64,000 nucleotides of DNA from Chloroflexota bacterium (lineage in GTDB: Bacteria > Chloroflexota > UBA11872 > VXOZ01): assembly GCA_965221905.1 (NCBI GenBank), contig OZ244922.1:1216001-1280000 (forward strand). Reading direction: 5' to 3'. The position numbers were made by a program, and so were the translations under genes. This document shows, piece after piece, positions 1 through 64,000 of this stretch. The notes under the pieces were generated by a model. It saw only the letters and a list, made by a program, of their open reading frames with translations. It was not told the DNA's origin and did not search any database. How positions within the stretch are numbered: position 1 is the first letter of the stretch; the number at the start of each line of letters is the position of its first letter.

Positions 1-249
1 AAGGTGGGCGCCAAGCTCTTGGTGCAGGAAGACGGACGCACGCAGGGCACCATTGGCGGCGGCTGTGTCGAAGCGGAGGTGTGGAAAGAAGCTACGGCAG
101 CCCTGCGCGCCAAAGCTTCCCGTGTGGTCGAGGTGGACTTGAATGACGACGTAATGGGCGATGTCTGCGGCGGCACGCTTACCGTCTTCATTGACGTCTG
201 GCAGCCGGAAACTGCTGCTGCGGATGGTCGGAGCGAGGATGGGGCATAG
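1..249 (+). CDS. XdhC/CoxI family protein, 5'-truncated by window edge
   Basis: GAK..V..DG...GTIGGGCVE and C-terminal G.VCGG motifs of the XdhC_CoxI domain; frame open to base 1. Confidence 0.85.
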   Translation, partial: KVGAKLLVQEDGRTQGTIGGGCVEAEVWKEATAALRAKASRVVEVDLNDDVMGDVCGGTLTVFIDVWQPETAAADGRSEDGA

Positions 250-469
250 GCGGTATTGCCGGCGGAAATTACCTATCCAAACCGCTGTCTGTGCCAAATT
301 CCGTTTTCTGCGCCGAATCGATTCCGCTACCTGCTCGTGACCGCAACACACGAGCGGCCGCACTTGCAGCGAGGCCCCACCGCAAGAGCGGCATACGTCG
401 TATCCATCGATTTCTAAAAGAAATGCCTGCTACTATGATTGAGCGCATGGAATCCCATGGAGTACGCGC

Positions 470-1327
470 ATGCTAGACTTGGCGCGACACGTGGCCGCGG
501 TACTTGCACGTCGTCAGTCGGCAGTAATGGTTACCGTTGTCAACGCCCGCGGCGATGGCGGCGGAGCGACTCCGGGAGCCAAGCTCCTGTTCGCCTCTAA
601 CGCGCGGACCCATGGCACGCTGGGCTCTGAAGCTCTCGACCAGGTTGCGCGCGACCGGGCGGCGCACGTAATCGACGAAAGGGAACCGCGGCTCGCGCAG
701 TATTTGCCCGATGGGACCCCAGCGCCGCGACGCAGCCGGACCTACGTCCAGTTGCTCTACGAGCCGCTCCTACCGCCCGACCGCCTGCTTGTGATTGGCG
801 CCGGGCATATTGCTGTTCCAATGCATGAGATCGGCAAAATTCTGGGATTTGAAGTAATCGTGGTGGATGATCGGGCTGACTTTGCCACCAAGGAGCGCTT
901 TCCTAGCGCCGACGAGGTACTCTGCATCCCGTTTAGTACGGTGCCTGCGCAAATTACGATCGACCGCACGACCTATCTGGTGCTCGTTACGCGTGCGCAT
1001 GAGCACGATGAAGCAGTACTACGGCAGGTGGCGGATTCGCGGGCGCCGTATATTGGCATGATTGGGAGCAAGCGGCGGGTGATCACCGTTTATCGACGTC
1101 TCCTGGAGGAAGGGGTTACGCAAGAGCAGTTGCGCCGAATCTACGCGCCGGTAGGCCTCGCAATCAACGCGCGGACGCCGCAGGAGATTGCCGTTGCCGT
1201 CATGGCGGAGATAGTAAGTGTGAAGCGGCATGGCGAGGGCAACCACTCAGCGTTGCGGGAGTTGCCGCGCTCACTGCAGTCGGTTGCAGCCGCACCGCGG
1301 CCCCCTGTATCTTTACCGGAATCCTAG
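470..1327 (+). CDS. XdhC family molybdoenzyme maturation factor
   Basis: GAGHIA, DDR, TRAHEHD, YIGMIGSKRR, APVGL.I.A.TPQEIA motifs. Confidence 0.9.
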   Translation: MLDLARHVAAVLARRQSAVMVTVVNARGDGGGATPGAKLLFASNARTHGTLGSEALDQVARDRAAHVIDEREPRLAQYLPDGTPAPRRSRTYVQLLYEPLLPPDRLLVIGAGHIAVPMHEIGKILGFEVIVVDDRADFATKERFPSADEVLCIPFSTVPAQITIDRTTYLVLVTRAHEHDEAVLRQVADSRAPYIGMIGSKRRVITVYRRLLEEGVTQEQLRRIYAPVGLAINARTPQEIAVAVMAEIVSVKRHGEGNHSALRELPRSLQSVAAAPRPPVSLPES

Positions 1328-1466
1328 CTGCGCGCTCGTGGGGGATGCACAATTCTACGTGAAGTGATACTCTATGGTGCAATAGACTAGTGAGAGTTCG
1401 ATGTGCCCGCTATGGCTGTTTGGCGCGAATGGGTGCGGCAGAAATTAACGATATGTGGAGGGTTTC

Positions 1467-1883
1467 ATGAGAATAGTTGCAAGCATACTGCTTGTGCTAA
1501 TGGTGTTCGGTTTGAGCGCGTGCCGCATTGGGCCGACGGCATCAGACAGACCGTTAGGCGAATCCGCAGTGTTGGGCGAGCTCGATGTGGTAGAAGAAGA
1601 GCCGACCGATGTCGTTCTGACCATCGATGGTGAGGGCGTGTCGCCGTCTGCTATTGCCGTACCCCGCGGGCCGGTGCACTTGTTAATACAGAATGAGGCA
1701 CAGCAGTCGCGGACGTTTACGCTCTCCGGAGATGAAATTGAGGAACAGAAGGTGTCGGTCTCTGCCGGACAAAGCTACACTTTGGAGCTTGTCCTTCCAC
1801 CTGGGATATATGAGTTTTTTGTGACCGGTGGCGACACTGAGTTGCGCGGCGTTATTACGGCGAATATCCCCAACTCCATCTAG
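1467..1883 (+). CDS. cupredoxin-fold lipoprotein
   Basis: GGAGG SD before ATG 1467; lipobox LSAC; P..I.V..G.V.L.I.N...V.AGQS.TL...LPPG.YEFF pattern. Confidence 0.65.
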   Translation: MRIVASILLVLMVFGLSACRIGPTASDRPLGESAVLGELDVVEEEPTDVVLTIDGEGVSPSAIAVPRGPVHLLIQNEAQQSRTFTLSGDEIEEQKVSVSAGQSYTLELVLPPGIYEFFVTGGDTELRGVITANIPNSI

Positions 1884-1958
1884 ACCTCAGTGCGGTATGC
1901 GGCACGTTTTCTGACGAAAACGAGCGCATAACAACGGTACTAAAGAGCGAGAATGAAG

Positions 1959-1986
1959 AGGGCCGTGCAGGTTTCTGCACGGCCCT
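1959..1986. terminator. hairpin between convergent genes
   Basis: AGGGCCGTGCAG-gttt-CTGCACGGCCCT perfect 12-bp stem. Confidence 0.7.
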
Positions 1987-2000
1987 TGTGTTTCAGATTT

Positions 2001-4112
2001 TCAGTCTTTTCGTTCATAGCCCGGCATGAAGCCTTCGAACATGTCGCGCTTTTGCGTCCAGACACGGTCGCTCCAGCCATCCACCCCCGTGCCCCACTCC
2101 CAGGCCGGCAAGTCGGCAACGCGGTCAACGGTGGGCGCGATACCTTCCAAATAGTCGCGCGGCAGTGCGCCTTGGCATTGTGCCGGCGGCTCGATGTTGA
2201 GCAGATGACAGACGAGCGGCACGACGCTGGTCAAGTGCACGTAGCCCAGGCGATCGACCAGACGCCGATAGCCTTCTTTCAAGCCGGGCCCGTGCGTCAG
2301 GAGAAATGCCATGTTAGAGGAGAGGGCGGTGCGAGCGGTAGGCAAATACGGCCCGTGGTGCGCGCCGTACTCGGCCGGCTTAAAGACGTACGGGTCTTGT
2401 CCTGCCGCATCGCCGCCGGGATAGCCGCTGACATAGCCGTCCTCCATGGCATAGACGATGTCGCCGCACTGATCGCCCCAGCAGCCAAAGAGCGCGGCGT
2501 GGTACTTGGGCAGTGCTACGGCGACGGGACACTGTCCGGTCTCCTCATCCACCCACGAGCGTAGCAGCGTGATGACATCGCGCTGGATGCGCACGTACTC
2601 TTCCGAACCTTCCGGCGCGTTGATGAAGAGTTCGTAGTTGCGGACGGGAGTGATGAATACCTGCGTCCGGTCCATGTCGATCTTGGCAAAGTCTTCGTTG
2701 GGGTCGAAGTGCGCAATTGGCTCTGTGTAGGCTAAATAGCCGTTGTCATGGAGCAGGCGCGGGATGTCGGTGGCGCGGAACTGCGGAATGGCGGCGTGAT
2801 CGGAGACGACGATAACGGCAGTGTCCGCAGGCGTATTCTCCAGGAGCGTGCCGAAGAGGCGGTCGGCCACTTTGTAGGATTCGCGGTAGGCGCGCCAGCC
2901 CTCAGCGGCGTTCTCTTCGCGGTACCCGGGACAGGCGGGATCCACGAGCGGCAGGAAGATATGGTTGATGTAATCGAATATATGGATGTGGGTATAGAGT
3001 AACGCGTAGTCTTGCTCCTCGAGGAGGTACTTCCCTACACGGGCGATCCACTGGCATTGGTACTCAATCTCTTCGAGGCACGTATCCAGGTCGGCGATGC
3101 CCCAGACGTAGGGAAACACCGAGGCGTGTTCGAGATACGGCCCAAAGCGCTCGACCAATGTGCTGCTGAGTTCAGGCGGTTCGCAGAAGTCATCCACGTG
3201 CATGATTTGGGATCGGTAGAGCAGGAGACGACTCGCGTCGGGGGCGAGCTCGACGGCTTTGCAACGAAAGGCCGCTTGCTGTTCCGCACCTTCGACTATG
3301 AAGGTGCGATAGATCCAGTCGCTCCAGGAGCCCACGTGCGTGCGGCCGAGCTCCGTTTGGCCGTCGCGGGTCGCGTGGATTACGACGGTGTCGTATCCCT
3401 TGCCTGCCGTGTCGAGCACGAGACCCCAGAGAGTTTGATTCTCACCATCGCGCTTGGTGATGATTTCGATGGGGAATTCCAGCGGCGGCATGCTTCCGGC
3501 GGTACTTTCCGGCAGGTTCTGCCAGGTTCCGTCATCCAGTGGCGGCTGGTGGGCAGCATTCAAGAGCGACGCTTGTGCGCTTCCTGTTACGGTTACCGAG
3601 GCTCTGGCCGTTTGTAACCCGATCTGCGTGCTGTTGGTAACGTTTTCGAGGTTCGTGTAGCCCCACGCAGGTGTGACTTCGAACGGTGTAGTGCCGTAGG
3701 CGGGATGGCCGAACCCGTCGATGACGTGGGCGAGCGGCGATTGGCTCGGTGATGCCGCCGGATAGTGAATTGCGACGCTCTTGAGCCCGGCTTTCGCGGC
3801 CGCTTCGAAGACGTTTTCAGCCGCTGCCGCCGGGCGAATGAAGGCAGACAAGGTCTGCTCCTCGTGCCGGGGCGTTGGCAGGTTGAGAAACCAGCGCGAG
3901 ACGCTGTGCGTGCCGGTGTGCGCGCCCGTAGCGAGGGTAGTCCAGTTTGTAGGCGTCCATACCGGCATGGAGGGGTAGGCTTCGCCTACGATACCGGCAT
4001 CCGCCAGCTTCTTGAGATTCGGCAGCAGCCCCTCTGCGGCAAACCGCTCGTACATGGGGAACATCATGCCGTCGAGGCCTATGACGTAGACGCGCTTGAC
4101 CTGCTCCGTCAT
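2001..4112 (-). CDS. alkaline phosphatase superfamily (nucleotide pyrophosphatase/phosphodiesterase-type) protein
   Basis: VIGLDG, TPTNWTTLATG (Thr nucleophile), VVSDH motifs; AAGGAG SD before ATG 4112. Confidence 0.8.
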   Translation of the reverse strand: MTEQVKRVYVIGLDGMMFPMYERFAAEGLLPNLKKLADAGIVGEAYPSMPVWTPTNWTTLATGAHTGTHSVSRWFLNLPTPRHEEQTLSAFIRPAAAAENVFEAAAKAGLKSVAIHYPAASPSQSPLAHVIDGFGHPAYGTTPFEVTPAWGYTNLENVTNSTQIGLQTARASVTVTGSAQASLLNAAHQPPLDDGTWQNLPESTAGSMPPLEFPIEIITKRDGENQTLWGLVLDTAGKGYDTVVIHATRDGQTELGRTHVGSWSDWIYRTFIVEGAEQQAAFRCKAVELAPDASRLLLYRSQIMHVDDFCEPPELSSTLVERFGPYLEHASVFPYVWGIADLDTCLEEIEYQCQWIARVGKYLLEEQDYALLYTHIHIFDYINHIFLPLVDPACPGYREENAAEGWRAYRESYKVADRLFGTLLENTPADTAVIVVSDHAAIPQFRATDIPRLLHDNGYLAYTEPIAHFDPNEDFAKIDMDRTQVFITPVRNYELFINAPEGSEEYVRIQRDVITLLRSWVDEETGQCPVAVALPKYHAALFGCWGDQCGDIVYAMEDGYVSGYPGGDAAGQDPYVFKPAEYGAHHGPYLPTARTALSSNMAFLLTHGPGLKEGYRRLVDRLGYVHLTSVVPLVCHLLNIEPPAQCQGALPRDYLEGIAPTVDRVADLPAWEWGTGVDGWSDRVWTQKRDMFEGFMPGYERKD

Positions 4113-4271
4113 AATTCTCACTCCTTTTTGCGTCGGTTGTTCATCGGTCTTGGCAATCGGCGCCTGCGGCGAGCGGCACATCCTCACTGAGCGCTTGGCA
4201 AGGGACGAGCCTCAACCCCTATATAACTCTACGATGAGAGCAATCATGGGGATCACTCCGGCAGAAGTCTG

Positions 4272-4298
4272 GCGCAGGTTTTAAACCTGCGCTACCGG
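4272..4298 (-). repeat. GTAG-type REP palindrome
   Basis: ccgGTAGcgcaggttt-a-aaacctgcgc; near-identical copy at 56597-56622. Confidence 0.7.
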
Positions 4299-4428
4299 GA
4301 GGAGGTGGCGCTTCGCACGCTCGGTGTGTAGCGGCAGCCGTTCAATCGCTAACTTTGGATGAGTCCCGCGAATTGCACTTCCCAAGGTCTTACTGACAGC
4401 CATGATCTGCAGTGAACAATCAAGCGAG

Positions 4429-5346
4429 TTAGCGCGTGCCCATAGCGAGCAGCACCCAGTCACCCGCCTCTTTGCGGTCAAGCAGGTTAAGACCCTCCGC
4501 CTCAAAGGCTGCGAGCGCCTCGTCGGCCTTTGTGTCAATGATGCCACACGCGAGCAGGCGCCCGCGCGGCGCCAGCACTGCCGGCAGCCGGGGCGACAAC
4601 GTGATGAGGGACTGGGCGGTAATGTTGGCAAGGATAACGTCATAGGTGGGCGAAGGAGCGGGCAGCGGAAGTGTGCCTTCCATCACGGTGATGGTGTCGG
4701 TGAGACCGGCCTGCGCGACATTATCGCGAGCGGCGGCCACAGCCACCGGGTCCGTGTCCAGCGCGTCTACGCGCGCTGCGCCGAGCTTAGCCGCGGCGAT
4801 GGCCAGAATGCCGGAACCTGTGCCCACGTCAAGAACCTGTGCGCCGGTTACGGGCAGTTTTTCAAGCGATTCTAAGCAAAGCTGTGTCGTGGGGTGCGTA
4901 CCGGTGCCGAAGGCCATGCCCGGATCGAGCGCGATCACAATCTCATTGGGCTTGGGTTCGTAAGCTTGCCAGCGCGGCTTGACGACCAGGCGCTCACCGA
5001 CGTGAAGCACGGTATAGAATTGCTTCCAAGCATTGGCCCAGTCCTCCTCCGCTACCCACTTCGTGGTCAGTTCGCCGACCAGGTCGCCGTGAAAAGCGTG
5101 CAGGTGCCAGAGGTCTCTTTCCAGGCCGTCGCGGCGCGCGGCCGGCGCGATGGTATCGGGCAGATAAGTTGTGAGAGTGAGCCAAGCGCCGACCGGACGC
5201 GGGGCATGGTCGAGGGATTCTTGCTCGTGCTCCTGGAAGATCGCCACACCGCCCTCACCCCACTTATGCAACAGGGCCGCGACCGTTTCCGCCGCCTCCT
5301 CATGGGCCCGCACGGCAAGTTCCAGCCAACGCTTTGGGGCGTTCAT
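4429..5346 (-). CDS. prmA: ribosomal protein L11 methyltransferase
   Basis: EEDWANAWK, LDPGMAFGTGTHPTT, LDVGTGSGILAI, ILANI. Confidence 0.95.
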   Translation of the reverse strand: MNAPKRWLELAVRAHEEAAETVAALLHKWGEGGVAIFQEHEQESLDHAPRPVGAWLTLTTYLPDTIAPAARRDGLERDLWHLHAFHGDLVGELTTKWVAEEDWANAWKQFYTVLHVGERLVVKPRWQAYEPKPNEIVIALDPGMAFGTGTHPTTQLCLESLEKLPVTGAQVLDVGTGSGILAIAAAKLGAARVDALDTDPVAVAAARDNVAQAGLTDTITVMEGTLPLPAPSPTYDVILANITAQSLITLSPRLPAVLAPRGRLLACGIIDTKADEALAAFEAEGLNLLDRKEAGDWVLLAMGTR

Positions 5347-6221
5347 GGGTGCTGCCCGTCTGTTGCCGCGGCGAATGTGTTGGGATTCTCCAGCTCATGA
5401 AAACTGACGTCTGGGAAGTCCCGAAAGCGCCGCTGCATAATCGCGATGGCCTGCGGGTTATCGTCAATGAGCATGAAAGAGCGACCGCATTCGTGCGCTG
5501 CTATGCCGGTGGTGCCGCTGCCGGCGAAGAAATCGAGCACCGTATCGCCGGGATTGGAGGAAGCCCGAACAATGCGTCGCAGTATGCCGAGCGGTTTCTG
5601 CGTGGGGTAGCCGGTGCGCTCTTTGCCATTCGTCGGGACGATGGTGTGCCACCAGACATCTGTGGGGAGCTTGCCGCGCGCTGCCTTCTCCGGCCCCACC
5701 AGACCGGGAGCCATGTAGGGCACGCGATCAATGGCGTCAACATTGAAGACGTAGTTTCCGGAACTCTTTACATAAACGAGAATGTTGTCGTGCTTGGGCG
5801 GCCACTTTTTCTTGGTACGACCGCCGTAGTCGTAGGCCCAAATGATTTCGTTCAGGAAGCACTCTCTGCTAAAGATACGGTCGAGCAGCACCTTGCAGTA
5901 GTGAACTTCACGATAGTCGATGTGAAAGTAGAGCGTGCCGTGAGGTGCAAGGACGCGATACGCTTCGCACAAGCGCGGCTCCAAGAAGGATAGAAAGTCA
6001 TCGAATACATCGGCATAGGTGTGGCTGCCGATGGGAGTTGTACGGTACTGCTTGCCTTGGAAACCCTTGCGGTCGCCATTTTCAGCAGCGACCGTCTCCA
6101 AGCGCGTGTAGTGACGGTCTTTGCCGGTGTTAAATGGTGGGTCTATATAGATGAGGGGAAAAGTATCGTTGGGGAGCTGCTTGAGAATGGGAAGATTATC
6201 GCCGAACCAGACCTGGTTCAC
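5343..6221 (-). CDS. orphan N6/N4 DNA methyltransferase (beta class)
   Basis: YIDPPF precedes YPTQKP and LDFFAGSGTT; 4-nt overlaps with dnaJ and prmA. Confidence 0.9.
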   Translation of the reverse strand: MNQVWFGDNLPILKQLPNDTFPLIYIDPPFNTGKDRHYTRLETVAAENGDRKGFQGKQYRTTPIGSHTYADVFDDFLSFLEPRLCEAYRVLAPHGTLYFHIDYREVHYCKVLLDRIFSRECFLNEIIWAYDYGGRTKKKWPPKHDNILVYVKSSGNYVFNVDAIDRVPYMAPGLVGPEKAARGKLPTDVWWHTIVPTNGKERTGYPTQKPLGILRRIVRASSNPGDTVLDFFAGSGTTGIAAHECGRSFMLIDDNPQAIAIMQRRFRDFPDVSFHELENPNTFAAATDGQHP

Positions 6222-7339
6222 CCCAGCGCGTCCTTCATCTTATCGAAGAAGCCCTTATCGTCTTGCGGGCTTGTCTTGCCGCCAAGAGTCTTTGCCAGCT
6301 CTTGGAGCAATTCTCTTTGGTGGGTGGAGAGCCGATCCGGTACCTCTACGTGGACGTGAACGTGCTGATCGCCCCGGCCGCCGCCGTTCAGATGCGGCAC
6401 GCCGCGCCTGCGCAGGGTAAATACCGAGCCCGATTGCGTACCGGGCGGAATTTGCACGCTCTCGTTGCCTTCCAAGGTCGGCACTGCTACCGTGTCGCCC
6501 ATGGCGGCCTGGGCAAAGTTAATGAGATAGTCGAGGTGGATGTCATCGTTTTCACGCTCGAAGCGGTCGTCAGGCCGCACAGTGACGAAAACGTAGAGAT
6601 CGCCGCGGGGTCCGGTCCTGGGGCCGGCTTCGCCTTGGCCGCCCAGGCGGATACGCAAGCCACTATCCACGCCGGCCGGTACCTTGACGGAAATCGTGCG
6701 GTTCTGCTTGGTGCGCCCGCTGCCGGTGCAGGTGCCGCAGCGCACGGTCGGTACCTTGCCTTCGCCCCCGCAACGCGAGCACGTGGCGACGGTGGTGAAT
6801 TGTCCGAAGAAGTTCGATTGCATGCGCCGGACTTGACCTTGCCCTTTGCACGCCGGACAGGTGCCGATTTTGCTCCCCGGCTCTGCGCCGCTGCCTGAAC
6901 AGTCCGGGCAGGACTCCAGTCGAGAAACGTCGATGTCTTTCTCAGCGCCAAAGACGGCTTCCGCGAATTCGAGCGTCAGATCCATGCGCAGGTCGGCGCC
7001 CGTTTCCGGGCCGGTGCGTGCTGAAGGACGCGCGCCAACGCCGAAGAACGCCTCAAAGATATCGCCTATGCCGCCCATGTCCGAGGGGTCAACGCCTCGC
7101 GGCATGCCGCCGGAGCGACCGTTCGTGTGGCCGAAGAGGTCGTAGGCGCGCCGTTTCTGCGGGTCGCGCAAGGTTTCGTACGCTTCGTTGATCTCCTTGA
7201 AGCGCGCCTCGGCGTCCGCGGCCTTACTCACATCGGGGTGGTACTTTCGGGCGAGCTTGCGGAAGGCTTGCTTGACCTCCGCCTCAGATGCGTCACGGCT
7301 TACACCGAGCGTCTCGTAGTAATCGGCTTTCGTACTCAT
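6218..7339 (-). CDS. dnaJ: molecular chaperone DnaJ
   Basis: J domain with HPD, four CxxCxGxG repeats, C-terminal FFDKMKD. Confidence 0.97.
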   Translation of the reverse strand: MSTKADYYETLGVSRDASEAEVKQAFRKLARKYHPDVSKAADAEARFKEINEAYETLRDPQKRRAYDLFGHTNGRSGGMPRGVDPSDMGGIGDIFEAFFGVGARPSARTGPETGADLRMDLTLEFAEAVFGAEKDIDVSRLESCPDCSGSGAEPGSKIGTCPACKGQGQVRRMQSNFFGQFTTVATCSRCGGEGKVPTVRCGTCTGSGRTKQNRTISVKVPAGVDSGLRIRLGGQGEAGPRTGPRGDLYVFVTVRPDDRFERENDDIHLDYLINFAQAAMGDTVAVPTLEGNESVQIPPGTQSGSVFTLRRRGVPHLNGGGRGDQHVHVHVEVPDRLSTHQRELLQELAKTLGGKTSPQDDKGFFDKMKDALG

Positions 7340-7362
7340 CTATTCCTAGTTCACCATCTTGA

Positions 7363-7498
7363 GTTTTAGCGTGCACGGTGTCTACGCGTGCACGGTATTT
7401 ACACCTGCGCGGGGTCTACGCTTGAGCGACGTCTACGCTTGAGCGACGTCTACGCGTGAGCGACGTCTACGCGTGAGCGACGTCTACACTTGCGGGGC
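7363..7498. repeat. tandem array of ~8 x 17-bp units
   Basis: GTCTACGC(T/G)TGAGCGAC near-identical at 7414, 7431, 7448, 7465; degenerate copies at 7363, 7380, 7397, 7482. Confidence 0.9.
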
Positions 7499-8209
7499 GT
7501 CATTGCCGGTTTCTATCGCGTCAGTGTCAGCGGCGTCCTGCTCTGCATCGGCTTCCGGGCTCTGTGGCGGCGGTCCTACCTTGACGAGGCTGGGACGCAA
7601 TACACGGTCGTGCATTACGTAGCCCTTTTGCAGCTCTTCGAGCACAACTATCTCGCCGTCATTGTCCTCACCTTCGCGCATCACAACTTCGTGGTAGTTG
7701 GGGTCGAAGGGTTGTTCATGTGTGTCAATAGGCTGCAAGCCGCGCTTCTCAAGCACGTTGCGCGCCATTTGATGGACCAGGTCAACACCTTGCAGCCACG
7801 AGAAGAAGCGGAGTTCGCGGGGTATCGTGTCCAATGCCCGCTCGAAATTATCGAGAATGGGGAGGAACTCAGCGACGAGGAGCGCAGTCGCAAATTTGGA
7901 CTGCTCTTCCTGCTCTTGCTGCGTGCGCCGCCGAAAGTTCGCAAAGTCGGCACGCGCACGGGCAAGCGCTTCGCGGACTTGCTGCAAATCTTCTTCTTTG
8001 GCCCCAAGCGATTCGTTGGCAGCGGACAACTCGGCATTGAGGCGAGCTATCTCACTCTTGGCGGCGTCTCCCGGATCGGATGCCTCTCCGCTCTCGTTCG
8101 CAGGTTCCGCTGCTGCCGCACCCTGTAGGTCTTCTTCAGGGGAAGCAGCGGCTGCCATTTTCTCAGTTGAACTCTTCTTCTTGGTACTACTTGCTTTCTT
8201 TGACGCCAT
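7484..8209 (-). CDS. grpE: nucleotide exchange factor GrpE
   Basis: ARADFANFRRR, LPILDNFERA, FDPNYHE, LQKGY..HDRVLRPSLVKV. Confidence 0.95.
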   Translation of the reverse strand: MASKKASSTKKKSSTEKMAAAASPEEDLQGAAAAEPANESGEASDPGDAAKSEIARLNAELSAANESLGAKEEDLQQVREALARARADFANFRRRTQQEQEEQSKFATALLVAEFLPILDNFERALDTIPRELRFFSWLQGVDLVHQMARNVLEKRGLQPIDTHEQPFDPNYHEVVMREGEDNDGEIVVLEELQKGYVMHDRVLRPSLVKVGPPPQSPEADAEQDAADTDAIETGNDAPQV

Positions 8210-8454
8210 TTATCCTATCCTGCCGGCATGAAATCCATTGTGTGTGAGGGTGGGCTGTGGTTCTCCTGACTCCTAGTATACTCAATCTCCGCCTGAGAGG
8301 GAGAAGGGGGCCGGACGCGCCGATGCGTCCGTACCTTTGCTGTGCGTCACCAATCGCCGAATTGATAAGAGGCGAAGCTCACGTCCGGCATGGTTGGCTA
8401 AAGGGCTGCCAGGCAGACTGTCGGCTGCAGCGAAAGGTGGCACGCAATTCAGCA

Positions 8455-9258
8455 TCAGATTCCGGCAATGTCCCGTCGACGGAAGACGAGCGCCGCTGCT
8501 CCAAGAAAAACCAGGCTGGCGGCCAGCAGCACTGCAGGGTCTCCGAATGCCAGGTCTTCACGCAGGATAGCCAATGGTTCGAAGTAGTTGAACGGCCCCA
8601 AGATCCGGTAGTCGTGAAGGCCCTCGACGATGTCTGTGAATGCGTCGAAGAAGTATGCGCCTACCGTAAAGACGGCACCGATAACGCCGGCAAGCCGGCG
8701 CGACGGGAGCAAGGCGGAAAGGAATAACGAGAAGCAATAGAAGAGCGCTCCCACAGCAAAGGTGCTGAGGAGTACAAGGCCGAGACGATCGAGCGCCAGC
8801 ACGGCTTCTTCCACGAGGGCCGTACTCACCCAGAGCACCGCACCTATGAGCACGAGAACCAACGCGATGCTGAGCAGCGTAGCGATTGCTTTTTGTATGA
8901 CCACTTGGCTGCGCGCTATGGGAAGGGAGAGGAGCGTGTCCATGGTGCCGCGTTCTTCTTCACCCCGAAGCGCCCCAGTGCCCTCGATGATCGCGAAAAT
9001 TGCCAAGATCAACGGCAAGATGATCAAGTACTGCGACACCAGGTAGCCGTCGAACTCGGTCAGTGAGAGCACGCCGCCGGTAAAAGCCTTGTAGGCGTCC
9101 GGCAGGTTCTTCATGGCCTCCTCGACTTCAGCGCCGCTTGCTGCGAAACTGGGGTAGATTGCGATGACTAGCAGCGCGAGCGCGCCAAGGCCGAGTCCAT
9201 AGGCCAGGATTGGAATGCGCTGGTCACGCAGGGTCTTGAGCAGCAGATTCTGCAGCAT
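8455..9258 (-). CDS. ABC-2 type exporter permease
   Basis: multiple TM helices, GEEERGTMDTLLSLPIAR motif, C-terminal FRRRDI; start taken at MLQNLLLK. Confidence 0.88.
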   Translation of the reverse strand: MLQNLLLKTLRDQRIPILAYGLGLGALALLVIAIYPSFAASGAEVEEAMKNLPDAYKAFTGGVLSLTEFDGYLVSQYLIILPLILAIFAIIEGTGALRGEEERGTMDTLLSLPIARSQVVIQKAIATLLSIALVLVLIGAVLWVSTALVEEAVLALDRLGLVLLSTFAVGALFYCFSLFLSALLPSRRLAGVIGAVFTVGAYFFDAFTDIVEGLHDYRILGPFNYFEPLAILREDLAFGDPAVLLAASLVFLGAAALVFRRRDIAGI

Positions 9259-10159
9259 GGTTTTCCTCTCGGGTGTCGTAATACTGGAGAAAGATATCTT
9301 CGAGGCGTCGCTCTTGGTATTCAATATCCACCACGGTGTGGCGTGCCGCTTCTTTGAGGGCTCCGGCGAGATTGCTTTGGACCAGCGCCAGCACGGTATT
9401 GCCCTCCTGGGACTCTTTTTGCACGCCGTCCAGGCCGGTTAGAAAGTCTGCCGGCGGCGGTTCAGCAAAGACCAGGCGCAGCCGCCGCACGTGCTTCTCC
9501 TGGAGAGACTCTAAGGTGTCGCTCAAGACAAGCCTGCCGTCGCGAATCACCCCCACTCGGTCGCAGATGCGTTCCACCTCGTCCAAATAGTGGCTGGAGA
9601 AGAAGACTGTGCCGCCCTGCTGGCGGTACTCATCCAAGATCGCGTAGAGTTCCTGCTGCATGAGGGGATCGAGCCCGCTTGTCGCCTCATCGAAGAGGAC
9701 CAGGTCGGGACGGTGCATGAGCGCCTGCAGCACGCCGAGCTTTTGTTTATTGCCCCGCGATAGCGTGCCGATGCGCCGGTCGAGTGCAGCGCTCAAACGA
9801 TCGGCTAACTCGTACACGTACGTGGTGTCTGAAACACCGCGCACGGAGCCGAAGTAGCGCAGCAGTTCCTGCCCCGTGAGATTCTCGTACATGCGCAACT
9901 CGCCGGGCAGAAAGCCGGTGCGGGCACGGATCGCCTTCGATTGACGTTCCATGTCCATACCGAGAATGTTCGCGGAGCCGCTCGTGGGGCGGATGAGATT
10001 TAGGAGCAGACGGACCGTGGTCGTCTTACCGGCGCCGTTCGGGCCCACAAAGCCGTAGATTTCTCCACGCTGCACGTCAAGGTCAAGTTCCACGACGCCG
10101 CGACTCTTGCCGTAGGTCTTGGTTAATTGCCGTGTTTCAATTGCCAGTTCTGACTCCAA
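9224..10159 (-). CDS. ABC transporter ATP-binding protein
   Basis: GPNGAGKTT, LSRGNKQK, LFDEATSGLDP, SSH; start (TTG 10159) uncertain. Confidence 0.92.
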   Translation of the reverse strand: MESELAIETRQLTKTYGKSRGVVELDLDVQRGEIYGFVGPNGAGKTTTVRLLLNLIRPTSGSANILGMDMERQSKAIRARTGFLPGELRMYENLTGQELLRYFGSVRGVSDTTYVYELADRLSAALDRRIGTLSRGNKQKLGVLQALMHRPDLVLFDEATSGLDPLMQQELYAILDEYRQQGGTVFFSSHYLDEVERICDRVGVIRDGRLVLSDTLESLQEKHVRRLRLVFAEPPPADFLTGLDGVQKESQEGNTVLALVQSNLAGALKEAARHTVVDIEYQERRLEDIFLQYYDTREENHAAESAAQDPA

Positions 10160-10734
10160 GGTTCGGATCCTCTCTGCTTGGCTTCTTGCCTGATGTAACA
10201 AGATTGAGAATTTAGTCAATCATACGAAGTTCGTGTAGGTGCGTACTCACGACCGAATTGTTGCAAAGCATGCACATCATCCATCCGATTCCAATCGCAC
10301 GTCTAATTTTCCGATTGAGAAAACGTTATTCACGTGACGCCTAACGGAGGAATAGCAGGCTTCTGAGATTTCGTAGTCTCAATAGGATTGTTTACGGCGG
10401 CAACCACGGTGTTGTTTTGCTGCTTCTACCGCTATTATAGCCTATACGTATCAATAAGAAGACGCGGGTACTGGGGGTGGTGGAGCCCCAAAAGGCTTGA
10501 TGCTTGCATGTGCGCGGAATCGCCTTGCCGGCATAGTGGCGGCCAGGTTCAATGGAACTTGGCGCACAGGCCACAGCCGTGGCGAGTGCAACGCCGCTTA
10601 GGCGCGTTTCTTAGGTAGTTCTCAGACTGCATAGGTAGAATGAAGTACGATCTTAGCTGGCGAGACCGCTAAGGGGTGCGTTCTGCACATTGTCAAAATT
10701 CTCTTTATGACTTGCTGTAACGGAGGTTTGCGAA

Positions 10735-11583
10735 ATGGGCACTTTGGATAGACGAGGTTGGGTCGGTATATCTGCCTTGGCAGTGGGGGTGGTGATTCTG
10801 CTCATTGTGATATTTTCATCCGTTCGCGACGCGGGCCAGCAGTTCCTCAACCTCTTTCGAGTCCAGCAGGTGCAAACTATCCAGATCACGCAAGAATTCT
10901 TGGATTCTCTACCGGAACCGGACGCCGAACTGATCCAGTGGGTAGAAGAGCCTTCAGGCGATGGAGAGGGACGTGAGGTCACGCTTGCTGAAGCGGAGGA
11001 GGCGTTGGGCTTTCGACCCGCGCGGCTCTCTGAAGTGCCTGATATTTTGCAGGCAGACCCCAAAGTCATGATTACCGATGCAGCAGAAGCCTCGTTTAGC
11101 ATTGACTTGCCTGTGGCTCGAAACTACATCTGGGCGCTAGGCGGCGACGGCGCTATTCTTCCCGATGAGCTGGAGGGCGCGATATTCCGAATCACGGTGC
11201 CCCAGGTGGGAATGCTGTTCTATGCTTCGAAAGACAATCCCGATCAAGGCGTCCGTCTCCTGCAAACTACCAGCCCGACGCTTGCAACCCCCAGTGAGAT
11301 AGACATGGACGCAATTCGTACTGAGCTTCTGGAATTGTCCATCTTGTCTCCGGAGTTGGCAGACCAACTGCGGGCGGTAGAAGACTGGGAACAGACGCTG
11401 CTCCTGCCTTTGGTGGAAGGTATGTCTGAGGAAGTAAACGTTGGCTCAGCGACCGCGGTGCGGTTCTTTGGCATAGACGACGAAGATCGCATGCTCGTCT
11501 GGGTTGTCCAGGATCGAATTCACGTACTTAGCACGAATGTCCCCGACCTCAATCTGGCGGACTTGGCGGAGAACGTCAGGTAA
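10735..11583 (+). CDS. membrane-anchored protein resembling the extracytoplasmic part of ECF anti-sigma factors
   Basis: GGAGG SD; single TM then QFLNLFRVQQV and DW..TL.LP patterns. Confidence 0.5.
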   Translation: MGTLDRRGWVGISALAVGVVILLIVIFSSVRDAGQQFLNLFRVQQVQTIQITQEFLDSLPEPDAELIQWVEEPSGDGEGREVTLAEAEEALGFRPARLSEVPDILQADPKVMITDAAEASFSIDLPVARNYIWALGGDGAILPDELEGAIFRITVPQVGMLFYASKDNPDQGVRLLQTTSPTLATPSEIDMDAIRTELLELSILSPELADQLRAVEDWEQTLLLPLVEGMSEEVNVGSATAVRFFGIDDEDRMLVWVVQDRIHVLSTNVPDLNLADLAENVR

Positions 11584-11910
11584 AGAAGCTCTGCCACTGA
11601 CTACAGAGTCGGCAGTGTCGACCGCAACTTGGCGGCCTGACGGCGTGTTGCCCAGTTATTGCTCTATGGGGACGCAATCGGAATACTTTTTTGCACGCGG
11701 TATGAGTCTTGGGGGAGTCGCTGCTTCCTGCAAGAGATTGCGTGCTCTTTGATGCTGATCAGCCTGTTCGTAGGTAAGTAGGGCATTGAACCACGCACCG
11801 CATCGGCGGTCCGCGCGTTGGCGCAATGAACTCCAGGTGCGCGGTATGCGGTCGTTGGAGTACGCTAGATTCGGAGTGCAATGTTGAGCGAATCCCATTA
11901 GGAGGCTTAC

Positions 11911-12588
11911 ATGGAGTACGAGATCTTTCACCGACCGTCATACGCGATGCTCAACATGCAATTGTCTGCCGGTGAGAATGTGAGCGCCGAAGCCGGCGCG
12001 ATGGTCAGTATGTCCAGCGGCATCGAGATAGAGACCAGCATGCGCGGCGGCCTAATGGGCGGCTTACGGCGCAAGTTCCTGGGTGGCGAGTCCTTCTTCA
12101 TAAACACGTTTAGCGCGGCGCGGAATGGAGAGGTGAATTTTGCGCCCAGCCTCCCCGGCGACATCTATGCGGTTGAGCTCAACAACGAAGTTATATTTGC
12201 CCAATCCGGCTCATTTATTGCCTCGACGGCTGGCGTCGAAGTGGATACTTCTTGGGGCGGCGCGAAGACGTTCTTCTCCGGTGAGGGTCTCTTCCTCCTC
12301 AAGATCAGCGGCAGCGGCACAGTGTTCCTCTCAAGCTATGGCGCGATCCACGAGATCGTTTTGGATGAAGGACAATCTTACACCGTGGACACGGGCCACA
12401 TGGTCTCGTTTGCCGAAGGCGTCGGCTATTCGGTAAAGCGTGTGGGCGGCATGAAGTCCACGCTCTTCAGCGGAGAAGGCCTGGTGGTCGAACTGACCGG
12501 CCCCGGCAAGGTGACGATTCAGTCGCGCAGTACCGACGCGTTCCTCGCCTGGCTCATTCCCCACTTGCCCAAGACCAACTCAGGTTAG
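11911..12588 (+). CDS. TIGR00266/AIM24 family protein
   Basis: AEAGAMVSMS, GGESFFINTF, SGEGLF, VDTGH, GPGKV..QSR. Confidence 0.9.
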   Translation: MEYEIFHRPSYAMLNMQLSAGENVSAEAGAMVSMSSGIEIETSMRGGLMGGLRRKFLGGESFFINTFSAARNGEVNFAPSLPGDIYAVELNNEVIFAQSGSFIASTAGVEVDTSWGGAKTFFSGEGLFLLKISGSGTVFLSSYGAIHEIVLDEGQSYTVDTGHMVSFAEGVGYSVKRVGGMKSTLFSGEGLVVELTGPGKVTIQSRSTDAFLAWLIPHLPKTNSG

Positions 12589-12661
12589 GTGCAGGTCGAT
12601 CATCGTAAGCCAAGACAATTCCTTGTCATAGGGTCGCTATCGCAAGGATTGATCCTTGCGT

Positions 12662-12907
12662 TCAATCCGCGGTTTCCACGGTTGGGGCGTGCGTGAGGTC
12701 CGCCTTGGTTACTGGTCGCGCCTGTGACGGCAGCACCGTAGCGATAGTTATAGTCTCTCCGTCCGAGGCCGTGAACTCCACGACAAAGGCTTCGCCATTG
12801 GGGTGGACATGCACGATTGTACCGACGTCTCCCGGCAGCAAATTGTCTTTGCGGTCGCCGGAGACAGCGGCGGTGAGGACGACTTGCTCGTGTTCTTTGA
12901 ACATCAT
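12662..12907 (-). CDS. DUF4926 domain protein
   Basis: L.PGDVGTIVHV.....AFVVEF...DGETI.IATV pattern. Confidence 0.8.
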   Translation of the reverse strand: MMFKEHEQVVLTAAVSGDRKDNLLPGDVGTIVHVHPNGEAFVVEFTASDGETITIATVLPSQARPVTKADLTHAPTVETAD

Positions 12908-12911
12908 CGCC

Positions 12912-13682
12912 TCAGGCTGCAAGTTCAGGAAGCGCGAGTTCACGATTGGACCATGAGATTCCGTGCACGTCATACTCCCGCAAGGCCGCCATCGCGTTTT
13001 CCGCTACCTGCCGTTCCGTATCGTTCAATAGCGCGTAAGCGCGAGAGTCGGGTGTGCGATTCTCTTTGGTGTCGCCCCAAGCGAACACCATTGACTGAAC
13101 AGTCTGCCGGTTCGGCTGATTGATTGCCTTTACAACTCGTTCAGGCTGCGATCTGGACTTGGGGATCACAAAGTCGAACACGTGATCATAGCCGCTTCTC
13201 CCCGAGAACTTAACGGTAGGCGTGTATCTTACGTCGGCATGATCAAGCCAAGTTACGACCTCTTCGCGAAATAGGAGTGGCACGGGAGTCGCCAAGTAAA
13301 ACAGATCGTTGACAGCAAGCATTGCCTGCACGAGGTTGTGCTTGCGAACTGGGAAATTGTCCGGTGACGTGTTGACCTCTAGTCTATTTCCATTTCGTTT
13401 TATGCCAAACCCGTTTAGAGTCATGTCGAGCAACGCGCGTCGCTTGGACGGCCTGGAAGTATCGACACCGCAGCCTGACATCTCCAGGTCATCCAAAACG
13501 TATCCGTCATCGCTTAAGATGAATCCGCCGTTGTTTTTTGTGGCAAATATCTGGAGATAGTCATTGTGACGGTCCAGGTGCGGCGTGGTTATCTCGACCC
13601 AGTCATTGATTTGGCGCAGTGTCGTCTTTTCTTTCAGCCACTCCCAGTATTGGTTTAAGAGTAGCTGCACTTCGTCAGTCAT
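12912..13682 (-). CDS. DUF1828 + DUF1829 protein (C-terminal PD-(D/E)XK-like fold)
   Basis: EITTP.LDRHND.LQI, LSDDGY, QAMLAVNDLF, G.SG.DH.FDFVIP...PER. Confidence 0.85.
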   Translation of the reverse strand: MTDEVQLLLNQYWEWLKEKTTLRQINDWVEITTPHLDRHNDYLQIFATKNNGGFILSDDGYVLDDLEMSGCGVDTSRPSKRRALLDMTLNGFGIKRNGNRLEVNTSPDNFPVRKHNLVQAMLAVNDLFYLATPVPLLFREEVVTWLDHADVRYTPTVKFSGRSGYDHVFDFVIPKSRSQPERVVKAINQPNRQTVQSMVFAWGDTKENRTPDSRAYALLNDTERQVAENAMAALREYDVHGISWSNRELALPELAA

Positions 13683-14128
13683 GGAAACAACTCTCTCCTG
13701 ATAATGGGTGGCTCCGTTATCCTGCAGTACTCCATGAAATCCTGAAGCGTTTGCCAAGTGTCGCTCAAGTTTGCAAAGCGAACTGACGGCACCGGGATTG
13801 CCCATCTATCGCCATACCCTTCCCGGTAGATGTGTAGGTGGGGTGCGGGCACTTCTTCATCATCGGGGTTACGGTGAGGCGGACCGCTTGCATCCAGTCT
13901 GACCAAAACCACGACGCCTCGGGCGCGATTCTGATAGGTTCTTCGGGAGAGGGCGATCTTGCTCCGGTATAGGTCCAACCGGAACTGCTCACGACCATCC
14001 CGCGAAACTAGCGGAATGATGACCTTCCCACCCATGTGTGGATAGAGCCACTCCTTCGCGTCGACTCTGTACTTGTCTAGAGCAATAAGTTCCTCGGCCT
14101 CGGCTTGCGTTAGGTTGACGTTCGCCAT
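13679..14128 (-). CDS. DUF6978 family protein
   Basis: LTQ.EA..LI, F.LDL.R, LVRLD..G.PH.NPD, PH.H.YREGY...WA; ATGA overlap with next gene. Confidence 0.75.
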   Translation of the reverse strand: MANVNLTQAEAEELIALDKYRVDAKEWLYPHMGGKVIIPLVSRDGREQFRLDLYRSKIALSRRTYQNRARGVVVLVRLDASGPPHRNPDDEEVPAPHLHIYREGYGDRWAIPVPSVRFANLSDTWQTLQDFMEYCRITEPPIIRRELFP

Positions 14129-14330
14129 TCATTTGTCCGATTGGTATTTCTCTGACTACAGCTCTTCAGCACAAATGTAGCTAAATCGTTGTTGCAAGAG
14201 TGAATTCCCGGGCAATCAACAAGAATTCGTAGCATGCTGCAACCGGTACTGGGTCTCTAGCCAAAGACCTCATCAAACTTGGCCCAAACCGACAACTTAT
14301 GTGCCTGTGCGGCAACCCAGTTGAGAGTGT

Positions 14331-15032
14331 TCAGGAATCTTCGCCGTTGTCGGAATTCCAGGCTCGGCTGCCTTTAACGTGCAGGTAGCTTGCGCCGGCC
14401 TCGATCCAGGCTTCGCGGTAGGCGTAAAGAGTTTGCTCGTTGCGGCCGGCAACGGTGCGCACTTCCTCAGCGGTCTTATGCAGCCACGGCACGTTATCGG
14501 CCACCTCTTCAGGACGCTCTTGCAGGAAGCGGCGCATCTCTTCCAGCTTGGCCAGGCCGCCGGGCACGTCCGGCCCGGTGATCGCCTGCATCCGCTGTGC
14601 TGCTTCCAAGAGCGCGTCGGCAGCTTCTTTGTACACGTCCCAGCGGCGCTGCATGCGCTCCATCATGTGCTGGATGTCGTCCAGGAGCGCGGTGATGTGC
14701 TCAGCCTCTGCCTGCACCCGTGCCGGCTCTTCTTCCTCAACGCGCTTCAATTCGTCAATACTGCCGCAGACGTCGGTGTAGTGAGTCTGGCGCGCGGCGC
14801 CTCCCTCCGACATGTCCGGCACAAATTGGTTGGCTCCGGTCCAGCGCACGCGCGGCAGCTCCATCATGCCGCCGTCCTCGAAGTAGACCAGCGGCGGCTG
14901 GTTGTGCCCCGCCTCCTCGATGTGCGCGCGGCCCTCCGCGATCTTTTCCAATATCTTCTCGCGGTGCGGTGAAGGCGGCAGCCATCGCTCGTCGATATCA
15001 GTGGCGGCGACTCTTTCTTGCAGTTGGCTCAT
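14331..15032 (-). CDS. hypothetical protein
   Basis: 233-aa ORF with GAGGAG SD and host-like codon usage; helical C-terminal half. Confidence 0.7.
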   Translation of the reverse strand: MSQLQERVAATDIDERWLPPSPHREKILEKIAEGRAHIEEAGHNQPPLVYFEDGGMMELPRVRWTGANQFVPDMSEGGAARQTHYTDVCGSIDELKRVEEEEPARVQAEAEHITALLDDIQHMMERMQRRWDVYKEAADALLEAAQRMQAITGPDVPGGLAKLEEMRRFLQERPEEVADNVPWLHKTAEEVRTVAGRNEQTLYAYREAWIEAGASYLHVKGSRAWNSDNGEDS

Positions 15033-15145
15033 CGTGTTTGCTCCTCATCTGATTTACAGATACATGTGCGGCGTACAAGGTGTAGTACTCGCCCTGCCGG
15101 CCCGCTTTTTCTTCGCTTCTGCTCTGCACTTAGTATACTACCCTT

Positions 15146-15760
15146 ATGGACATTGTCATCCCAGAGCTTCAACCCACGCCCGAGCGGCGTGTCTCCGTGA
15201 TGCAGACTCATGATGTCACCCTGCGCGGCGCAGCCGTGACTCTGCGGCCTATGGCTGAAAGTGACTGGGATGTGCTCCTCAAGTGGAACAACGATCCCGC
15301 AGTGATGGAACTCGCCGATCACAACCCTTTTGAAGAGTCCACGCTGGAGGACTTGCAGACCATCTATCGCTGGTTATCGACCCACGCCTACTGTTTCATC
15401 ATGGAAGTAGAGGGCAATCCAATCGGCGAGTGTTGGTTGCAACGGATGAATCTGCAGCGGATCGTTGCGCAGTTTCCCGATAAGGACCTGCGCCGCATCG
15501 ACCTCATGATCGGCGAGAAGGAGCTATGGGGCTGCGGGTACGGTACGGAGGCAATAGGGCTCCTCGTAGAATTCGGTTTTCAGATTGAGAGAGCCGACGC
15601 CATATTCGCCCCCGTAATGGCGGACAACCACCGCAGCCAACGCGCCTTCCAAAAGAATGGCTTCACCTGCCACGCCCGCATCCAGGAGCCGGACGGAAGG
15701 GTGAATACCGATCTGGTACTGTGGCGGACTGAGTATGAAGCCGCCGGAGCGGGCGAATAA
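15146..15760 (+). CDS. GNAT (RimJ/RimL-like) acetyltransferase
   Basis: LRPMAESD, IGEKELWG.GYGTEA, N.RS.RAF.KNGF; start may be at 15199. Confidence 0.85.
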   Translation: MDIVIPELQPTPERRVSVMQTHDVTLRGAAVTLRPMAESDWDVLLKWNNDPAVMELADHNPFEESTLEDLQTIYRWLSTHAYCFIMEVEGNPIGECWLQRMNLQRIVAQFPDKDLRRIDLMIGEKELWGCGYGTEAIGLLVEFGFQIERADAIFAPVMADNHRSQRAFQKNGFTCHARIQEPDGRVNTDLVLWRTEYEAAGAGE

Positions 15761-15835
15761 TCGCCGCAACATGGCGTGGACGACCTATTAGCATAGCGCC
15801 CGGCGATGGTCTTGCATTGGCGTTTGAATCCCAGG

Positions 15836-16879
15836 CTATGCTGACGTTACTGTGATCCCGCTGCCTTCGGTCACGGAGCCGATGATCCAGAGCGGCTCGT
15901 TGGCGGTGCGGAAGGCCTCTTCGAGTTGGGCTTGATCCTGCGGGGGTACGGCGGCGAGCAGACCGCCGCTGGTCTGGGGATCGAAGAGGAGGGCGCTGAG
16001 TGCGGACGGGATTTCCGCCACCAGGGCAAGCAGTCCTTCATCCAGGAGAAAGTCGCGATTGCGGTCTAGGCCGCCCGGCACCACGTCGTCGCGGGCATAA
16101 GCCAACGCGCCGTTGAGCAGCGGAATTGCTTGTGCTGCAAATTCAAAGCGCACGTTGCCGTGGCGCGCCATCTCCATTGCATGTCCGAGCAGGCCGTAAC
16201 CGGTCACGTCGGTGCAAGCGTGGATGGTGAACTGTTGGAATAACCGCGCAGCGCCGCCATTGAGACGGCACATGCTGGCAACGGCTTCCTCTAAGTGCGC
16301 TGGCTCGACGCAGTCGCGCTTGTGGGCCGTGGTGATCACGCCGGTGCCGATAGGTTTCGTTAGGACTAGAATGTCCCCCGGCTGCGCGCCGGCTTTGGTG
16401 AAGATACGGTCGGGGTGAACTTGGCCCGTCACCGATAAGCCGTACTTCGGTTCCTCGTCGGTCACCGTGTGCCCACCGGCGATCACCGCACCGGCCTCCA
16501 GTACCTTGTCCGCGCCTCCCTGAAATATGCGGCTCAGGATGTCCAGGTCGAGGTTGTCGGGAAAGCCCGCGAGATTTAATGCGAAGAGCGGCTCGCCTCC
16601 CATGGCGTAGACGTCGCTTAGAGCGTTGGCAGCCGCAATCTGGCCGAAGGCGTAGGGATCATCTACCACGGGCGGAAAGAAGTCCGCAGTGCTGATGATG
16701 GCCTGCTCGTCGTTCATGCGATACACGGCGGCATCATCCGGCGCGGCTAAACCCACCAGGAGATTGCTATCGGATTGTGAAGGAAAGGCGCGCAGAACCT
16801 GCGCGAGCTCGGCGGGGCCGAGTTTGCCTGCTCACCCCGCACAAGCGGCCAGGCTGGTCAACTTTATCGGTGTTGCCAT
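15836..16879 (-). CDS. selD: selenide, water dikinase, selenocysteine-containing (UGA at codon 16)
   Basis: MATPIKLTSLAACAG-U-AGKLGP in frame with DDAAVY, DFFPPVVDDP, NALSDVYAMGG, TDVTGYGLLGH, DPQTSGGLL; AGGAG SD upstream. Confidence 0.95.
16790..16804 (-). promoter_or_regulatory. putative bacterial SECIS element of selD
   Basis: GCGCAG-GUU-CUGCGC hairpin, loop 33 nt downstream of the UGA at 16834-16832. Confidence 0.6.
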
Positions 16880-17024
16880 CGTGTTACTCCTACTGCCTTT
16901 GGCGGCGGTATCGAACGGGTGTTTGCAACGGCGCCACCGCGCCGCCTCACAATGTTGTCCCCTTGTCTTAGGCCCAAATTCACTGAGGCTTGTGCGCTAA
17001 CTCGGTATTGGCTGCACAGCAATT

Positions 17025-17225
17025 CCGTTCGGCCTGAGCTTGTCGAAGGCCGAGATTGAGCGCAGAGACAGCACGTATTACACGCTCGTGTTCTCAGCCT
17101 TTCATGCTTCGACAGGCTCAGCACGAACGGCTGGCGTGCTCAGCACGAACGGCTGGCGGGCTCAGCACGAACGGCTGGCAGTCTCAGCACGAACGTTTGG
17201 CAGGCTCAGCACGAACGGCTGACAG
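17025..17225. repeat. REP pair with five tandem 22-bp copies of one arm
   Basis: CCGTTCGGCCTGAGCTTGTCGAAGG (17025-49) inverted to CTTCGACAGGCTCAGCACGAACGG (17107-30); GCTCAGCACGAACGGCTGGCNN at 17116, 17138, 17160, 17182, 17204. Confidence 0.88.
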
Positions 17226-17422
17226 TGTCACCGAAAGCGAGATTGGCAAACGTTGTATACACCCTCTCAGTATAGCAACTCCGCGTGGAGGCAATGGATT
17301 TGCAGGAGGACTCAGCACGCGAGCAGCCTCGCGATAGCAAGTCTCTGCGTTGACCGTTTCGCGCATTGGCGTCGCATCCAGGTCTTAGGGATTCCCACAA
17401 GCGCAGCAGTTCGTTGCACTCC

Positions 17423-18271
17423 CTAGGCAAAGTCCCGCCACGAGTATTGCGGTTGAAAGCCGAGGTCGCGCTTTGCCTTGGCGTTGGATAAGCCCGATTG
17501 CGTGCCGGTGAGGTGAGCTGCCATTTGCTCAGTGCCTGGGAAGACGAGCGGCGCGGCTTCGGCGAGGGGCATGGGGCAGAAAGCGTCGTCGGCCACGATG
17601 TAATACGCGCCTTGCACGGCGTCTTCCGTTTCCAAGGCCAAACGAAAGCCGACTGCCAGATCGCGCACGTCCGAGTAGCCCCATATGCCGCGGTAGTAGA
17701 CGTTGAAATCGGCCTCCATGGCCGCCAAGCGTTCGGGCCAGTTCTCCGGCACGATGACGTGCGACGGACGGATAGACACAGCGGGTATGCCGGTGCGCCG
17801 ATGCACCATGTCCACGATGTCTTCCCCCACCACTTTGGAAAGTCCATAGGGGTCTTGCGGGAGGTCTGGGTGGTTCTCATCCACCGGCAGGTAGTGAGGC
17901 GCGAAGTCACGGTAGCGGAACCCCATGCCGAGCACGTTGATGCTGCTCGTCGCCACGATCTTTCGGAGTCCGAGCGTGGCGGCCGCCTCGCACACGTTAT
18001 AAGTGCCCATCACATTTGTGCGAAAGACATGAGCGTTGGCGTGGGTGCCCGGTGAAGGGATGGCGGAAAGGTGAACCACGGCCTCCGCCGGGGCGAGGAG
18101 TTCGAAGATGGTGCCCTCGTCCTCGTGGTCTCCGAGGCGATAGTGAACGCCCGCTTCCGGCTCCGGCGGTACTACTCGATCGAAAGAGACGATTTCGTGC
18201 CCGTGCCGCAAGAGCTCTCTGACTACGTACCGACCGATGTTGCCGCTGCCGCCCGTTACAACCACTTTCAT
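17423..18271 (-). CDS. NAD-dependent epimerase/dehydratase
   Basis: VTGGSGNIG, YGLSK catalytic motif, DVRDLA. Confidence 0.9.
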   Translation of the reverse strand: MKVVVTGGSGNIGRYVVRELLRHGHEIVSFDRVVPPEPEAGVHYRLGDHEDEGTIFELLAPAEAVVHLSAIPSPGTHANAHVFRTNVMGTYNVCEAAATLGLRKIVATSSINVLGMGFRYRDFAPHYLPVDENHPDLPQDPYGLSKVVGEDIVDMVHRRTGIPAVSIRPSHVIVPENWPERLAAMEADFNVYYRGIWGYSDVRDLAVGFRLALETEDAVQGAYYIVADDAFCPMPLAEAAPLVFPGTEQMAAHLTGTQSGLSNAKAKRDLGFQPQYSWRDFA

Positions 18272-18773
18272 GCCGCCTATCTCCTCAAATATTGCTTGGT
18301 GCTCGCTTGTGTTCGCTGCTTGTAGGCACACTGTCACGTTACATGGTGCCATGCACTCCCTCTGTCAGCCGATTCGTTCCTACAGATGATTCGTTTTCAC
18401 TCATTGTAAGGGCTCTGCCGCTAGACCGGGCGTCCGCCAGTGAAGATTTCAAGCGGTGCCCAGCCCTCCTACTGTAGCCCGCATGGAAACTGTGTCGGCG
18501 GCTAACACCGAATAGGTAAATGTAAGCGAGATCCACGCCATCTTCAAGAATCGGACGGGGGAGACGTGCTACGCTATGCTGGAAAGTGAGCACCCACTCT
18601 CTTCTCCAAGCGGATGGTTGACTGCCGTGTGCACGTTAGTATAGCGTGAGAGGCGGCAATGGGAGTATTCATTGCCGCGGCACTTGGTATCGTGCCGCAT
18701 GCAGAGTCAAGTGGGACAATTGGCTGGCGCGAAAGACAAAGGTGTCTCATAGCAGCGAGAAAGAGGAGACAGC

Positions 18774-19631
18774 ATGGGTACGATTGCCATCGTTACTGAT
18801 AGCACGAGCGACCTCGATCCCACAATTGCCGCCGAGCAGCACATCACCGTTGTGCCGGCGCACGTGCGTTTTGGCGAAATCGACTATAAAGACGGCGTGG
18901 ACATCACGGTCGAGCAATTCTTTGCCATGCTGTCGGAAGCACAGGAATTGCCACAGACCTCGCAGCCCTCGGCAGGGGAATTTGTCGAAGTCTACCAACG
19001 ACTGGCTCAGGACCACGACCACATCGTCTCACTCCACATGTCCGGCAAGCTGAGCGGCACCGTTCAGTCAGCGCTGACAGCTTCGCAACAGTTGCAGGGA
19101 GAGTCTTCCTGCAAGATTCATGTCGTTGACACCAGCTCAGCTTCAATGGGGGTAGCCTACATGGCGCGCGAAGCGGCGCGGCTGGCGGCTGAGGACGTAG
19201 AAGTTGATCGCATCGTGAATCATATTAAGTACGTCGCAGACCTCATGCACGTCGCCTTTACGCCCGAAACGTTGGATTACTTGCGGCGGGGCGGCCGCCT
19301 CGGCGCGGCTTCACACTTGGTGGGTTCGCTGCTCCGCATCAAACCGGTTTTGATCCTCAAGGATGGCGCCGTCGACATTCTTGACCGGGTGCGCACACGC
19401 ACACGCGTTATCGAGCGCATCGTTAGCTATGTGGAATCCGTTGCCGGCCCTGAGGGAACACTCACCTACTTGGGCGTGATGCATGCGAATGAACCGGGAT
19501 TCGCGGCTGAGCTGCAAGAGGCGATTTTGAGCCGTGTCTCTGCACAAAGCGTCATGAATGGCTCAATCGGCCCGGCGATCGGCACACACGCGGGGCCGGG
19601 CTCTGTAGGCGTATCTTTTTATAAGGAGTAG
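18774..19631 (+). CDS. DegV family fatty-acid-binding protein
   Basis: IVTDSTSDL, TSQPS, LSGT, YLRRGGR, IKP.L, THAGPG. Confidence 0.95.
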   Translation: MGTIAIVTDSTSDLDPTIAAEQHITVVPAHVRFGEIDYKDGVDITVEQFFAMLSEAQELPQTSQPSAGEFVEVYQRLAQDHDHIVSLHMSGKLSGTVQSALTASQQLQGESSCKIHVVDTSSASMGVAYMAREAARLAAEDVEVDRIVNHIKYVADLMHVAFTPETLDYLRRGGRLGAASHLVGSLLRIKPVLILKDGAVDILDRVRTRTRVIERIVSYVESVAGPEGTLTYLGVMHANEPGFAAELQEAILSRVSAQSVMNGSIGPAIGTHAGPGSVGVSFYKE

Positions 19632-19639
19632 TCGAGTCC

Positions 19640-20998
19640 ATGCGCGAGCGCATAGAAGACGCGTTGAGAAAACACAGTGCGGACTTCGTGGAGATCCGCA
19701 TTGAAGAGACACAGTCTACCAGTATTACCTACCGGGGCCAGGACTTGGAAGAGGTGGGCACGACCACGCAGCTTGGCGGCTGTGTGCGCGCGGTAGTAAA
19801 CGGCGGATGGGGTTTCGTCTCATTCAATCGAATCGCCGATTTGCGCGAGAAGGTGGATCAGGCCGTCAGTCAAGCACGCCTGGTAGGCAGCGAGAAGACC
19901 GCAATGGTGGACGTGCCGCCGGTTCAAGACGTAGTGAGCGTCTCCATGCAACGCGACCCGCGCGATGTACCCCTGGCGGAGAAGAAACACCTCATGGACT
20001 CCTATGTTGAGGAGATTTGGCGAACGCCGAAGATCCAGACATCCACGGTGGGCTACGGCGACGGCTTCCGCAAGCAATACTACGGCAACTCGACGGGAAC
20101 CTATATCGAGCAGGAGCGGGGGCGAGTGACCGCCCATTTCGGCGTCGTGGCGCGCGACAATGGAAACGTGCAACAAGCGCGGGCGGGCTTTGCAAGCAGC
20201 GACGACTACAGCGTAGTTGAAGATAACCATGAGGCAGTGCGCGAGGCCGCCGCGAAGGCCGTTGGCATGCTTGACGCGCAACCGCCGAAGGGCGGCGAAT
20301 TCATGGTAATACTGGATTCCACGCTAGCGGGGGTCTTTGCGCACGAAGCATTCGGGCACTTGTCTGAAGCCGACCACGTGTATGAGAACGATAAGCTCAA
20401 AGAAATCATGGTCTTGGGCCGTACCTTTGGCGACAAGCACCTTAACATCATCGATAGCGGCCAGGTGCCCGGTCTTACCGGCTCTTTTGCTTACGATGAC
20501 GAGGGCGTGCCCACGGGCAAGCAGTACTTGATACGGGAAGGCGAGCTCGTGGGGCGGCTGCACTCGCGGGAAACGGCGGGCAAGATGAATGAAGCGCCCA
20601 CCGGCAACGCGCGCGCCCAGAGCTACCGCGTGCCGCCGCTGGTGCGCATGCGCAATACCGCCATCGAGCCGGGCGAGACCCCGTTTGAAGAGATGCTGGC
20701 AGAGGTGAAGGATGGCGTCTATTGCAAGAATTGGTACGGCGGCCAGACAAGCATGGAAATGTTCACGTTTTCCTGTATGGAAGCCTATGCCATTCGCGAC
20801 GGCAAGCTGGCCGAGCCGCTGCGCGGCGTGAACCTATCGGGTAATGTCTTTACTACCTTGGAAAATATCATTGCCGTCGGCAACGACTTTGCTTGGGACC
20901 CGGCAGGCGGTACTTGCGGCAAAGGGGGACAATCGGCGCCGGTTGGCGACGGCAGCCCCCACGTACTGATTAGCAAGTGCTTGGTGGGAGGTCAGTAG
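19640..20998 (+). CDS. tldD: TldD metalloprotease subunit
   Basis: HEAFGH, YDDEG, TGNARA..Y...P.VRM.N, CGK.GQ..PV..GSP. Confidence 0.92.
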   Translation: MRERIEDALRKHSADFVEIRIEETQSTSITYRGQDLEEVGTTTQLGGCVRAVVNGGWGFVSFNRIADLREKVDQAVSQARLVGSEKTAMVDVPPVQDVVSVSMQRDPRDVPLAEKKHLMDSYVEEIWRTPKIQTSTVGYGDGFRKQYYGNSTGTYIEQERGRVTAHFGVVARDNGNVQQARAGFASSDDYSVVEDNHEAVREAAAKAVGMLDAQPPKGGEFMVILDSTLAGVFAHEAFGHLSEADHVYENDKLKEIMVLGRTFGDKHLNIIDSGQVPGLTGSFAYDDEGVPTGKQYLIREGELVGRLHSRETAGKMNEAPTGNARAQSYRVPPLVRMRNTAIEPGETPFEEMLAEVKDGVYCKNWYGGQTSMEMFTFSCMEAYAIRDGKLAEPLRGVNLSGNVFTTLENIIAVGNDFAWDPAGGTCGKGGQSAPVGDGSPHVLISKCLVGGQ

Positions 20999-21002
20999 TA
21001 GC

Positions 21003-22325
21003 ATGTTTGAAGAACTACTGGAAAAGGCCAAGAAGACCGCCGAGGTGGCGGAGGTGCTCTACCATGAGTCGACCGAACTCCCTATCTCATTTGAAGCCAA
21101 TCGCATGAAGTCCATTAACGCTCGCGAGTCGAGCGGCATGGCGTTGCGCATAATCAAGAATGGGCGCATAGGACTTGGTTATTCGACCAAGTTGAGCGAG
21201 CCGGGCGATCTGGATGCGCTGGTGGAGAGCGCAGTTGAGTCCGCGCAATTCGGCGCCCACGCGCAATTCACGCTTCCCAGTACCTACACTACGAACGGTG
21301 TCGCAATCTACGATCCGGCAGTGGAGGCGCTTGCGCTGGAGGACCTCGTGGCGCTCGGCACCGAGGCGCTCGAGCTGTTGCGCAGCCACGACGACGAGTT
21401 CTTGTGCGAGGTGGGCGCGACGAAACGCATCTCGCGTGTCCGGTTGCTGAATTCCCATGGTGGCGGCACCGACTACCAAAAGTCGGTGGTGTCTTTGGGG
21501 GCAAGTATCAATTTGACACGGGGTGAAGACATTCTGGACGTCTGGCACTATGCCCTCTCATGCAAGGCCGGGGTTGACCCCCAGGCTGTGGCGCAGCGCA
21601 TTATTCAGCGGGTCGAGGCCGCACGTAACCACGCGGCCGTGACTACCAAGCACATGCCGGTGCTCTTCACACCGCAAGGACTCGGTAATACGCTCATGCA
21701 GCCGCTGAGGCAGGCGTTCAGTGGAAAAACCGTGCTACAGGGCGCGTCACCCTTGAGCGAGCGTTTGGGAGAGCAGGTGTTCGACGAGAAGCTAAGTGTC
21801 TATGACGACGGCACGATCGATCACGCCGTTGGCTCCTCGCCAACCGACGACGAAGGCATTCCGTTGCGGCGTACTCCGCTCGTTGAAAACGGCTACGTAC
21901 GCACCTTCATCTACGACTTGCAGACCGCCGGGCTAGCCGGCGCTGAGCCGACCGGCAATGGCGAACGTTCGCCAAATTCGTTGCCGGCCCCCGGCTATCA
22001 CAACGTGGTGGTCGAGCCCGGTGACGGTGGGAGTCTTGAGGACCTTATTGGTGGAGTCGACGAGGGCATTCTCGTTGAATACACTATGGGCGCTTCGATG
22101 GGGAATCTCTTTTCGGGTGACTTCTCCGGCAACGTGCACTTGGGCTATAAGATCGAGAAAGGCAAGCTGGCGGGCCGCGTGAAGGATACGATGGTGGCAG
22201 GCAACTCCTTCGAGGCGCTCAAGAACATCGCTGCTATTGGCAGCGAACCGGAGTGGGTCGGCGGCAGCTTCTACGCGCCTCCGATCCTGGTGGCGGACTT
22301 GAGCGTAAGCACCCGTGAGGGTTGA
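21003..22325 (+). CDS. pmbA: PmbA/TldE subunit
   Basis: DDEG, SGDFSG, G.VKDTMVAGN; lacks HExxH; follows tldD. Confidence 0.88.
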   Translation: MFEELLEKAKKTAEVAEVLYHESTELPISFEANRMKSINARESSGMALRIIKNGRIGLGYSTKLSEPGDLDALVESAVESAQFGAHAQFTLPSTYTTNGVAIYDPAVEALALEDLVALGTEALELLRSHDDEFLCEVGATKRISRVRLLNSHGGGTDYQKSVVSLGASINLTRGEDILDVWHYALSCKAGVDPQAVAQRIIQRVEAARNHAAVTTKHMPVLFTPQGLGNTLMQPLRQAFSGKTVLQGASPLSERLGEQVFDEKLSVYDDGTIDHAVGSSPTDDEGIPLRRTPLVENGYVRTFIYDLQTAGLAGAEPTGNGERSPNSLPAPGYHNVVVEPGDGGSLEDLIGGVDEGILVEYTMGASMGNLFSGDFSGNVHLGYKIEKGKLAGRVKDTMVAGNSFEALKNIAAIGSEPEWVGGSFYAPPILVADLSVSTREG

Positions 22326-22389
22326 GCGCTCGACCGCAGTTAACACAGTGTCTCCCTTGCTCTCTTGCCTTCTTGGGATTGCGCCGTAG

Positions 22390-22482
22390 CATGGGGGGCT
22401 TGTCCCCCACTTCTTGGAGCGAAAGGACACAGTCGCTGAGTTTCTGCGCTATTACTTGACCGACACAGGGATCGAGCCATGA
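22390..22482 (+). pseudogene. probable degenerate hicA 3' remnant
   Basis: ...PHFLERKDTVAEFLRYYLTDTGIEP* ending in ATGA overlap with hicB; frame closed by TAG at 22387. Confidence 0.35.
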
Positions 22483-22805
22483 TGAAGTACAAAGGATACA
22501 GCGCGGCTGTTTGCTTCGATTACGAGGCGGGTGTCTTTCAAGGTGAGGTGGTGGACACGCGCGACGCGATCGTCTTTGAAGGCGACTCCGTGGCGCAACT
22601 TGAAAGAGAGTTCCGGTTCTCCATAGACGACTACTTGGCTGCGTTTGCTGAGCGAGGCCGGACACCGGATCGACCGTTCTCAGGGCGGGTTCCGCTGCGT
22701 TTAGCGCCAGAGATTCATCGCGCAGCTACGACCGCAGCGCGGGCAGAAGGCAAGAGTCTCAATGCTTGGCTGGCCGAAACTATTGAAAGGGCGGCATCGG
22801 GCTAA
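22479..22805 (+). CDS. hicB: HicB family antitoxin
   Basis: MKYKGY.A.V.FD...F.GEV, F..SIDDYL, P.RPFSGR..LRL.PE.H, GKSLNAW. Confidence 0.9.
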   Translation: MMKYKGYSAAVCFDYEAGVFQGEVVDTRDAIVFEGDSVAQLEREFRFSIDDYLAAFAERGRTPDRPFSGRVPLRLAPEIHRAATTAARAEGKSLNAWLAETIERAASG

Positions 22806-22871
22806 TAATTTTTGTCTGCCTACATGAAGCGATGTAGGCGGTTTCACGGATCTATGCAGGAGACGCATCCG

Positions 22872-23717
22872 ATGGCGGCAGATAGCACAGGGGACGAACG
22901 GCGCAGCGAGTTTCTCGACGAGCTCTTCGGTCTCAGCGGCGAAGTGGCGGTCGTAGGCGGCGGCACGGGTATTTTGGGCGGTGTGATCGCAGAGTACCTC
23001 GGCGCTTCCGGCGCAAAGGTCGCGGTGCTGGGTCGCAATCAGGAACAGGGCCAGCGCCGCGTGGAGACGATAACTGCCTCCGGTGGCGAGGCAATCTTTG
23101 TGTCCTACGTCGCTACCGATGCCGATTCGGTTGCGCAAGCGCATGCGCAGGTGCGGGAGGCGTTTGGCGCGGTTACGGTGGCAGTGAATGCGGTTGGCGG
23201 CAACCACCCATCGGCGGTCGTCAGCGCAGACCAGGCGTTTGAGGAGCTTGGCTTGGAAGCCGTGCGCGACAATCTCGATCTCAATCTGACGTCGGCGTGG
23301 CTCGCCTGCCAGGAATTCGGGCCGGCGATGCTCGCGAACGGACGCGGCAGTGTCATAAATATCGGCTCGATGGCGGGAGGAGAACGTCCGCTCTCGCGCG
23401 TACCGGTCTACGCCATTGCCAAGTCCGGGGTGGCAACCCTCACGAACTTCCTGGCGCGAGAGTGGCAGGGAATTGTGCGGGTTAACATGATCGTTCCCGG
23501 TTTCTTCGAGACGACGCAGAATCGTTCTTTGCTCCGCAACTCGGACGGCAGCCTCAGCGAACGGGGCGAACAGATTGTCGCGCACACGCCTATGGGCCGT
23601 TTTGGCGAACCCTCTGAGCTTGGCGGCGCGGCGGTCTATCTTGCTTCCAACGCCAGCGCCTTTACCACGGGCTTGGCATTCGTGATTGACGGCGGTTTCT
23701 CGGTGCAGTCGATCTGA
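22872..23717 (+). CDS. SDR oxidoreductase (mannonate/gluconate dehydrogenase-like)
   Basis: GGTGILG, PLSRV..YAIAKS, HTPMGRFGEP.EL, IDGGF. Confidence 0.88.
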   Translation: MAADSTGDERRSEFLDELFGLSGEVAVVGGGTGILGGVIAEYLGASGAKVAVLGRNQEQGQRRVETITASGGEAIFVSYVATDADSVAQAHAQVREAFGAVTVAVNAVGGNHPSAVVSADQAFEELGLEAVRDNLDLNLTSAWLACQEFGPAMLANGRGSVINIGSMAGGERPLSRVPVYAIAKSGVATLTNFLAREWQGIVRVNMIVPGFFETTQNRSLLRNSDGSLSERGEQIVAHTPMGRFGEPSELGGAAVYLASNASAFTTGLAFVIDGGFSVQSI

Positions 23718-23864
23718 GGCACTGCGCCGCCCGGATGAAACGTGCACTAGGATGGCGCCGTTCGGGTAGGGTGGAGACGAATCTGGGAGAGGCATGTGCC
23801 ATTAGACGGATGTATTTGGGCGCAATGGAGGCTGCGGAATCTATCTGGCACAGCGGACTGCGCA

Positions 23865-23894
23865 TTGACGACAGTTTTCCCGCTTGCCTATAAT
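23865..23894 (+). promoter_or_regulatory. sigma70-type promoter of tRNA-Leu
   Basis: TTGACG-N18-TATAAT. Confidence 0.7.
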
Positions 23895-23915
23895 CAAGGT
23901 GAAGAAGCAATACAT

Positions 23916-24000
23916 GCCGAAGTGGCGGAATTGGAAGACGCGCTAGCTTGAGGGGCTAGTGGGCTTTACGCTCGTAAGGGTTCGAATCCCTTCTTCGGTA
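23916..24000 (+). tRNA. tRNA-Leu (GAG), CCA not encoded
   Basis: GCCGAAG/CTTCGGT acceptor stem, CTAGC-TTGAGGG-GCTAG anticodon arm, long variable arm, GGTTCGAATCC. Confidence 0.96.
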
Positions 24001-24082
24001 CCTTTTCGTGAACGTTTGGAGAACCTCCGTCGCGCAGGTCACAGACGGATGCCTGGCGAACCCCGTAGACTAGCCCGCCGGT

Positions 24083-24793
24083 TCAGAGCGCTGTGAAGAG
24101 CAAGCGGCCGCAACTGTCGCAATAGACAGCTTCCTGATTTTGTTGCGCGCGGCGCAGTTGGGTGTCTGGGAGCGCAATGTGACAGAGGGTACAGCGGCCC
24201 TGGGAAACGGGCACGAGTACTTGGCCGCCTAGGCGTGCCCGCAGCGATTCGTACGGCGTGACCAGAACTCGGTCGTTCTGAGCCGCGAGTGCGGCACGTT
24301 CCTCTTCCCGCAGTGGGATTTCCACCGCTAGCTCTTGCAGCCGCGCGCCGTGTACTTTCTGCATCGCGGCAAACGTCGTTTCGAGGGAATCGAGACGGTC
24401 TTGCTGCTCGTCCCGCGCTGCTTCCGTTTCTTCAGCCGCTACCATGGCTTGAAGCGCGCGCTCTTCACGTACGGCGCGTTGCTGCATGAGCTGCGCAATG
24501 TCCGCCTGCAGTGCCTCAAGCTCCCGTGAGTTCACGACGCTTCCGCTATAGAGATGCTTCGACTTCCGTTCTACTTCGGCGGTAATGGTGGCTAACGCAA
24601 GTTCGGCATCGCGGAGGGTGGCGCTTGCTTGCTCATGCGCTTTCGTCAGCACGGCTTGCGTGCGGCGCGCCTCTTCAATCTCACCGTGATCGGCGAGAGC
24701 GGCTTCAAGTTGCACGACCTCGGCGCGGAGAGCGTCCAACTGCAGGTCGATTACCTGCAATTCCTGTAATCGCCCAAATGCAAGGGTAGGCAT
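24083..24793 (-). CDS. coiled-coil + C4 zinc-ribbon protein (DUF164/CT398-like)
   Basis: LQELQ.ID, long coiled coil, CxxC...CxxCGRLL. Confidence 0.85.
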   Translation of the reverse strand: MPTLAFGRLQELQVIDLQLDALRAEVVQLEAALADHGEIEEARRTQAVLTKAHEQASATLRDAELALATITAEVERKSKHLYSGSVVNSRELEALQADIAQLMQQRAVREERALQAMVAAEETEAARDEQQDRLDSLETTFAAMQKVHGARLQELAVEIPLREEERAALAAQNDRVLVTPYESLRARLGGQVLVPVSQGRCTLCHIALPDTQLRRAQQNQEAVYCDSCGRLLFTAL

Positions 24794-25223
24794 CACGAGG
24801 GACCTCTGCAGAAAACTCAGCTTTCCTGCCATTATACAATTCTCAACCCCGATGGAATATGCTATGCTCTCATGCAGTAGAGGCGGCTTGGCTGTTCCGT
24901 TGCTGTCCTTATGGTGTGCTGAGTTCTGCGGAACCCTCCCTCGTGAAGGAAACTGGACGGGACGGCAGTGTGGAAGCACGCAGGTAAGTGCGCCCGGCGG
25001 TGCTTAAGTGGAAAAGGCAAGAAAGAAGCCAGTGGCACAATTGGCGTTTCGTCGGTTGTGCGTGGATGAAGTCTCCTGCTCGCTATGGGCGTAGCTGGGC
25101 GACTTGTGATTATCTCATTGTTGACATACTATTGGTATACGAAGCTCAGCGCGTTGAGACACTAGTGTGTAGGAAATTGCACATTGTGTTCGCAGCGCTG
25201 CACTTGAGAAAACAGGAGGGACC

Positions 25224-26150
25224 ATGAGGCGGCTGAAGATTCCATTCATTTACCGGGTTGCGATCCTAAGTTTTCTTCTGCTCATCGCAGGGGCGGCCTG
25301 TGGAATTGATGAAGTTCTTGAAGTAGATGAAACGCCCATTTCTGCCAACCCAAGCCTGGTGGCCACGGCGCAGGCCCGCGCGATTACCGAGGCGGAAGAG
25401 AGCCGGCGCGACCTACCACTGCGCATGGAAGTAGCTGAGGAAGCGGGCAATGCCGAGATCGGCGTGGCGCTAAACTCTCACAAAGGCTCGGTCTTCGTGA
25501 ACGGTCGCCGCATGCCGCAGCCCTCGACTTTTGGGGGCAATATCTTTGTGGTGTGGGTAGGCACGGAAAGAGGTGGGACCATTGAGTATGAGAATGGCGG
25601 AGCGCTCATTGCCGATGTTTCGCGTATCGCTACTCTGTGGACCTACACCACCTTCGACACGGTCAAAGCATTGTATGTGACTGCTGAAGAGCATGCCTTG
25701 GTGGAGAATCCATCGGTTGCTATAGAGGATGCGCCTCTCTGGCTCATCTTGTCGCGATCGATTCTCATGCGGCCTGGCAGGATCTTTCAATTGCAGCCAA
25801 CGGAACTTGGTGGTGACGTAAATACAGTCGTGCGCATAGGAGTTAATGGGGGCGTCTCAATTACATTTGCCGGGCTCAAGCAGCCGCGCGAGTATGGTGA
25901 CAAATTCCTATTGTTTTGGGTCCTGGATACGCTGAGCGATGAACCGATAACTTACAATGGCTCCTGGCTCACAGTGACGCCGAATGGCGATTCCCAGATA
26001 GTAATGCCATCCCCGCCCGAAACTAAGGGCATGCGGCAATATAATCGCTTGCTCATTACCGCCGAAAACCTCACGGACGTGAGGTCACCCAATAGTCGGC
26101 TTGTCATATTCACACTGGACAGCGAAATTCCGTTCTGGGAGACCGTCTAG
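25224..26150 (+). CDS. hypothetical lipoprotein with two repeated domains
   Basis: AGGAGG SD, lipobox-like GAAC, internal duplication. Confidence 0.7.
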   Translation: MRRLKIPFIYRVAILSFLLLIAGAACGIDEVLEVDETPISANPSLVATAQARAITEAEESRRDLPLRMEVAEEAGNAEIGVALNSHKGSVFVNGRRMPQPSTFGGNIFVVWVGTERGGTIEYENGGALIADVSRIATLWTYTTFDTVKALYVTAEEHALVENPSVAIEDAPLWLILSRSILMRPGRIFQLQPTELGGDVNTVVRIGVNGGVSITFAGLKQPREYGDKFLLFWVLDTLSDEPITYNGSWLTVTPNGDSQIVMPSPPETKGMRQYNRLLITAENLTDVRSPNSRLVIFTLDSEIPFWETV

Positions 26151-26306
26151 GCAGTTCGCTACCACGGCAGTGCATCGGGCGTATGCGATTGAATTTGCGG
26201 GCCCCTCGGTCTGTTAGTGGTGCAACTGGGGTCGGCAACTAAGAGGAATCACGCGTGTTCTGCGGCTAGGTAGCGGCAGAGAGTTTAGGTGCATCGAGGA
26301 AAACCT

Positions 26307-27569
26307 ATGGCATCGCTTCCCCGTATGGTTCACGTACGTCAGCGGTTCGCTACGGAACAGATTGAGAACCTCCAAGCTGCAATTCACGCCGAGCTAACGC
26401 GCGTGGGTTTGGGGAAGGTTGTGCGTCCCGGTATGGAGGTTGCCATTACAGCCGGCAGCCGGGGCATCAGCCGTATTCCGGAGATAATTCGTACGGTCGC
26501 GGATGCTGTGAAAGCGGCGGGCGCTGCGCCTTTTATCGTGCCGGCCATGGGCAGTCATGGCGGCGCCGTGGCGGAAGGGCAAGCCTCGGTATTGCGCGAC
26601 TACGGCATCACTGAGGAGTCAACCGGCGCGCCCGTACGCGCCACGATGGAGGTGGCGAACCTCGGTACGACGGCCAATGGGGCAACGGTATTCTTCGATC
26701 AGAATGCCTACAATGCAGATGCAGTCATTGTGGTGGCTCGCGTAAAGCCCCATACGAGTTTCCGCGGCCCGGTGGAGAGCGGCCTCTGCAAGATGATTGC
26801 AGTGGGTCTGGGCAAGCAGAAGGGCGCGGAGCAAATGCACGCCCACGACTTGGCTGAGACCATTCCCCAGTCCGCGGCGATTGCAATCGAAAAGTCGAAT
26901 ATCGTGCTGGGTCTTGGCGTAGTCGAGAATGGGTACGACCAACCCCACACGGTGCGAGCGGCCCAGGCCGAAGATATCTACGAGACCGATAGAGAACTGC
27001 AGACACTGTCGAAGACGCTGCTGCCCCGCGTGCCGTTTGAAGAGCTCGACCTTCTCATTGTGGACGTGATGGGGAAGAATATCTCCGGCGCGGGGATGGA
27101 CCCAAATATCATTGGGCTCAACCGCGGCATGACGATGGACCGGCATCCCAACTACAAGCGCGTGCTCGTACGCGACCTGACGCCGGAATCACACGGCAAC
27201 GCGGTGGGCATCGGCCACGCGGACTTCGTGACGAAGCGCCTGGCCGACAAGATCAACTACTACGACCTTTACATGAACGCCCTCACGGCCAACAACCCGT
27301 CCGTAGCCAAGATTCCCATCACACTGGAAACGGACCAGATTGCAATTGAGACGGCCTTCAAGTCTGCCTGTACCGACGTAGCTGCCCCCCGTGTGGTGCG
27401 CATCTACAGCACACTCCACTTGGAGTATCTCCTCTTTTCCGAGGCGCTCATACCGGCTGCGGAGGAAAATCCTGCACTGGAGATTCTCGACGTTCCTTAT
27501 GCATGGGACTTCGACGCCAGAGGCAATCTGCTGGAAGACGGACTGCTCCACCAACCGCAGAGCGCTTGA
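26307..27569 (+). CDS. lactate racemase N-terminal-like (DUF2088/DUF362) protein
   Basis: AITAGSRGI, PAMGSHGG, RVKPHT.F, ESGL.KM, GKNISG.GMDPN, SHGNA.G.G. Confidence 0.85.
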   Translation: MASLPRMVHVRQRFATEQIENLQAAIHAELTRVGLGKVVRPGMEVAITAGSRGISRIPEIIRTVADAVKAAGAAPFIVPAMGSHGGAVAEGQASVLRDYGITEESTGAPVRATMEVANLGTTANGATVFFDQNAYNADAVIVVARVKPHTSFRGPVESGLCKMIAVGLGKQKGAEQMHAHDLAETIPQSAAIAIEKSNIVLGLGVVENGYDQPHTVRAAQAEDIYETDRELQTLSKTLLPRVPFEELDLLIVDVMGKNISGAGMDPNIIGLNRGMTMDRHPNYKRVLVRDLTPESHGNAVGIGHADFVTKRLADKINYYDLYMNALTANNPSVAKIPITLETDQIAIETAFKSACTDVAAPRVVRIYSTLHLEYLLFSEALIPAAEENPALEILDVPYAWDFDARGNLLEDGLLHQPQSA

Positions 27570-27755
27570 CCTTCGTTGGCAGTCGATTTGCGATTGAGGT
27601 CTAATTCGGTTCTTCGGCAGTTGCCCATCCTAACGTTGCTAAGTCAATGGTGCCGGTCTGACTGCTCACACTCTGTGCCCAGTGCTACCTGCTATAGCAA
27701 TTCCGGTACGGAATTAGCAAGAATGTGCTCACCTGCTTCGTTGCGTTGAAGTATC

Positions 27756-27872
27756 TGTCATTCCGAGCGCAGCGAGGAATCTAGGGGCCATGCCGTGCAT
27801 AGTTTCATAGGCCTCAGCACTCTAGATTCCGCGCTCAGAGCGACACTGCGCTGCGCTCCGTTCGGAATGACA
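27756..27872. repeat. REP-like inverted repeat element
   Basis: TGTCATTCCGAGCGCAGCGAGGAATCTAG...CTAGATTCC...CGTTCGGAATGACA. Confidence 0.75.
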
Positions 27873-28002
27873 ACAGGGGTGCGCTCCGTTGGCCGTGCGT
27901 TATGTCTCACATGTCGCATAGCTAAAGCCTAGAAGTACAGTTTTCGTTTCGGTTTTCGGTTGAGGAATCGGTCGCCCGGCATGTTATACTGAAGATATAC
28001 AT

Positions 28003-28376
28003 GGGGATGAGTGGATTCGACAGGGTTGGGAGGCTTGTAACTGCGAGCCGAGGTGCTATCACCCTCGTTAAACAGGTAGCAACTTTTTTAAGTGCCAACA
28101 AGCACGATTTTGCTCTCGCAGCCTAAATAAAGCTGTGACGTCCATCTGCTCTTCCTCCGGTGAGCGCAGCGTGGGCGACCTAACAGCCGGGGTGCCGCAG
28201 TCCATGCGGATAGAATCCGCCGCCTTCGGGGATTGCGAAAGACAAATGGAGGCTAGTTTCCAGAGGTTTTCGTCCGCTCGTGATCTGGAAATGAACTTCA
28301 AAAGCTGACTACGCTCGTAGAGGTTGCAGGAAGAACAGCTTTGGACGGGGAGTTCGACCCTCCCCCATCTCCACCA
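28003..28376 (+). ncRNA. ssrA: tmRNA, tag (A)ANKHDFALAA
   Basis: GGGGATG...GATTCGAC 5' end, GTTCGAC...CATCTCCACCA 3' end, resume ORF 28094-28126; extended -10 TGTTATACT upstream. Confidence 0.97.
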
Positions 28377-28625
28377 TAGTCACAATTCACCGTGCGACCG
28401 CGCAGGAACCTTCCGGTGCGCGGCTTTGTGCGCATGCCAGCCCAAGTCCTCCAATCTGTTTCCTGGCTTTTTCTAGGTGAGAGGGGTGGGCGCAGGGGTG
28501 CTAGTCGCGGTGAGGTGTTTTCTGTGAGGCACAGGGCGAAGTACGCCGGTTTGTATGCTATAATGCCGTTGCGGAAGCGTATGTGATAGCCTTCTGCGAT
28601 TGGAGTAGAGAAAGAGAGCGATAAA

Positions 28626-28937
28626 GTGATTACGGTTACTGACACGGCGGCGGCTGAGTTGCAACGCCTTTTGGCGGGTAACGACATGGCTGATGCCAAG
28701 CTGCGCATCTTTGTGCAGAACGAGTGCGGCTGCGGCAAGGTGAACTTCGGCATGGGCTTCGACCAGCAAGTTGAAGATAACGATCAGGTGGTTGATTCGG
28801 CCGGTGTCGGCGTGGTGATGGACCAGCAGGCGTTCGCGGCGCTGGACGGCGCTTCGGTAGAGTATGTTAACGAGGGCGCGCGCCGCGGCTTCATGATAAG
28901 TGGTGTTGAGACCGGTGGCTGAGGCGGCGGCGAATAG
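28626..28937 (+). CDS. HesB/IscA family Fe-S carrier, probably with C-terminal Sec (otherwise ends at 28922)
   Basis: MITVTD.AA.EL, LRIFV..ECGCG..FGMGFD, L.GA.V.YV; TGA 28920-22 followed by GGGE-TAG and a SECIS-like hairpin. Confidence 0.85.
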
Positions 28938-29224
28938 AAAGCCCGTGTAGGCTTTCAACAAGGTAGGATCGGACTTAGAGGGGCATTCTGCTCTTCCTGG
29001 CTGGACAGGGAAGTGGAGCGCTCCTCTTGTTTTGCTTTTAGATTGAGTGTTGGTAGTACGCGGGCGGTTGCGCGCCGGTTTGCACTGCACGCGCGAGGGG
29101 ATTTGCTGCTTTGTATACTCCTACGGGGATAACGAGATACTATGCGTGATCCCGCTTTCCCAACCCCTGCAGGGCTGACTTTCCACGTGCGCGCTTAGAG
29201 TGAGATGGTGTCTGCCAGGCAGTT

Positions 29225-29263
29225 CACCTTCACCCCGGCCCTTTCTCATCGAGGGAGAGGGGG
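29225..29263. repeat. REP-like element, CCCTCACCCCGGCCCTCTC..GGGAGAGGG family
   Basis: caccttcaccccggccctttctc..gagggagagggg; related copy near 46694-46733. Confidence 0.6.
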
Positions 29264-29421
29264 TACGAGCGTACGCTTGGGAAACTTGCAAAGCAAGCGT
29301 ATCCCTTCGAGGGAGGGAAAGAGAGCACTCACGCCGGCCTTGGCTTTCGCGAGTCAGTTGAGATGCTCGCTGTAAGGTACGGAGCGGTTTTAGGACCCAT
29401 GAAACGAGCCACTACTTGCCC

Positions 29422-29913
29422 ATGAAACGTGTGACTATCTACACAGACGGCTCTTGCATCGGGAATCCGGGCCCTGGCGGCTATGGGGCGGTTATTCTAT
29501 TCAACCAACACCGCAAGGAGATTGCCGCCGGGTATCGCAAAACGACGAATAACCGCATGGAGATTCTGGCGGCTATCCGTGCGCTGGGAAAACTCACTGA
29601 ACCTTGCGCAGTTGTCCTGCATAGCGACTCCAAGTATCTTGTGGACGCGATGAGCAAGGGTTGGGCGGAAAAGTGGCGAGCGGACGGATGGAAGCGCGGG
29701 AAGGATGGCAAGGCTGCTAATCCCGATCTGTGGGCACGCCTGCTCGAATTAGCCGCCACGCACCGCGTGACCTTCAAATGGGTGCCCGCGCACCGCGGCA
29801 TACCGGAAAACGAACGCTGCGATAAGCTCGCGAACACAGCGGCGCGAGGTGATGACTTGCTGATTGACGAGGGATATGAGAAGTCCGCTGCGTCCGCAGC
29901 GACAGATTCGTAG
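29422..29913 (+). CDS. rnhA: ribonuclease HI
   Basis: YTDGSC.GNPGPGG, TTNNRME, DSKY, N.DLW, NERCDKLA. Confidence 0.96.
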   Translation: MKRVTIYTDGSCIGNPGPGGYGAVILFNQHRKEIAAGYRKTTNNRMEILAAIRALGKLTEPCAVVLHSDSKYLVDAMSKGWAEKWRADGWKRGKDGKAANPDLWARLLELAATHRVTFKWVPAHRGIPENERCDKLANTAARGDDLLIDEGYEKSAASAATDS

Positions 29914-30021
29914 GAATGTCGCTCTATGGATTCGCCGATTGCGGAAGCGGCAGTGCGAGTGGGCCCTAATTCGCTGGCGTAGTGATTTTAGCGGTCGCTC
30001 GCGCTCGCTTTGAAACAGAGT

Positions 30022-31221
30022 TCAGGCGTCCAGGTGCTTAACGGCATCTCGGAGCGCCGTGTCGCTCCTGCTGGGCGCAAAGCGCTGGGGGGTAAGTCTG
30101 AGGGCGGAATTGCGCAACCAGCAGGCAAGCGGGTTCTGCCATTGGCCGACCCACCCCATGCGTCTGGATACTCTCACGATGTTGGCGGTGCGTGCGCGGC
30201 GGCGGTCTTCGTAGGCGCGCAGGGCCGCAACGTGGTCGGCATGGCGGCTAAGGCATTGGGCGAGCACGACCGCATCTTCGATTGCCATGCATGCGCCTTG
30301 ACCGAGATTCGGGGTGGTAGGGTGCGCCGCGTCACCGAGCAGAGTCACGCGGCCTTGGCCCCACCGGGCAAGTGGGGGACGGTCACAGATGTCAGTGCGA
30401 ATGAGCGTTTCAGCAGGGGTGGCAGCAAGCGCTTGGGGAACCGGCGCGGCCCAGTCTTGAAACAAGCCTTGAAGTCTGTCTTTGAGCGGCTGGCCGGTTT
30501 CCGCGCCACCTGCGGGTGCGTTCCATGTGGCATACCAGTAGACTTGGTCTCTATTGATGTGAAATAAGCCAAACCGCTGACCGCGCCCCCAGGCTTCAAA
30601 TCCCGTGCCCTCTGGGAGGGAGTCCGGTGCGAGCATAGTGACCCCGCGGCTTGACGTGTAGCCGGCATAGCGCGGCGGCTTGGCGCCCCACAATTGCGCG
30701 CGAACCGTGCTGAAGAGTCCGTCTGCTCCGATCAAGATTGTGCCGTGCGCCTCTTCACCGGTGACAAACTGCGCCGTAACTCCCGTGTCGTCCTGCGTAA
30801 ACCCAACACACTCGCTGCCTAGACGAATCGTGCCGGCGTTCAATGCCTCGGCAAGCGCCGCGTGCAGGTCCGCGCGATGCACGACTGTGGTCACTACGCG
30901 GAGTTGCCTTTCTAGCGGCTCTGGGGTCAACGCGTTCAATGTCGCGCCGTCGTGCGCACGGATTTCGATACGCTCTGCGGGTGAGCCTACCGCTCTCACC
31001 GCGTCGGCGAGACCGAGCTTTGTCAGCGCATACATGCCGTTCGCGCCGAGGTTGATCCCTGCGCCTACTTCCTGCAACTCAGGCGCGCGCTCGAAGACGG
31101 TGGCGGATATGCCCACCTGCTGCAAGGCTAGGCCGGCTGCCAGCCCGCCTATGCCGCCGCCGATGATGAGGACAGTTGTCTCGGCGGTCGTCGGTGTCCG
31201 GCGTAATGAAGCGCTGGCTAT
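30022..31221 (-). CDS. FAD-dependent monooxygenase; ATA start inferred
   Basis: IIGGGIGGL lies upstream of the track's start; GADG, LLGDAAHP..PNLGQG; AAGGAG 6 nt before ATA 31221. Confidence 0.88.
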   Translation of the reverse strand: MASASLRRTPTTAETTVLIIGGGIGGLAAGLALQQVGISATVFERAPELQEVGAGINLGANGMYALTKLGLADAVRAVGSPAERIEIRAHDGATLNALTPEPLERQLRVVTTVVHRADLHAALAEALNAGTIRLGSECVGFTQDDTGVTAQFVTGEEAHGTILIGADGLFSTVRAQLWGAKPPRYAGYTSSRGVTMLAPDSLPEGTGFEAWGRGQRFGLFHINRDQVYWYATWNAPAGGAETGQPLKDRLQGLFQDWAAPVPQALAATPAETLIRTDICDRPPLARWGQGRVTLLGDAAHPTTPNLGQGACMAIEDAVVLAQCLSRHADHVAALRAYEDRRRARTANIVRVSRRMGWVGQWQNPLACWLRNSALRLTPQRFAPSRSDTALRDAVKHLDA

Positions 31222-31284
31222 CGCAGTCTCCTTGCTTGTTGTTGGTATCCTGCCGTTCCGTTTAGGGGCAGAGCTTGCGGACGG

Positions 31285-32357
31285 CTATCCGGTGCGGGCC
31301 ACCACCAGCGCATCGACGCCGGATTCCGCGCCCCAGACTTCGCCGGGCCTGCCGAGGAGTTGCCGCACGGAGGCGCCGGAGCTCGGAAAAGGATAGGCGG
31401 CGAATGACTCATCCACCGGATCGAAGCGAACAAGGGCATTTGCGCCAAAGTCCGTGAGCCAGACCAAATCGTCTTCATCGACGTAGACCGCGTAGGCGCG
31501 CGCTGCGCCGGGGAGCGGCCACTCCCGCCAGCTTTGGTCTGTCGGGTCGTAGAGACTGACTTGACCGGTATTCCATTCCGCCACCCAAATGCGGTTTTGC
31601 GAATCCGACCACACGCGCCGCGCGCCCTGGCGGGCCGTGGGCGGTTCCAGTTCCGTGACCGCGCCGGTAGCCGTGTTGATAAGTCCCACGTAGCTCCCCG
31701 CTAGCGACGCGTAATAGACATTGCCGTCAGGTGTGGTGCAGATGCCGTAGGGGCCGCGGGGGCCTCGAACACTTCCACCTCCGCGCTCTGGGGGTCTACA
31801 CGGCCATAGATACCGCTCTGTCCTGTAAACCAGCAGATGCCTTGGAGGTCGAAGGTTGCCGTATTGAGGTTGGTATAGCCGGTATTTTCCGGCAGCGGGA
31901 AGAGCGTAACCGCTTCTGTGGACGGATCGACGCGCACGATAGCGTTGAGGCCGCCGTCGGTGATCCAGGGCGCGCCGTCCGGCCCGACAATCACGCCATG
32001 GGGCCGCGCGCCGCCGCCGAGATGAATATGGCGCGTCTCGCCCGTGTTCGGATCCAGAATACCCAACGCTTCTTGGTGCTGGGCGGTGTACCAGACGATA
32101 CCGTTCGCCTCGGGCGCCGGCGCAACGTCGTGTGGATGCGAACCATTGGGGACGGAGAATTCCTGCAACGTCACGTCTTCCGCCGCAGGCACTTGCGGTG
32201 GTTCCGACGTTGGCAACGGGCTTGCCGCGGCCGCTGGCGTCGGTGGAGGGGTCCCGGGATCCGTTTCTATGTATACTTCGGATTCCCCGCCGCACGCTGC
32301 CGCCAAGCATGCGCCAGCCACTGTCAGGCCCTGGCCGAGCAGCTTTCTTCTTGTCAT
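31285..32357 (-). pseudogene. Vgb (virginiamycin B lyase)-like beta-propeller lipoprotein, frameshifted near 31760
   Basis: TRRKLL..LAAAC leader, HPHDVAP, RPHGV..GPDGAPW in one frame; GPYGI.TTPDG, GARRVWSDS, VRQLLGRPGE in another. Confidence 0.8.
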
Positions 32358-32502
32358 AATTATTGGTTCGCTCCTTTGGAAGCGTGACGGCATCAACGTG
32401 CCGGGTATAGGTATGTCAAACAATCCTGATTCCACCATACCGCAGAAGTGAAGGGCTTGTGAATCAGCCACAGCGCTGCTCCCGCACGCGGAAAACCGCC
32501 GC

Positions 32503-33483
32503 CTACTCTCTCGTCTCGCTGGTGGAGACGTCCAGCCAATCGCCAATTGGGTCGATATCGTTTTGCGCGCGGTGGAGGCGCTGCATGGCGTTGTCGATGA
32601 AGCGCCGGTCATTGACCTGGATGCCGTAGAGCAACTCGATGAAGAGGATCCGTTTCGCGAGATGCTCGATGCGGCGGCGCATGGCGGAGGAGACATCGTG
32701 CGTGTATGCGGCGAGCGTATCCTCCAGGAACTCTCTGCCGAAACCCGCGAGCAGGGCGCAGAAGTCTCCTGCCGCATCGCCTTCCTGCCCGGCTTCCTCG
32801 AAATCGATGATACCGCTGACCATGCCCCGAGATTCATCATAGAGGATGTTAGAGCCATCAAAGTCACCGTGGGTGAAGACGGGTGTGAATTCCCACAGGG
32901 CGGGATCGCTAGTCGTCTCCTGGAAGAGGCGGCTCGTCCACTCTTGCTCCGCCGGACTCAGGAGCGGAAACGCCCTTGCCTCTACCTGGCGAAACAGGTT
33001 GCGGGCGTTGGAACCTCCCACGATCGGCGGCGATGGGGGCTGCAACTCTGTCGGCAGTGCGGAGAGCGGTATGGCATGGAGCGCCGAGAGGAAGTGACCA
33101 ATCTGCCCGGCTGCGCGCCTCCGCTCTTGCGGCGTAAGCGAACACGCAGACAAGCTGCGGCCGGGAAGCATGTCGTAACCCGCCACCGGATAGGGAAACT
33201 CGGCGCAGCCCGCACTAAAGTAGCGGTAGCGCGGGACCGGCAGTGGAAGCTGTGACGCTATGCTGTCGTATACGCTCTTTTCATGCCAAAGAAAGGCGCC
33301 CTCATCTTCAACTCGCCCGTCGCTTACAACTGAGCCGCCACCGTGAGGAAAGCGGAAGATAAGCGTTTGGTTGACGGCGAACACCCGGCAGGTACCGCCA
33401 CCCAAGAATTGGATGTGCGAAACCTGGATATCAGGGAAGCACGTTTCAATGATGCGGTGGTAGAAGGCGTTGTCTATAGTCAT
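32503..33483 (-). CDS. aminoglycoside phosphotransferase-fold kinase
   Basis: IFRFP, FLSALH, HGDF.GSNIL, GIIDFEEA; start uncertain. Confidence 0.85.
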   Translation of the reverse strand: MTIDNAFYHRIIETCFPDIQVSHIQFLGGGTCRVFAVNQTLIFRFPHGGGSVVSDGRVEDEGAFLWHEKSVYDSIASQLPLPVPRYRYFSAGCAEFPYPVAGYDMLPGRSLSACSLTPQERRRAAGQIGHFLSALHAIPLSALPTELQPPSPPIVGGSNARNLFRQVEARAFPLLSPAEQEWTSRLFQETTSDPALWEFTPVFTHGDFDGSNILYDESRGMVSGIIDFEEAGQEGDAAGDFCALLAGFGREFLEDTLAAYTHDVSSAMRRRIEHLAKRILFIELLYGIQVNDRRFIDNAMQRLHRAQNDIDPIGDWLDVSTSETRE

Positions 33484-33785
33484 TGCGGTCTCAATGGCGC
33501 TGGTGGGCAATCTGGCTGCCATACCCGTGATACCATGGGCATAGCTGCGACCCACTGTCCTGTCAGGCGGGCATCAGCGGCCTATTCCCAAGGTTCTTCT
33601 CTTTCGCAGCCAAGCATTTAGCTCGCAGAATCTTGCGATCGTCAGGTACGACAAGCGGCACCCAACCGGTCTTTACCGCTGGCGAAGCCGGCGTCGCTCC
33701 TGCTAGGGTGCAGCCTTAAAGGAGCGCTGCGTTACGCGAACTAAGTATAGTACTTTGGCTGACCGGCAAGTAAGGAGAAGGAACC

Positions 33786-34454
33786 ATGGAACCGCGAGCG
33801 AGATTTACTTCTGAGCTGCGCGCCATTCAAGACGACGTGGTTTCTCTCGGACGCATGGTGGGTGTCGCCATCGACCAATCGGTAGAGGCGCTCAAAGGGC
33901 GCGACACTGACTGGGCAAGAATGGTTATTCACAACGACATTGCCATCAATGCGCGGCGCTTTGCCATTGAAGAGCGGTGCATGAAGTTGCTGGCTACGCA
34001 AGCCCCTCTGGCTGTGGACTTGCGTTTCATTGCCTCGGCCTTAAACATCATTACGGACTTGGAGCGGATGGGAGATCATGCGGAGGGCATCTGCAAGATC
34101 AACATCATGCTGGGCGAGGAGCCGCTCGTGAAGCCCCTCGTCGACATACCGCGCATGGCTGCCAAGGCGAACGACATGCTCAGCCGCTCGCTTGAAGCCT
34201 TGGTAGCGCGCGACGTTGAGAAAGCAAAAGCGGTTTCGCATGAAGACGATGAGGTAGACGCCTTGCACGATCAGGTCGTGCGCGAGCTCATTAGCTTTAT
34301 GATCGAAGACCCGCGCACGATTCAGCGGGCGCTCTACCTCACCTGGGTTTCCCATAACCTGGAGCGCATTGCCGACCGTGTAACGAACATTTGCGAACGC
34401 GTGGTCTATATCGTCACCGGCGAGATGGAAGAGATCAACGCTTCGAAGTATTGA
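33786..34454 (+). CDS. phoU: phosphate signalling protein PhoU
   Basis: P.A.DLR, DLERMGDHA, DDEVD, LERIADRVTNICE. Confidence 0.96.
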   Translation: MEPRARFTSELRAIQDDVVSLGRMVGVAIDQSVEALKGRDTDWARMVIHNDIAINARRFAIEERCMKLLATQAPLAVDLRFIASALNIITDLERMGDHAEGICKINIMLGEEPLVKPLVDIPRMAAKANDMLSRSLEALVARDVEKAKAVSHEDDEVDALHDQVVRELISFMIEDPRTIQRALYLTWVSHNLERIADRVTNICERVVYIVTGEMEEINASKY

Positions 34455-34499
34455 GACCCGATTTCCACTAGGGGATGGCACACAGCACTTGCTAACGTC

Positions 34500-35684
34500 C
34501 TAATTCTCCGAATCAAGGAGTTGCACGCGGGTGATGCCGCGCCTATCGACGAGCAGTCGGTTGTTCTCGTGAATAACACCGATCCAGAGTTGGACCGGTT
34601 CCTGTGGAAAGTCCTCATTCACTGATATTTTGCCTGTCACCGCGACGCTCTCACCGGGTGCGAGATCGCGCCCCAAGCTCCAGCGAAACGGATAGGCCAC
34701 CCCGCTGCGATTAAGAGAGAATTCCACGCCCCAGCGCACCGTACCGGTATCTGCCGTGAAGCGCAGTGAAGGGGCGTCCTCACCCCAGGCATAGGTGGTT
34801 GGTCCCGGTGGCGCCGCTCGCAGTGTGACCGTGCCGTTGTTGATGATCGTTGCAGTGACGGTAACGGTCGAACCGGCCTGCACTGCGGTAGGTGATATCT
34901 GAACGTCAGCTACTTGCACCTGCGGCGTGCCGGCCTCGCCGAGTGTAATGCCACGGCGTTGCACGGTGCGATTGCCTGCCCGGTCTTGGATTGTGACTTC
35001 CACCTCCGCCGGACCTGCAGGCAAGTTTTCCACTGCTTGATTGAGTTGCGGCGCATGGCGCAACGGCGGCGGCCAGGATGCATGCAAGGTGCCGGGGTCC
35101 GCAGCGGTGTTTCGCATCAGCCACCGGGTTTCGTCACCTGCAAAGAGGCGCACGTCCACGACAACGGGCTCGGCAATGGTGAAGCTGAATTCCAAGCGAT
35201 CGTCGACGCCGTCTTGATTGGGCGTGAAGAGCTCAGGAGTAACTTGGAGACCATCGAGAGCGGGGGCCACGGTGTCGGCGTTGGTGATTGTGAGCGGTTT
35301 TCGCAGCTCGACGTCATCGCTTGCCGTCGACTCCCGGGCAGTGGCGACTATCTCATACTGACCGTCCGGCAGCACGCGGCCGTCCACAGCGCCTCTAAAG
35401 ACGAAGGAAAACGTACCGGGACCGCGCGGCACGCGGTCCCGCAAGACGAATGTAGTTTCATCGGCGGAGCGCAAAGCTAGGGTAACGACTGCTTCGCGGG
35501 CAACCTTATACTGAATGGTAACGGACCCGTTGCCGTCCGCCTGCAGCGAAGCCGGACTGACGCTGAGCTCAAGGAGGGCGCGAGAGTTGTCAGCCGAGGC
35601 ACAACCAGGCAGAAACAGGAATAACCAGAGGAAATACGGCAGGTAACACCATGCCGGCGCCTTTCGTGCGTAATAAGTACGCAT
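34500..35684 (-). CDS. secreted/lipoprotein with FlgD-like Ig domains
   Basis: hydrophobic leader with LPGC; LPDGQY, FTPNQDGVDD, DRAGN motifs. Confidence 0.65.
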   Translation of the reverse strand: MRTYYARKAPAWCYLPYFLWLFLFLPGCASADNSRALLELSVSPASLQADGNGSVTIQYKVAREAVVTLALRSADETTFVLRDRVPRGPGTFSFVFRGAVDGRVLPDGQYEIVATARESTASDDVELRKPLTITNADTVAPALDGLQVTPELFTPNQDGVDDRLEFSFTIAEPVVVDVRLFAGDETRWLMRNTAADPGTLHASWPPPLRHAPQLNQAVENLPAGPAEVEVTIQDRAGNRTVQRRGITLGEAGTPQVQVADVQISPTAVQAGSTVTVTATIINNGTVTLRAAPPGPTTYAWGEDAPSLRFTADTGTVRWGVEFSLNRSGVAYPFRWSLGRDLAPGESVAVTGKISVNEDFPQEPVQLWIGVIHENNRLLVDRRGITRVQLLDSEN

Positions 35685-35717
35685 CTTCGGAGGCGCCGGG
35701 CGCAGCGTTCGCCGTGC

Positions 35718-37100
35718 CTAGACTGCGTCTGTGCTTAAACGTGACAGGAAGTCCGCATTCGATTTCGTGCGCTCCAGCCGATTGAGCATGGCCTCGTAGC
35801 CTTCGGTATTGCCGATGGCCGAAAGCATACGGCGCAAGGTGACTACTTTCTGGAGCGTCTCCGTCTCCAACAGCAGTTCTTCGCGTCTCGTGCCGGAACG
35901 TCCCACGTCAATCGCCGGGAAGACTCTACGTTCGGAAAACTTGCGGTCGAGCCGCAATTCCATGTTGCCGGTGCCCTTGAACTCTTCATAGATGACGTCA
36001 TCCATGCGGCTTTCCGTCTCGACCAGACACGTAGCAAGCATCGTCAGGCTGCTGCCATTGTCGATGTTGCGGCCTGCGCCGAAGAAACGTTTCGGGGGAT
36101 AGATGGCAGCGGGGTCTAAACCGCCGGAGAGGGTCCTGCCGCTCGGCGGAATGGCTTGGTTGTAGGCCCGCGTCAGGCGCGTGATCGAATCAAGCAGCAA
36201 CATCACGTCCTGCCCGCCTTCCACCATCCGTTTTGCACGTTCCAGGGCCAGTTCGGCGATACGGGTTTGGTTCTCCGGCACCTCATCGAATGTGGAAGCG
36301 ACGACTTCCGCGCCAACGGTGCGCTCCCAGTCCGTTACTTCCTCAGGGCGCTCACCGATAAGCACCACCATGACGTGCACCTCGGGGTAATTTGCCATGA
36401 CGGCGTTGGCAATGCTCTGCATGAGCATTGTCTTACCGGTCTTGGGCGGTGCGACGACTAATCCGCGCTGACCGCGGCCAATTGGCGAGACGAGATTGAT
36501 GAGACGGCCGATAATACTGGGGGGAGCCGTCTCGAGATCGAGACGCTCTTCGGGGAAAATCGCCGTAAAGTTTTCAAAATGCGGGCGGCGCTTGGCTTCT
36601 TCCGGATCAAGGTTATTGACAGTCTCCACACGCAAGAGGCCGTAGTATTTCTCGCCCTCCTTCGGTGGACGCACTTGTCCCGCGATCATGTCTCCGGTGC
36701 GCAAACTCAAGCGGCGAATCTGCGTGGGGGCAACATAGACATCCTCCGCCCAGCCGGTATTCCAATACCGATGTAGGCGCAAGAATCCATAGCCGTCGTC
36801 GATGGTCTCGAGGAGGCCCGTGCGGTAGAGATTGCCCTGTTCTTCGGATTGTGCCTGCAGGAGCCGATTGACGAGTTCATGTTTCTTGAGAACTGAGTAA
36901 CCGCTGATTTCCAGTTCTTTTGCACGCTCTCGCAACTCGGTCAGAGGTTTGGCTTCTAAATCTGCATATTGCACGCCGGGATCACTCCTTTGCTGGGTTG
37001 GATTGGATGAATGGTCCGTCCCATTACGTTGCATCCAATGGCGATTAGAACGTTTGCGTCGGCGATTGCCACGGTTGCGAGAGGGTATTACTGTTGACAG
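35718..37100 (-). CDS. rho: transcription termination factor Rho (CTG start inferred; ATG alternative at 37034)
   Basis: GYGFLR, PIGRGQRGL, PPKTGKT, ERPEEVTD, EEFKGTGNMEL, SGTRREELL. Confidence 0.97.
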   Translation of the reverse strand: MSTVIPSRNRGNRRRKRSNRHWMQRNGTDHSSNPTQQRSDPGVQYADLEAKPLTELRERAKELEISGYSVLKKHELVNRLLQAQSEEQGNLYRTGLLETIDDGYGFLRLHRYWNTGWAEDVYVAPTQIRRLSLRTGDMIAGQVRPPKEGEKYYGLLRVETVNNLDPEEAKRRPHFENFTAIFPEERLDLETAPPSIIGRLINLVSPIGRGQRGLVVAPPKTGKTMLMQSIANAVMANYPEVHVMVVLIGERPEEVTDWERTVGAEVVASTFDEVPENQTRIAELALERAKRMVEGGQDVMLLLDSITRLTRAYNQAIPPSGRTLSGGLDPAAIYPPKRFFGAGRNIDNGSSLTMLATCLVETESRMDDVIYEEFKGTGNMELRLDRKFSERRVFPAIDVGRSGTRREELLLETETLQKVVTLRRMLSAIGNTEGYEAMLNRLERTKSNADFLSRLSTDAV

Positions 37101-37431
37101 CTTCGTCCTCCTTCAAGAGCAATACAATGAACCAATGCTATAAAGAGCATGGTAGGCGAGGTTCATTAAAAAGGGGCTATGATCTTCGCCTCTGGTGAGT
37201 TACCCTGTCGCGCCTTGTTTATGTGCTTTGCGCCCAATAGTGCGTATCGAAACGTGGGAGGTATAGAGCTTTTGGGGGGCTAGAAGAGTCTAGGCGCTAA
37301 TAAACAGTGATGGGTAACTTGGTGGGCTTGTAGAAAGATCAGAGCGTTGAAGCAGATACTTCTATCGTTATTCTAAGAGAAGGATGTGCGGGAGTTTGGA
37401 AGGATTATATAGAGGTCACGCTTCTTAGTCA

Positions 37432-37460
37432 AGACTACCAAACGGCAAAAACCTTGTCAA
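37432..37460 (-). promoter_or_regulatory. sigma70-type promoter of rho
   Basis: TTGACA-N17-TAGTCT on minus strand. Confidence 0.7.
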
Positions 37461-37576
37461 CCATTTATCTTGCGGAATTACTAGACTTATACTTGATAGC
37501 TTCGCGCCGCAGCCCCATGCTTGAAACGGGGGACGAATCTAGTAATCCTCGCCCTGTAGATTGTTCGTCGCGGAGG

Positions 37577-37613
37577 TCATCCTGAGCCTGCAGAAGGGCT
37601 CCTCAGAATGACA
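37577..37613. repeat. internally deleted REP
   Basis: GTCATCCTGAG...CTCAGAATGAC inverted ends resembling the 27756 element. Confidence 0.5.
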
Positions 37614-37882
37614 GATCGAGGAACCGCTTCGGGCGTGAGTTCGTGCGATGTTTCGCCTATCCGCTCGGTGTACGTCCAAACCAACTAATTCCGTATTTCT
37701 ATAGAGTACGGTGAACAGAACGCTGCGGTATGTGGCGAACTGATGAACCGGCAGGATTGTTATACCTGCTTAGACCGCAGCGAGGAGCAAGCCGCTGCAA
37801 AATGCAAACATGACACGGCAGCGATCTACATGAGGTATGCGGCCCCTGGTCGCGCTCGTAGCGTTTACAATGTCAGCCGAAG

Positions 37883-38161
37883 CTAGCTTGCGCTGCGATT
37901 CGTGAAACAGTCACTGCAATAGATAGGGCGATCATCGCGCGGTACGAATGGTACGCGAGCGACGCCACCGCACTCTGAGCAGACTCCTTCGTGCATCTCC
38001 CGTTCACCGTGGCGCTCCCGCCGCCGGGTATTACGGCAGTCCGGACAGCGGCGCGGCTCGTTCATTAGACCCTTTGTCTGATAGAACTCCTGCTCACCAG
38101 CAGTGAATACGAACGACTGGCTGCACTCCACACAGACTATTGTGCGATCCTCGGCTGACAC
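37883..38161 (-). CDS. zinc-ribbon / CxxC-x17-CxxC protein
   Basis: CVEC..F.FT.GEQEFY..KGL.NEP.RC..CR and CSECG....VPF.P..DRPIYC..C; AAGGAG before GTG. Confidence 0.92.
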   Translation of the reverse strand: MSAEDRTIVCVECSQSFVFTAGEQEFYQTKGLMNEPRRCPDCRNTRRRERHGEREMHEGVCSECGGVARVPFVPRDDRPIYCSDCFTNRSAS

Positions 38162-38665
38162 TATGAAATTCTCCTTGCGCTGGTTCTCACCGCTCTTCAC
38201 CTCACATCAAACAGAACCGTGTGGTACTGAAATCCTGGCACCGAAGTACCACTCTCGCATTTGGCTCACTCATGCATAGAGTACGCATAGTGTGCATTGA
38301 TTGACCAAGTATACGAGACCATTTGCATCTATGCAAGCCCTCTAGATCGGTTTGCACCTAGTTGCAAGATTACAGGTGCAAGGTGCTTTGCCGGGAATCT
38401 CATGGAGCCGTAGAGCAATGGGGTATGGCGACCGCCAAGTGGTTCTGCCGCATGTGCTATAGTAAATGCGCCAGTTCTTATTGTGGCGATAGCGACGAGC
38501 TCTATGCTGAGAGATGTAGACGATCTTTTCTGTAGGTTTCCTTCCAGTGCGCTTGGCACGTCCGACGGGTAGTACACGTGGCCAGGCTGAGCTATCCCCT
38601 GCTATCGCTACTGAGGCCCGCAAGGGCAGTCGCCTAGCCGCGACACTTGCCGGTTAGCTCCATCC

Positions 38666-39865
38666 ATGAGCCGTCGCGTCTTTTCGCTCTTGCTGCCGGT
38701 GTACGTACCCAGCTTTCTGCTGGCCTTTACGCAGGGACTCCTGATTCCGACGCTGCCCCTGTATGCCACGACCTTCGGCGTTTCATTTAGCCTGATAAGC
38801 TTGGCAGTTGCGGCACGCGGCTTAGGCACGCTTGCGATGGATCTCCCTTCCGGCATCATGCTGGAGCGCCTAGGCCATCGCAACGTCATGTTGCTGGGAG
38901 TGGGCGTGGCGTGCCTATCCCTGGTGCTCATGGGAATCATCGAGAACTTCCACGTGCTCGTCTTGCTTCGGTTACTCTCCGGATGTGGCGCGGCAATGTG
39001 GATGCTCTCGCGCATGGCCTATATCTCGGACGTAATTCCCTTGGAAGTGCGAGGTCGGGCCTTGTCGGCGTTTGGCGGCGTGAGCCGGATCGGTGTATTT
39101 GCCAGCCCGGCGATTGGCGGATTCGTGGGAGCGAGTTTCGGTCTGCGCACGCCCTTTCTGCTGGCGGCGGCGCTGGCGGGGGTGGCCCTTGTCATTGCGC
39201 TCCTGTATGTGCCTGAGTCACGCCAAATTACCAAAACCGAGCATCGCCGCCCCCACTGGCGGACCATGGTGCAAATCGTGAGAACTTATCGCCGGGACTT
39301 GCTGACGGCTGGCAGCGCTCAAGTGCTCGCGCAAATGATACGAGCGGGCAGGGAGATTATCGTGCCGCTGTACGGGGGTACCGTGCTTGGCTTAGATGTC
39401 GCTGCGGTCGGCGTGATTCTCACAGTTTCCGCCGCGATCGATATGTCTCTTTTTGGAATCGCCGGACTGCTGCAAGACCGCATGGGGCGCAAGTGGGCGT
39501 CGGTCCCTTCTATGATTATCCTCGGTGTGGGCATGGCTATGGTGCCGCTGACTGCCGGGTATGCTTCATTGCTCGCGGCGGCTGCAGTAATGGGGCTAGG
39601 CAACGGCATCGGCTCCGGCACGATGATGACCCTTGGGAGCGATCTCGCGCCACGGGATGCGATGGGTGAATTCCTCGGCCTGTGGCGGTTGATCGGCGAT
39701 GGCGGAAATTCCGGCGGACCGCTGGTGGTCGGTGCGGTAGCAGACCTCACGGGCCTCGCCCTCGCGGCAATTGTGCTTGCAGGCGTTGGGGCACTAGCGG
39801 CAAGCAACCTGGCGTGGTTTGTACCGGAAACCCGGAATCAGCGCGAAAGACGCGCCTTGATGTGA
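38666..39865 (+). CDS. MFS transporter
   Basis: ~12 TM helices, G.L.DRMGRK loop motif, RGRALS. Confidence 0.9.
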   Translation: MSRRVFSLLLPVYVPSFLLAFTQGLLIPTLPLYATTFGVSFSLISLAVAARGLGTLAMDLPSGIMLERLGHRNVMLLGVGVACLSLVLMGIIENFHVLVLLRLLSGCGAAMWMLSRMAYISDVIPLEVRGRALSAFGGVSRIGVFASPAIGGFVGASFGLRTPFLLAAALAGVALVIALLYVPESRQITKTEHRRPHWRTMVQIVRTYRRDLLTAGSAQVLAQMIRAGREIIVPLYGGTVLGLDVAAVGVILTVSAAIDMSLFGIAGLLQDRMGRKWASVPSMIILGVGMAMVPLTAGYASLLAAAAVMGLGNGIGSGTMMTLGSDLAPRDAMGEFLGLWRLIGDGGNSGGPLVVGAVADLTGLALAAIVLAGVGALAASNLAWFVPETRNQRERRALM

Positions 39866-40020
39866 TTCTATTTCTTGAGCTGTGGTTAGCGATGGAGAGA
39901 GTCGAAGAGGACAGCCCCGGCCTGGAACAGGGCAATGGAAAGTAGCGGGAACGGGTCGGATGTGTAGGCGGAAAGTGTACATGTCGGCAAAAAACTGGGA
40001 ATTATATATCAGTCTAAAGT

Positions 40021-40061
40021 AAAGCCCGACCGGATCAACTCCGGTCGGGCTTTCGCTTTTT
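40021..40061. terminator. intrinsic terminator
   Basis: AAAGCCCGACCGGA-tcaac-TCCGGTCGGGCTTT followed by T-rich tail. Confidence 0.8.
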
Positions 40062-40144
40062 GCCCTAACCATTGTCCCTATTGACGGCGGTCCAGCGCGA
40101 ATGAGAGACTAGGGAAGTGCATATAGACTGGAGGAAGTATCAAT

Positions 40145-40492
40145 ATGACTGAACGGGATACTGACTTGGAATCCGTAATTGAATTGAAAGGCGCGATAGA
40201 GGATTTTCGATTTCGTAATCAAACGGCTGACAAGGCAAGAAGCTTACTTAGGCTGTGCGAGGACGAATTGAATCGACTAGACGATGAAGAGAACAAGCGA
40301 GGAAAAGAGGGGCACCTTGAAAGACTCGCTTGGCGTGTCACTGTTGTTCAAGTCAAAACTGAAGCCCTTGAAACCCTTGTAGAGCAACTTGAAAAAGGCA
40401 AGGAGGACATAGGGGGAGCGGGTCGTCGCCTTACTGACGATATGCGCAGAAAAGGATACCCTCCCCCCCTTTGGGCGGTAGCTCCGGATTGA
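40145..40492 (+). CDS. hypothetical charged helical protein
   Basis: GGAGG SD, 115 aa, A-rich codon usage unlike neighbours. Confidence 0.65.
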   Translation: MTERDTDLESVIELKGAIEDFRFRNQTADKARSLLRLCEDELNRLDDEENKRGKEGHLERLAWRVTVVQVKTEALETLVEQLEKGKEDIGGAGRRLTDDMRRKGYPPPLWAVAPD

Positions 40493-40600
40493 CTCGCGCA
40501 AGAAGGATTGAGAGAATACAGGCAGGCGCAAGCTCTTGGTGGATGCTCGCCTGCCTGTATTCTCTCCATCTACCACGAAATAGAAAGGAGGTGAACCTAC

Positions 40601-40744
40601 GTGTTAGCGTTTGAAGCCCGTACTGGCAAGCCAACAGTCTCTATGCGATTGACCGTGATAAAGACTGTTGACGATTTGCTAGCACATCTGTTTGCGCGAC
40701 GCATCGCAGGTAACTGGTTTCAGTTGACGCTGCCCATGCGGTAG
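40601..40744 (+). CDS. 47-aa small protein
   Basis: GAAAGGAGGTGA SD then GTG; MLAFEARTGKPTVSMRLTVIKTVDDLLAHLFARRIAGNWFQLTLPMR; terminator follows. Confidence 0.6.
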   Translation: MLAFEARTGKPTVSMRLTVIKTVDDLLAHLFARRIAGNWFQLTLPMR

Positions 40745-40770
40745 TGCTGCCAACATAGCACATCTTAGGA

Positions 40771-40819
40771 GCCGTGCCTTATATCCCTCTTGATCACCAG
40801 GAAAGGCGCGGTTTTTTTT
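40771..40819 (+). terminator. intrinsic terminator
   Basis: GCCGTGCCTT...AAGGCGCGGT stem followed by a T run. Confidence 0.65.
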
Positions 40820-40844
40820 GATTCTCACAAATGCACCAGAACAC

Positions 40845-40873
40845 TTGACAACTCCCACTTTCTGCGGTACAAT
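40845..40873 (+). promoter_or_regulatory. near-consensus sigma70 promoter
   Basis: TTGACA-N17-TACAAT. Confidence 0.8.
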
Positions 40874-40879
40874 AAAAGC

Positions 40880-41133
40880 GTGGAAAGCGCACCAAAGGAA
40901 AGATGGAGAGCGTTCGGTACTGCCTTTCCGGCGCATGCCGGATTCCATCTTGCTTGCATCCCATGACCCGGACGCATTGCGGGAGCGGAATAGGCTTTCG
41001 GTCGTAGCGATGTCTTGCAGGAAATCTCGGTTGCCATGCGTCAGCCCCGGTTTGCGAGTCAGCGCGGCATTTGGCTGTTGTTTGTCCCGCGCACTGGCGG
41101 CCACCAGGCGGCCTAGAGCACTCTTCCACTTTT
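40880..41133 (+). ncRNA. candidate structured non-coding RNA, family not recognised
   Basis: starts 7 nt after the -10; 5' GTGGAA pairs with 3' TTCCAC followed by TTTT; several internal helices. Confidence 0.45.
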
Positions 41134-41231
41134 GTGCATAATCTGTCAGTGTAATACCTGAGACTTACAGAGATGACGGATGGCATATCTGTCGATTCTC
41201 ACACTGACGGTATCGTGTAAGGTAGGCAGTA

Positions 41232-41639
41232 ATGCCAGTAGATTTTAGCTTCTTTACCATCGGTTGGCTCTTGCTCCTGCTGGGGGCAGTAATCCATTTC
41301 GCTCTAACCCTTGCAACGCTGGCAGGCTACGGACCGTATGGGAAGGTCCTCACACCGCGTCTTGGGGCAAGCGAACTACCGGAATTGCAGGCATTCTCGC
41401 GCCACATTGCCCTGCACGTTCTCATCATGGGCGTGGCGTGGTGGGCGCTGGCATTTTGGGGAGTCCGTGACGGCCATTGGTGGGCGTGGATTGCGCTCTT
41501 GCTCATGGGCCTCGCGCACTTTGCGGCGTTCGCGTGGACGGAGACGTGGCGCGGAGGAAGCTGGCATCCGCCGGACTGGCAGTGGTGGGGGTTGCTGGTC
41601 ACGTTCGTGTTGGGCATGGTGCTGACGGTTCCGAGCTGA
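41232..41639 (+). CDS. small membrane protein (about 4 TM)
   Basis: four hydrophobic segments, G..WAW motif. Confidence 0.7.
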   Translation: MPVDFSFFTIGWLLLLLGAVIHFALTLATLAGYGPYGKVLTPRLGASELPELQAFSRHIALHVLIMGVAWWALAFWGVRDGHWWAWIALLLMGLAHFAAFAWTETWRGGSWHPPDWQWWGLLVTFVLGMVLTVPS

Positions 41640-41797
41640 CCGCGGGTGTGTGCAATGGAGTGTTGAGACATTCGGATTCTGGCGGCGAATCTGATGCTAG
41701 CCAGCGCTAGGCGTTTCCGCTACAATGGCTTCAATCTGCTGCGTGTTTAAGGAAGAAGACGGATTTCGGCTTCCACCGGAATGACGGGAGAAGACTG

Positions 41798-42421
41798 ATG
41801 GATCTAGCGCTTGGCGCACCGATCTCTGCTGAAGATGGGGTCGCGCTTGGCACGCTTGGCGGCATTACCATCGATCCGCTTTCGCGTACCGTAAAGGCAA
41901 TCGTCTTGCACCTCGATCAGGCCCTGGTCGTTTTTGCGCCGGTGGAGGTGAAAGCCGTGCGCGAAGGGCGCGCAACCACTCCATCGACCTCCGCTGAAGG
42001 GATCGTGCGCGTGCAGGTGCCCCTGGCGCTGGTGCGCGGCGTTTCCGGTAAGGAGATTACGCTTGCCCTCAGCCAATCGGCCTTGGGCCGAGCCTTGTCC
42101 GCGTATCCAGACGTAGACTCGATCGCCGGCGTACCCCTGGTACTGCGTACGAGTGCGGATGGCAGTGTGTACGCGGCTGCGGCCGGGCTGCCGGATAGCT
42201 TTGTGCCCGATGCCGAACTGGATGGCAATACCTTTGTCCGGGATGTCTACGCCAAAGTGGGGCATTGGGACGAAATGCGTGTTGACCCATTCACGCAGAA
42301 GCTTCAGAGCCTGAGAGTGGCCGGTACGCTAACGAACAGGAGAGCGGAAAGCCGCATTCCTGCGCATGCCCTCGGCAGCATCCATCGCCGCTTCATCACC
42401 GTCAAGCTGCCGCTGTTTTAG
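41798..42421 (+). CDS. PRC-barrel domain protein
   Basis: LGA.I.A.DG..LG.L..I.IDP....V..IV and a second KVG...VDP repeat. Confidence 0.65.
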   Translation: MDLALGAPISAEDGVALGTLGGITIDPLSRTVKAIVLHLDQALVVFAPVEVKAVREGRATTPSTSAEGIVRVQVPLALVRGVSGKEITLALSQSALGRALSAYPDVDSIAGVPLVLRTSADGSVYAAAAGLPDSFVPDAELDGNTFVRDVYAKVGHWDEMRVDPFTQKLQSLRVAGTLTNRRAESRIPAHALGSIHRRFITVKLPLF

Positions 42422-42696
42422 GGCCCCAGGCTGACACACCGCACTGCCTTTTCTGATTGGTATACTGAGCGACGCAAGCTGGCGGCTCTCTCATTCACAC
42501 CGCTTGATGGTTCGCTCAAGGTCGAAAATTGCTGTGGCGAGGTAAGACGAGACCTCCACATGTTTTAGCCAGCGCCAGCAGTCCTGATTATTGGCTGTTC
42601 CACCCTGGCGAGCCAGTCCGAAAGCATGGCGAGCGACTTGCAGTAGCCCTGCCATGAAGTCTTCGTTACAATGAGTTCTGCAGAATTTGTACTCAA

Positions 42697-43779
42697 GTGA
42701 AACGACCGATGCTGGAACTAATCGCCGAACTTACAGCAGCACACTCCCCTGTCGGCAACGAACGGGAGATAGACGCTGTGCTTCGCAGGCATCTCGACCC
42801 CTTGCCTTTCGACGTCTGGCAGGATCCTGCCAGCAACCTCATAGTCAAGATCGCGGGTGCCGCCGGCGATTGCCCGTTGATCCTGGACGCCCATAAGGAC
42901 GAACTCGGTCTCATGATCAAGCGCATCGAAGACGACGGCAAGATACGGCTCGCGAATCTGGGCGGCGTGTATCCTTGGAAGTACGGTGAAGGCCCGATGG
43001 ACATTCTGGCAGATGAGGGCACTGTACCCGCCGTGCTTTGCTTTGGCGCGATGCACGTGACAGAAGAGAGCCCGATCCATGAGGTACGCATCGCTGGCGG
43101 TCGGCAGCTCAAGTGGTCGGATTGTTACCTTGATGCGAAGCTCAGTAAGAGCGAGCTCTTGGCACATGGCGTGCATCCCGGCTCTAAGGCGGTTGTCTCG
43201 CGTGAGCGCAAGCAGCCGGTGCGCATTGGCGACTACGTGGGCACGTATGCCTTGGACGATAAGGGCGCGGTTGCAATTCTCATTTCTCTGGCAACACTGC
43301 TTGCCGGCAGCCCTCCGCCGCAGGACGTGTACCTGGTGTTTTCGAGTACGGAAGAGAACGCCGGCGGCGGCGGTCCTTTTGCGGCGCGCACGTTACCGGG
43401 AGATACGTACATAGCGTTGGAAATCGCGCCGGTGGCGGCGGAGTATGGCTTGGTGGCCGGCAGCGCCCCGGTACTGGTGTATAAGGACGCCTACAACGTC
43501 TACGACGAGGGATTGCTCCGGCGCTTTGCGGCTTTGGCTAAGGAGCTCAATCTCGAAGTGCAACACGCCGCCTTCGACTCCTACGGCACCAACGCCTCGA
43601 TAGCCCGCAAGGTAGCCGCAATCGGGCGGATCGCGGCGGTTGCTTTCCCGTGTGAGAACACCCACGGCTTCGAGATGATCCATCTCGACGCGCTGACGAA
43701 TCTCACGACGTTGCTGCTCGCGTTCATCAACCGCTGGCCGGCCATTCTTCAGGAAGAGCCGACGTCGCCGGACGCTTAG
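42697..43779 (+). CDS. M42 family metallopeptidase
   Basis: SP.G.E, AHKDE.G, LDDK, STEE, NTHG.E. Confidence 0.9.
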   Translation: MKRPMLELIAELTAAHSPVGNEREIDAVLRRHLDPLPFDVWQDPASNLIVKIAGAAGDCPLILDAHKDELGLMIKRIEDDGKIRLANLGGVYPWKYGEGPMDILADEGTVPAVLCFGAMHVTEESPIHEVRIAGGRQLKWSDCYLDAKLSKSELLAHGVHPGSKAVVSRERKQPVRIGDYVGTYALDDKGAVAILISLATLLAGSPPPQDVYLVFSSTEENAGGGGPFAARTLPGDTYIALEIAPVAAEYGLVAGSAPVLVYKDAYNVYDEGLLRRFAALAKELNLEVQHAAFDSYGTNASIARKVAAIGRIAAVAFPCENTHGFEMIHLDALTNLTTLLLAFINRWPAILQEEPTSPDA

Positions 43780-43917
43780 GCCGCTCGCAGTGCCGGTGGC
43801 AGGTCCACCCGGCGCAGCTTGAATGGGACTCTCGTCCCACCTAGAATGGTGGCTGAGCAGTCCTAATCCACGTGGTCGGATTTTGGCGGGAATCTCACGC
43901 CGGAGATCAGTGTCCCG

Positions 43918-46482
43918 ATGCCCAAAGCCTCCTCCCGGAGCATGACGCCGATACAAGAACAGTACTACCGCATCAAGCAAGACTACCCTGATGCGCTCCT
44001 CTTCTTTCGCCTCGGCGACTTCTACGAACTCTTTGGCGATGATGCCAAGATAGCGTCCGAAACCTTGCAGATCGTGCTAACCGCGCGCGAATTCGGCAAG
44101 AGCGAGAAGATGCCGATGTGCGGCGTGCCCGCTCATGCAGCCGAAGCCTACCTGGGTCGTTTACTCGCAGCCGGACACCGCGTCGCCATTTGCGAACAGG
44201 TCTCTGAGCCGGGGCGAGGGTTGGTGGAGCGGGCTGTTGTACGTGTTGCTACGCCGGGCACGATCGTGGACCCCGATCTGCTGGCGGCAAAAGAGAATAC
44301 GTACGTGGCTGCCATCCTAAACGATAAGAAGGGCGTAGGGCTGGCGTACGCCGATGTCAGCACGGGGGAGTTCGCTGCTACCGAGGTCCGAGAAGACATT
44401 GACGCTGTGCTTGCTGCTGAGTTTGGGCGACTGAAACCGGCGGAGTGCGTATTCCCCGAAGGCAGGACGCCGAATCTGCCATCCACTGCGCTCACCCCTT
44501 ATGCCTCTTGGCATTTCGATTTGCAGGAGGCGACAAGCACGCTGCTGCGCGTGCTTGGGGTCGGCACGCTCGACGGTTTTGGCTGTGGCGACCTGCCGTT
44601 AGCGACACGCGCCGCCGGTGGGCTGCTGGCGTACCTGGAAGAGACTCAGAAGTCGTTCCTTGGCGGCCTTGACGGGCTGCGCACCTATTCCCTTGATTCC
44701 TTCATGGGCTTGGACCCCGCCACCTTGCGCAACCTGGAAATCTTGCGCAATAACCGCACCCAGCAGGAAGAGGGTTCGCTGCTCGGCGTCCTGGATGACA
44801 CGCGTTCCGCGATGGGCGGACGCCTGCTCCGCCGGTGGCTCACGCAGCCCTTGGTGGAGGTGCCGGCAATCGAATCGCGCCTCGCTACGGTCGAAGCCTT
44901 GACGCAGAATCAAGTGCTGCTGGAGCGGATGCGTGAGCAACTTGGAAAACTCGCTGACGTCGAGCGGCTTGCCCATCGCGCCGTGCAACGACTGGCAACA
45001 CCCCAAGACCTGGCGCGCCTGGGTCGGTCGCTGGAGGCGGCAGCAAGGATCGAGGAACTTCTGAACGCGTCTTTGGCAGCCCCTATCCAGGATCGTGCGG
45101 CGCACCTCGATCCGGCCCCTGAGGTAGCGGCATTGATCGCCAGTTCGATTGGTGCGGAACCGGGGCAATCATCAATCAAGCCGGGCTATAGCACGGAACT
45201 GGATCAACTCGTGCGGCGTGCACAAGAAGCGCGCGCCTTCATCGCAAGCCTGGAAGCGAAAGAACGGCACGCCACCGGCATCAAGAACCTTAGAGTCGGC
45301 CATAACAGGGTCTACGGTTACTACCTCGAAGTGAGCAAGGGCGCGTTAGCCAACGTGCCGGAACGCTATATGCGCAAACAGACCCTCACGACCGGCGAGC
45401 GCTATAGCACCACGGAATTGCAGGATGCAGAGTCCCTGACTCTAAATGCGGAAGAGGAACAGACCGCGCTGGAACAACAGCTCTTTAGCGGCATTGTGGT
45501 GAGTGTGGCGGCGGAGGAGCGGCGATTACGGAAACTGGCACATGTCCTCGCCGGGCTTGACGTCTTTGCCGCGTTCGCTAGGATCGCAGTGCGCCGCAAC
45601 TACGTGCGTCCGGTGGTGGATGGGGGTGACTGTATCGAGATCATCGAGGGGCGTCATCCGGTAGTAGAGGTGACACTGGATGGCGCGCCGTTCATTCCCA
45701 ATGACGTGCGGCTAGATGCCGCGCAACAGATCATCGTGCTTACCGGGCCGAACATGGCGGGAAAGTCAACCTATCTCCGACAGGTAGCGCTGACGGTGCT
45801 CATGGCTCAGGTTGGCAGTTTCGTAGCGGCTCGATCAGCGCGCATTGGTATCGTGGACCGCATTTTTACGCGGGTGGGGGCGCAGGATGAGATAGCGTCC
45901 GGCGCGAGCACGTTCATGGTAGAGATGACGGAAACAAGCTACATCCTCACCCATGCTACGCCGCGATCGCTCGTGGTCTTTGACGAGGTCGGACGCGGCA
46001 CCAGCACCTACGACGGACTGGCAATTGCCCGTGCTGTCCTGGAATACCTGCATAATCACACGGGTCTCCATTCCAAGACCCTATTTGCTACCCATTTCCA
46101 CGAGCTTGCCGAGTTGGAAGGTACCTTGCCTCGCGTGAAGAATTCCCGCGTGGATGTGCTGGAAGAGCAAGGAAACGTGGTCTTCTTACACAAAGTGGTG
46201 CCCGGCGGAGCGGACCGATCCTACGGCGTCAACGTGGCGAAGCTCGCCGGGTTGCCACGCTCGGTGCTGCGGCGCGCGGAGCAGGTACTGCATGAACTGG
46301 AAGAGAGGCATTTGCGCGGCGAAACTGCGCCAGGACCCCGATTGAACGGTACGGATCAACTGCCGCTCTTTAGCGGCCCGCACCCGGTGGTAACGCAATT
46401 GCAGGAACTCGACGTAGATGCCATGACCCCGCTGGAAGCGATAAGCACGCTGTATGAACTCAAGAAGCGGGCGGAAGAGTAG
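43918..46482 (+). CDS. mutS: DNA mismatch repair protein MutS
   Basis: FRLGDFYELF, TGPNMAGKST, STFMVEM, DEVGRGTST, FATHFHEL, QLPLF clamp motif. Confidence 0.98.
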   Translation: MPKASSRSMTPIQEQYYRIKQDYPDALLFFRLGDFYELFGDDAKIASETLQIVLTAREFGKSEKMPMCGVPAHAAEAYLGRLLAAGHRVAICEQVSEPGRGLVERAVVRVATPGTIVDPDLLAAKENTYVAAILNDKKGVGLAYADVSTGEFAATEVREDIDAVLAAEFGRLKPAECVFPEGRTPNLPSTALTPYASWHFDLQEATSTLLRVLGVGTLDGFGCGDLPLATRAAGGLLAYLEETQKSFLGGLDGLRTYSLDSFMGLDPATLRNLEILRNNRTQQEEGSLLGVLDDTRSAMGGRLLRRWLTQPLVEVPAIESRLATVEALTQNQVLLERMREQLGKLADVERLAHRAVQRLATPQDLARLGRSLEAAARIEELLNASLAAPIQDRAAHLDPAPEVAALIASSIGAEPGQSSIKPGYSTELDQLVRRAQEARAFIASLEAKERHATGIKNLRVGHNRVYGYYLEVSKGALANVPERYMRKQTLTTGERYSTTELQDAESLTLNAEEEQTALEQQLFSGIVVSVAAEERRLRKLAHVLAGLDVFAAFARIAVRRNYVRPVVDGGDCIEIIEGRHPVVEVTLDGAPFIPNDVRLDAAQQIIVLTGPNMAGKSTYLRQVALTVLMAQVGSFVAARSARIGIVDRIFTRVGAQDEIASGASTFMVEMTETSYILTHATPRSLVVFDEVGRGTSTYDGLAIARAVLEYLHNHTGLHSKTLFATHFHELAELEGTLPRVKNSRVDVLEEQGNVVFLHKVVPGGADRSYGVNVAKLAGLPRSVLRRAEQVLHELEERHLRGETAPGPRLNGTDQLPLFSGPHPVVTQLQELDVDAMTPLEAISTLYELKKRAEE

Positions 46483-46904
46483 GTCGCGTAAGCCCTTGAG
46501 AAGCGCGCAGGTCCGGGAAAGTGAACTCGCGCCGTACTAGCCGGTGCCGTAAGCGGCGCCAAGTTCCGCTTAACCAGGGCTGGCGCGCGGTGCGTAGTTG
46601 CTCGCGGCCAGTCAGCCTTAGACAGTTTGCTAGAGAATTGTGTTGCGTAGCTCTGCTGATTTCCCTGGGTTGGGGATCTGGATTGGCAGCAGTCACCCTC
46701 ACCCCGGCCCTCTTCCTCTTGTGTGGGAGAGGGCATTTTCAGATTTTAGACAAAAAGAGCTTGTTTCGGAACATAGTTACGTTTGAAACAAGGTCATGCA
46801 TCGGTCCCCACAAGGAAATGCAACGGTCCCCCCGATTAATTTCAGGGGTCTCTACGAGGAATAGGAGATACGCCAATTCCGATCAGGGCCAGGCGAGGGC
46901 CTGT

Positions 46905-48302
46905 TCAAGGCAGTGGAAATGGTTCCCGCCCTGAAAGTCGGAAGAAGATGAAGGTATCGCCCCCAAAGTGGCGATTGAGGGATTCATTCAAGCGAATCGT
47001 CACCGGCTCTTGGCGGGAATCGAACTGCAACCTACCATACACGTCGTATCCTAAGTAGCCGGGCGGCAGCGTTAGCTCTCGTGGCTGGCCCCGTTGGTCG
47101 TTCACCCACACCACCCAACCCTCTAGGTCTTGTTCCTCATCGGGCATTAGCGGCGGACGGACGAACCGCACGGTTGTGAGACCGCTTTCGCGGTTAATGC
47201 TCGACCAAGCGCTGGCTCCCGCCAGGAGGCTTGTCATGAAGCGAAAGGCCGTAAGTGCCGGACGGGGAAGGATGCCGCCGACGTTGTCTACGTACTCAGT
47301 TAGGCCTTTCCTGCTCTCGAATCCGGCGGCGCCAATGGTGTCGATGGCCCCAAAGTAGAAGGCTTGTCTGGCGATACTGGCCGTCGCGGAAGCGAGGAGT
47401 TGAGCGACGGTGCGAGACTGTTCGTCCGGCGCAATGCGCCGCTCGTCTTCTGCTCCCTGGCGCACGATGGTTCCGTCCCCGGTCACGTCGCCGTAATGAC
47501 CAAGCTCCCCGATGATAAGCGGTAGATGGTTCTGCGTGATATTGCCCACGGCGACGCTGATCTCCGCCAGCCATGGTTGGAGCAGGTCGGGATGATCGTA
47601 GAAGTGCACGAGCAGCGCATCCGGCAGCACTCTTCGACCCAAGAGCAAGCCTAATACTACCTGCAGGAACGACCGCGTATCACGCCAGGTGCGGTATGCT
47701 TCGCCGTACATGTAGACGCTCACTAGAGGATCGCGCTGTTTCACGGCGCGGTGGCCCGATACGAAGCGGTCTACGTACCATTGCATGCGTTGGATATCTT
47801 CGGTATAGATGTCGTGCAGATTTTCTTCATTGCCGATGATGATTGCGCTGGGCTCGAATTCGCCGGCGAGATTGCCGAGGTAACGTCCAAAAGGATCAGC
47901 GCCGATGTCTTTGGGAATTGGCACAACGAGGTGCTTTTGCCACCGGCCGAGTTGCGTTATTTCCCGGCGCAGACCGTAGAGGTTGGCGTCGGTGAGTTCC
48001 TCGAAAATCCCTTCGCGCCTGCGCTCCAGGTAGAGGCCGGCTGTGGTGTCGACGGCCAATGCACCCGTGACAAAGCCATCGGGCGCGAGCATGCCGGGGT
48101 TAACGGTTATGCGGTGCGACAGGCGGTAGGCCATGGCCGCTGAGGGGCGGTCAGTGAGGCCAAGCTTGATCAACTCCTGTCCCTGGCCGAGCCCGAGCCG
48201 AAAGTTGAGATTGGATTGCTTAACACGCCGATGCAGCGCCAGCAACTGGAAGTCTTGCGATGCTCGCGCCGGGTTAAAGAGCGATGCGGGGCGGAGACTC
48301 AT
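46905..48302 (-). CDS. hypothetical protein with a glycoside hydrolase clan A-like TIM barrel
   Basis: IIIGNEENL, VHFY, LIIGELG spaced like acid/base and nucleophile glutamates. Confidence 0.5.
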   Translation of the reverse strand: MSLRPASLFNPARASQDFQLLALHRRVKQSNLNFRLGLGQGQELIKLGLTDRPSAAMAYRLSHRITVNPGMLAPDGFVTGALAVDTTAGLYLERRREGIFEELTDANLYGLRREITQLGRWQKHLVVPIPKDIGADPFGRYLGNLAGEFEPSAIIIGNEENLHDIYTEDIQRMQWYVDRFVSGHRAVKQRDPLVSVYMYGEAYRTWRDTRSFLQVVLGLLLGRRVLPDALLVHFYDHPDLLQPWLAEISVAVGNITQNHLPLIIGELGHYGDVTGDGTIVRQGAEDERRIAPDEQSRTVAQLLASATASIARQAFYFGAIDTIGAAGFESRKGLTEYVDNVGGILPRPALTAFRFMTSLLAGASAWSSINRESGLTTVRFVRPPLMPDEEQDLEGWVVWVNDQRGQPRELTLPPGYLGYDVYGRLQFDSRQEPVTIRLNESLNRHFGGDTFIFFRLSGREPFPLP

Positions 48303-48699
48303 ATGGGTGTGCCTTCCCCGGTAACGGTGCTAATGCCCTAAGGGAGGTGAATGGGAAGTGTACGTTCCAAACGGGAGAATTTCGGAGAAATTAGGAGAAT
48401 GGGAGCGCAACGATCAGAAACTTACTCAATTAGTATACCGAATTCACGACCAAAGTGAAAGAAGGCAGCTTTGTATAGCCAACATACTGCAATGTGATCG
48501 GGCTTCTCTAAGTGATTGGGCAGAGTCGATGGGAGAACAAGAGAATGCCCTCGGAGGCGGAATGGCAGAGCGCCCCGTGAGATGCCCTTATTTCTTGACA
48601 ATGTGGCGTCCGCTGCACCATAGTCTTGGTAAGCGTGGGTGGTTTCTGCCAAGCGCTGTGAATCGGCAGGCGGCGGTGTAGCATGATGGAGGGAGTGTT

Positions 48700-49521
48700 A
48701 TGGCAGCGTTAGCGGTTTCAACACGGCGTATTGTTCATGAACCAAGCGCGCCGGACCTCCCTTTTCGCGAGGAACACTTCGGCTACCGCTTCAATGACCT
48801 GAAAGTGCCGCCGGAGCAGGCCGGCATTGTGCTGGTTGATTGCTGGGACATCCACATTACGGCGAGTCACGTGGAACGGACGTCTCAGATTTGCCGAGAG
48901 CGGATAAGGCCGGTGCTGGACGCCTGCCGCGATATTGGTGTAACCGTTATTCACGCGCCCTCGCCAAATGTGGCGCACAAGTTTCCCCAGTGGCTGCGCT
49001 ATGCAGGCGACAGCGAGCTGGCGTCACAGCCGCAATCCGCGCCGGCCTGGCCGCCTGAAGACTTTGCGAAGCGCAAAGGGGAGTGGGCGCACCTGCGCGC
49101 CGATCGTACGGAAACGTGGGCCGATGAAATCGAGCAGATCAATCAGGACCGCTACATCGACGATTCAGTGTTTCCGCAACCGGACGACTTTGTGATCGCC
49201 AATGGCCATCAACTCCACCGGCTCTGTGCGCACCGTAAGCTTCTCTATCTCTTTTACGTGGGCTTTGCCACCAATCTCTGTATTCCGCACCGCGACTACG
49301 GCATGATTGCCATGCGCGAGCGCGGCTACGGCCTCACCCTGCTGCGCGATTGCACTACCGGCATCGAAACAGGCGAGACAATTGACGGTCTCCTCAGCAC
49401 GAACATTGCGATCCACGACTACGAGTTGCGGGACATTGCGGGAACGATAACGTCTGCCGAGTTTTTGGCCGCAGCGCAGCCGTTGCGCACCGGCGCAGCA
49501 ATTGGCGCGGAAGCGCAATAG
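48700..49521 (+). CDS. isochorismatase-like cysteine hydrolase
   Basis: VLVDCW, VIHAPS, YVGFATNLC, LLRDCT. Confidence 0.8.
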   Translation: MAALAVSTRRIVHEPSAPDLPFREEHFGYRFNDLKVPPEQAGIVLVDCWDIHITASHVERTSQICRERIRPVLDACRDIGVTVIHAPSPNVAHKFPQWLRYAGDSELASQPQSAPAWPPEDFAKRKGEWAHLRADRTETWADEIEQINQDRYIDDSVFPQPDDFVIANGHQLHRLCAHRKLLYLFYVGFATNLCIPHRDYGMIAMRERGYGLTLLRDCTTGIETGETIDGLLSTNIAIHDYELRDIAGTITSAEFLAAAQPLRTGAAIGAEAQ

Positions 49522-49675
49522 ATGTCTGACTCTTCTAATTCTTACGGCGCTGTGGTGCAAGCTGCGCACGAGTATTGCTCAAGCAGGTTTAGGATGGTTC
49601 TCGTCTTGCGAGGCAGGAATGACTCTTGAACATATGGGCAAACTGAAGACGGTCTTGAGATTAAAGGAATAGGCA

Positions 49676-50845
49676 ATGGATGAAATCCGGATTGGTGTGA
49701 CCGGTTTGGGGAGTCGCGGTCTTCACTGGATACGCTTGCTGCAGAGTGTGCCGGGCTACCGTATTGTCGCGCTCTGTGATCCAATCACTGCCACACATGA
49801 GCGTGCGCTCGCTGCTCTCAACGATAGCGACGGTGTAGCCACCTACGCGCAGTACGAAGATATACTCGCTGATCCGGACGTGGAAGCCATCGCCTTGACC
49901 GTGCGCAGCCCGCGCCAGGGCGCGCTGGCGGCGCAGGCCCTCGAGGCCGGCAAGCACGTCGACGCGGAAGTGCCGGCGGCGCACTATATCGAGGACTGCT
50001 GGCGCATTGTCGTGGCCGCTGAACGCTCCGGCAAGGTCTACCAGTTGGCGGAGCAGACGCGCTACATGGGAGTAATGCAAGCCTGGCACGATATGGTGGC
50101 GGAAGGCCAACTCGGTAGGGTTACCTTTGTCGAGGGGCAATATTTCCACTACTACGTCTCCCAATTCTTCTGGGAAAAGGAGACCGGCACGTTTTACGGC
50201 CCCACGGAAGTTCCCGATCACCCCGAGGCCGAGCCTACGTGGAGTGCGCTCATGCCCTCTATCAACTATCTGCCGCACGAGTTGAGTCCGCTGTTGTACG
50301 TGCTCGACGACCGGGTGGTGTCGGTTACGGGCATGAGTACGCAGGGTCCAAGCTACGCGCACCCCGTAATCCCCCAACCGGACATGCAGGTCAGCTTGAT
50401 GAAGACCGAGAAGGACGCCATATTGCGGTTGGCCGCGAGCTTTGCGCAGCCGCAACCGCCGCGTGACTACCACTGGTATCAAATCATGGGGACGCAGGGG
50501 TCCGTGGAATGGCGGCGGTCCGCCCGGGAGCGACCGAAGATGTGGCTTGCAAAGGCCCAGATGCACGATATGGCGGAGGTGGACTGGCAGTTTCAGCGCA
50601 CGGACGCCCCCGCTGAGGCGCGCGGCAGCGGCCACGGTGACGCCGATTACTACGTGCACGCGGCGTTTCGGGATGCCGTGAGGGGCACGAGGCCGCTGGA
50701 GTTTGACCTCTATCGCGCGATGGATACCGCGGCGCCGGCCATCTTGGCCGCGGAGTCGATTGCGCAGAATTCAAAGCTCTTGTCGGTGCCGGACTTTCGG
50801 CCCAGTGCGGCGCGGCCTGCCGGCACAATGCCATCGGAATCGTAG
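49676..50845 (+). CDS. Gfo/Idh/MocA oxidoreductase
   Basis: IGVTGLGSRG, ALEAGKHV.AEVP, GHG.AD. Confidence 0.9.
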   Translation: MDEIRIGVTGLGSRGLHWIRLLQSVPGYRIVALCDPITATHERALAALNDSDGVATYAQYEDILADPDVEAIALTVRSPRQGALAAQALEAGKHVDAEVPAAHYIEDCWRIVVAAERSGKVYQLAEQTRYMGVMQAWHDMVAEGQLGRVTFVEGQYFHYYVSQFFWEKETGTFYGPTEVPDHPEAEPTWSALMPSINYLPHELSPLLYVLDDRVVSVTGMSTQGPSYAHPVIPQPDMQVSLMKTEKDAILRLAASFAQPQPPRDYHWYQIMGTQGSVEWRRSARERPKMWLAKAQMHDMAEVDWQFQRTDAPAEARGSGHGDADYYVHAAFRDAVRGTRPLEFDLYRAMDTAAPAILAAESIAQNSKLLSVPDFRPSAARPAGTMPSES

Positions 50846-50911
50846 GTGGACGGAGAACTAACGCAAAATGGTGACACAAAGTAGCTAGCGTAGCGAGGAG
50901 AATTATCGGTT

Positions 50912-51712
50912 ATGGAGATTCAACTTGGATGTTTTACTCGCCCCTGGCGGGAATTTGGTGTTGAGGCCGCGGCTGCTGGGATGCGGGCAGCCGGATTCAA
51001 GTATTTTGGGCCAATGAGTATGGGGCCGACGCGCCTCGTTGACTACAATTCAACACCGGATGAGGTGGCGGCGATTGAGCGTACAGTGAGGGATGCCGGC
51101 CTCAAGTTCGCGATCATGATGGCTACCTACCCTCTTACGAGCGTAGAAGAGGGCGTGGCAGCGCTCAACCGCGAGCTCGATTACGTGGCACAGCTTGGTT
51201 TTCGTCACGTTATGACCGGTGGCGCTTCCGATCCCGCACAGTACGACACCTACTACGCCATCATGCGCGAGTGTGCTGAATATGCGTTGCACAAGGGAAT
51301 CACCCTCATGCTCAAGCCCCACGGCGGCCTGAGCAATACGACGCGGGAAACCATCGAATCGTGGAAGAAGGTGAATCACCAGAATTTCAAGATATGCTAC
51401 GACGCGGGTAACTTGCTCTTCTACGCCGGTGAGGACCCGCTGGCGCATATTCGCGAAATCGCTCCAATCGTGGGCGCTATGTGCATCAAGGACGAAGTGG
51501 GCGGTCAGAAAGGCGACGTGATGGTCACGCCGGGTGACGGCCTAGTGAACTTTCCCGCGGTGTTCAGCGCGCTCAAGGACGCGGGTTTTGCCGGCCCGTG
51601 CGTGGTTGAGTGTTTGAGCGGCGAGGCCCTTGACGAGGTTAACCACCAGGCCAAACGCGCGCGCCACTTCTTGGAGGACACCCTGGCCGCAGTCGGGTAT
51701 GTGGTAGACTAG
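50912..51712 (+). CDS. sugar phosphate isomerase/epimerase (TIM barrel)
   Basis: KPHGG, YDAGN, IKD, PG.G.VNF, VVE. Confidence 0.85.
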   Translation: MEIQLGCFTRPWREFGVEAAAAGMRAAGFKYFGPMSMGPTRLVDYNSTPDEVAAIERTVRDAGLKFAIMMATYPLTSVEEGVAALNRELDYVAQLGFRHVMTGGASDPAQYDTYYAIMRECAEYALHKGITLMLKPHGGLSNTTRETIESWKKVNHQNFKICYDAGNLLFYAGEDPLAHIREIAPIVGAMCIKDEVGGQKGDVMVTPGDGLVNFPAVFSALKDAGFAGPCVVECLSGEALDEVNHQAKRARHFLEDTLAAVGYVVD

Positions 51713-51721
51713 GAGATTCTT

Positions 51722-52348
51722 ATGGCGATTATCACCCTTTCACGGCAACTTGGCACCGGCGAAGTCGAATTCACGGACAAGCTAACCGACACGCTTGGTT
51801 ACCCTCTCTACGATGACAGGCTCATCCAGCAAGTCGCCGCGGAACTCGAAGTGCACACGGGAGTGGTGCGGGCGTTCGACGAGCGGCTAGAGCCCAGCGC
51901 AATTCAAAGTGTGCTGTCCCGAATCACGGGAGGGAATGTGCGGCGCCAACTGTCGACGCGGCGTGAAGAGGGTGGCGTGCGGCCCGAGATTGTCCGCACA
52001 GCGCTGCGCTCGGTGGTTCGCGAGATTGCCCGGCGTGACAACGCTATCATTGTCGGACGGGGCGCGGGCATTATCCTCGGAGACTTGCGCGGCGTGCTGA
52101 GACTGCGTCTTGTCGCTCCCCTTGAATTTCGCGCCCGTCATCACGCCAGGACGATCGGAATGAACCTCGGCGAGGCTGAGGAAGTAGCGCAGGGCTCCGA
52201 TAGGGAGCGCCGCAATTACATTCGCCGCATGTTCAACGTGGATTGGGATGATCCGTCCCTCTATGACTTTGTCATAAATTCGGCACGAACCGATAGTGAC
52301 GCGGCCGTGAGGATCGTCTCCAAGATCATGGAAGAGAAGCAACTGTAG
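51722..52348 (+). CDS. cytidylate kinase-like family protein
   Basis: IITLSRQLG.G, IIVGRGA, D.ER..Y, YD.VINS. Confidence 0.88.
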   Translation: MAIITLSRQLGTGEVEFTDKLTDTLGYPLYDDRLIQQVAAELEVHTGVVRAFDERLEPSAIQSVLSRITGGNVRRQLSTRREEGGVRPEIVRTALRSVVREIARRDNAIIVGRGAGIILGDLRGVLRLRLVAPLEFRARHHARTIGMNLGEAEEVAQGSDRERRNYIRRMFNVDWDDPSLYDFVINSARTDSDAAVRIVSKIMEEKQL

Positions 52349-52563
52349 GTAGCCGCGGGAATTAAGAGTCTACGCACGGAGAAGCGGTTGATTTCCGCCA
52401 TATTCGTGTGACTGCCCCGGCGTGCCCGCGCCGGGCCCGTTCCCGTTGCGAGAACAGGCAAGCCCTACCGCGCCCGGCTGCTTAGGCGGGCCGTCCGGTG
52501 ATGACCGCAGTGATGAATGCCAATACCCGGGCAGGCGCAGGTTCGGTCGACGTGCGGCCCTCG

Positions 52564-52965
52564 TTACGAAGTCGGTTCGCGGTGGCGCTGCATAGCAAAC
52601 CGCATGGCCCGCGTTACCGCGCTGCTGTCCACCTGACCCTTAACGAGGTAGTCTTGTGCACCGTTCCTGAGCGCTTCAAGGCCGGTCTCTTCATCGTTGA
52701 GACCCGTGAGCACGACTATGGGAATCGTAGGAGCGGCACTCACCATCGCGCGTATGGTATCCATGCCGTGGCTGTCCGGCAGCGCAAGGTCAAGCAGGAT
52801 AACGTCGTAGGGCTCTACTTTCGTCTGCTCGTTTGCCTCAGCGAGTCGCGTCACGTGCGTAACATCGAACTGCATGTTCGGCACCTGTTCTAGCAGCTCG
52901 TAGAGCAGTTCAGCGTCACCGCTATCGTCTTCCACAAGGAGGATTTCGAAGATATTCGTGTCCAT
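52564..52965 (-). CDS. single-domain response regulator
   Basis: LLVEDD, LLDLALPD, VLTG, GAQDYLVK. Confidence 0.9.
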   Translation of the reverse strand: MDTNIFEILLVEDDSGDAELLYELLEQVPNMQFDVTHVTRLAEANEQTKVEPYDVILLDLALPDSHGMDTIRAMVSAAPTIPIVVLTGLNDEETGLEALRNGAQDYLVKGQVDSSAVTRAMRFAMQRHREPTS

Positions 52966-53127
52966 ACCGTCGTAGGCTCCCCTGATTGATTGGTGTGGTA
53001 GACTTGTCACGTAAATGTAAGTACTACTCTAGCATACGCGGGCCGAATGTGTGTCAGAGGGGGGCACTTGGGGCGCTCCCCTGTTTCAGTCCGTGCTTTA
53101 AATGCCACCGGCCGCTGGGAGCATCAG

Positions 53128-54423
53128 ATGAGTGAGGCGTCAGGACAGGTCAGCACTTCTCGGCAGAGTTCGCCCGAGCAGCAAGCCACCGAATATGCGG
53201 TCTTGGCAGAGATTGGCCGCATCATCAGTTCAACTCTCAATATCGACGAAATCTACGAGCAGTTTGCCCACCAGGTTTCACTCCTCATTCCATTTGATCG
53301 GCTCTCCATCGCGGCCATCGATCTGGAAGCGAAAACCGTGCAGGCTGTGTACGCGGTGGGCGGCGACATACCGGGCTGGGAACGGGGTGTAGTGCATGAA
53401 CTGTTGCCCGGTGGCATTGGCGACCAGCTTGCCCGTGAGCGCCGCGGGGTCTTGTTCAGGACGCCGGCCGAAGAGGAAGAGGCCGGGCAGCAACCGGCGC
53501 GTGAGCTGGGCGGTGATTTTCAGACCCGGATCGCCGTGCCCCTCATCGCCCGCGGCGTGATAGTCGGTACCTTGAATATCCGGTCGCTGCAACCCTACGC
53601 ATACAATGAGAGTCAACTAGCGCAGGCGGAACGGATTGGCGCCCAGATCGCCGGTACGATCGCCAATGCGTTCGCATACGAGAAGCTGGAAGACGCCCGG
53701 CGCGCACTCGAAAGAGCCGTGACGGAGCTCCGCCGCTCTAACCAAGAGCTCGCGCAGTTTGCCTACGTCGCGTCGCACGACCTCCAGGAGCCGCTGCGCA
53801 AGATCGCGAGTTTTTGCAGTCTGCTCGAGGCGCGCTACGCGGCCGATCTGGATGAAAGAGCGAACGTCTACATCCACTACATCGTTGACGGAGCGACGCG
53901 GATGCAGGCGCTCGTCAATGATCTCTTGCTGTACTCTCGGGTAGCGACACGCGGCAAAGAGTTCGCCCCGACGGATACCGCAGTTGCGTTGCAGGAAGCC
54001 TTAGAGAACCTTGATCTTGCCATCGCGGAAAGTAACGCGCGTGTCACGCATGACCCGCTGCCGACGGTTACTGCGGACGCGACGCAGATGATTCAGTTGT
54101 TTCAAAATCTCGTTGCCAACGCCGTCAAGTATCGGGACGAGGAAGCGCCGCGCGTCCACGTCACAGCGGCGAACGAGGACAATGAATGGGTCTTTTCTGT
54201 GCGTGATAACGGCATCGGGATTGCGCCGGAGTATACCGAGCGCATCTTTGTGATTTTCCAGCGGCTGCACACCCGTGAAGAATACTCGGGCACGGGTATC
54301 GGCTTGGCAGTGTGCAAGAAGATCGTCGAGCGTCACGGCGGCCGGATCTGGGTAGAATCAGAGTCAGGTGCCGGGTCCACGTTCTACTTTTCCTTGCCCA
54401 AGATCCGGAGAGATGACGCATGA
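53128..54423 (+). CDS. GAF sensor histidine kinase with Cph1-type kinase core
   Basis: [39 protein letters not shown]. Confidence 0.93.
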
Positions 54424-54866
54424 ATGCAAAACTTTCCGGGAGACCGGTTGAGATTCTGCTCGTTGAGGATGATCCCGCTGACGTTCTCTTAACCCAGGAG
54501 GCTCTGCTCGGTAGCAAGATTCGAAATAACCTGCACGTAGTTGACGATGGTGTCGAGGCGCTTGCATTCCTGCGGCGGGAGGGGACGTATCGTGACGTGC
54601 CCCGCCCGGATCTAATTCTGCTCGATCTCAACATGCCGCGCAAAGACGGACGCGAGGTTTTGGCCGACATCAAGGAGGACCCAGGCCTCAAGGCGATCCC
54701 GGTTGCCGTGCTCACCACGTCATCGCAGGATGAAGACATTCTGAAGAGCTACGAATTACATGCGAACTGCTACATCACCAAGCCGGTAGGCTTGGAGCAG
54801 TTTGCCACGGTGGTGCAGTCGTTGGACGATTTCTGGTTCACTATCGTTAAACTACCGCCGAAGTGA
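54420..54866 (+). CDS. Rcp1-like response regulator
   Basis: [33 protein letters not shown]. Confidence 0.93.
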
Positions 54867-54931
54867 GTCCACGCTGGGACCTTGTGCACGTAGGGCGCCG
54901 ATCTTCGTGTGACAAGGCTCGAACGCTTCTC

Positions 54932-55885
54932 CTACGGCAGCACAGTATCATCCGCCTGCAAGTCTGTGCTTAGAATGGCTTGGTAGCGATAGCGCACTCG
55001 CAGCAGGCGCCTCCCGTACAGGCGGTCTGCCTCGTCCGGTTTGAAACACCCCTCGGGAAGGTCGTGGGGCCACGCGTACGGTTCCAGGTCTTCCGGAGTG
55101 AGTTTGTGTCCGACCGGCAGCGGACGTCTGGCCACGAGAAGTTGCCTACCCGTTACCTTCATGACGGACGGGATATCGTCTTTCGCATCGGGTGCGAATC
55201 CAAAGCTGCGCCGCAGGGCTTGAACAACCAAGAAGCCGACGGCAAACCCGCCCAGGTGCGCGGTGTAGGCAATGCCGCCCCCTCCGCCTCCCACCGAGCC
55301 CAACGAGCCCATGATCTGAAGCACTAGCCAGACGCCAATGACGATGAGGGCCGACACGTCAAACGTCGGCGGGCGCCGCTCACCTTGCCCGACGAGAAGG
55401 CCGAGCGCCCAGATGACGAAGACGTGTATGGACAAAATGCCGATGGGCGACAACGGAAAGAGTACGAGATACGCGCCGAGGACTCCGGCGATGGCGCCGC
55501 TCGCGCCGATACGCGGTATCGTGTCGCTAGCAAAGATCGCGGACTCTATGATGCCCGCGCCCAGCCCGCACAAGAGGTAGAAGGCGGCAAACCCCAGATG
55601 TCCCATCTCATCTTCAACGTTGGCGCCGAAGACCCAGAGAAAGAGCATGTTGCCGGCTATGTGGAGCAAGCCGAAGTGGAGAAAGGCGGCGAGTAGGAGG
55701 TTGCGAAGTTGGTCGATTTCGCCCGCCCAGAGCCCGGCGGGCCGCAGACCGTACTCTTGTGCGCTCCAACCAAGGGAATGCGCCACCACGAACATGCCGA
55801 TGTTAATCGCCACCAGAGTGACGGTGACTATGGGGCGACGCTGCCGCTGATCCTCGGGCGCGGCCTCGATGGGTATGAGTTGCAT
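54932..55885 (-). CDS. rhomboid intramembrane protease with C-terminal SAF-like domain
   Basis: H..GNMLFLW.FG.NVED, GASGAIAG, AHLGGF; tail VARRPLP.G..LT.EDL. Confidence 0.85.
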   Translation of the reverse strand: MQLIPIEAAPEDQRQRRPIVTVTLVAINIGMFVVAHSLGWSAQEYGLRPAGLWAGEIDQLRNLLLAAFLHFGLLHIAGNMLFLWVFGANVEDEMGHLGFAAFYLLCGLGAGIIESAIFASDTIPRIGASGAIAGVLGAYLVLFPLSPIGILSIHVFVIWALGLLVGQGERRPPTFDVSALIVIGVWLVLQIMGSLGSVGGGGGGIAYTAHLGGFAVGFLVVQALRRSFGFAPDAKDDIPSVMKVTGRQLLVARRPLPVGHKLTPEDLEPYAWPHDLPEGCFKPDEADRLYGRRLLRVRYRYQAILSTDLQADDTVLP

Positions 55886-56016
55886 TTGTAGCCCTTGGCC
55901 TTCCTAACCGCTGCGTTCGATCACAAACGTATGGGCAGCCGTGGGTGGGCCCATCCAAGACCGAAACACAAGCCCGCGAGCGGATCTGATGGCAAGCTCA
56001 AAGCAGTTAGTTTGCG

Positions 56017-56238
56017 CTAGGCTGCTCGCACCTTGCCTTTGCCGTCACACTTGGGGCAACTGCCCTTGAGTTCGTGCCAGCCGCTCGGTTCATCGGGATT
56101 GGGCCATCTCTCATCCACCGCGCCGGTGCCTTCGCAGCGTGTGCAAATCATCTGCGGATGGGGAAAGATGCGGGGAACTATGAGCCAAGCGCTAATGATG
56201 AGGACTCCAACGAGCAGGAGTATTCCAAACTGATCCAT
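56017..56238 (-). CDS. small membrane-anchored protein with DnaJ-type zinc finger
   Basis: N-terminal TM, CTRCEGTG...CPKCDGKG; GAGAGG SD. Confidence 0.75.
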   Translation of the reverse strand: MDQFGILLLVGVLIISAWLIVPRIFPHPQMICTRCEGTGAVDERWPNPDEPSGWHELKGSCPKCDGKGKVRAA

Positions 56239-56596
56239 ACCTGTTACCTCTCTCCGCGTGCCACGAGATCCTCCTACTGACAGTGTAAGCCATTGCAGCG
56301 GAAAGTCGAAAGAGTGCCAACGGAGAAGGATGCCGGGAAGAACCTACGGTTACGCTCGCTGGGACTGGGGTGGCTCGCGCTAGCGCATGGTGCGAATGGG
56401 TTTGCAAGACACAGCGAAACGTCTTGCTAGGGGCGGGAATCTGGCCCTGAAGGATTGGTGAGTGCAGCCTCGGCGGGGTACAAGCCCCCCTCCCCCCCTA
56501 CATTACGAAACACATGGGATGGTCAAGGCTCAGACAGGGCTTGGGAAGGAGCGAGGTGCGGGAGAGGCAGGACTGCCTGTAGTGGCCGGGAACCGA

Positions 56597-56622
56597 CGCA
56601 GGTTTCAAACCTGCGCTACCGG
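56597..56622 (-). repeat. GTAG-type REP palindrome
   Basis: cgcaggtttcaaacctgcgctaccgg, matches 4272-4298. Confidence 0.65.
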
Positions 56623-56906
56623 AATTTGACGGAATCGCCGCGCCCTACCTTGGAATGTAGGAGCGTTGAGGAGGTTGGTGTCTGGCGTTGGCGTGGGACT
56701 CTGCACCAATCCGATCAGACGGAAGAAGCAAGAGTGATTCAGAAGTGAAGACGCGCCTATCGTACACTTGTACGACAGGCGCGTGATGCCTTCTGATCTC
56801 AGCCAGGGACTTCCCCACGAGCTTGGCTACCGACGCCAAGATGTCCCCGTGGTCCTAACCTGAAGAGTCCACTGACGGCCACCGGACTTGCTCGGCGCCT
56901 TCTCTG

Positions 56907-58241
56907 CTACGACGGAGTAAAGAACCGCCACGTGCCGATGTTCTCCCCGCTGCTGGAATCGTCTTCCAGCAGTTCCTCGTAGCTCTCGGCGGCTTTGCGG
57001 TACGCAGTCGCGTACTCTTCGATAACCTGCGGCCGAAACTTCTTGAACCACGGAATGCTGTAGGTTCTGCTACCGATTCCCTCGCTGACCGGCAGACTGC
57101 CCCTGGGCTGGCGCAAATCCCGATTGGAATTCGCAATGACGGTAGGCTTGCCGTGGCCGTAGACGTCCGCCTCGTGGAAAAGTGGATGCAAGTGAAGGGG
57201 ATTATTGGTGCCCGGCCCGCAGCGAGCGCCTTCTGCAGACACGGCTTGCGCAAAGCGCGAGATCGAAAGACCGCCAACCTCTTCCGAACGATAGAGCCCC
57301 CGAGCCGCGTACCAGCCGCCCATGGTACTGCCGGATTCCTTGGCGGGACGATGCGGCGCGATGCCGGGCACGCCATCCAGAAGGTCCCAGAAGTAGTTCA
57401 TGGCTTGCTGGATTTCCGCTACGTAGCCGTCATAGTACTTCAGCGTCACCCTGCCCATGGCGGAGCTGAGCTGGTTCACGCGGAATTTATAGCCGCCGAG
57501 GGGCAGGCCGGCCCAGGGCTTCAGGTACTCGGTCTCAAGGTTCTCTTCGGAATACATGTCATAGTGGCCGAACGCCAGCGCGCGGTCATAGATTTCGCGG
57601 TCATTCGTGGTCATGATGCCCGCTTCGCCGGTGGCAAAGGACTTGCCGCTCATGAGCGACATGGCGCCCACGTCACCGATAGCGCCCACTGTTCTCCCCT
57701 TGTAGCGCCCGCCATGGGCGTGGGAAACATCCTCGATGACCTTGACGTTGTGCCTGCGCGCGATCTCCATGATGGGGTCCATGTCGGCAGGGTGACCGCA
57801 GTAGTGCACAGCAACGATGGCCTTGGTGCGCTCGGTAATGCGGTGCTCGATGTCGTTGGGATCGATGCAGAGTGTATCTGGGTCGATGTCTGCAAAAACG
57901 ACGGTTGCGCCCAAGGAAAAGGCCGGCAGGCACGACGCCCAATACGTCACGCTGGGGGAGATGATCTCGTCACCCACGCCCACGCCGCAACCGTACATCG
58001 CCCCGCGCAGCGCCTCGGTGCCTGTGTTTGCGCCGAGCGCATACGTCGTCCCAACCCAGTCCGCATACTCCTTCTCAAATTGCCGGGTCACATCCGTGCC
58101 GGACATGCCACCCCGGCGCAGCACTTCCAAGACGGCTTCTTCATGTTCCGGGGTTACGATGGGCCAGGTAAAGATGTTGCCGGGTTCGCTTTGCACCGAC
58201 TTAGGGCCGCCCAGCAACGCGAGCTTCGACTTAACTTGCAT
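56907..58241 (-). CDS. DegT/DnrJ/EryC1/StrS aminotransferase
   Basis: LALLGGP, GVG.GDE, VIEDVSHAHG, SLMSGKSF.TGEAG. Confidence 0.92.
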   Translation of the reverse strand: MQVKSKLALLGGPKSVQSEPGNIFTWPIVTPEHEEAVLEVLRRGGMSGTDVTRQFEKEYADWVGTTYALGANTGTEALRGAMYGCGVGVGDEIISPSVTYWASCLPAFSLGATVVFADIDPDTLCIDPNDIEHRITERTKAIVAVHYCGHPADMDPIMEIARRHNVKVIEDVSHAHGGRYKGRTVGAIGDVGAMSLMSGKSFATGEAGIMTTNDREIYDRALAFGHYDMYSEENLETEYLKPWAGLPLGGYKFRVNQLSSAMGRVTLKYYDGYVAEIQQAMNYFWDLLDGVPGIAPHRPAKESGSTMGGWYAARGLYRSEEVGGLSISRFAQAVSAEGARCGPGTNNPLHLHPLFHEADVYGHGKPTVIANSNRDLRQPRGSLPVSEGIGSRTYSIPWFKKFRPQVIEEYATAYRKAAESYEELLEDDSSSGENIGTWRFFTPS

Positions 58242-58498
58242 GCCGCCGTTTCCTTTCCTGTCTACTGATTGCAAACGTGAATGCGGAACGTACTTACACG
58301 GTAGGATAGCATGAACCGGCGGTGCTCAGCATGTTGGCTAGACCAGGCTGTGTCCAGATACGGCTCATCCTAGTCGCTTCGCCATGGGCTCGGCCGCATG
58401 CCGCGCGCTAGAGATGCAAGTCAGCACACCGAAGCCTACTCCTCTATACTGGCAGTGGAGCCGCAGCGATTACGTGCCGTGAGTGGCGAAATCGACGT

Positions 58499-59080
58499 AT
58501 GTCAGTTCTCAGCGACCGCACAATTACTGAATTGATCGCAGCTGGACGATTGCGCGTCGAGCCGTTTGCAGCGGAACACGTGCAGCCATCCAGTGTAGAC
58601 CTGCGGCTGGGAAGGCATTTTCGCATCTTCCAACACAGCCGGTACACGCACATTGACGTACGTGAGCCGCAGCCCGATCTGACGCAAAGCATCGAGGTAG
58701 ATGAGGACGAGCATTTCGTGCTCCATCCGGGAGAATTTGCGTTAGGTACGACCCTGGAGCGCGTGGGATTGCCCGATGACTTGGTGGGTCGCCTGGAAGG
58801 CAAGAGTTCCTTGGGGCGGCTCGGTCTGATCATCCACTCGACGGCAGGCTACATCGATCCCGGTTTCACCGGCACGATCACCCTGGAGCTTTCCAACGTC
58901 GCGAAGCTCCCTATTCCGCTTTATCCGGGTATGTTCATCGGCCAGATATCTTTTCTCACAATGACCACACCGGTGGACCGGCCCTACGGTTCGCCCGGCC
59001 TCGGCAGTAAATACCAAGACCAGGAGCACCCAACGGAGAGCAAGGTGCACCAGGATTTTGAGCCGCGCGACGGCAGGTAA
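58499..59080 (+). CDS. dcd: dCTP deaminase
   Basis: QPSSVDLRL, GKSSLGRLG, AGYIDPGF.G.ITLE, KYQ.Q. Confidence 0.96.
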   Translation: MSVLSDRTITELIAAGRLRVEPFAAEHVQPSSVDLRLGRHFRIFQHSRYTHIDVREPQPDLTQSIEVDEDEHFVLHPGEFALGTTLERVGLPDDLVGRLEGKSSLGRLGLIIHSTAGYIDPGFTGTITLELSNVAKLPIPLYPGMFIGQISFLTMTTPVDRPYGSPGLGSKYQDQEHPTESKVHQDFEPRDGR

Positions 59081-59240
59081 GGCTCTGGGTACAAACGGCG
59101 GTAGACCGGCGAGGGCAGAGTATTGTAAGGGGAAGCAAACGGGTTATGGGCCTGACTTTCTATCGAGTGGCTCTGCAAGCCAAGATAGGATGCCCAAAGA
59201 GTGCTGTGCAATTACATAATGATACAAGAATGAGATAAGC

Positions 59241-59975
59241 ATGAGGTTATACATTATCCGTCACGGCCATGTGACGTACCGGCACGGCATACCCTTGAAT
59301 AGTGTGCCGCCGGAAGAACGGAGCTACTTACCCGATCCCGCGCTCACTGAAGTTGGCCGGAAACAGGCCGTGTTGCTTGGTGAGCATCTAAGTAGAAGAT
59401 TGGAACTAGAGGATCAACCGCAGCCGCTGCCCGACGATCGATCGGGCTTCGCGATTACGCGCCTCTTCTGTAGCCCGATGCGGCGGGCGCTCCAGACGGC
59501 GCAGCCCGTGGCAGCCGCGCTTGGCCTCCGGGCTGAGATTTGGCTGGACCTGCACGAATTGGGCGGTACACGGCACGACGAAGGTGACGGTCGCGGTGCG
59601 CGGGGATTTCCGGGGCTCTCCCGCGCGGAGGTGGAAGAGCAGTTCCCCGGCTTCATCATTCCAAAAGACTTCTCAAATGCCGGTTGGTGGAACCGACCAC
59701 CCGAGCGAGAGGTTGAGTATCTCCCACGTTTGGTGGGCGTGGCGAAAGCCTTGCGCACCATGGCAAAGAGCAAAGATGAGCACGTTGCCATCATTACTCA
59801 CGGTACCGCGGCCAGCCATATCTTGCATGCCTTGCTCGGCAGCAATGCTCACGAAGACTTTAATTTCAACCACTCCAACACGGGTATCACCAGCCTGACG
59901 TTCAGAGAGAATGAGATCGTTCTCCGCTACATGAATCGTCTGGAACATTTACCAGATGAGCTAATTACGCTCTAG
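59241..59975 (+). CDS. histidine phosphatase family protein
   Basis: IRHG, LT..G..QA, SPM.RA.QTA, THG, N...HL. Confidence 0.9.
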   Translation: MRLYIIRHGHVTYRHGIPLNSVPPEERSYLPDPALTEVGRKQAVLLGEHLSRRLELEDQPQPLPDDRSGFAITRLFCSPMRRALQTAQPVAAALGLRAEIWLDLHELGGTRHDEGDGRGARGFPGLSRAEVEEQFPGFIIPKDFSNAGWWNRPPEREVEYLPRLVGVAKALRTMAKSKDEHVAIITHGTAASHILHALLGSNAHEDFNFNHSNTGITSLTFRENEIVLRYMNRLEHLPDELITL

Positions 59976-60417
59976 CGGTGTCGTTAGCTAGGGAGAAAGT
60001 GAAGCGATCCGGTTTCAGAGCGGAGGGCCGCTTTTACCCCTTGCGGTAGCGCTCACTGCAAAGTCACAGATATGGGGTAGCCGTTGGCGAGCTTGTCACA
60101 CCCTTTACGGGTGTACTACATTAGACGTGGATGCTTGGGAGTGGATAAGAGCGACTCTGGGAGTCGGATAGAGTTGCTTTCAGGCGGCTAGGAAACTTGT
60201 GTCCTGGTTTCGGCCAGACAACTCGAAAGACTCACAAAATACGTGACGCTGTGCCAGCGTGAAGACTTGCAGTTTGTGAGGTACGTAATTCGCTTTCTTG
60301 GCGCCTCTTGCTTAGTGGCAAAGCTATAGAACTCGACCCTACGTACCTCATTTAGTAGGTTCTACTTGGGCTGAATTCGGCGGCGTTTTGCGTTCTTACC
60401 TAGTGGAGAGAGTTAGC

Positions 60418-60828
60418 ATGAACCAATTTCGAGTTTCATTTAAGCACGTAGCGCTGCTGGGTCTCGTTGTGGTCTTACTCGTCGGCGGGTGCATCCCGTT
60501 CATTGGCAATGACAATGGAGAAGAGGCCACTCCCACGCCCTCGCCGACCATCACTATAATTCGGCCGAGCCCTACGCCAGATACGGAGCCGACTGCGCCG
60601 CCGGCTGAAGAGACCATGTATGTAGTAGAGTCTGGCGACACGTTGAGTACCATTGCTGATGAGTTTCCGGGCGTGACGTGGCAAGATATCGCCAGTGCGA
60701 ACAATCTTCAGGACCCATACGCTCTATCCATCGGCCAAGAACTGAACATTCCCCCGCCGCCGGGCCAGGTACCTACGCCTACCCCAGCGGGACCCACCGT
60801 GGTGCAAACGCCCGAGCCGAAGAACTAG
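60418..60828 (+). CDS. LysM domain lipoprotein
   Basis: lipobox-like VGGC, P/T-rich linker, YVVESGDTL..IA...I..AN...L.IGQ.L.IP. Confidence 0.9.
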   Translation: MNQFRVSFKHVALLGLVVVLLVGGCIPFIGNDNGEEATPTPSPTITIIRPSPTPDTEPTAPPAEETMYVVESGDTLSTIADEFPGVTWQDIASANNLQDPYALSIGQELNIPPPPGQVPTPTPAGPTVVQTPEPKN

Positions 60829-60854
60829 CAGGGATATAAGAGACGTAGGCATTG

Positions 60855-62126
60855 CTAGAGGGGCCGGATGTCGCCGTCTCCGTAGATGATCCACTTGTAC
60901 GTGGTCATTTCTTCAAGCGCCATTGGACCGCGGGCGTGGAGCTTCTGCGTGCTGATGCCCACCTCTGCGCCGAGACCGAACTGCGCGCCGTCAGTGAATT
61001 GAGTCGAGGCGTTCCAGTAGACGGCAGCGGCGTCCACCTCGCGCATGAAGCGCTGTCCCGCAGTATAGTCTTGCGTAACGATTGCCTCGGAGTGGCCGGA
61101 CGTGTAGGTGTGGAGGTGCTCCATGGCGGCGTCGAAATCATCCACCACCTTCACCGCCATCGTGAGCGCCAGAAACTCCTTGCCCCAATCGTCGTCAATG
61201 GCAGGGAGCACGTGCGGGGATTCCCCGAGGATAGCTTGGGTGCGCGGGCAGCCGTGAATCTCCACGTCGGCCGCAACGAGATCGGGAAAGAGGTTGGGGA
61301 GAAACTGCTGCGCAACGTCTGTGTGCACCAGCAGCGTGTCGAGTGCGTTGCAGATCGAATACCGTCGGGTTTTGGCATTCACCACGATGCGCTGCGCCTT
61401 CTCCAGATCTGCGTGGGCATCCACGTAGGTATGACAGACGCCTGCTCCGGTCTCAATGACGGGTACCGTCGCATTCTCGACGACGAAGTTGATCAGACCG
61501 GCGCCGCCGCGGGGAATTACGAGGTCGATCTCCCCCTTGGCTTGGAGGAGACGGTGCACGTGAGCGCGGTCGGTATCTTCGACGAGCTGCACCCAATGCA
61601 TGGGCGCTCCGGCGGCGACCCCGGCGTCGTGAATCACGTGGGCGAGGGCGACATTCGAGAATATGGCCTCCGAGCCGCCGCGCAGCACAACGGCATTGCC
61701 GGACTTGAAGCAAAGACAGGCGATGTCCGCCGTCACATTTGGCCGCGATTCGTAGATGGCGCCGATAACGCCGAAGGGCACCCGAATCCGACCCACCGTG
61801 ATCCCACTCTCGACCGTGCGCATCGCGGTAACTGCGCCCACCGGGTCTTCCAGAGCGGCTACTTTGCGTACGTCGCCGGCAATCCCCGCGAGGACCTTTG
61901 GCGATAGCGTAAGACGGTCTATCGTGTAGGGATCGAGCCCGGACTGGGTGGCTGCAGCGACATCTTTGCCGTTCTCCGCAATGAGGTATTCAGCCTCTGT
62001 CTCGAGGGCATCGGCCACCGCCAGGAGCACTGAGTTCTTGGCCTTCGTTGAAAGTTGCGCAACGGCGCGGGATGACACACGCGCCTGAGTCAGTATCTCG
62101 GTCAACAAATCTATCGTTATACTCAT
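60855..62126 (-). CDS. proA: glutamate-5-semialdehyde dehydrogenase
   Basis: IYESRPNVT, IPRGG, CNALDT, NAST.F.DG..FG.GAEVGISTQKLHARGP. Confidence 0.97.
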   Translation of the reverse strand: MSITIDLLTEILTQARVSSRAVAQLSTKAKNSVLLAVADALETEAEYLIAENGKDVAAATQSGLDPYTIDRLTLSPKVLAGIAGDVRKVAALEDPVGAVTAMRTVESGITVGRIRVPFGVIGAIYESRPNVTADIACLCFKSGNAVVLRGGSEAIFSNVALAHVIHDAGVAAGAPMHWVQLVEDTDRAHVHRLLQAKGEIDLVIPRGGAGLINFVVENATVPVIETGAGVCHTYVDAHADLEKAQRIVVNAKTRRYSICNALDTLLVHTDVAQQFLPNLFPDLVAADVEIHGCPRTQAILGESPHVLPAIDDDWGKEFLALTMAVKVVDDFDAAMEHLHTYTSGHSEAIVTQDYTAGQRFMREVDAAAVYWNASTQFTDGAQFGLGAEVGISTQKLHARGPMALEEMTTYKWIIYGDGDIRPL

Positions 62127-62262
62127 TGAATTTCCTCCGCCGCCTGCTCCAGGAACGTGGTACTCTTGTACCAACTTTTCCTAATCGCGTAGATATGAAT
62201 AGCTCAACTGCTTGAGCACATGGCTTAAGTATAGTTACCTGGTGTGGGTGACTGCAAAAGAG

Positions 62263-62769
62263 ATGAATCGCGATCGCATGAAGCAGCGTACCAGGGGACC
62301 GAAACCACCGCAGCGCAACCGTAAACGGTCGCGGCGCGCGCAGAAAGAGCATTCTGCGGGCGGCATCGTGTTCCGCGAGGAAGACGGACGGGTTGCGGTG
62401 CTGGTTACGCAGAGCAGCGCTCACGACGGCTGGATATTCCCAAAAGGCCACTTGGAGCAGGGCGAGACCTCAAGCGATGCTGCGGTGCGAGAGGTAAAGG
62501 AAGAAACTGGAGTGGATGCGCGGATCGTAGAGCGCGTCGGCACGATCCGCTATGCTTTTCGCGCGCGGGGCCGGCAAATTGCGAAAACCGCGTTGTTCTA
62601 CTTGATGGAATATGTCGGCGGCAAGACCAGCGACGAGAGTCCGGAAGTGCGGGCCGTGATCTGGGTCCCGCGGAGCCAGGTAGCAGATACCTTGAGTTTT
62701 GCCAATGAAGCCGGACTGTGGGCTAGGGCGCAAGGTCTCCTAGCACAGCGGCTAGTGCGCTCCGCTTGA
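62263..62769 (+). CDS. NUDIX hydrolase
   Basis: PKGHLEQGE....AAVREVKEETG; start uncertain. Confidence 0.9.
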   Translation: MNRDRMKQRTRGPKPPQRNRKRSRRAQKEHSAGGIVFREEDGRVAVLVTQSSAHDGWIFPKGHLEQGETSSDAAVREVKEETGVDARIVERVGTIRYAFRARGRQIAKTALFYLMEYVGGKTSDESPEVRAVIWVPRSQVADTLSFANEAGLWARAQGLLAQRLVRSA

Positions 62770-63352
62770 GCGCGCCTTCCCGGAGGATGTGAGCGGGCTC
62801 TCTCGTGCAGTCAATGACGGTGGAAGGTGTGTTGCCGGACGCGGGTCCGCCATCGAGTATCATGTCTACCGAGTTCCCTAATTGCTCTCGCACCTCTTGA
62901 GCGGATGTGGCAGCCGGTTTGCCGCTCCGGTTGGCGCTCGTGCCGGTGAGGGGAACGCCTGCGGCCTTGAGCAGGGCGATAATTGCCGCATGATTGGGAT
63001 GGCGCACGGCCAGCGTGCTTTCGCCTAGCAGCAGCGAGAGACGCGGTTGCTTTGGCAAGACGATAGTGAGCGCCCCCGGCCAGAACCCCTCCATCAGCAG
63101 TTCCGCGCTTGGCGGAACACGTGTGACCAGTTTCCGCAAGTGGTCGCGGTCCGCAATCAGGACCGGCAGAGACTTTTCATCCGGTCGTTGCTTGGCATCC
63201 ATCACCTTTTCAAGCGCCTGTGGCAGAAAGACGTTGGCGCCAAGCCCGTACACCGTATCCGTGGGAAAGGCGACGATGCCGCCTTCACGCAGTATTGCCG
63301 CGGCGCGCGTGATTGCGGATGGATCGGATGCGGGGAGAATTGTCCCCGTCAT
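62723..63352 (-). CDS. tsaC: L-threonylcarbamoyladenylate synthase (YrdC/Sua5)
   Basis: FPTDTVYGL, K.R, FWPGALT, TSANRSG, STVID, LREG. Confidence 0.93.
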   Translation of the reverse strand: MTGTILPASDPSAITRAAAILREGGIVAFPTDTVYGLGANVFLPQALEKVMDAKQRPDEKSLPVLIADRDHLRKLVTRVPPSAELLMEGFWPGALTIVLPKQPRLSLLLGESTLAVRHPNHAAIIALLKAAGVPLTGTSANRSGKPAATSAQEVREQLGNSVDMILDGGPASGNTPSTVIDCTREPAHILREGALKRSALAAVLGDLAP

Positions 63353-63491
63353 ATTCTTCTCTTGTTGGAGTCAATGCGCACGCTGAAAGTCCGGTTCGGG
63401 CGTAATCCGATTAGAGAACGGGATGTGCCGATGTCGGCTTGGTGGTCGCAATCGCAGGTGTGAGAATTGCGTCAGCGAGATATTCGCCCCA

Positions 63492-64000
63492 TCAGCCACG
63501 CAGTACGTGCTTCTCGATAGCCACGGCGACACCATCCTCTTCATAGGTGACAGTTACAAAGTCTGCCGCCGCCTTTACGCGTGGATCGCCGTTTCCCATC
63601 GCTACGCCGAAACCGGCAGTCTCGACGAGGCTGAGGTCGTTCAGATTGTCTCCTATGCCAACTGTCTGGTCGAGTGAAATATCGAGCACGTTGGCAAGCT
63701 GCGTGAGCGCACGCCCCTTGGATACGTCCGGATGAATTGCCTCGGTGTAGTAAGGGTGTGACTTCGTGATTCCCAAGCGACTGCCGAAGTGATCGGTGAG
63801 TTCCGCGACGAGGCGGTTCGTCTTACTCTCATCGAGATTCACGAGCACGAGTTTGGTGGAGGGATTATCTGGTAAGAAGGCGATGAGATCTGGCACAACC
63901 GTAGCTTCTACACGGGCAATGCGCATGTAAACCTCTGCCTCAGGCGTAAGGCTCTCAACGTGTAACCGGTCATCGGCAAAGGCGTTCACTTGAATGCCCC
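63492..64000 (-). CDS. Cof-type HAD hydrolase, 5'-truncated by window edge
   Basis: VSKG.AL, GD..ND, GVAMGN, EDGVA. Confidence 0.88.
   Translation of the reverse strand, partial: GIQVNAFADDRLHVESLTPEAEVYMRIARVEATVVPDLIAFLPDNPSTKLVLVNLDESKTNRLVAELTDHFGSRLGITKSHPYYTEAIHPDVSKGRALTQLANVLDISLDQTVGIGDNLNDLSLVETAGFGVAMGNGDPRVKAAADFVTVTYEEDGVAVAIEKHVLRG

Follow-up and report, generated by a model that had tools for sequence, protein, structure and literature searches.

A variant A-type iron–sulfur carrier gene of uncultured Chloroflexota with a putative selenocysteine codon near its C-terminus and a candidate SECIS element in the 3' UTR

Results

Genes and features at the locus

In this work, the window is a 64,000-nucleotide stretch of a genome of an uncultured Chloroflexota bacterium, whose order comprises 17 genomes of one genus; an orthologue of the gene described here was present in all 17, with 80-99% identity. 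The gene was read as a 98-codon frame on the plus strand (28626-28922) with a GTG start and the end ...GVETGG-TGA. There are just two Cys residues in the 98-aa product, C34 (28725-27) and C36 (28731-33), both within the motif ECGCG, and the CGC at this site is invariant in the 17 orthologues. The preliminary description of this DNA, which had noted the two Cys residues and a TGA followed by GGGE-TAG, was accurate in all of these details. In public records the protein has 98 aa (or a longer N-terminus), ends at the TGA and bears the name 'iron-sulfur cluster assembly accessory protein'. The features of the locus are collected in Table 1.

Table 1. Features of the carrier locus (positions of the window).
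Feature	Position	Strand	Description
tmRNA gene	28003..28376	+	RF00023, 168.3 bits, full length
Proposed complete coding sequence	28626..28937	+	GTG start, 103 codons and TAG; IscA/HesB domain, U99, tail GGGE
Codons C34-G35-C36	28725..28733	+	C36 occupies the N-terminal Cys site of A-type carriers; C34 is additional
TGA, proposed selenocysteine codon U99	28920..28922	+	TGA in 17/17 genomes; counterpart of the first Cys in the C-terminal CGC
Tail codons GGC GGC GGC GAA (Gly-Gly-Gly-Glu), as proposed	28923..28934	+	orthologue comparison
Proposed true stop TAG	28935..28937	+	the hairpin stem starts at its G
SECIS candidate	28937..28956	+	7-bp stem, 28937-43 with 28950-56; loop CGUGUA, 28944-49
Intrinsic terminator	28977..29039	+	long hairpin 28977-29027, then U-rich UUGUUUUGCUUUU

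By its domain scores the product is an A-type Fe-S carrier, with 45.4 bits against PF01521 (cut-off 26.3) and 61.2 bits against TIGR00049, narrowly above the cut-off of 58.8. When the frame was read through the TGA, the family alignments reached residues 100-103, and without read-through they ended at about residue 92. The relatives in the PDB were HI1723 (2apn, E = 2e-12), Aquifex AQ_1857 (1nwb, 4e-12), E. coli IscA (1r94/1s98, 2e-8) and SufA (2d2a, 2e-4). C36 aligns with the Cys of GGCSG in 1nwb_A, 2apn_A and 1r94_A and is thus the N-terminal ligand Cys, and C34 is an additional Cys two residues ahead of this canonical position. Opposite the TGA (residue 99), Aquifex AQ_1857 and E. coli IscA have the Cys that opens their C-terminal CGC, close to where the TGA had been placed from the single sequence, and the second Cys of this motif is replaced by Gly in 17/17 genomes. 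The TGA is equivalent to a Cys only when decoded as Sec, and with Gly in second place the C-terminal C-G-C ligand pair is absent as such, so the carrier is a variant of the family and not a canonical member.

The carrier gene stands alone between the tmRNA gene and rnhA, outside any isc/suf operon. The tmRNA gene lies about 250 nt upstream and accounts for much of the ORF-poor stretch 27570-28625. The same genome encodes a canonical three-Cys A-type carrier (L075, G000:C1:3020019-3020321). A third PF01521 paralogue (36.7 bits; L077, G000:C1:2972320-2975589, with the match at C1:2973820-2974089 on the minus strand) is without any Cys at the ligand positions (PGADGMQFGM...). Metatranscriptome contigs of relatives 90-99% alike, from four runs of two studies, span 28380-29100 (three runs) or 28496-29100 (one run), although DNA carry-over is possible. 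They have no listed difference in 28905-29039, their high depth perhaps comes from the adjacent tmRNA, and contigs of this kind cannot show transcript ends.

The TGA codon, the tail and the second stop

The preliminary description had named orthologues ending in TAA or TAG as grounds for abandoning the proposal that the TGA is a sense codon. No such orthologue was observed: a single in-frame TGA was present at the same codon in 17/17 genomes, and the metagenome contig L078 carries the gene with the same TGA reading. All 17 genomes belong to one genus, so this conservation partly reflects shared ancestry. The first eight nucleotides after the TGA, GGCGGCGG, are invariant in 17/17. The ninth base differs between genomes (C in 13, T in three, A in one) but always gives Gly, so that Gly-Gly-Gly is kept and the post-UGA tail is conserved as anticipated, with synonymous third-position changes only. 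A fourth tail codon is GAA in eight genomes, AAA in one, TCC in one and absent from seven. The second stop is TAG after four codons in ten genomes, TAA after three in six, and TAG after three in one; thus the second stop moves and changes and the first never does.

As a stop-codon control, the ends of frames were compared in 20-kb stretches round the gene in 13 of the 16 other genomes (G001, G002 and G003, with short contigs, were left out), and frames with sense-codon counterparts were ignored as spurious. Neighbouring TGA stops were kept as TGA in 4/12, 7/12, 6/13, 1/13 and 5/7 genomes, and in the small sets in 5/5, 3/3 and 2/2, whereas the TGA of the carrier gene was kept in 16/16 other genomes. 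Some neighbouring TAG stops were likewise well kept (10/12 and 12/13). Conservation of a stop is therefore weak evidence when taken alone, and the control is supportive but not decisive.

The tail has just three or four residues, so constraints on coding and on RNA are indistinguishable there, and the invariant third positions of the first two Gly codons point to a constraint at the RNA level as well. RNAalifold also returned a short helix at 28906-28931 (plus strand), in which the pre-UGA codons (CCG.C.GC) pair with GGCGGCGG and the UGA lies in the loop. The changes in this helix are one-sided only (U-G/C-G), and it might be the reason for the unvarying third positions.

These observations bear on a different reading, in which the TGA would be an ordinary stop, the product a 98-residue IscA-like protein without C-terminal ligands, and GGCGGCGG together with the hairpin a 3'-UTR RNA element unrelated to Sec (stability, processing or protein binding). 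The invariance of the eight nucleotides even at third positions, and the pairing of pre-UGA codons with them, would suit such an element, and the public gene calls do finish at the TGA. Against this, no exchange for TAA or TAG has occurred in 17/17 genomes, while neighbouring TGA stops do change; within the three tail codons just one base varies, at a third position and without a change of amino acid; and the TGA coincides exactly with the Cys that begins the CGC motif of the family.

The hairpin downstream of the TGA

A perfect hairpin of 7 bp (GAAAGCC/CGTGTA/GGCTTTC) begins 14 nt after the TGA, with its loop 21 nt after it and G second in the loop, exactly as first described. The 14-nt spacer was found in 17/17 genomes without indels, although the 3' UTR past the hairpin does have indels. 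There are three versions of the stem, GAAAGCC/GGCTTTC in eight genomes, GAAAGTC/GGCTTTC with one U-G pair in one, and GAGAGCC/GGCTCTC in eight. One pair is therefore changed on both sides, A-U in nine genomes and G-C in eight, which is the covariation that had been called for. All 98/98 helix cells are paired, and when the partner strand was slid by 1-3 columns, at most 50% were. In 500 column shuffles neither the observed pairing nor the observed covariation was reached (0/500), and RNAalifold recovers the 28937-28956 helix unaided. The loop always starts C-G-U-G and has 6 nt, but 5 nt in two genomes. The compensatory pair separates two groups of related genomes, and it may go back to a single event.

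The fold of the single sequence is unexceptional (-11.9 kcal/mol, z = -0.59; 50/200 shuffles as stable), and about 1% of long stop-to-stop frames have a comparable hairpin behind them, whichever stop ends them (TGA 53/6143, TAG 64/5268, TAA 36/2886). The hairpin is thus not more than chance when judged from one sequence, but it is more than chance across the relatives. In the bSECIS model the loop may have 3-9 nt and the stem 4-16 bp, with a G in the first two loop positions (PMC13188914, Fig. 2 legend), and the further limits in the same article are 16-37 nt from the UGA and an MFE of -7.5 kcal/mol or lower. The carrier hairpin lies within all of these constraints (loop 5-6 nt, stem 7 bp, loop start C-G-U..., 21 nt, -11.9 kcal/mol).

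The possibility that the hairpin acts only as a terminator had been raised at the outset. It was rejected, because the hairpin is followed by AACAAGG and not by a U tract, and a separate strong terminator begins about 20 nt beyond it. The long hairpin of this terminator has a predicted energy of -32.2 kcal/mol (z = -3.56; 0/200 shuffles as stable) and is followed by a U tract. A matching long inverted repeat was found after the small hairpin in 17/17 sequences, of which the window copy alone was folded, and several of the stretches end before the U tract. A simple terminator scan picked up neither the small nor the long hairpin.

In an Rfam search of 27000-29600 with a permissive E-value (up to 1), no match was found at the hairpin; the tmRNA alone reached the gathering score, and there were two weak sub-threshold matches besides. 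By comparing both sides, the unexceptional energy of the single hairpin agrees with an ordinary stop followed by some other RNA element. On the other hand, its spacing and loop fit both the bSECIS model and the fdhA SECIS of the genus itself (see below), and no Rfam family matches the region. We consider the ordinary stop improbable. The codon at 28920 very probably specifies Sec, with the help of a SECIS element in the 3' UTR.

Capacity for Sec decoding in the genus

The source genome (3.52 Mb) contains selB (360.7 bits), selA (565.6), selD (380.4) and tRNA-Sec (67.1), all above the curated cut-offs, so the full selA/selB/selC/selD set expected with a bacterial selenoprotein gene is present. 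The selD gene has one in-frame TGA (CAG-U-AGK) at window positions 16834-16832 on the minus strand, and fdhA, encoding formate dehydrogenase in the same genome, has a TGA in the context CNRT-U-HAPS. The organism is able to decode UGA as Sec. The Sec-type selD, from which this capacity had initially been suspected, is real, and selA, selB, tRNA-Sec and the Sec-type fdhA bear the suspicion out.

The SECIS elements of the two genes were compared over the 17 genomes. That of fdhA (GUCGUC-GGUCU-GGCGAC) starts 12 nt after the UGA, and that of selD is CGCGCAG-GUN-CUGCGCG. G-U at the 5' side of the loop (GU or NGU start) is common to the carrier, fdhA and selD hairpins, and the loop GU of the carrier hairpin is 3 nt farther from the UGA than that of fdhA in the same genome. 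Downstream of the selD UGA there are in fact two conserved hairpins. The first (CUCGGC-CCC-GCCGAG) starts 9 nt after the UGA and has a loop without G; the second, the CGCGCAG-GUN-CUGCGCG hairpin, starts 26 nt after it and is the sole one of the two that fits the bSECIS rule. The third loop base of the latter varies freely (U, G, A, C), being the third position of a Val codon.

Two further genes with an in-frame TGA were observed in the genus. The first is a MetE-like gene (L190:1-1356, plus strand; G000:C1:2441177-2442532) with the TGA at C1:2442152 in the context FAFHL-U-RGN. Its alignment to PF01717 (62 bits) spans the TGA, and a hairpin starts 13 nt after it. The codon is TGA in 11/14 orthologues and TGC/TGT in 3/14, which is Sec/Cys alternation within one genus. 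The second is a DSP-type phosphatase-like gene (L191:1-480, minus strand; G000:C1:3177654-3178133; PF22784 55.9 bits, PF00782 35.6 bits) with the TGA at C1:3177827, at the place of the catalytic Cys (ALIH-U-GSGFGGAGT). One TGA was found in 17/17 genomes, 16 of which were displayed by the motif search, and a hairpin (GGGCCG-GUA-CGGUCC) starts 16 nt after it. The genus also appears to place Sec where a MetE-like enzyme has a zinc-ligand Cys and where a DSP-type phosphatase has its catalytic Cys. The words 'methionine synthase', 'MetE', 'PF01717' and 'phosphatase' are absent from the review PMC13188914.

Relatives with Cys and origin of the ligand layout

No TGA was found in matches outside the genus among 401 sampled genomes of the phylum (five marked unpublished included). 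The nearest relatives outside the genus have 40-44% identity, CGCG at the N-terminal site and the end GG-C-G-C-GG-H, with Cys and not Sec. The TGA position aligns with the first Cys of GG-C-GCGGH in these relatives (at most 44% identity), so the in-frame UGA is matched by Cys in homologues; a comparison for TGA/Cys alternation had been called for at the outset. Among the translated loci, 10/19 were of this four-Cys type (9/18 without L055 from the unpublished G158) and the other nine were canonical, with GGCSG...C-x-C. The representative alignment was built from the best 150 of 1075 sequences, from which the fragments P0010 and P0012 of the same clade were dropped to leave 148. Cys was present at both N-terminal columns in 22 of these 148, and 20 of the 22 had two or more tail Cys, the exceptions being P0084 (a frameshift-like entry) and P0014.

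The subfamily, which we label here the four-Cys CGCG...GGCGCGGH subfamily, shares with the carrier the motif [QG]xCGCG..[HN][FY]GMG and a Gly-rich C-terminus, but differs by its C-terminal CxC, usually followed by G-H, and by the lack of an in-frame TGA. We know of no curated model for this subfamily of PF01521. Cys in the context GG-C-GGG was found in none of the 12 word-index matches, the best 150 representatives, the 401 phylum genomes, the 30 metagenome loci and the 34 genome loci. The Cys/Sec pairing therefore rests on relatives of at most 44% identity.

The carrier is best read, from these alignments, as a four-Cys form in which the first C-terminal Cys was replaced by Sec and the second was lost, which would keep the number of ligands per protomer at three, now arranged 2+1. 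The 'reversed ligands' (CGC...U) of the preliminary description thus stand as a layout, but the derivation from the canonical C...CGC does not hold; the form would instead derive from the four-Cys subfamily by loss of the last Cys. A 99-aa sequence from a JGI metagenome (P0014, a cluster of one member) is 60% identical to the carrier, has ECGCGK and ends ...GVSSGGG. Its DNA was absent from the metagenome and genome collections searched, and it may represent a second lineage of the same form.

The likeness of the tail GGCGGCGG to the Gly-rich C-terminus of the four-Cys relatives could also mean that the gene end is decaying, i.e., that an ancestral TGC-to-TGA nonsense mutation removed the CGC tail and left a remnant behind. 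A remnant would drift, yet the 17 species have retained the eight nucleotides, the helix and the length of the spacer, while their coding third positions and more distal 3' UTR have diverged, the latter with indels. We regard decay as hardly credible.

Discussion

Proposed decoding of the UGA

It is probable, on the comparative evidence, that the carrier gene encodes a selenoprotein. More precisely, a 102- or 103-residue paralogue of the A-type carriers, in which UGA codon 99 is read as selenocysteine by the putative SECIS mechanism below, is in our view highly likely. We hypothesize that SelB with Sec-tRNA(Sec) binds the small hairpin, whose loop starts C-G-U, 14 nt past the UGA, and that the hairpin-bound SelB would be positioned at the ribosome while the UGA occupies the A site. 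After Sec, three or four codons would be translated (Gly-Gly-Gly, sometimes with Glu, Lys or Ser), and a UAG or UAA within the spacer or at the base of the hairpin would end translation. Transcription would end at the separate downstream terminator. The insertion of Sec and the binding of SelB are what we infer from the conserved sequence features, the homology and the decoding machinery of the genome.

The textbook bacterial SECIS lies inside the coding region. With the stop in the spacer or at the hairpin foot, the SECIS of the carrier would be almost wholly in the 3' UTR, a natural case of a layout that is routine in engineering (TrxR constructs). A Sec so near the C-terminus is invisible to methods that demand an open frame after the TGA. 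All public calls seen end at the TGA, and the third ligand is thus missing from databases.

Possible function of the selenocysteine

In the proposed protein, each protomer would hold its cluster through three ligands, C34, C36 and U99. Its origin would lie in the four-Cys subfamily, through the conversion of the first C-terminal Cys to Sec and the loss of the second. That Sec serves to ligate an Fe-S cluster is suggested by homology, and we judge this about evenly balanced. A wider reading is somewhat less likely than not: a natural A-type carrier in which Sec would ligate a transient Fe-S cluster, with a rebuilt ligand set, altered lability and a SECIS beyond the last sense codon, in a genus with an unusually inventive selenoproteome.

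On the other hand, the UGA may encode Sec in a protein that is no Fe-S carrier. CGC...U would then be a Se/S relay or a redox (selenenylsulfide) centre, serving, for example, selenium trafficking to SelD or metal handling. The known HesB-like selenoproteins are functionally uncharacterised and most prokaryotic selenoproteins are redox proteins, as the review PMC13188914 describes them. Moreover, the canonical three-Cys carrier is retained in the genome, so the Sec-candidate paralogue is an extra copy, and its isolated position between the tmRNA gene and rnhA, outside an isc/suf operon, would also suit a role of this kind. However, three ligands per protomer are preserved, as would be expected if cluster binding were retained, and the fold and the family scores are those of A-type carriers. 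In most genomes read, selD is about 12 kb from the carrier gene, and at least one (G016) has the two far apart, which means that they are not linked in an operon. We therefore find the relay or redox centre rather unlikely.

Sec at the C-terminal ligand site of a TIGR00049-type carrier would mean that Cys has been exchanged for Sec in this fold a second time and independently, and the carrier could reveal the effect of selenium in the place of an Fe-S cluster ligand or of a relay atom. Together with Sec at the zinc-ligand Cys of the MetE-like enzyme and the catalytic Cys of the DSP-type phosphatase, it would extend the selenoproteome of the genus beyond the usual redox families.

Comparison with known systems

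The carrier has the same domain and length as the A-type carriers IscA, SufA and ErpA, and it retains their N-terminal ligand Cys (C36) as well as the position of the first C-terminal ligand. It differs by an extra Cys, by UGA for the first C-terminal Cys, by Gly for the second and by an end three or four residues past the UGA. The ligand layout of the canonical carriers is 1+2, and the one proposed here is 2+1.

With the HesB-like selenoproteins the carrier shares the fold and the proposed replacement of a ligand Cys by Sec, and gene callers truncate both. Membership in the two models for such proteins was rejected, since the carrier scored 19.6 bits against TIGR01911 (cut-off 66.35) and 43.9 bits against IscA_HesB_Se NF038090 (cut-off 85); NF038090 was above its cut-off in 0/401 genomes of the phylum sample. 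The HesB-like selenoproteins have Sec at the N-terminal Cys site, according to the prokaryotic selenoprotein table of PMC13188914, in which TIGR01911 (UxGP) is the sole listing for the IscA/HesB fold. The N-terminal site of the carrier reads C-G-C-G-K in place of UxGP, and its TGA is at residue 99. Unlike in the HesB-like selenoproteins, Sec would be at the C-terminal site, and the SECIS would consequently lie behind the stop codon. No mention of C-terminal Sec in an IscA/HesB protein was found in the literature consulted, by word look-ups in the main texts of PMC1794560, PMC13188914, PMC12013277 and PMC13326102; supplementary tables could list it.

Bacterial families with C-terminal Sec are known, among them UXX-star (NF041114, NF041211) and SaoC with its 'CU', both listed in PMC13188914. 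Moreover, a SECIS beyond the stop codon works in bacteria for a penultimate Sec, as in the TrxR-SECIS constructs of Arner 1999 (described in PMC11431864). These protein families are unrelated to the carrier. Because only a few residues follow Sec in all of them, the bacterial SECIS has to be located in the 3' UTR and near the UGA, and this is the arrangement that we propose for the carrier.
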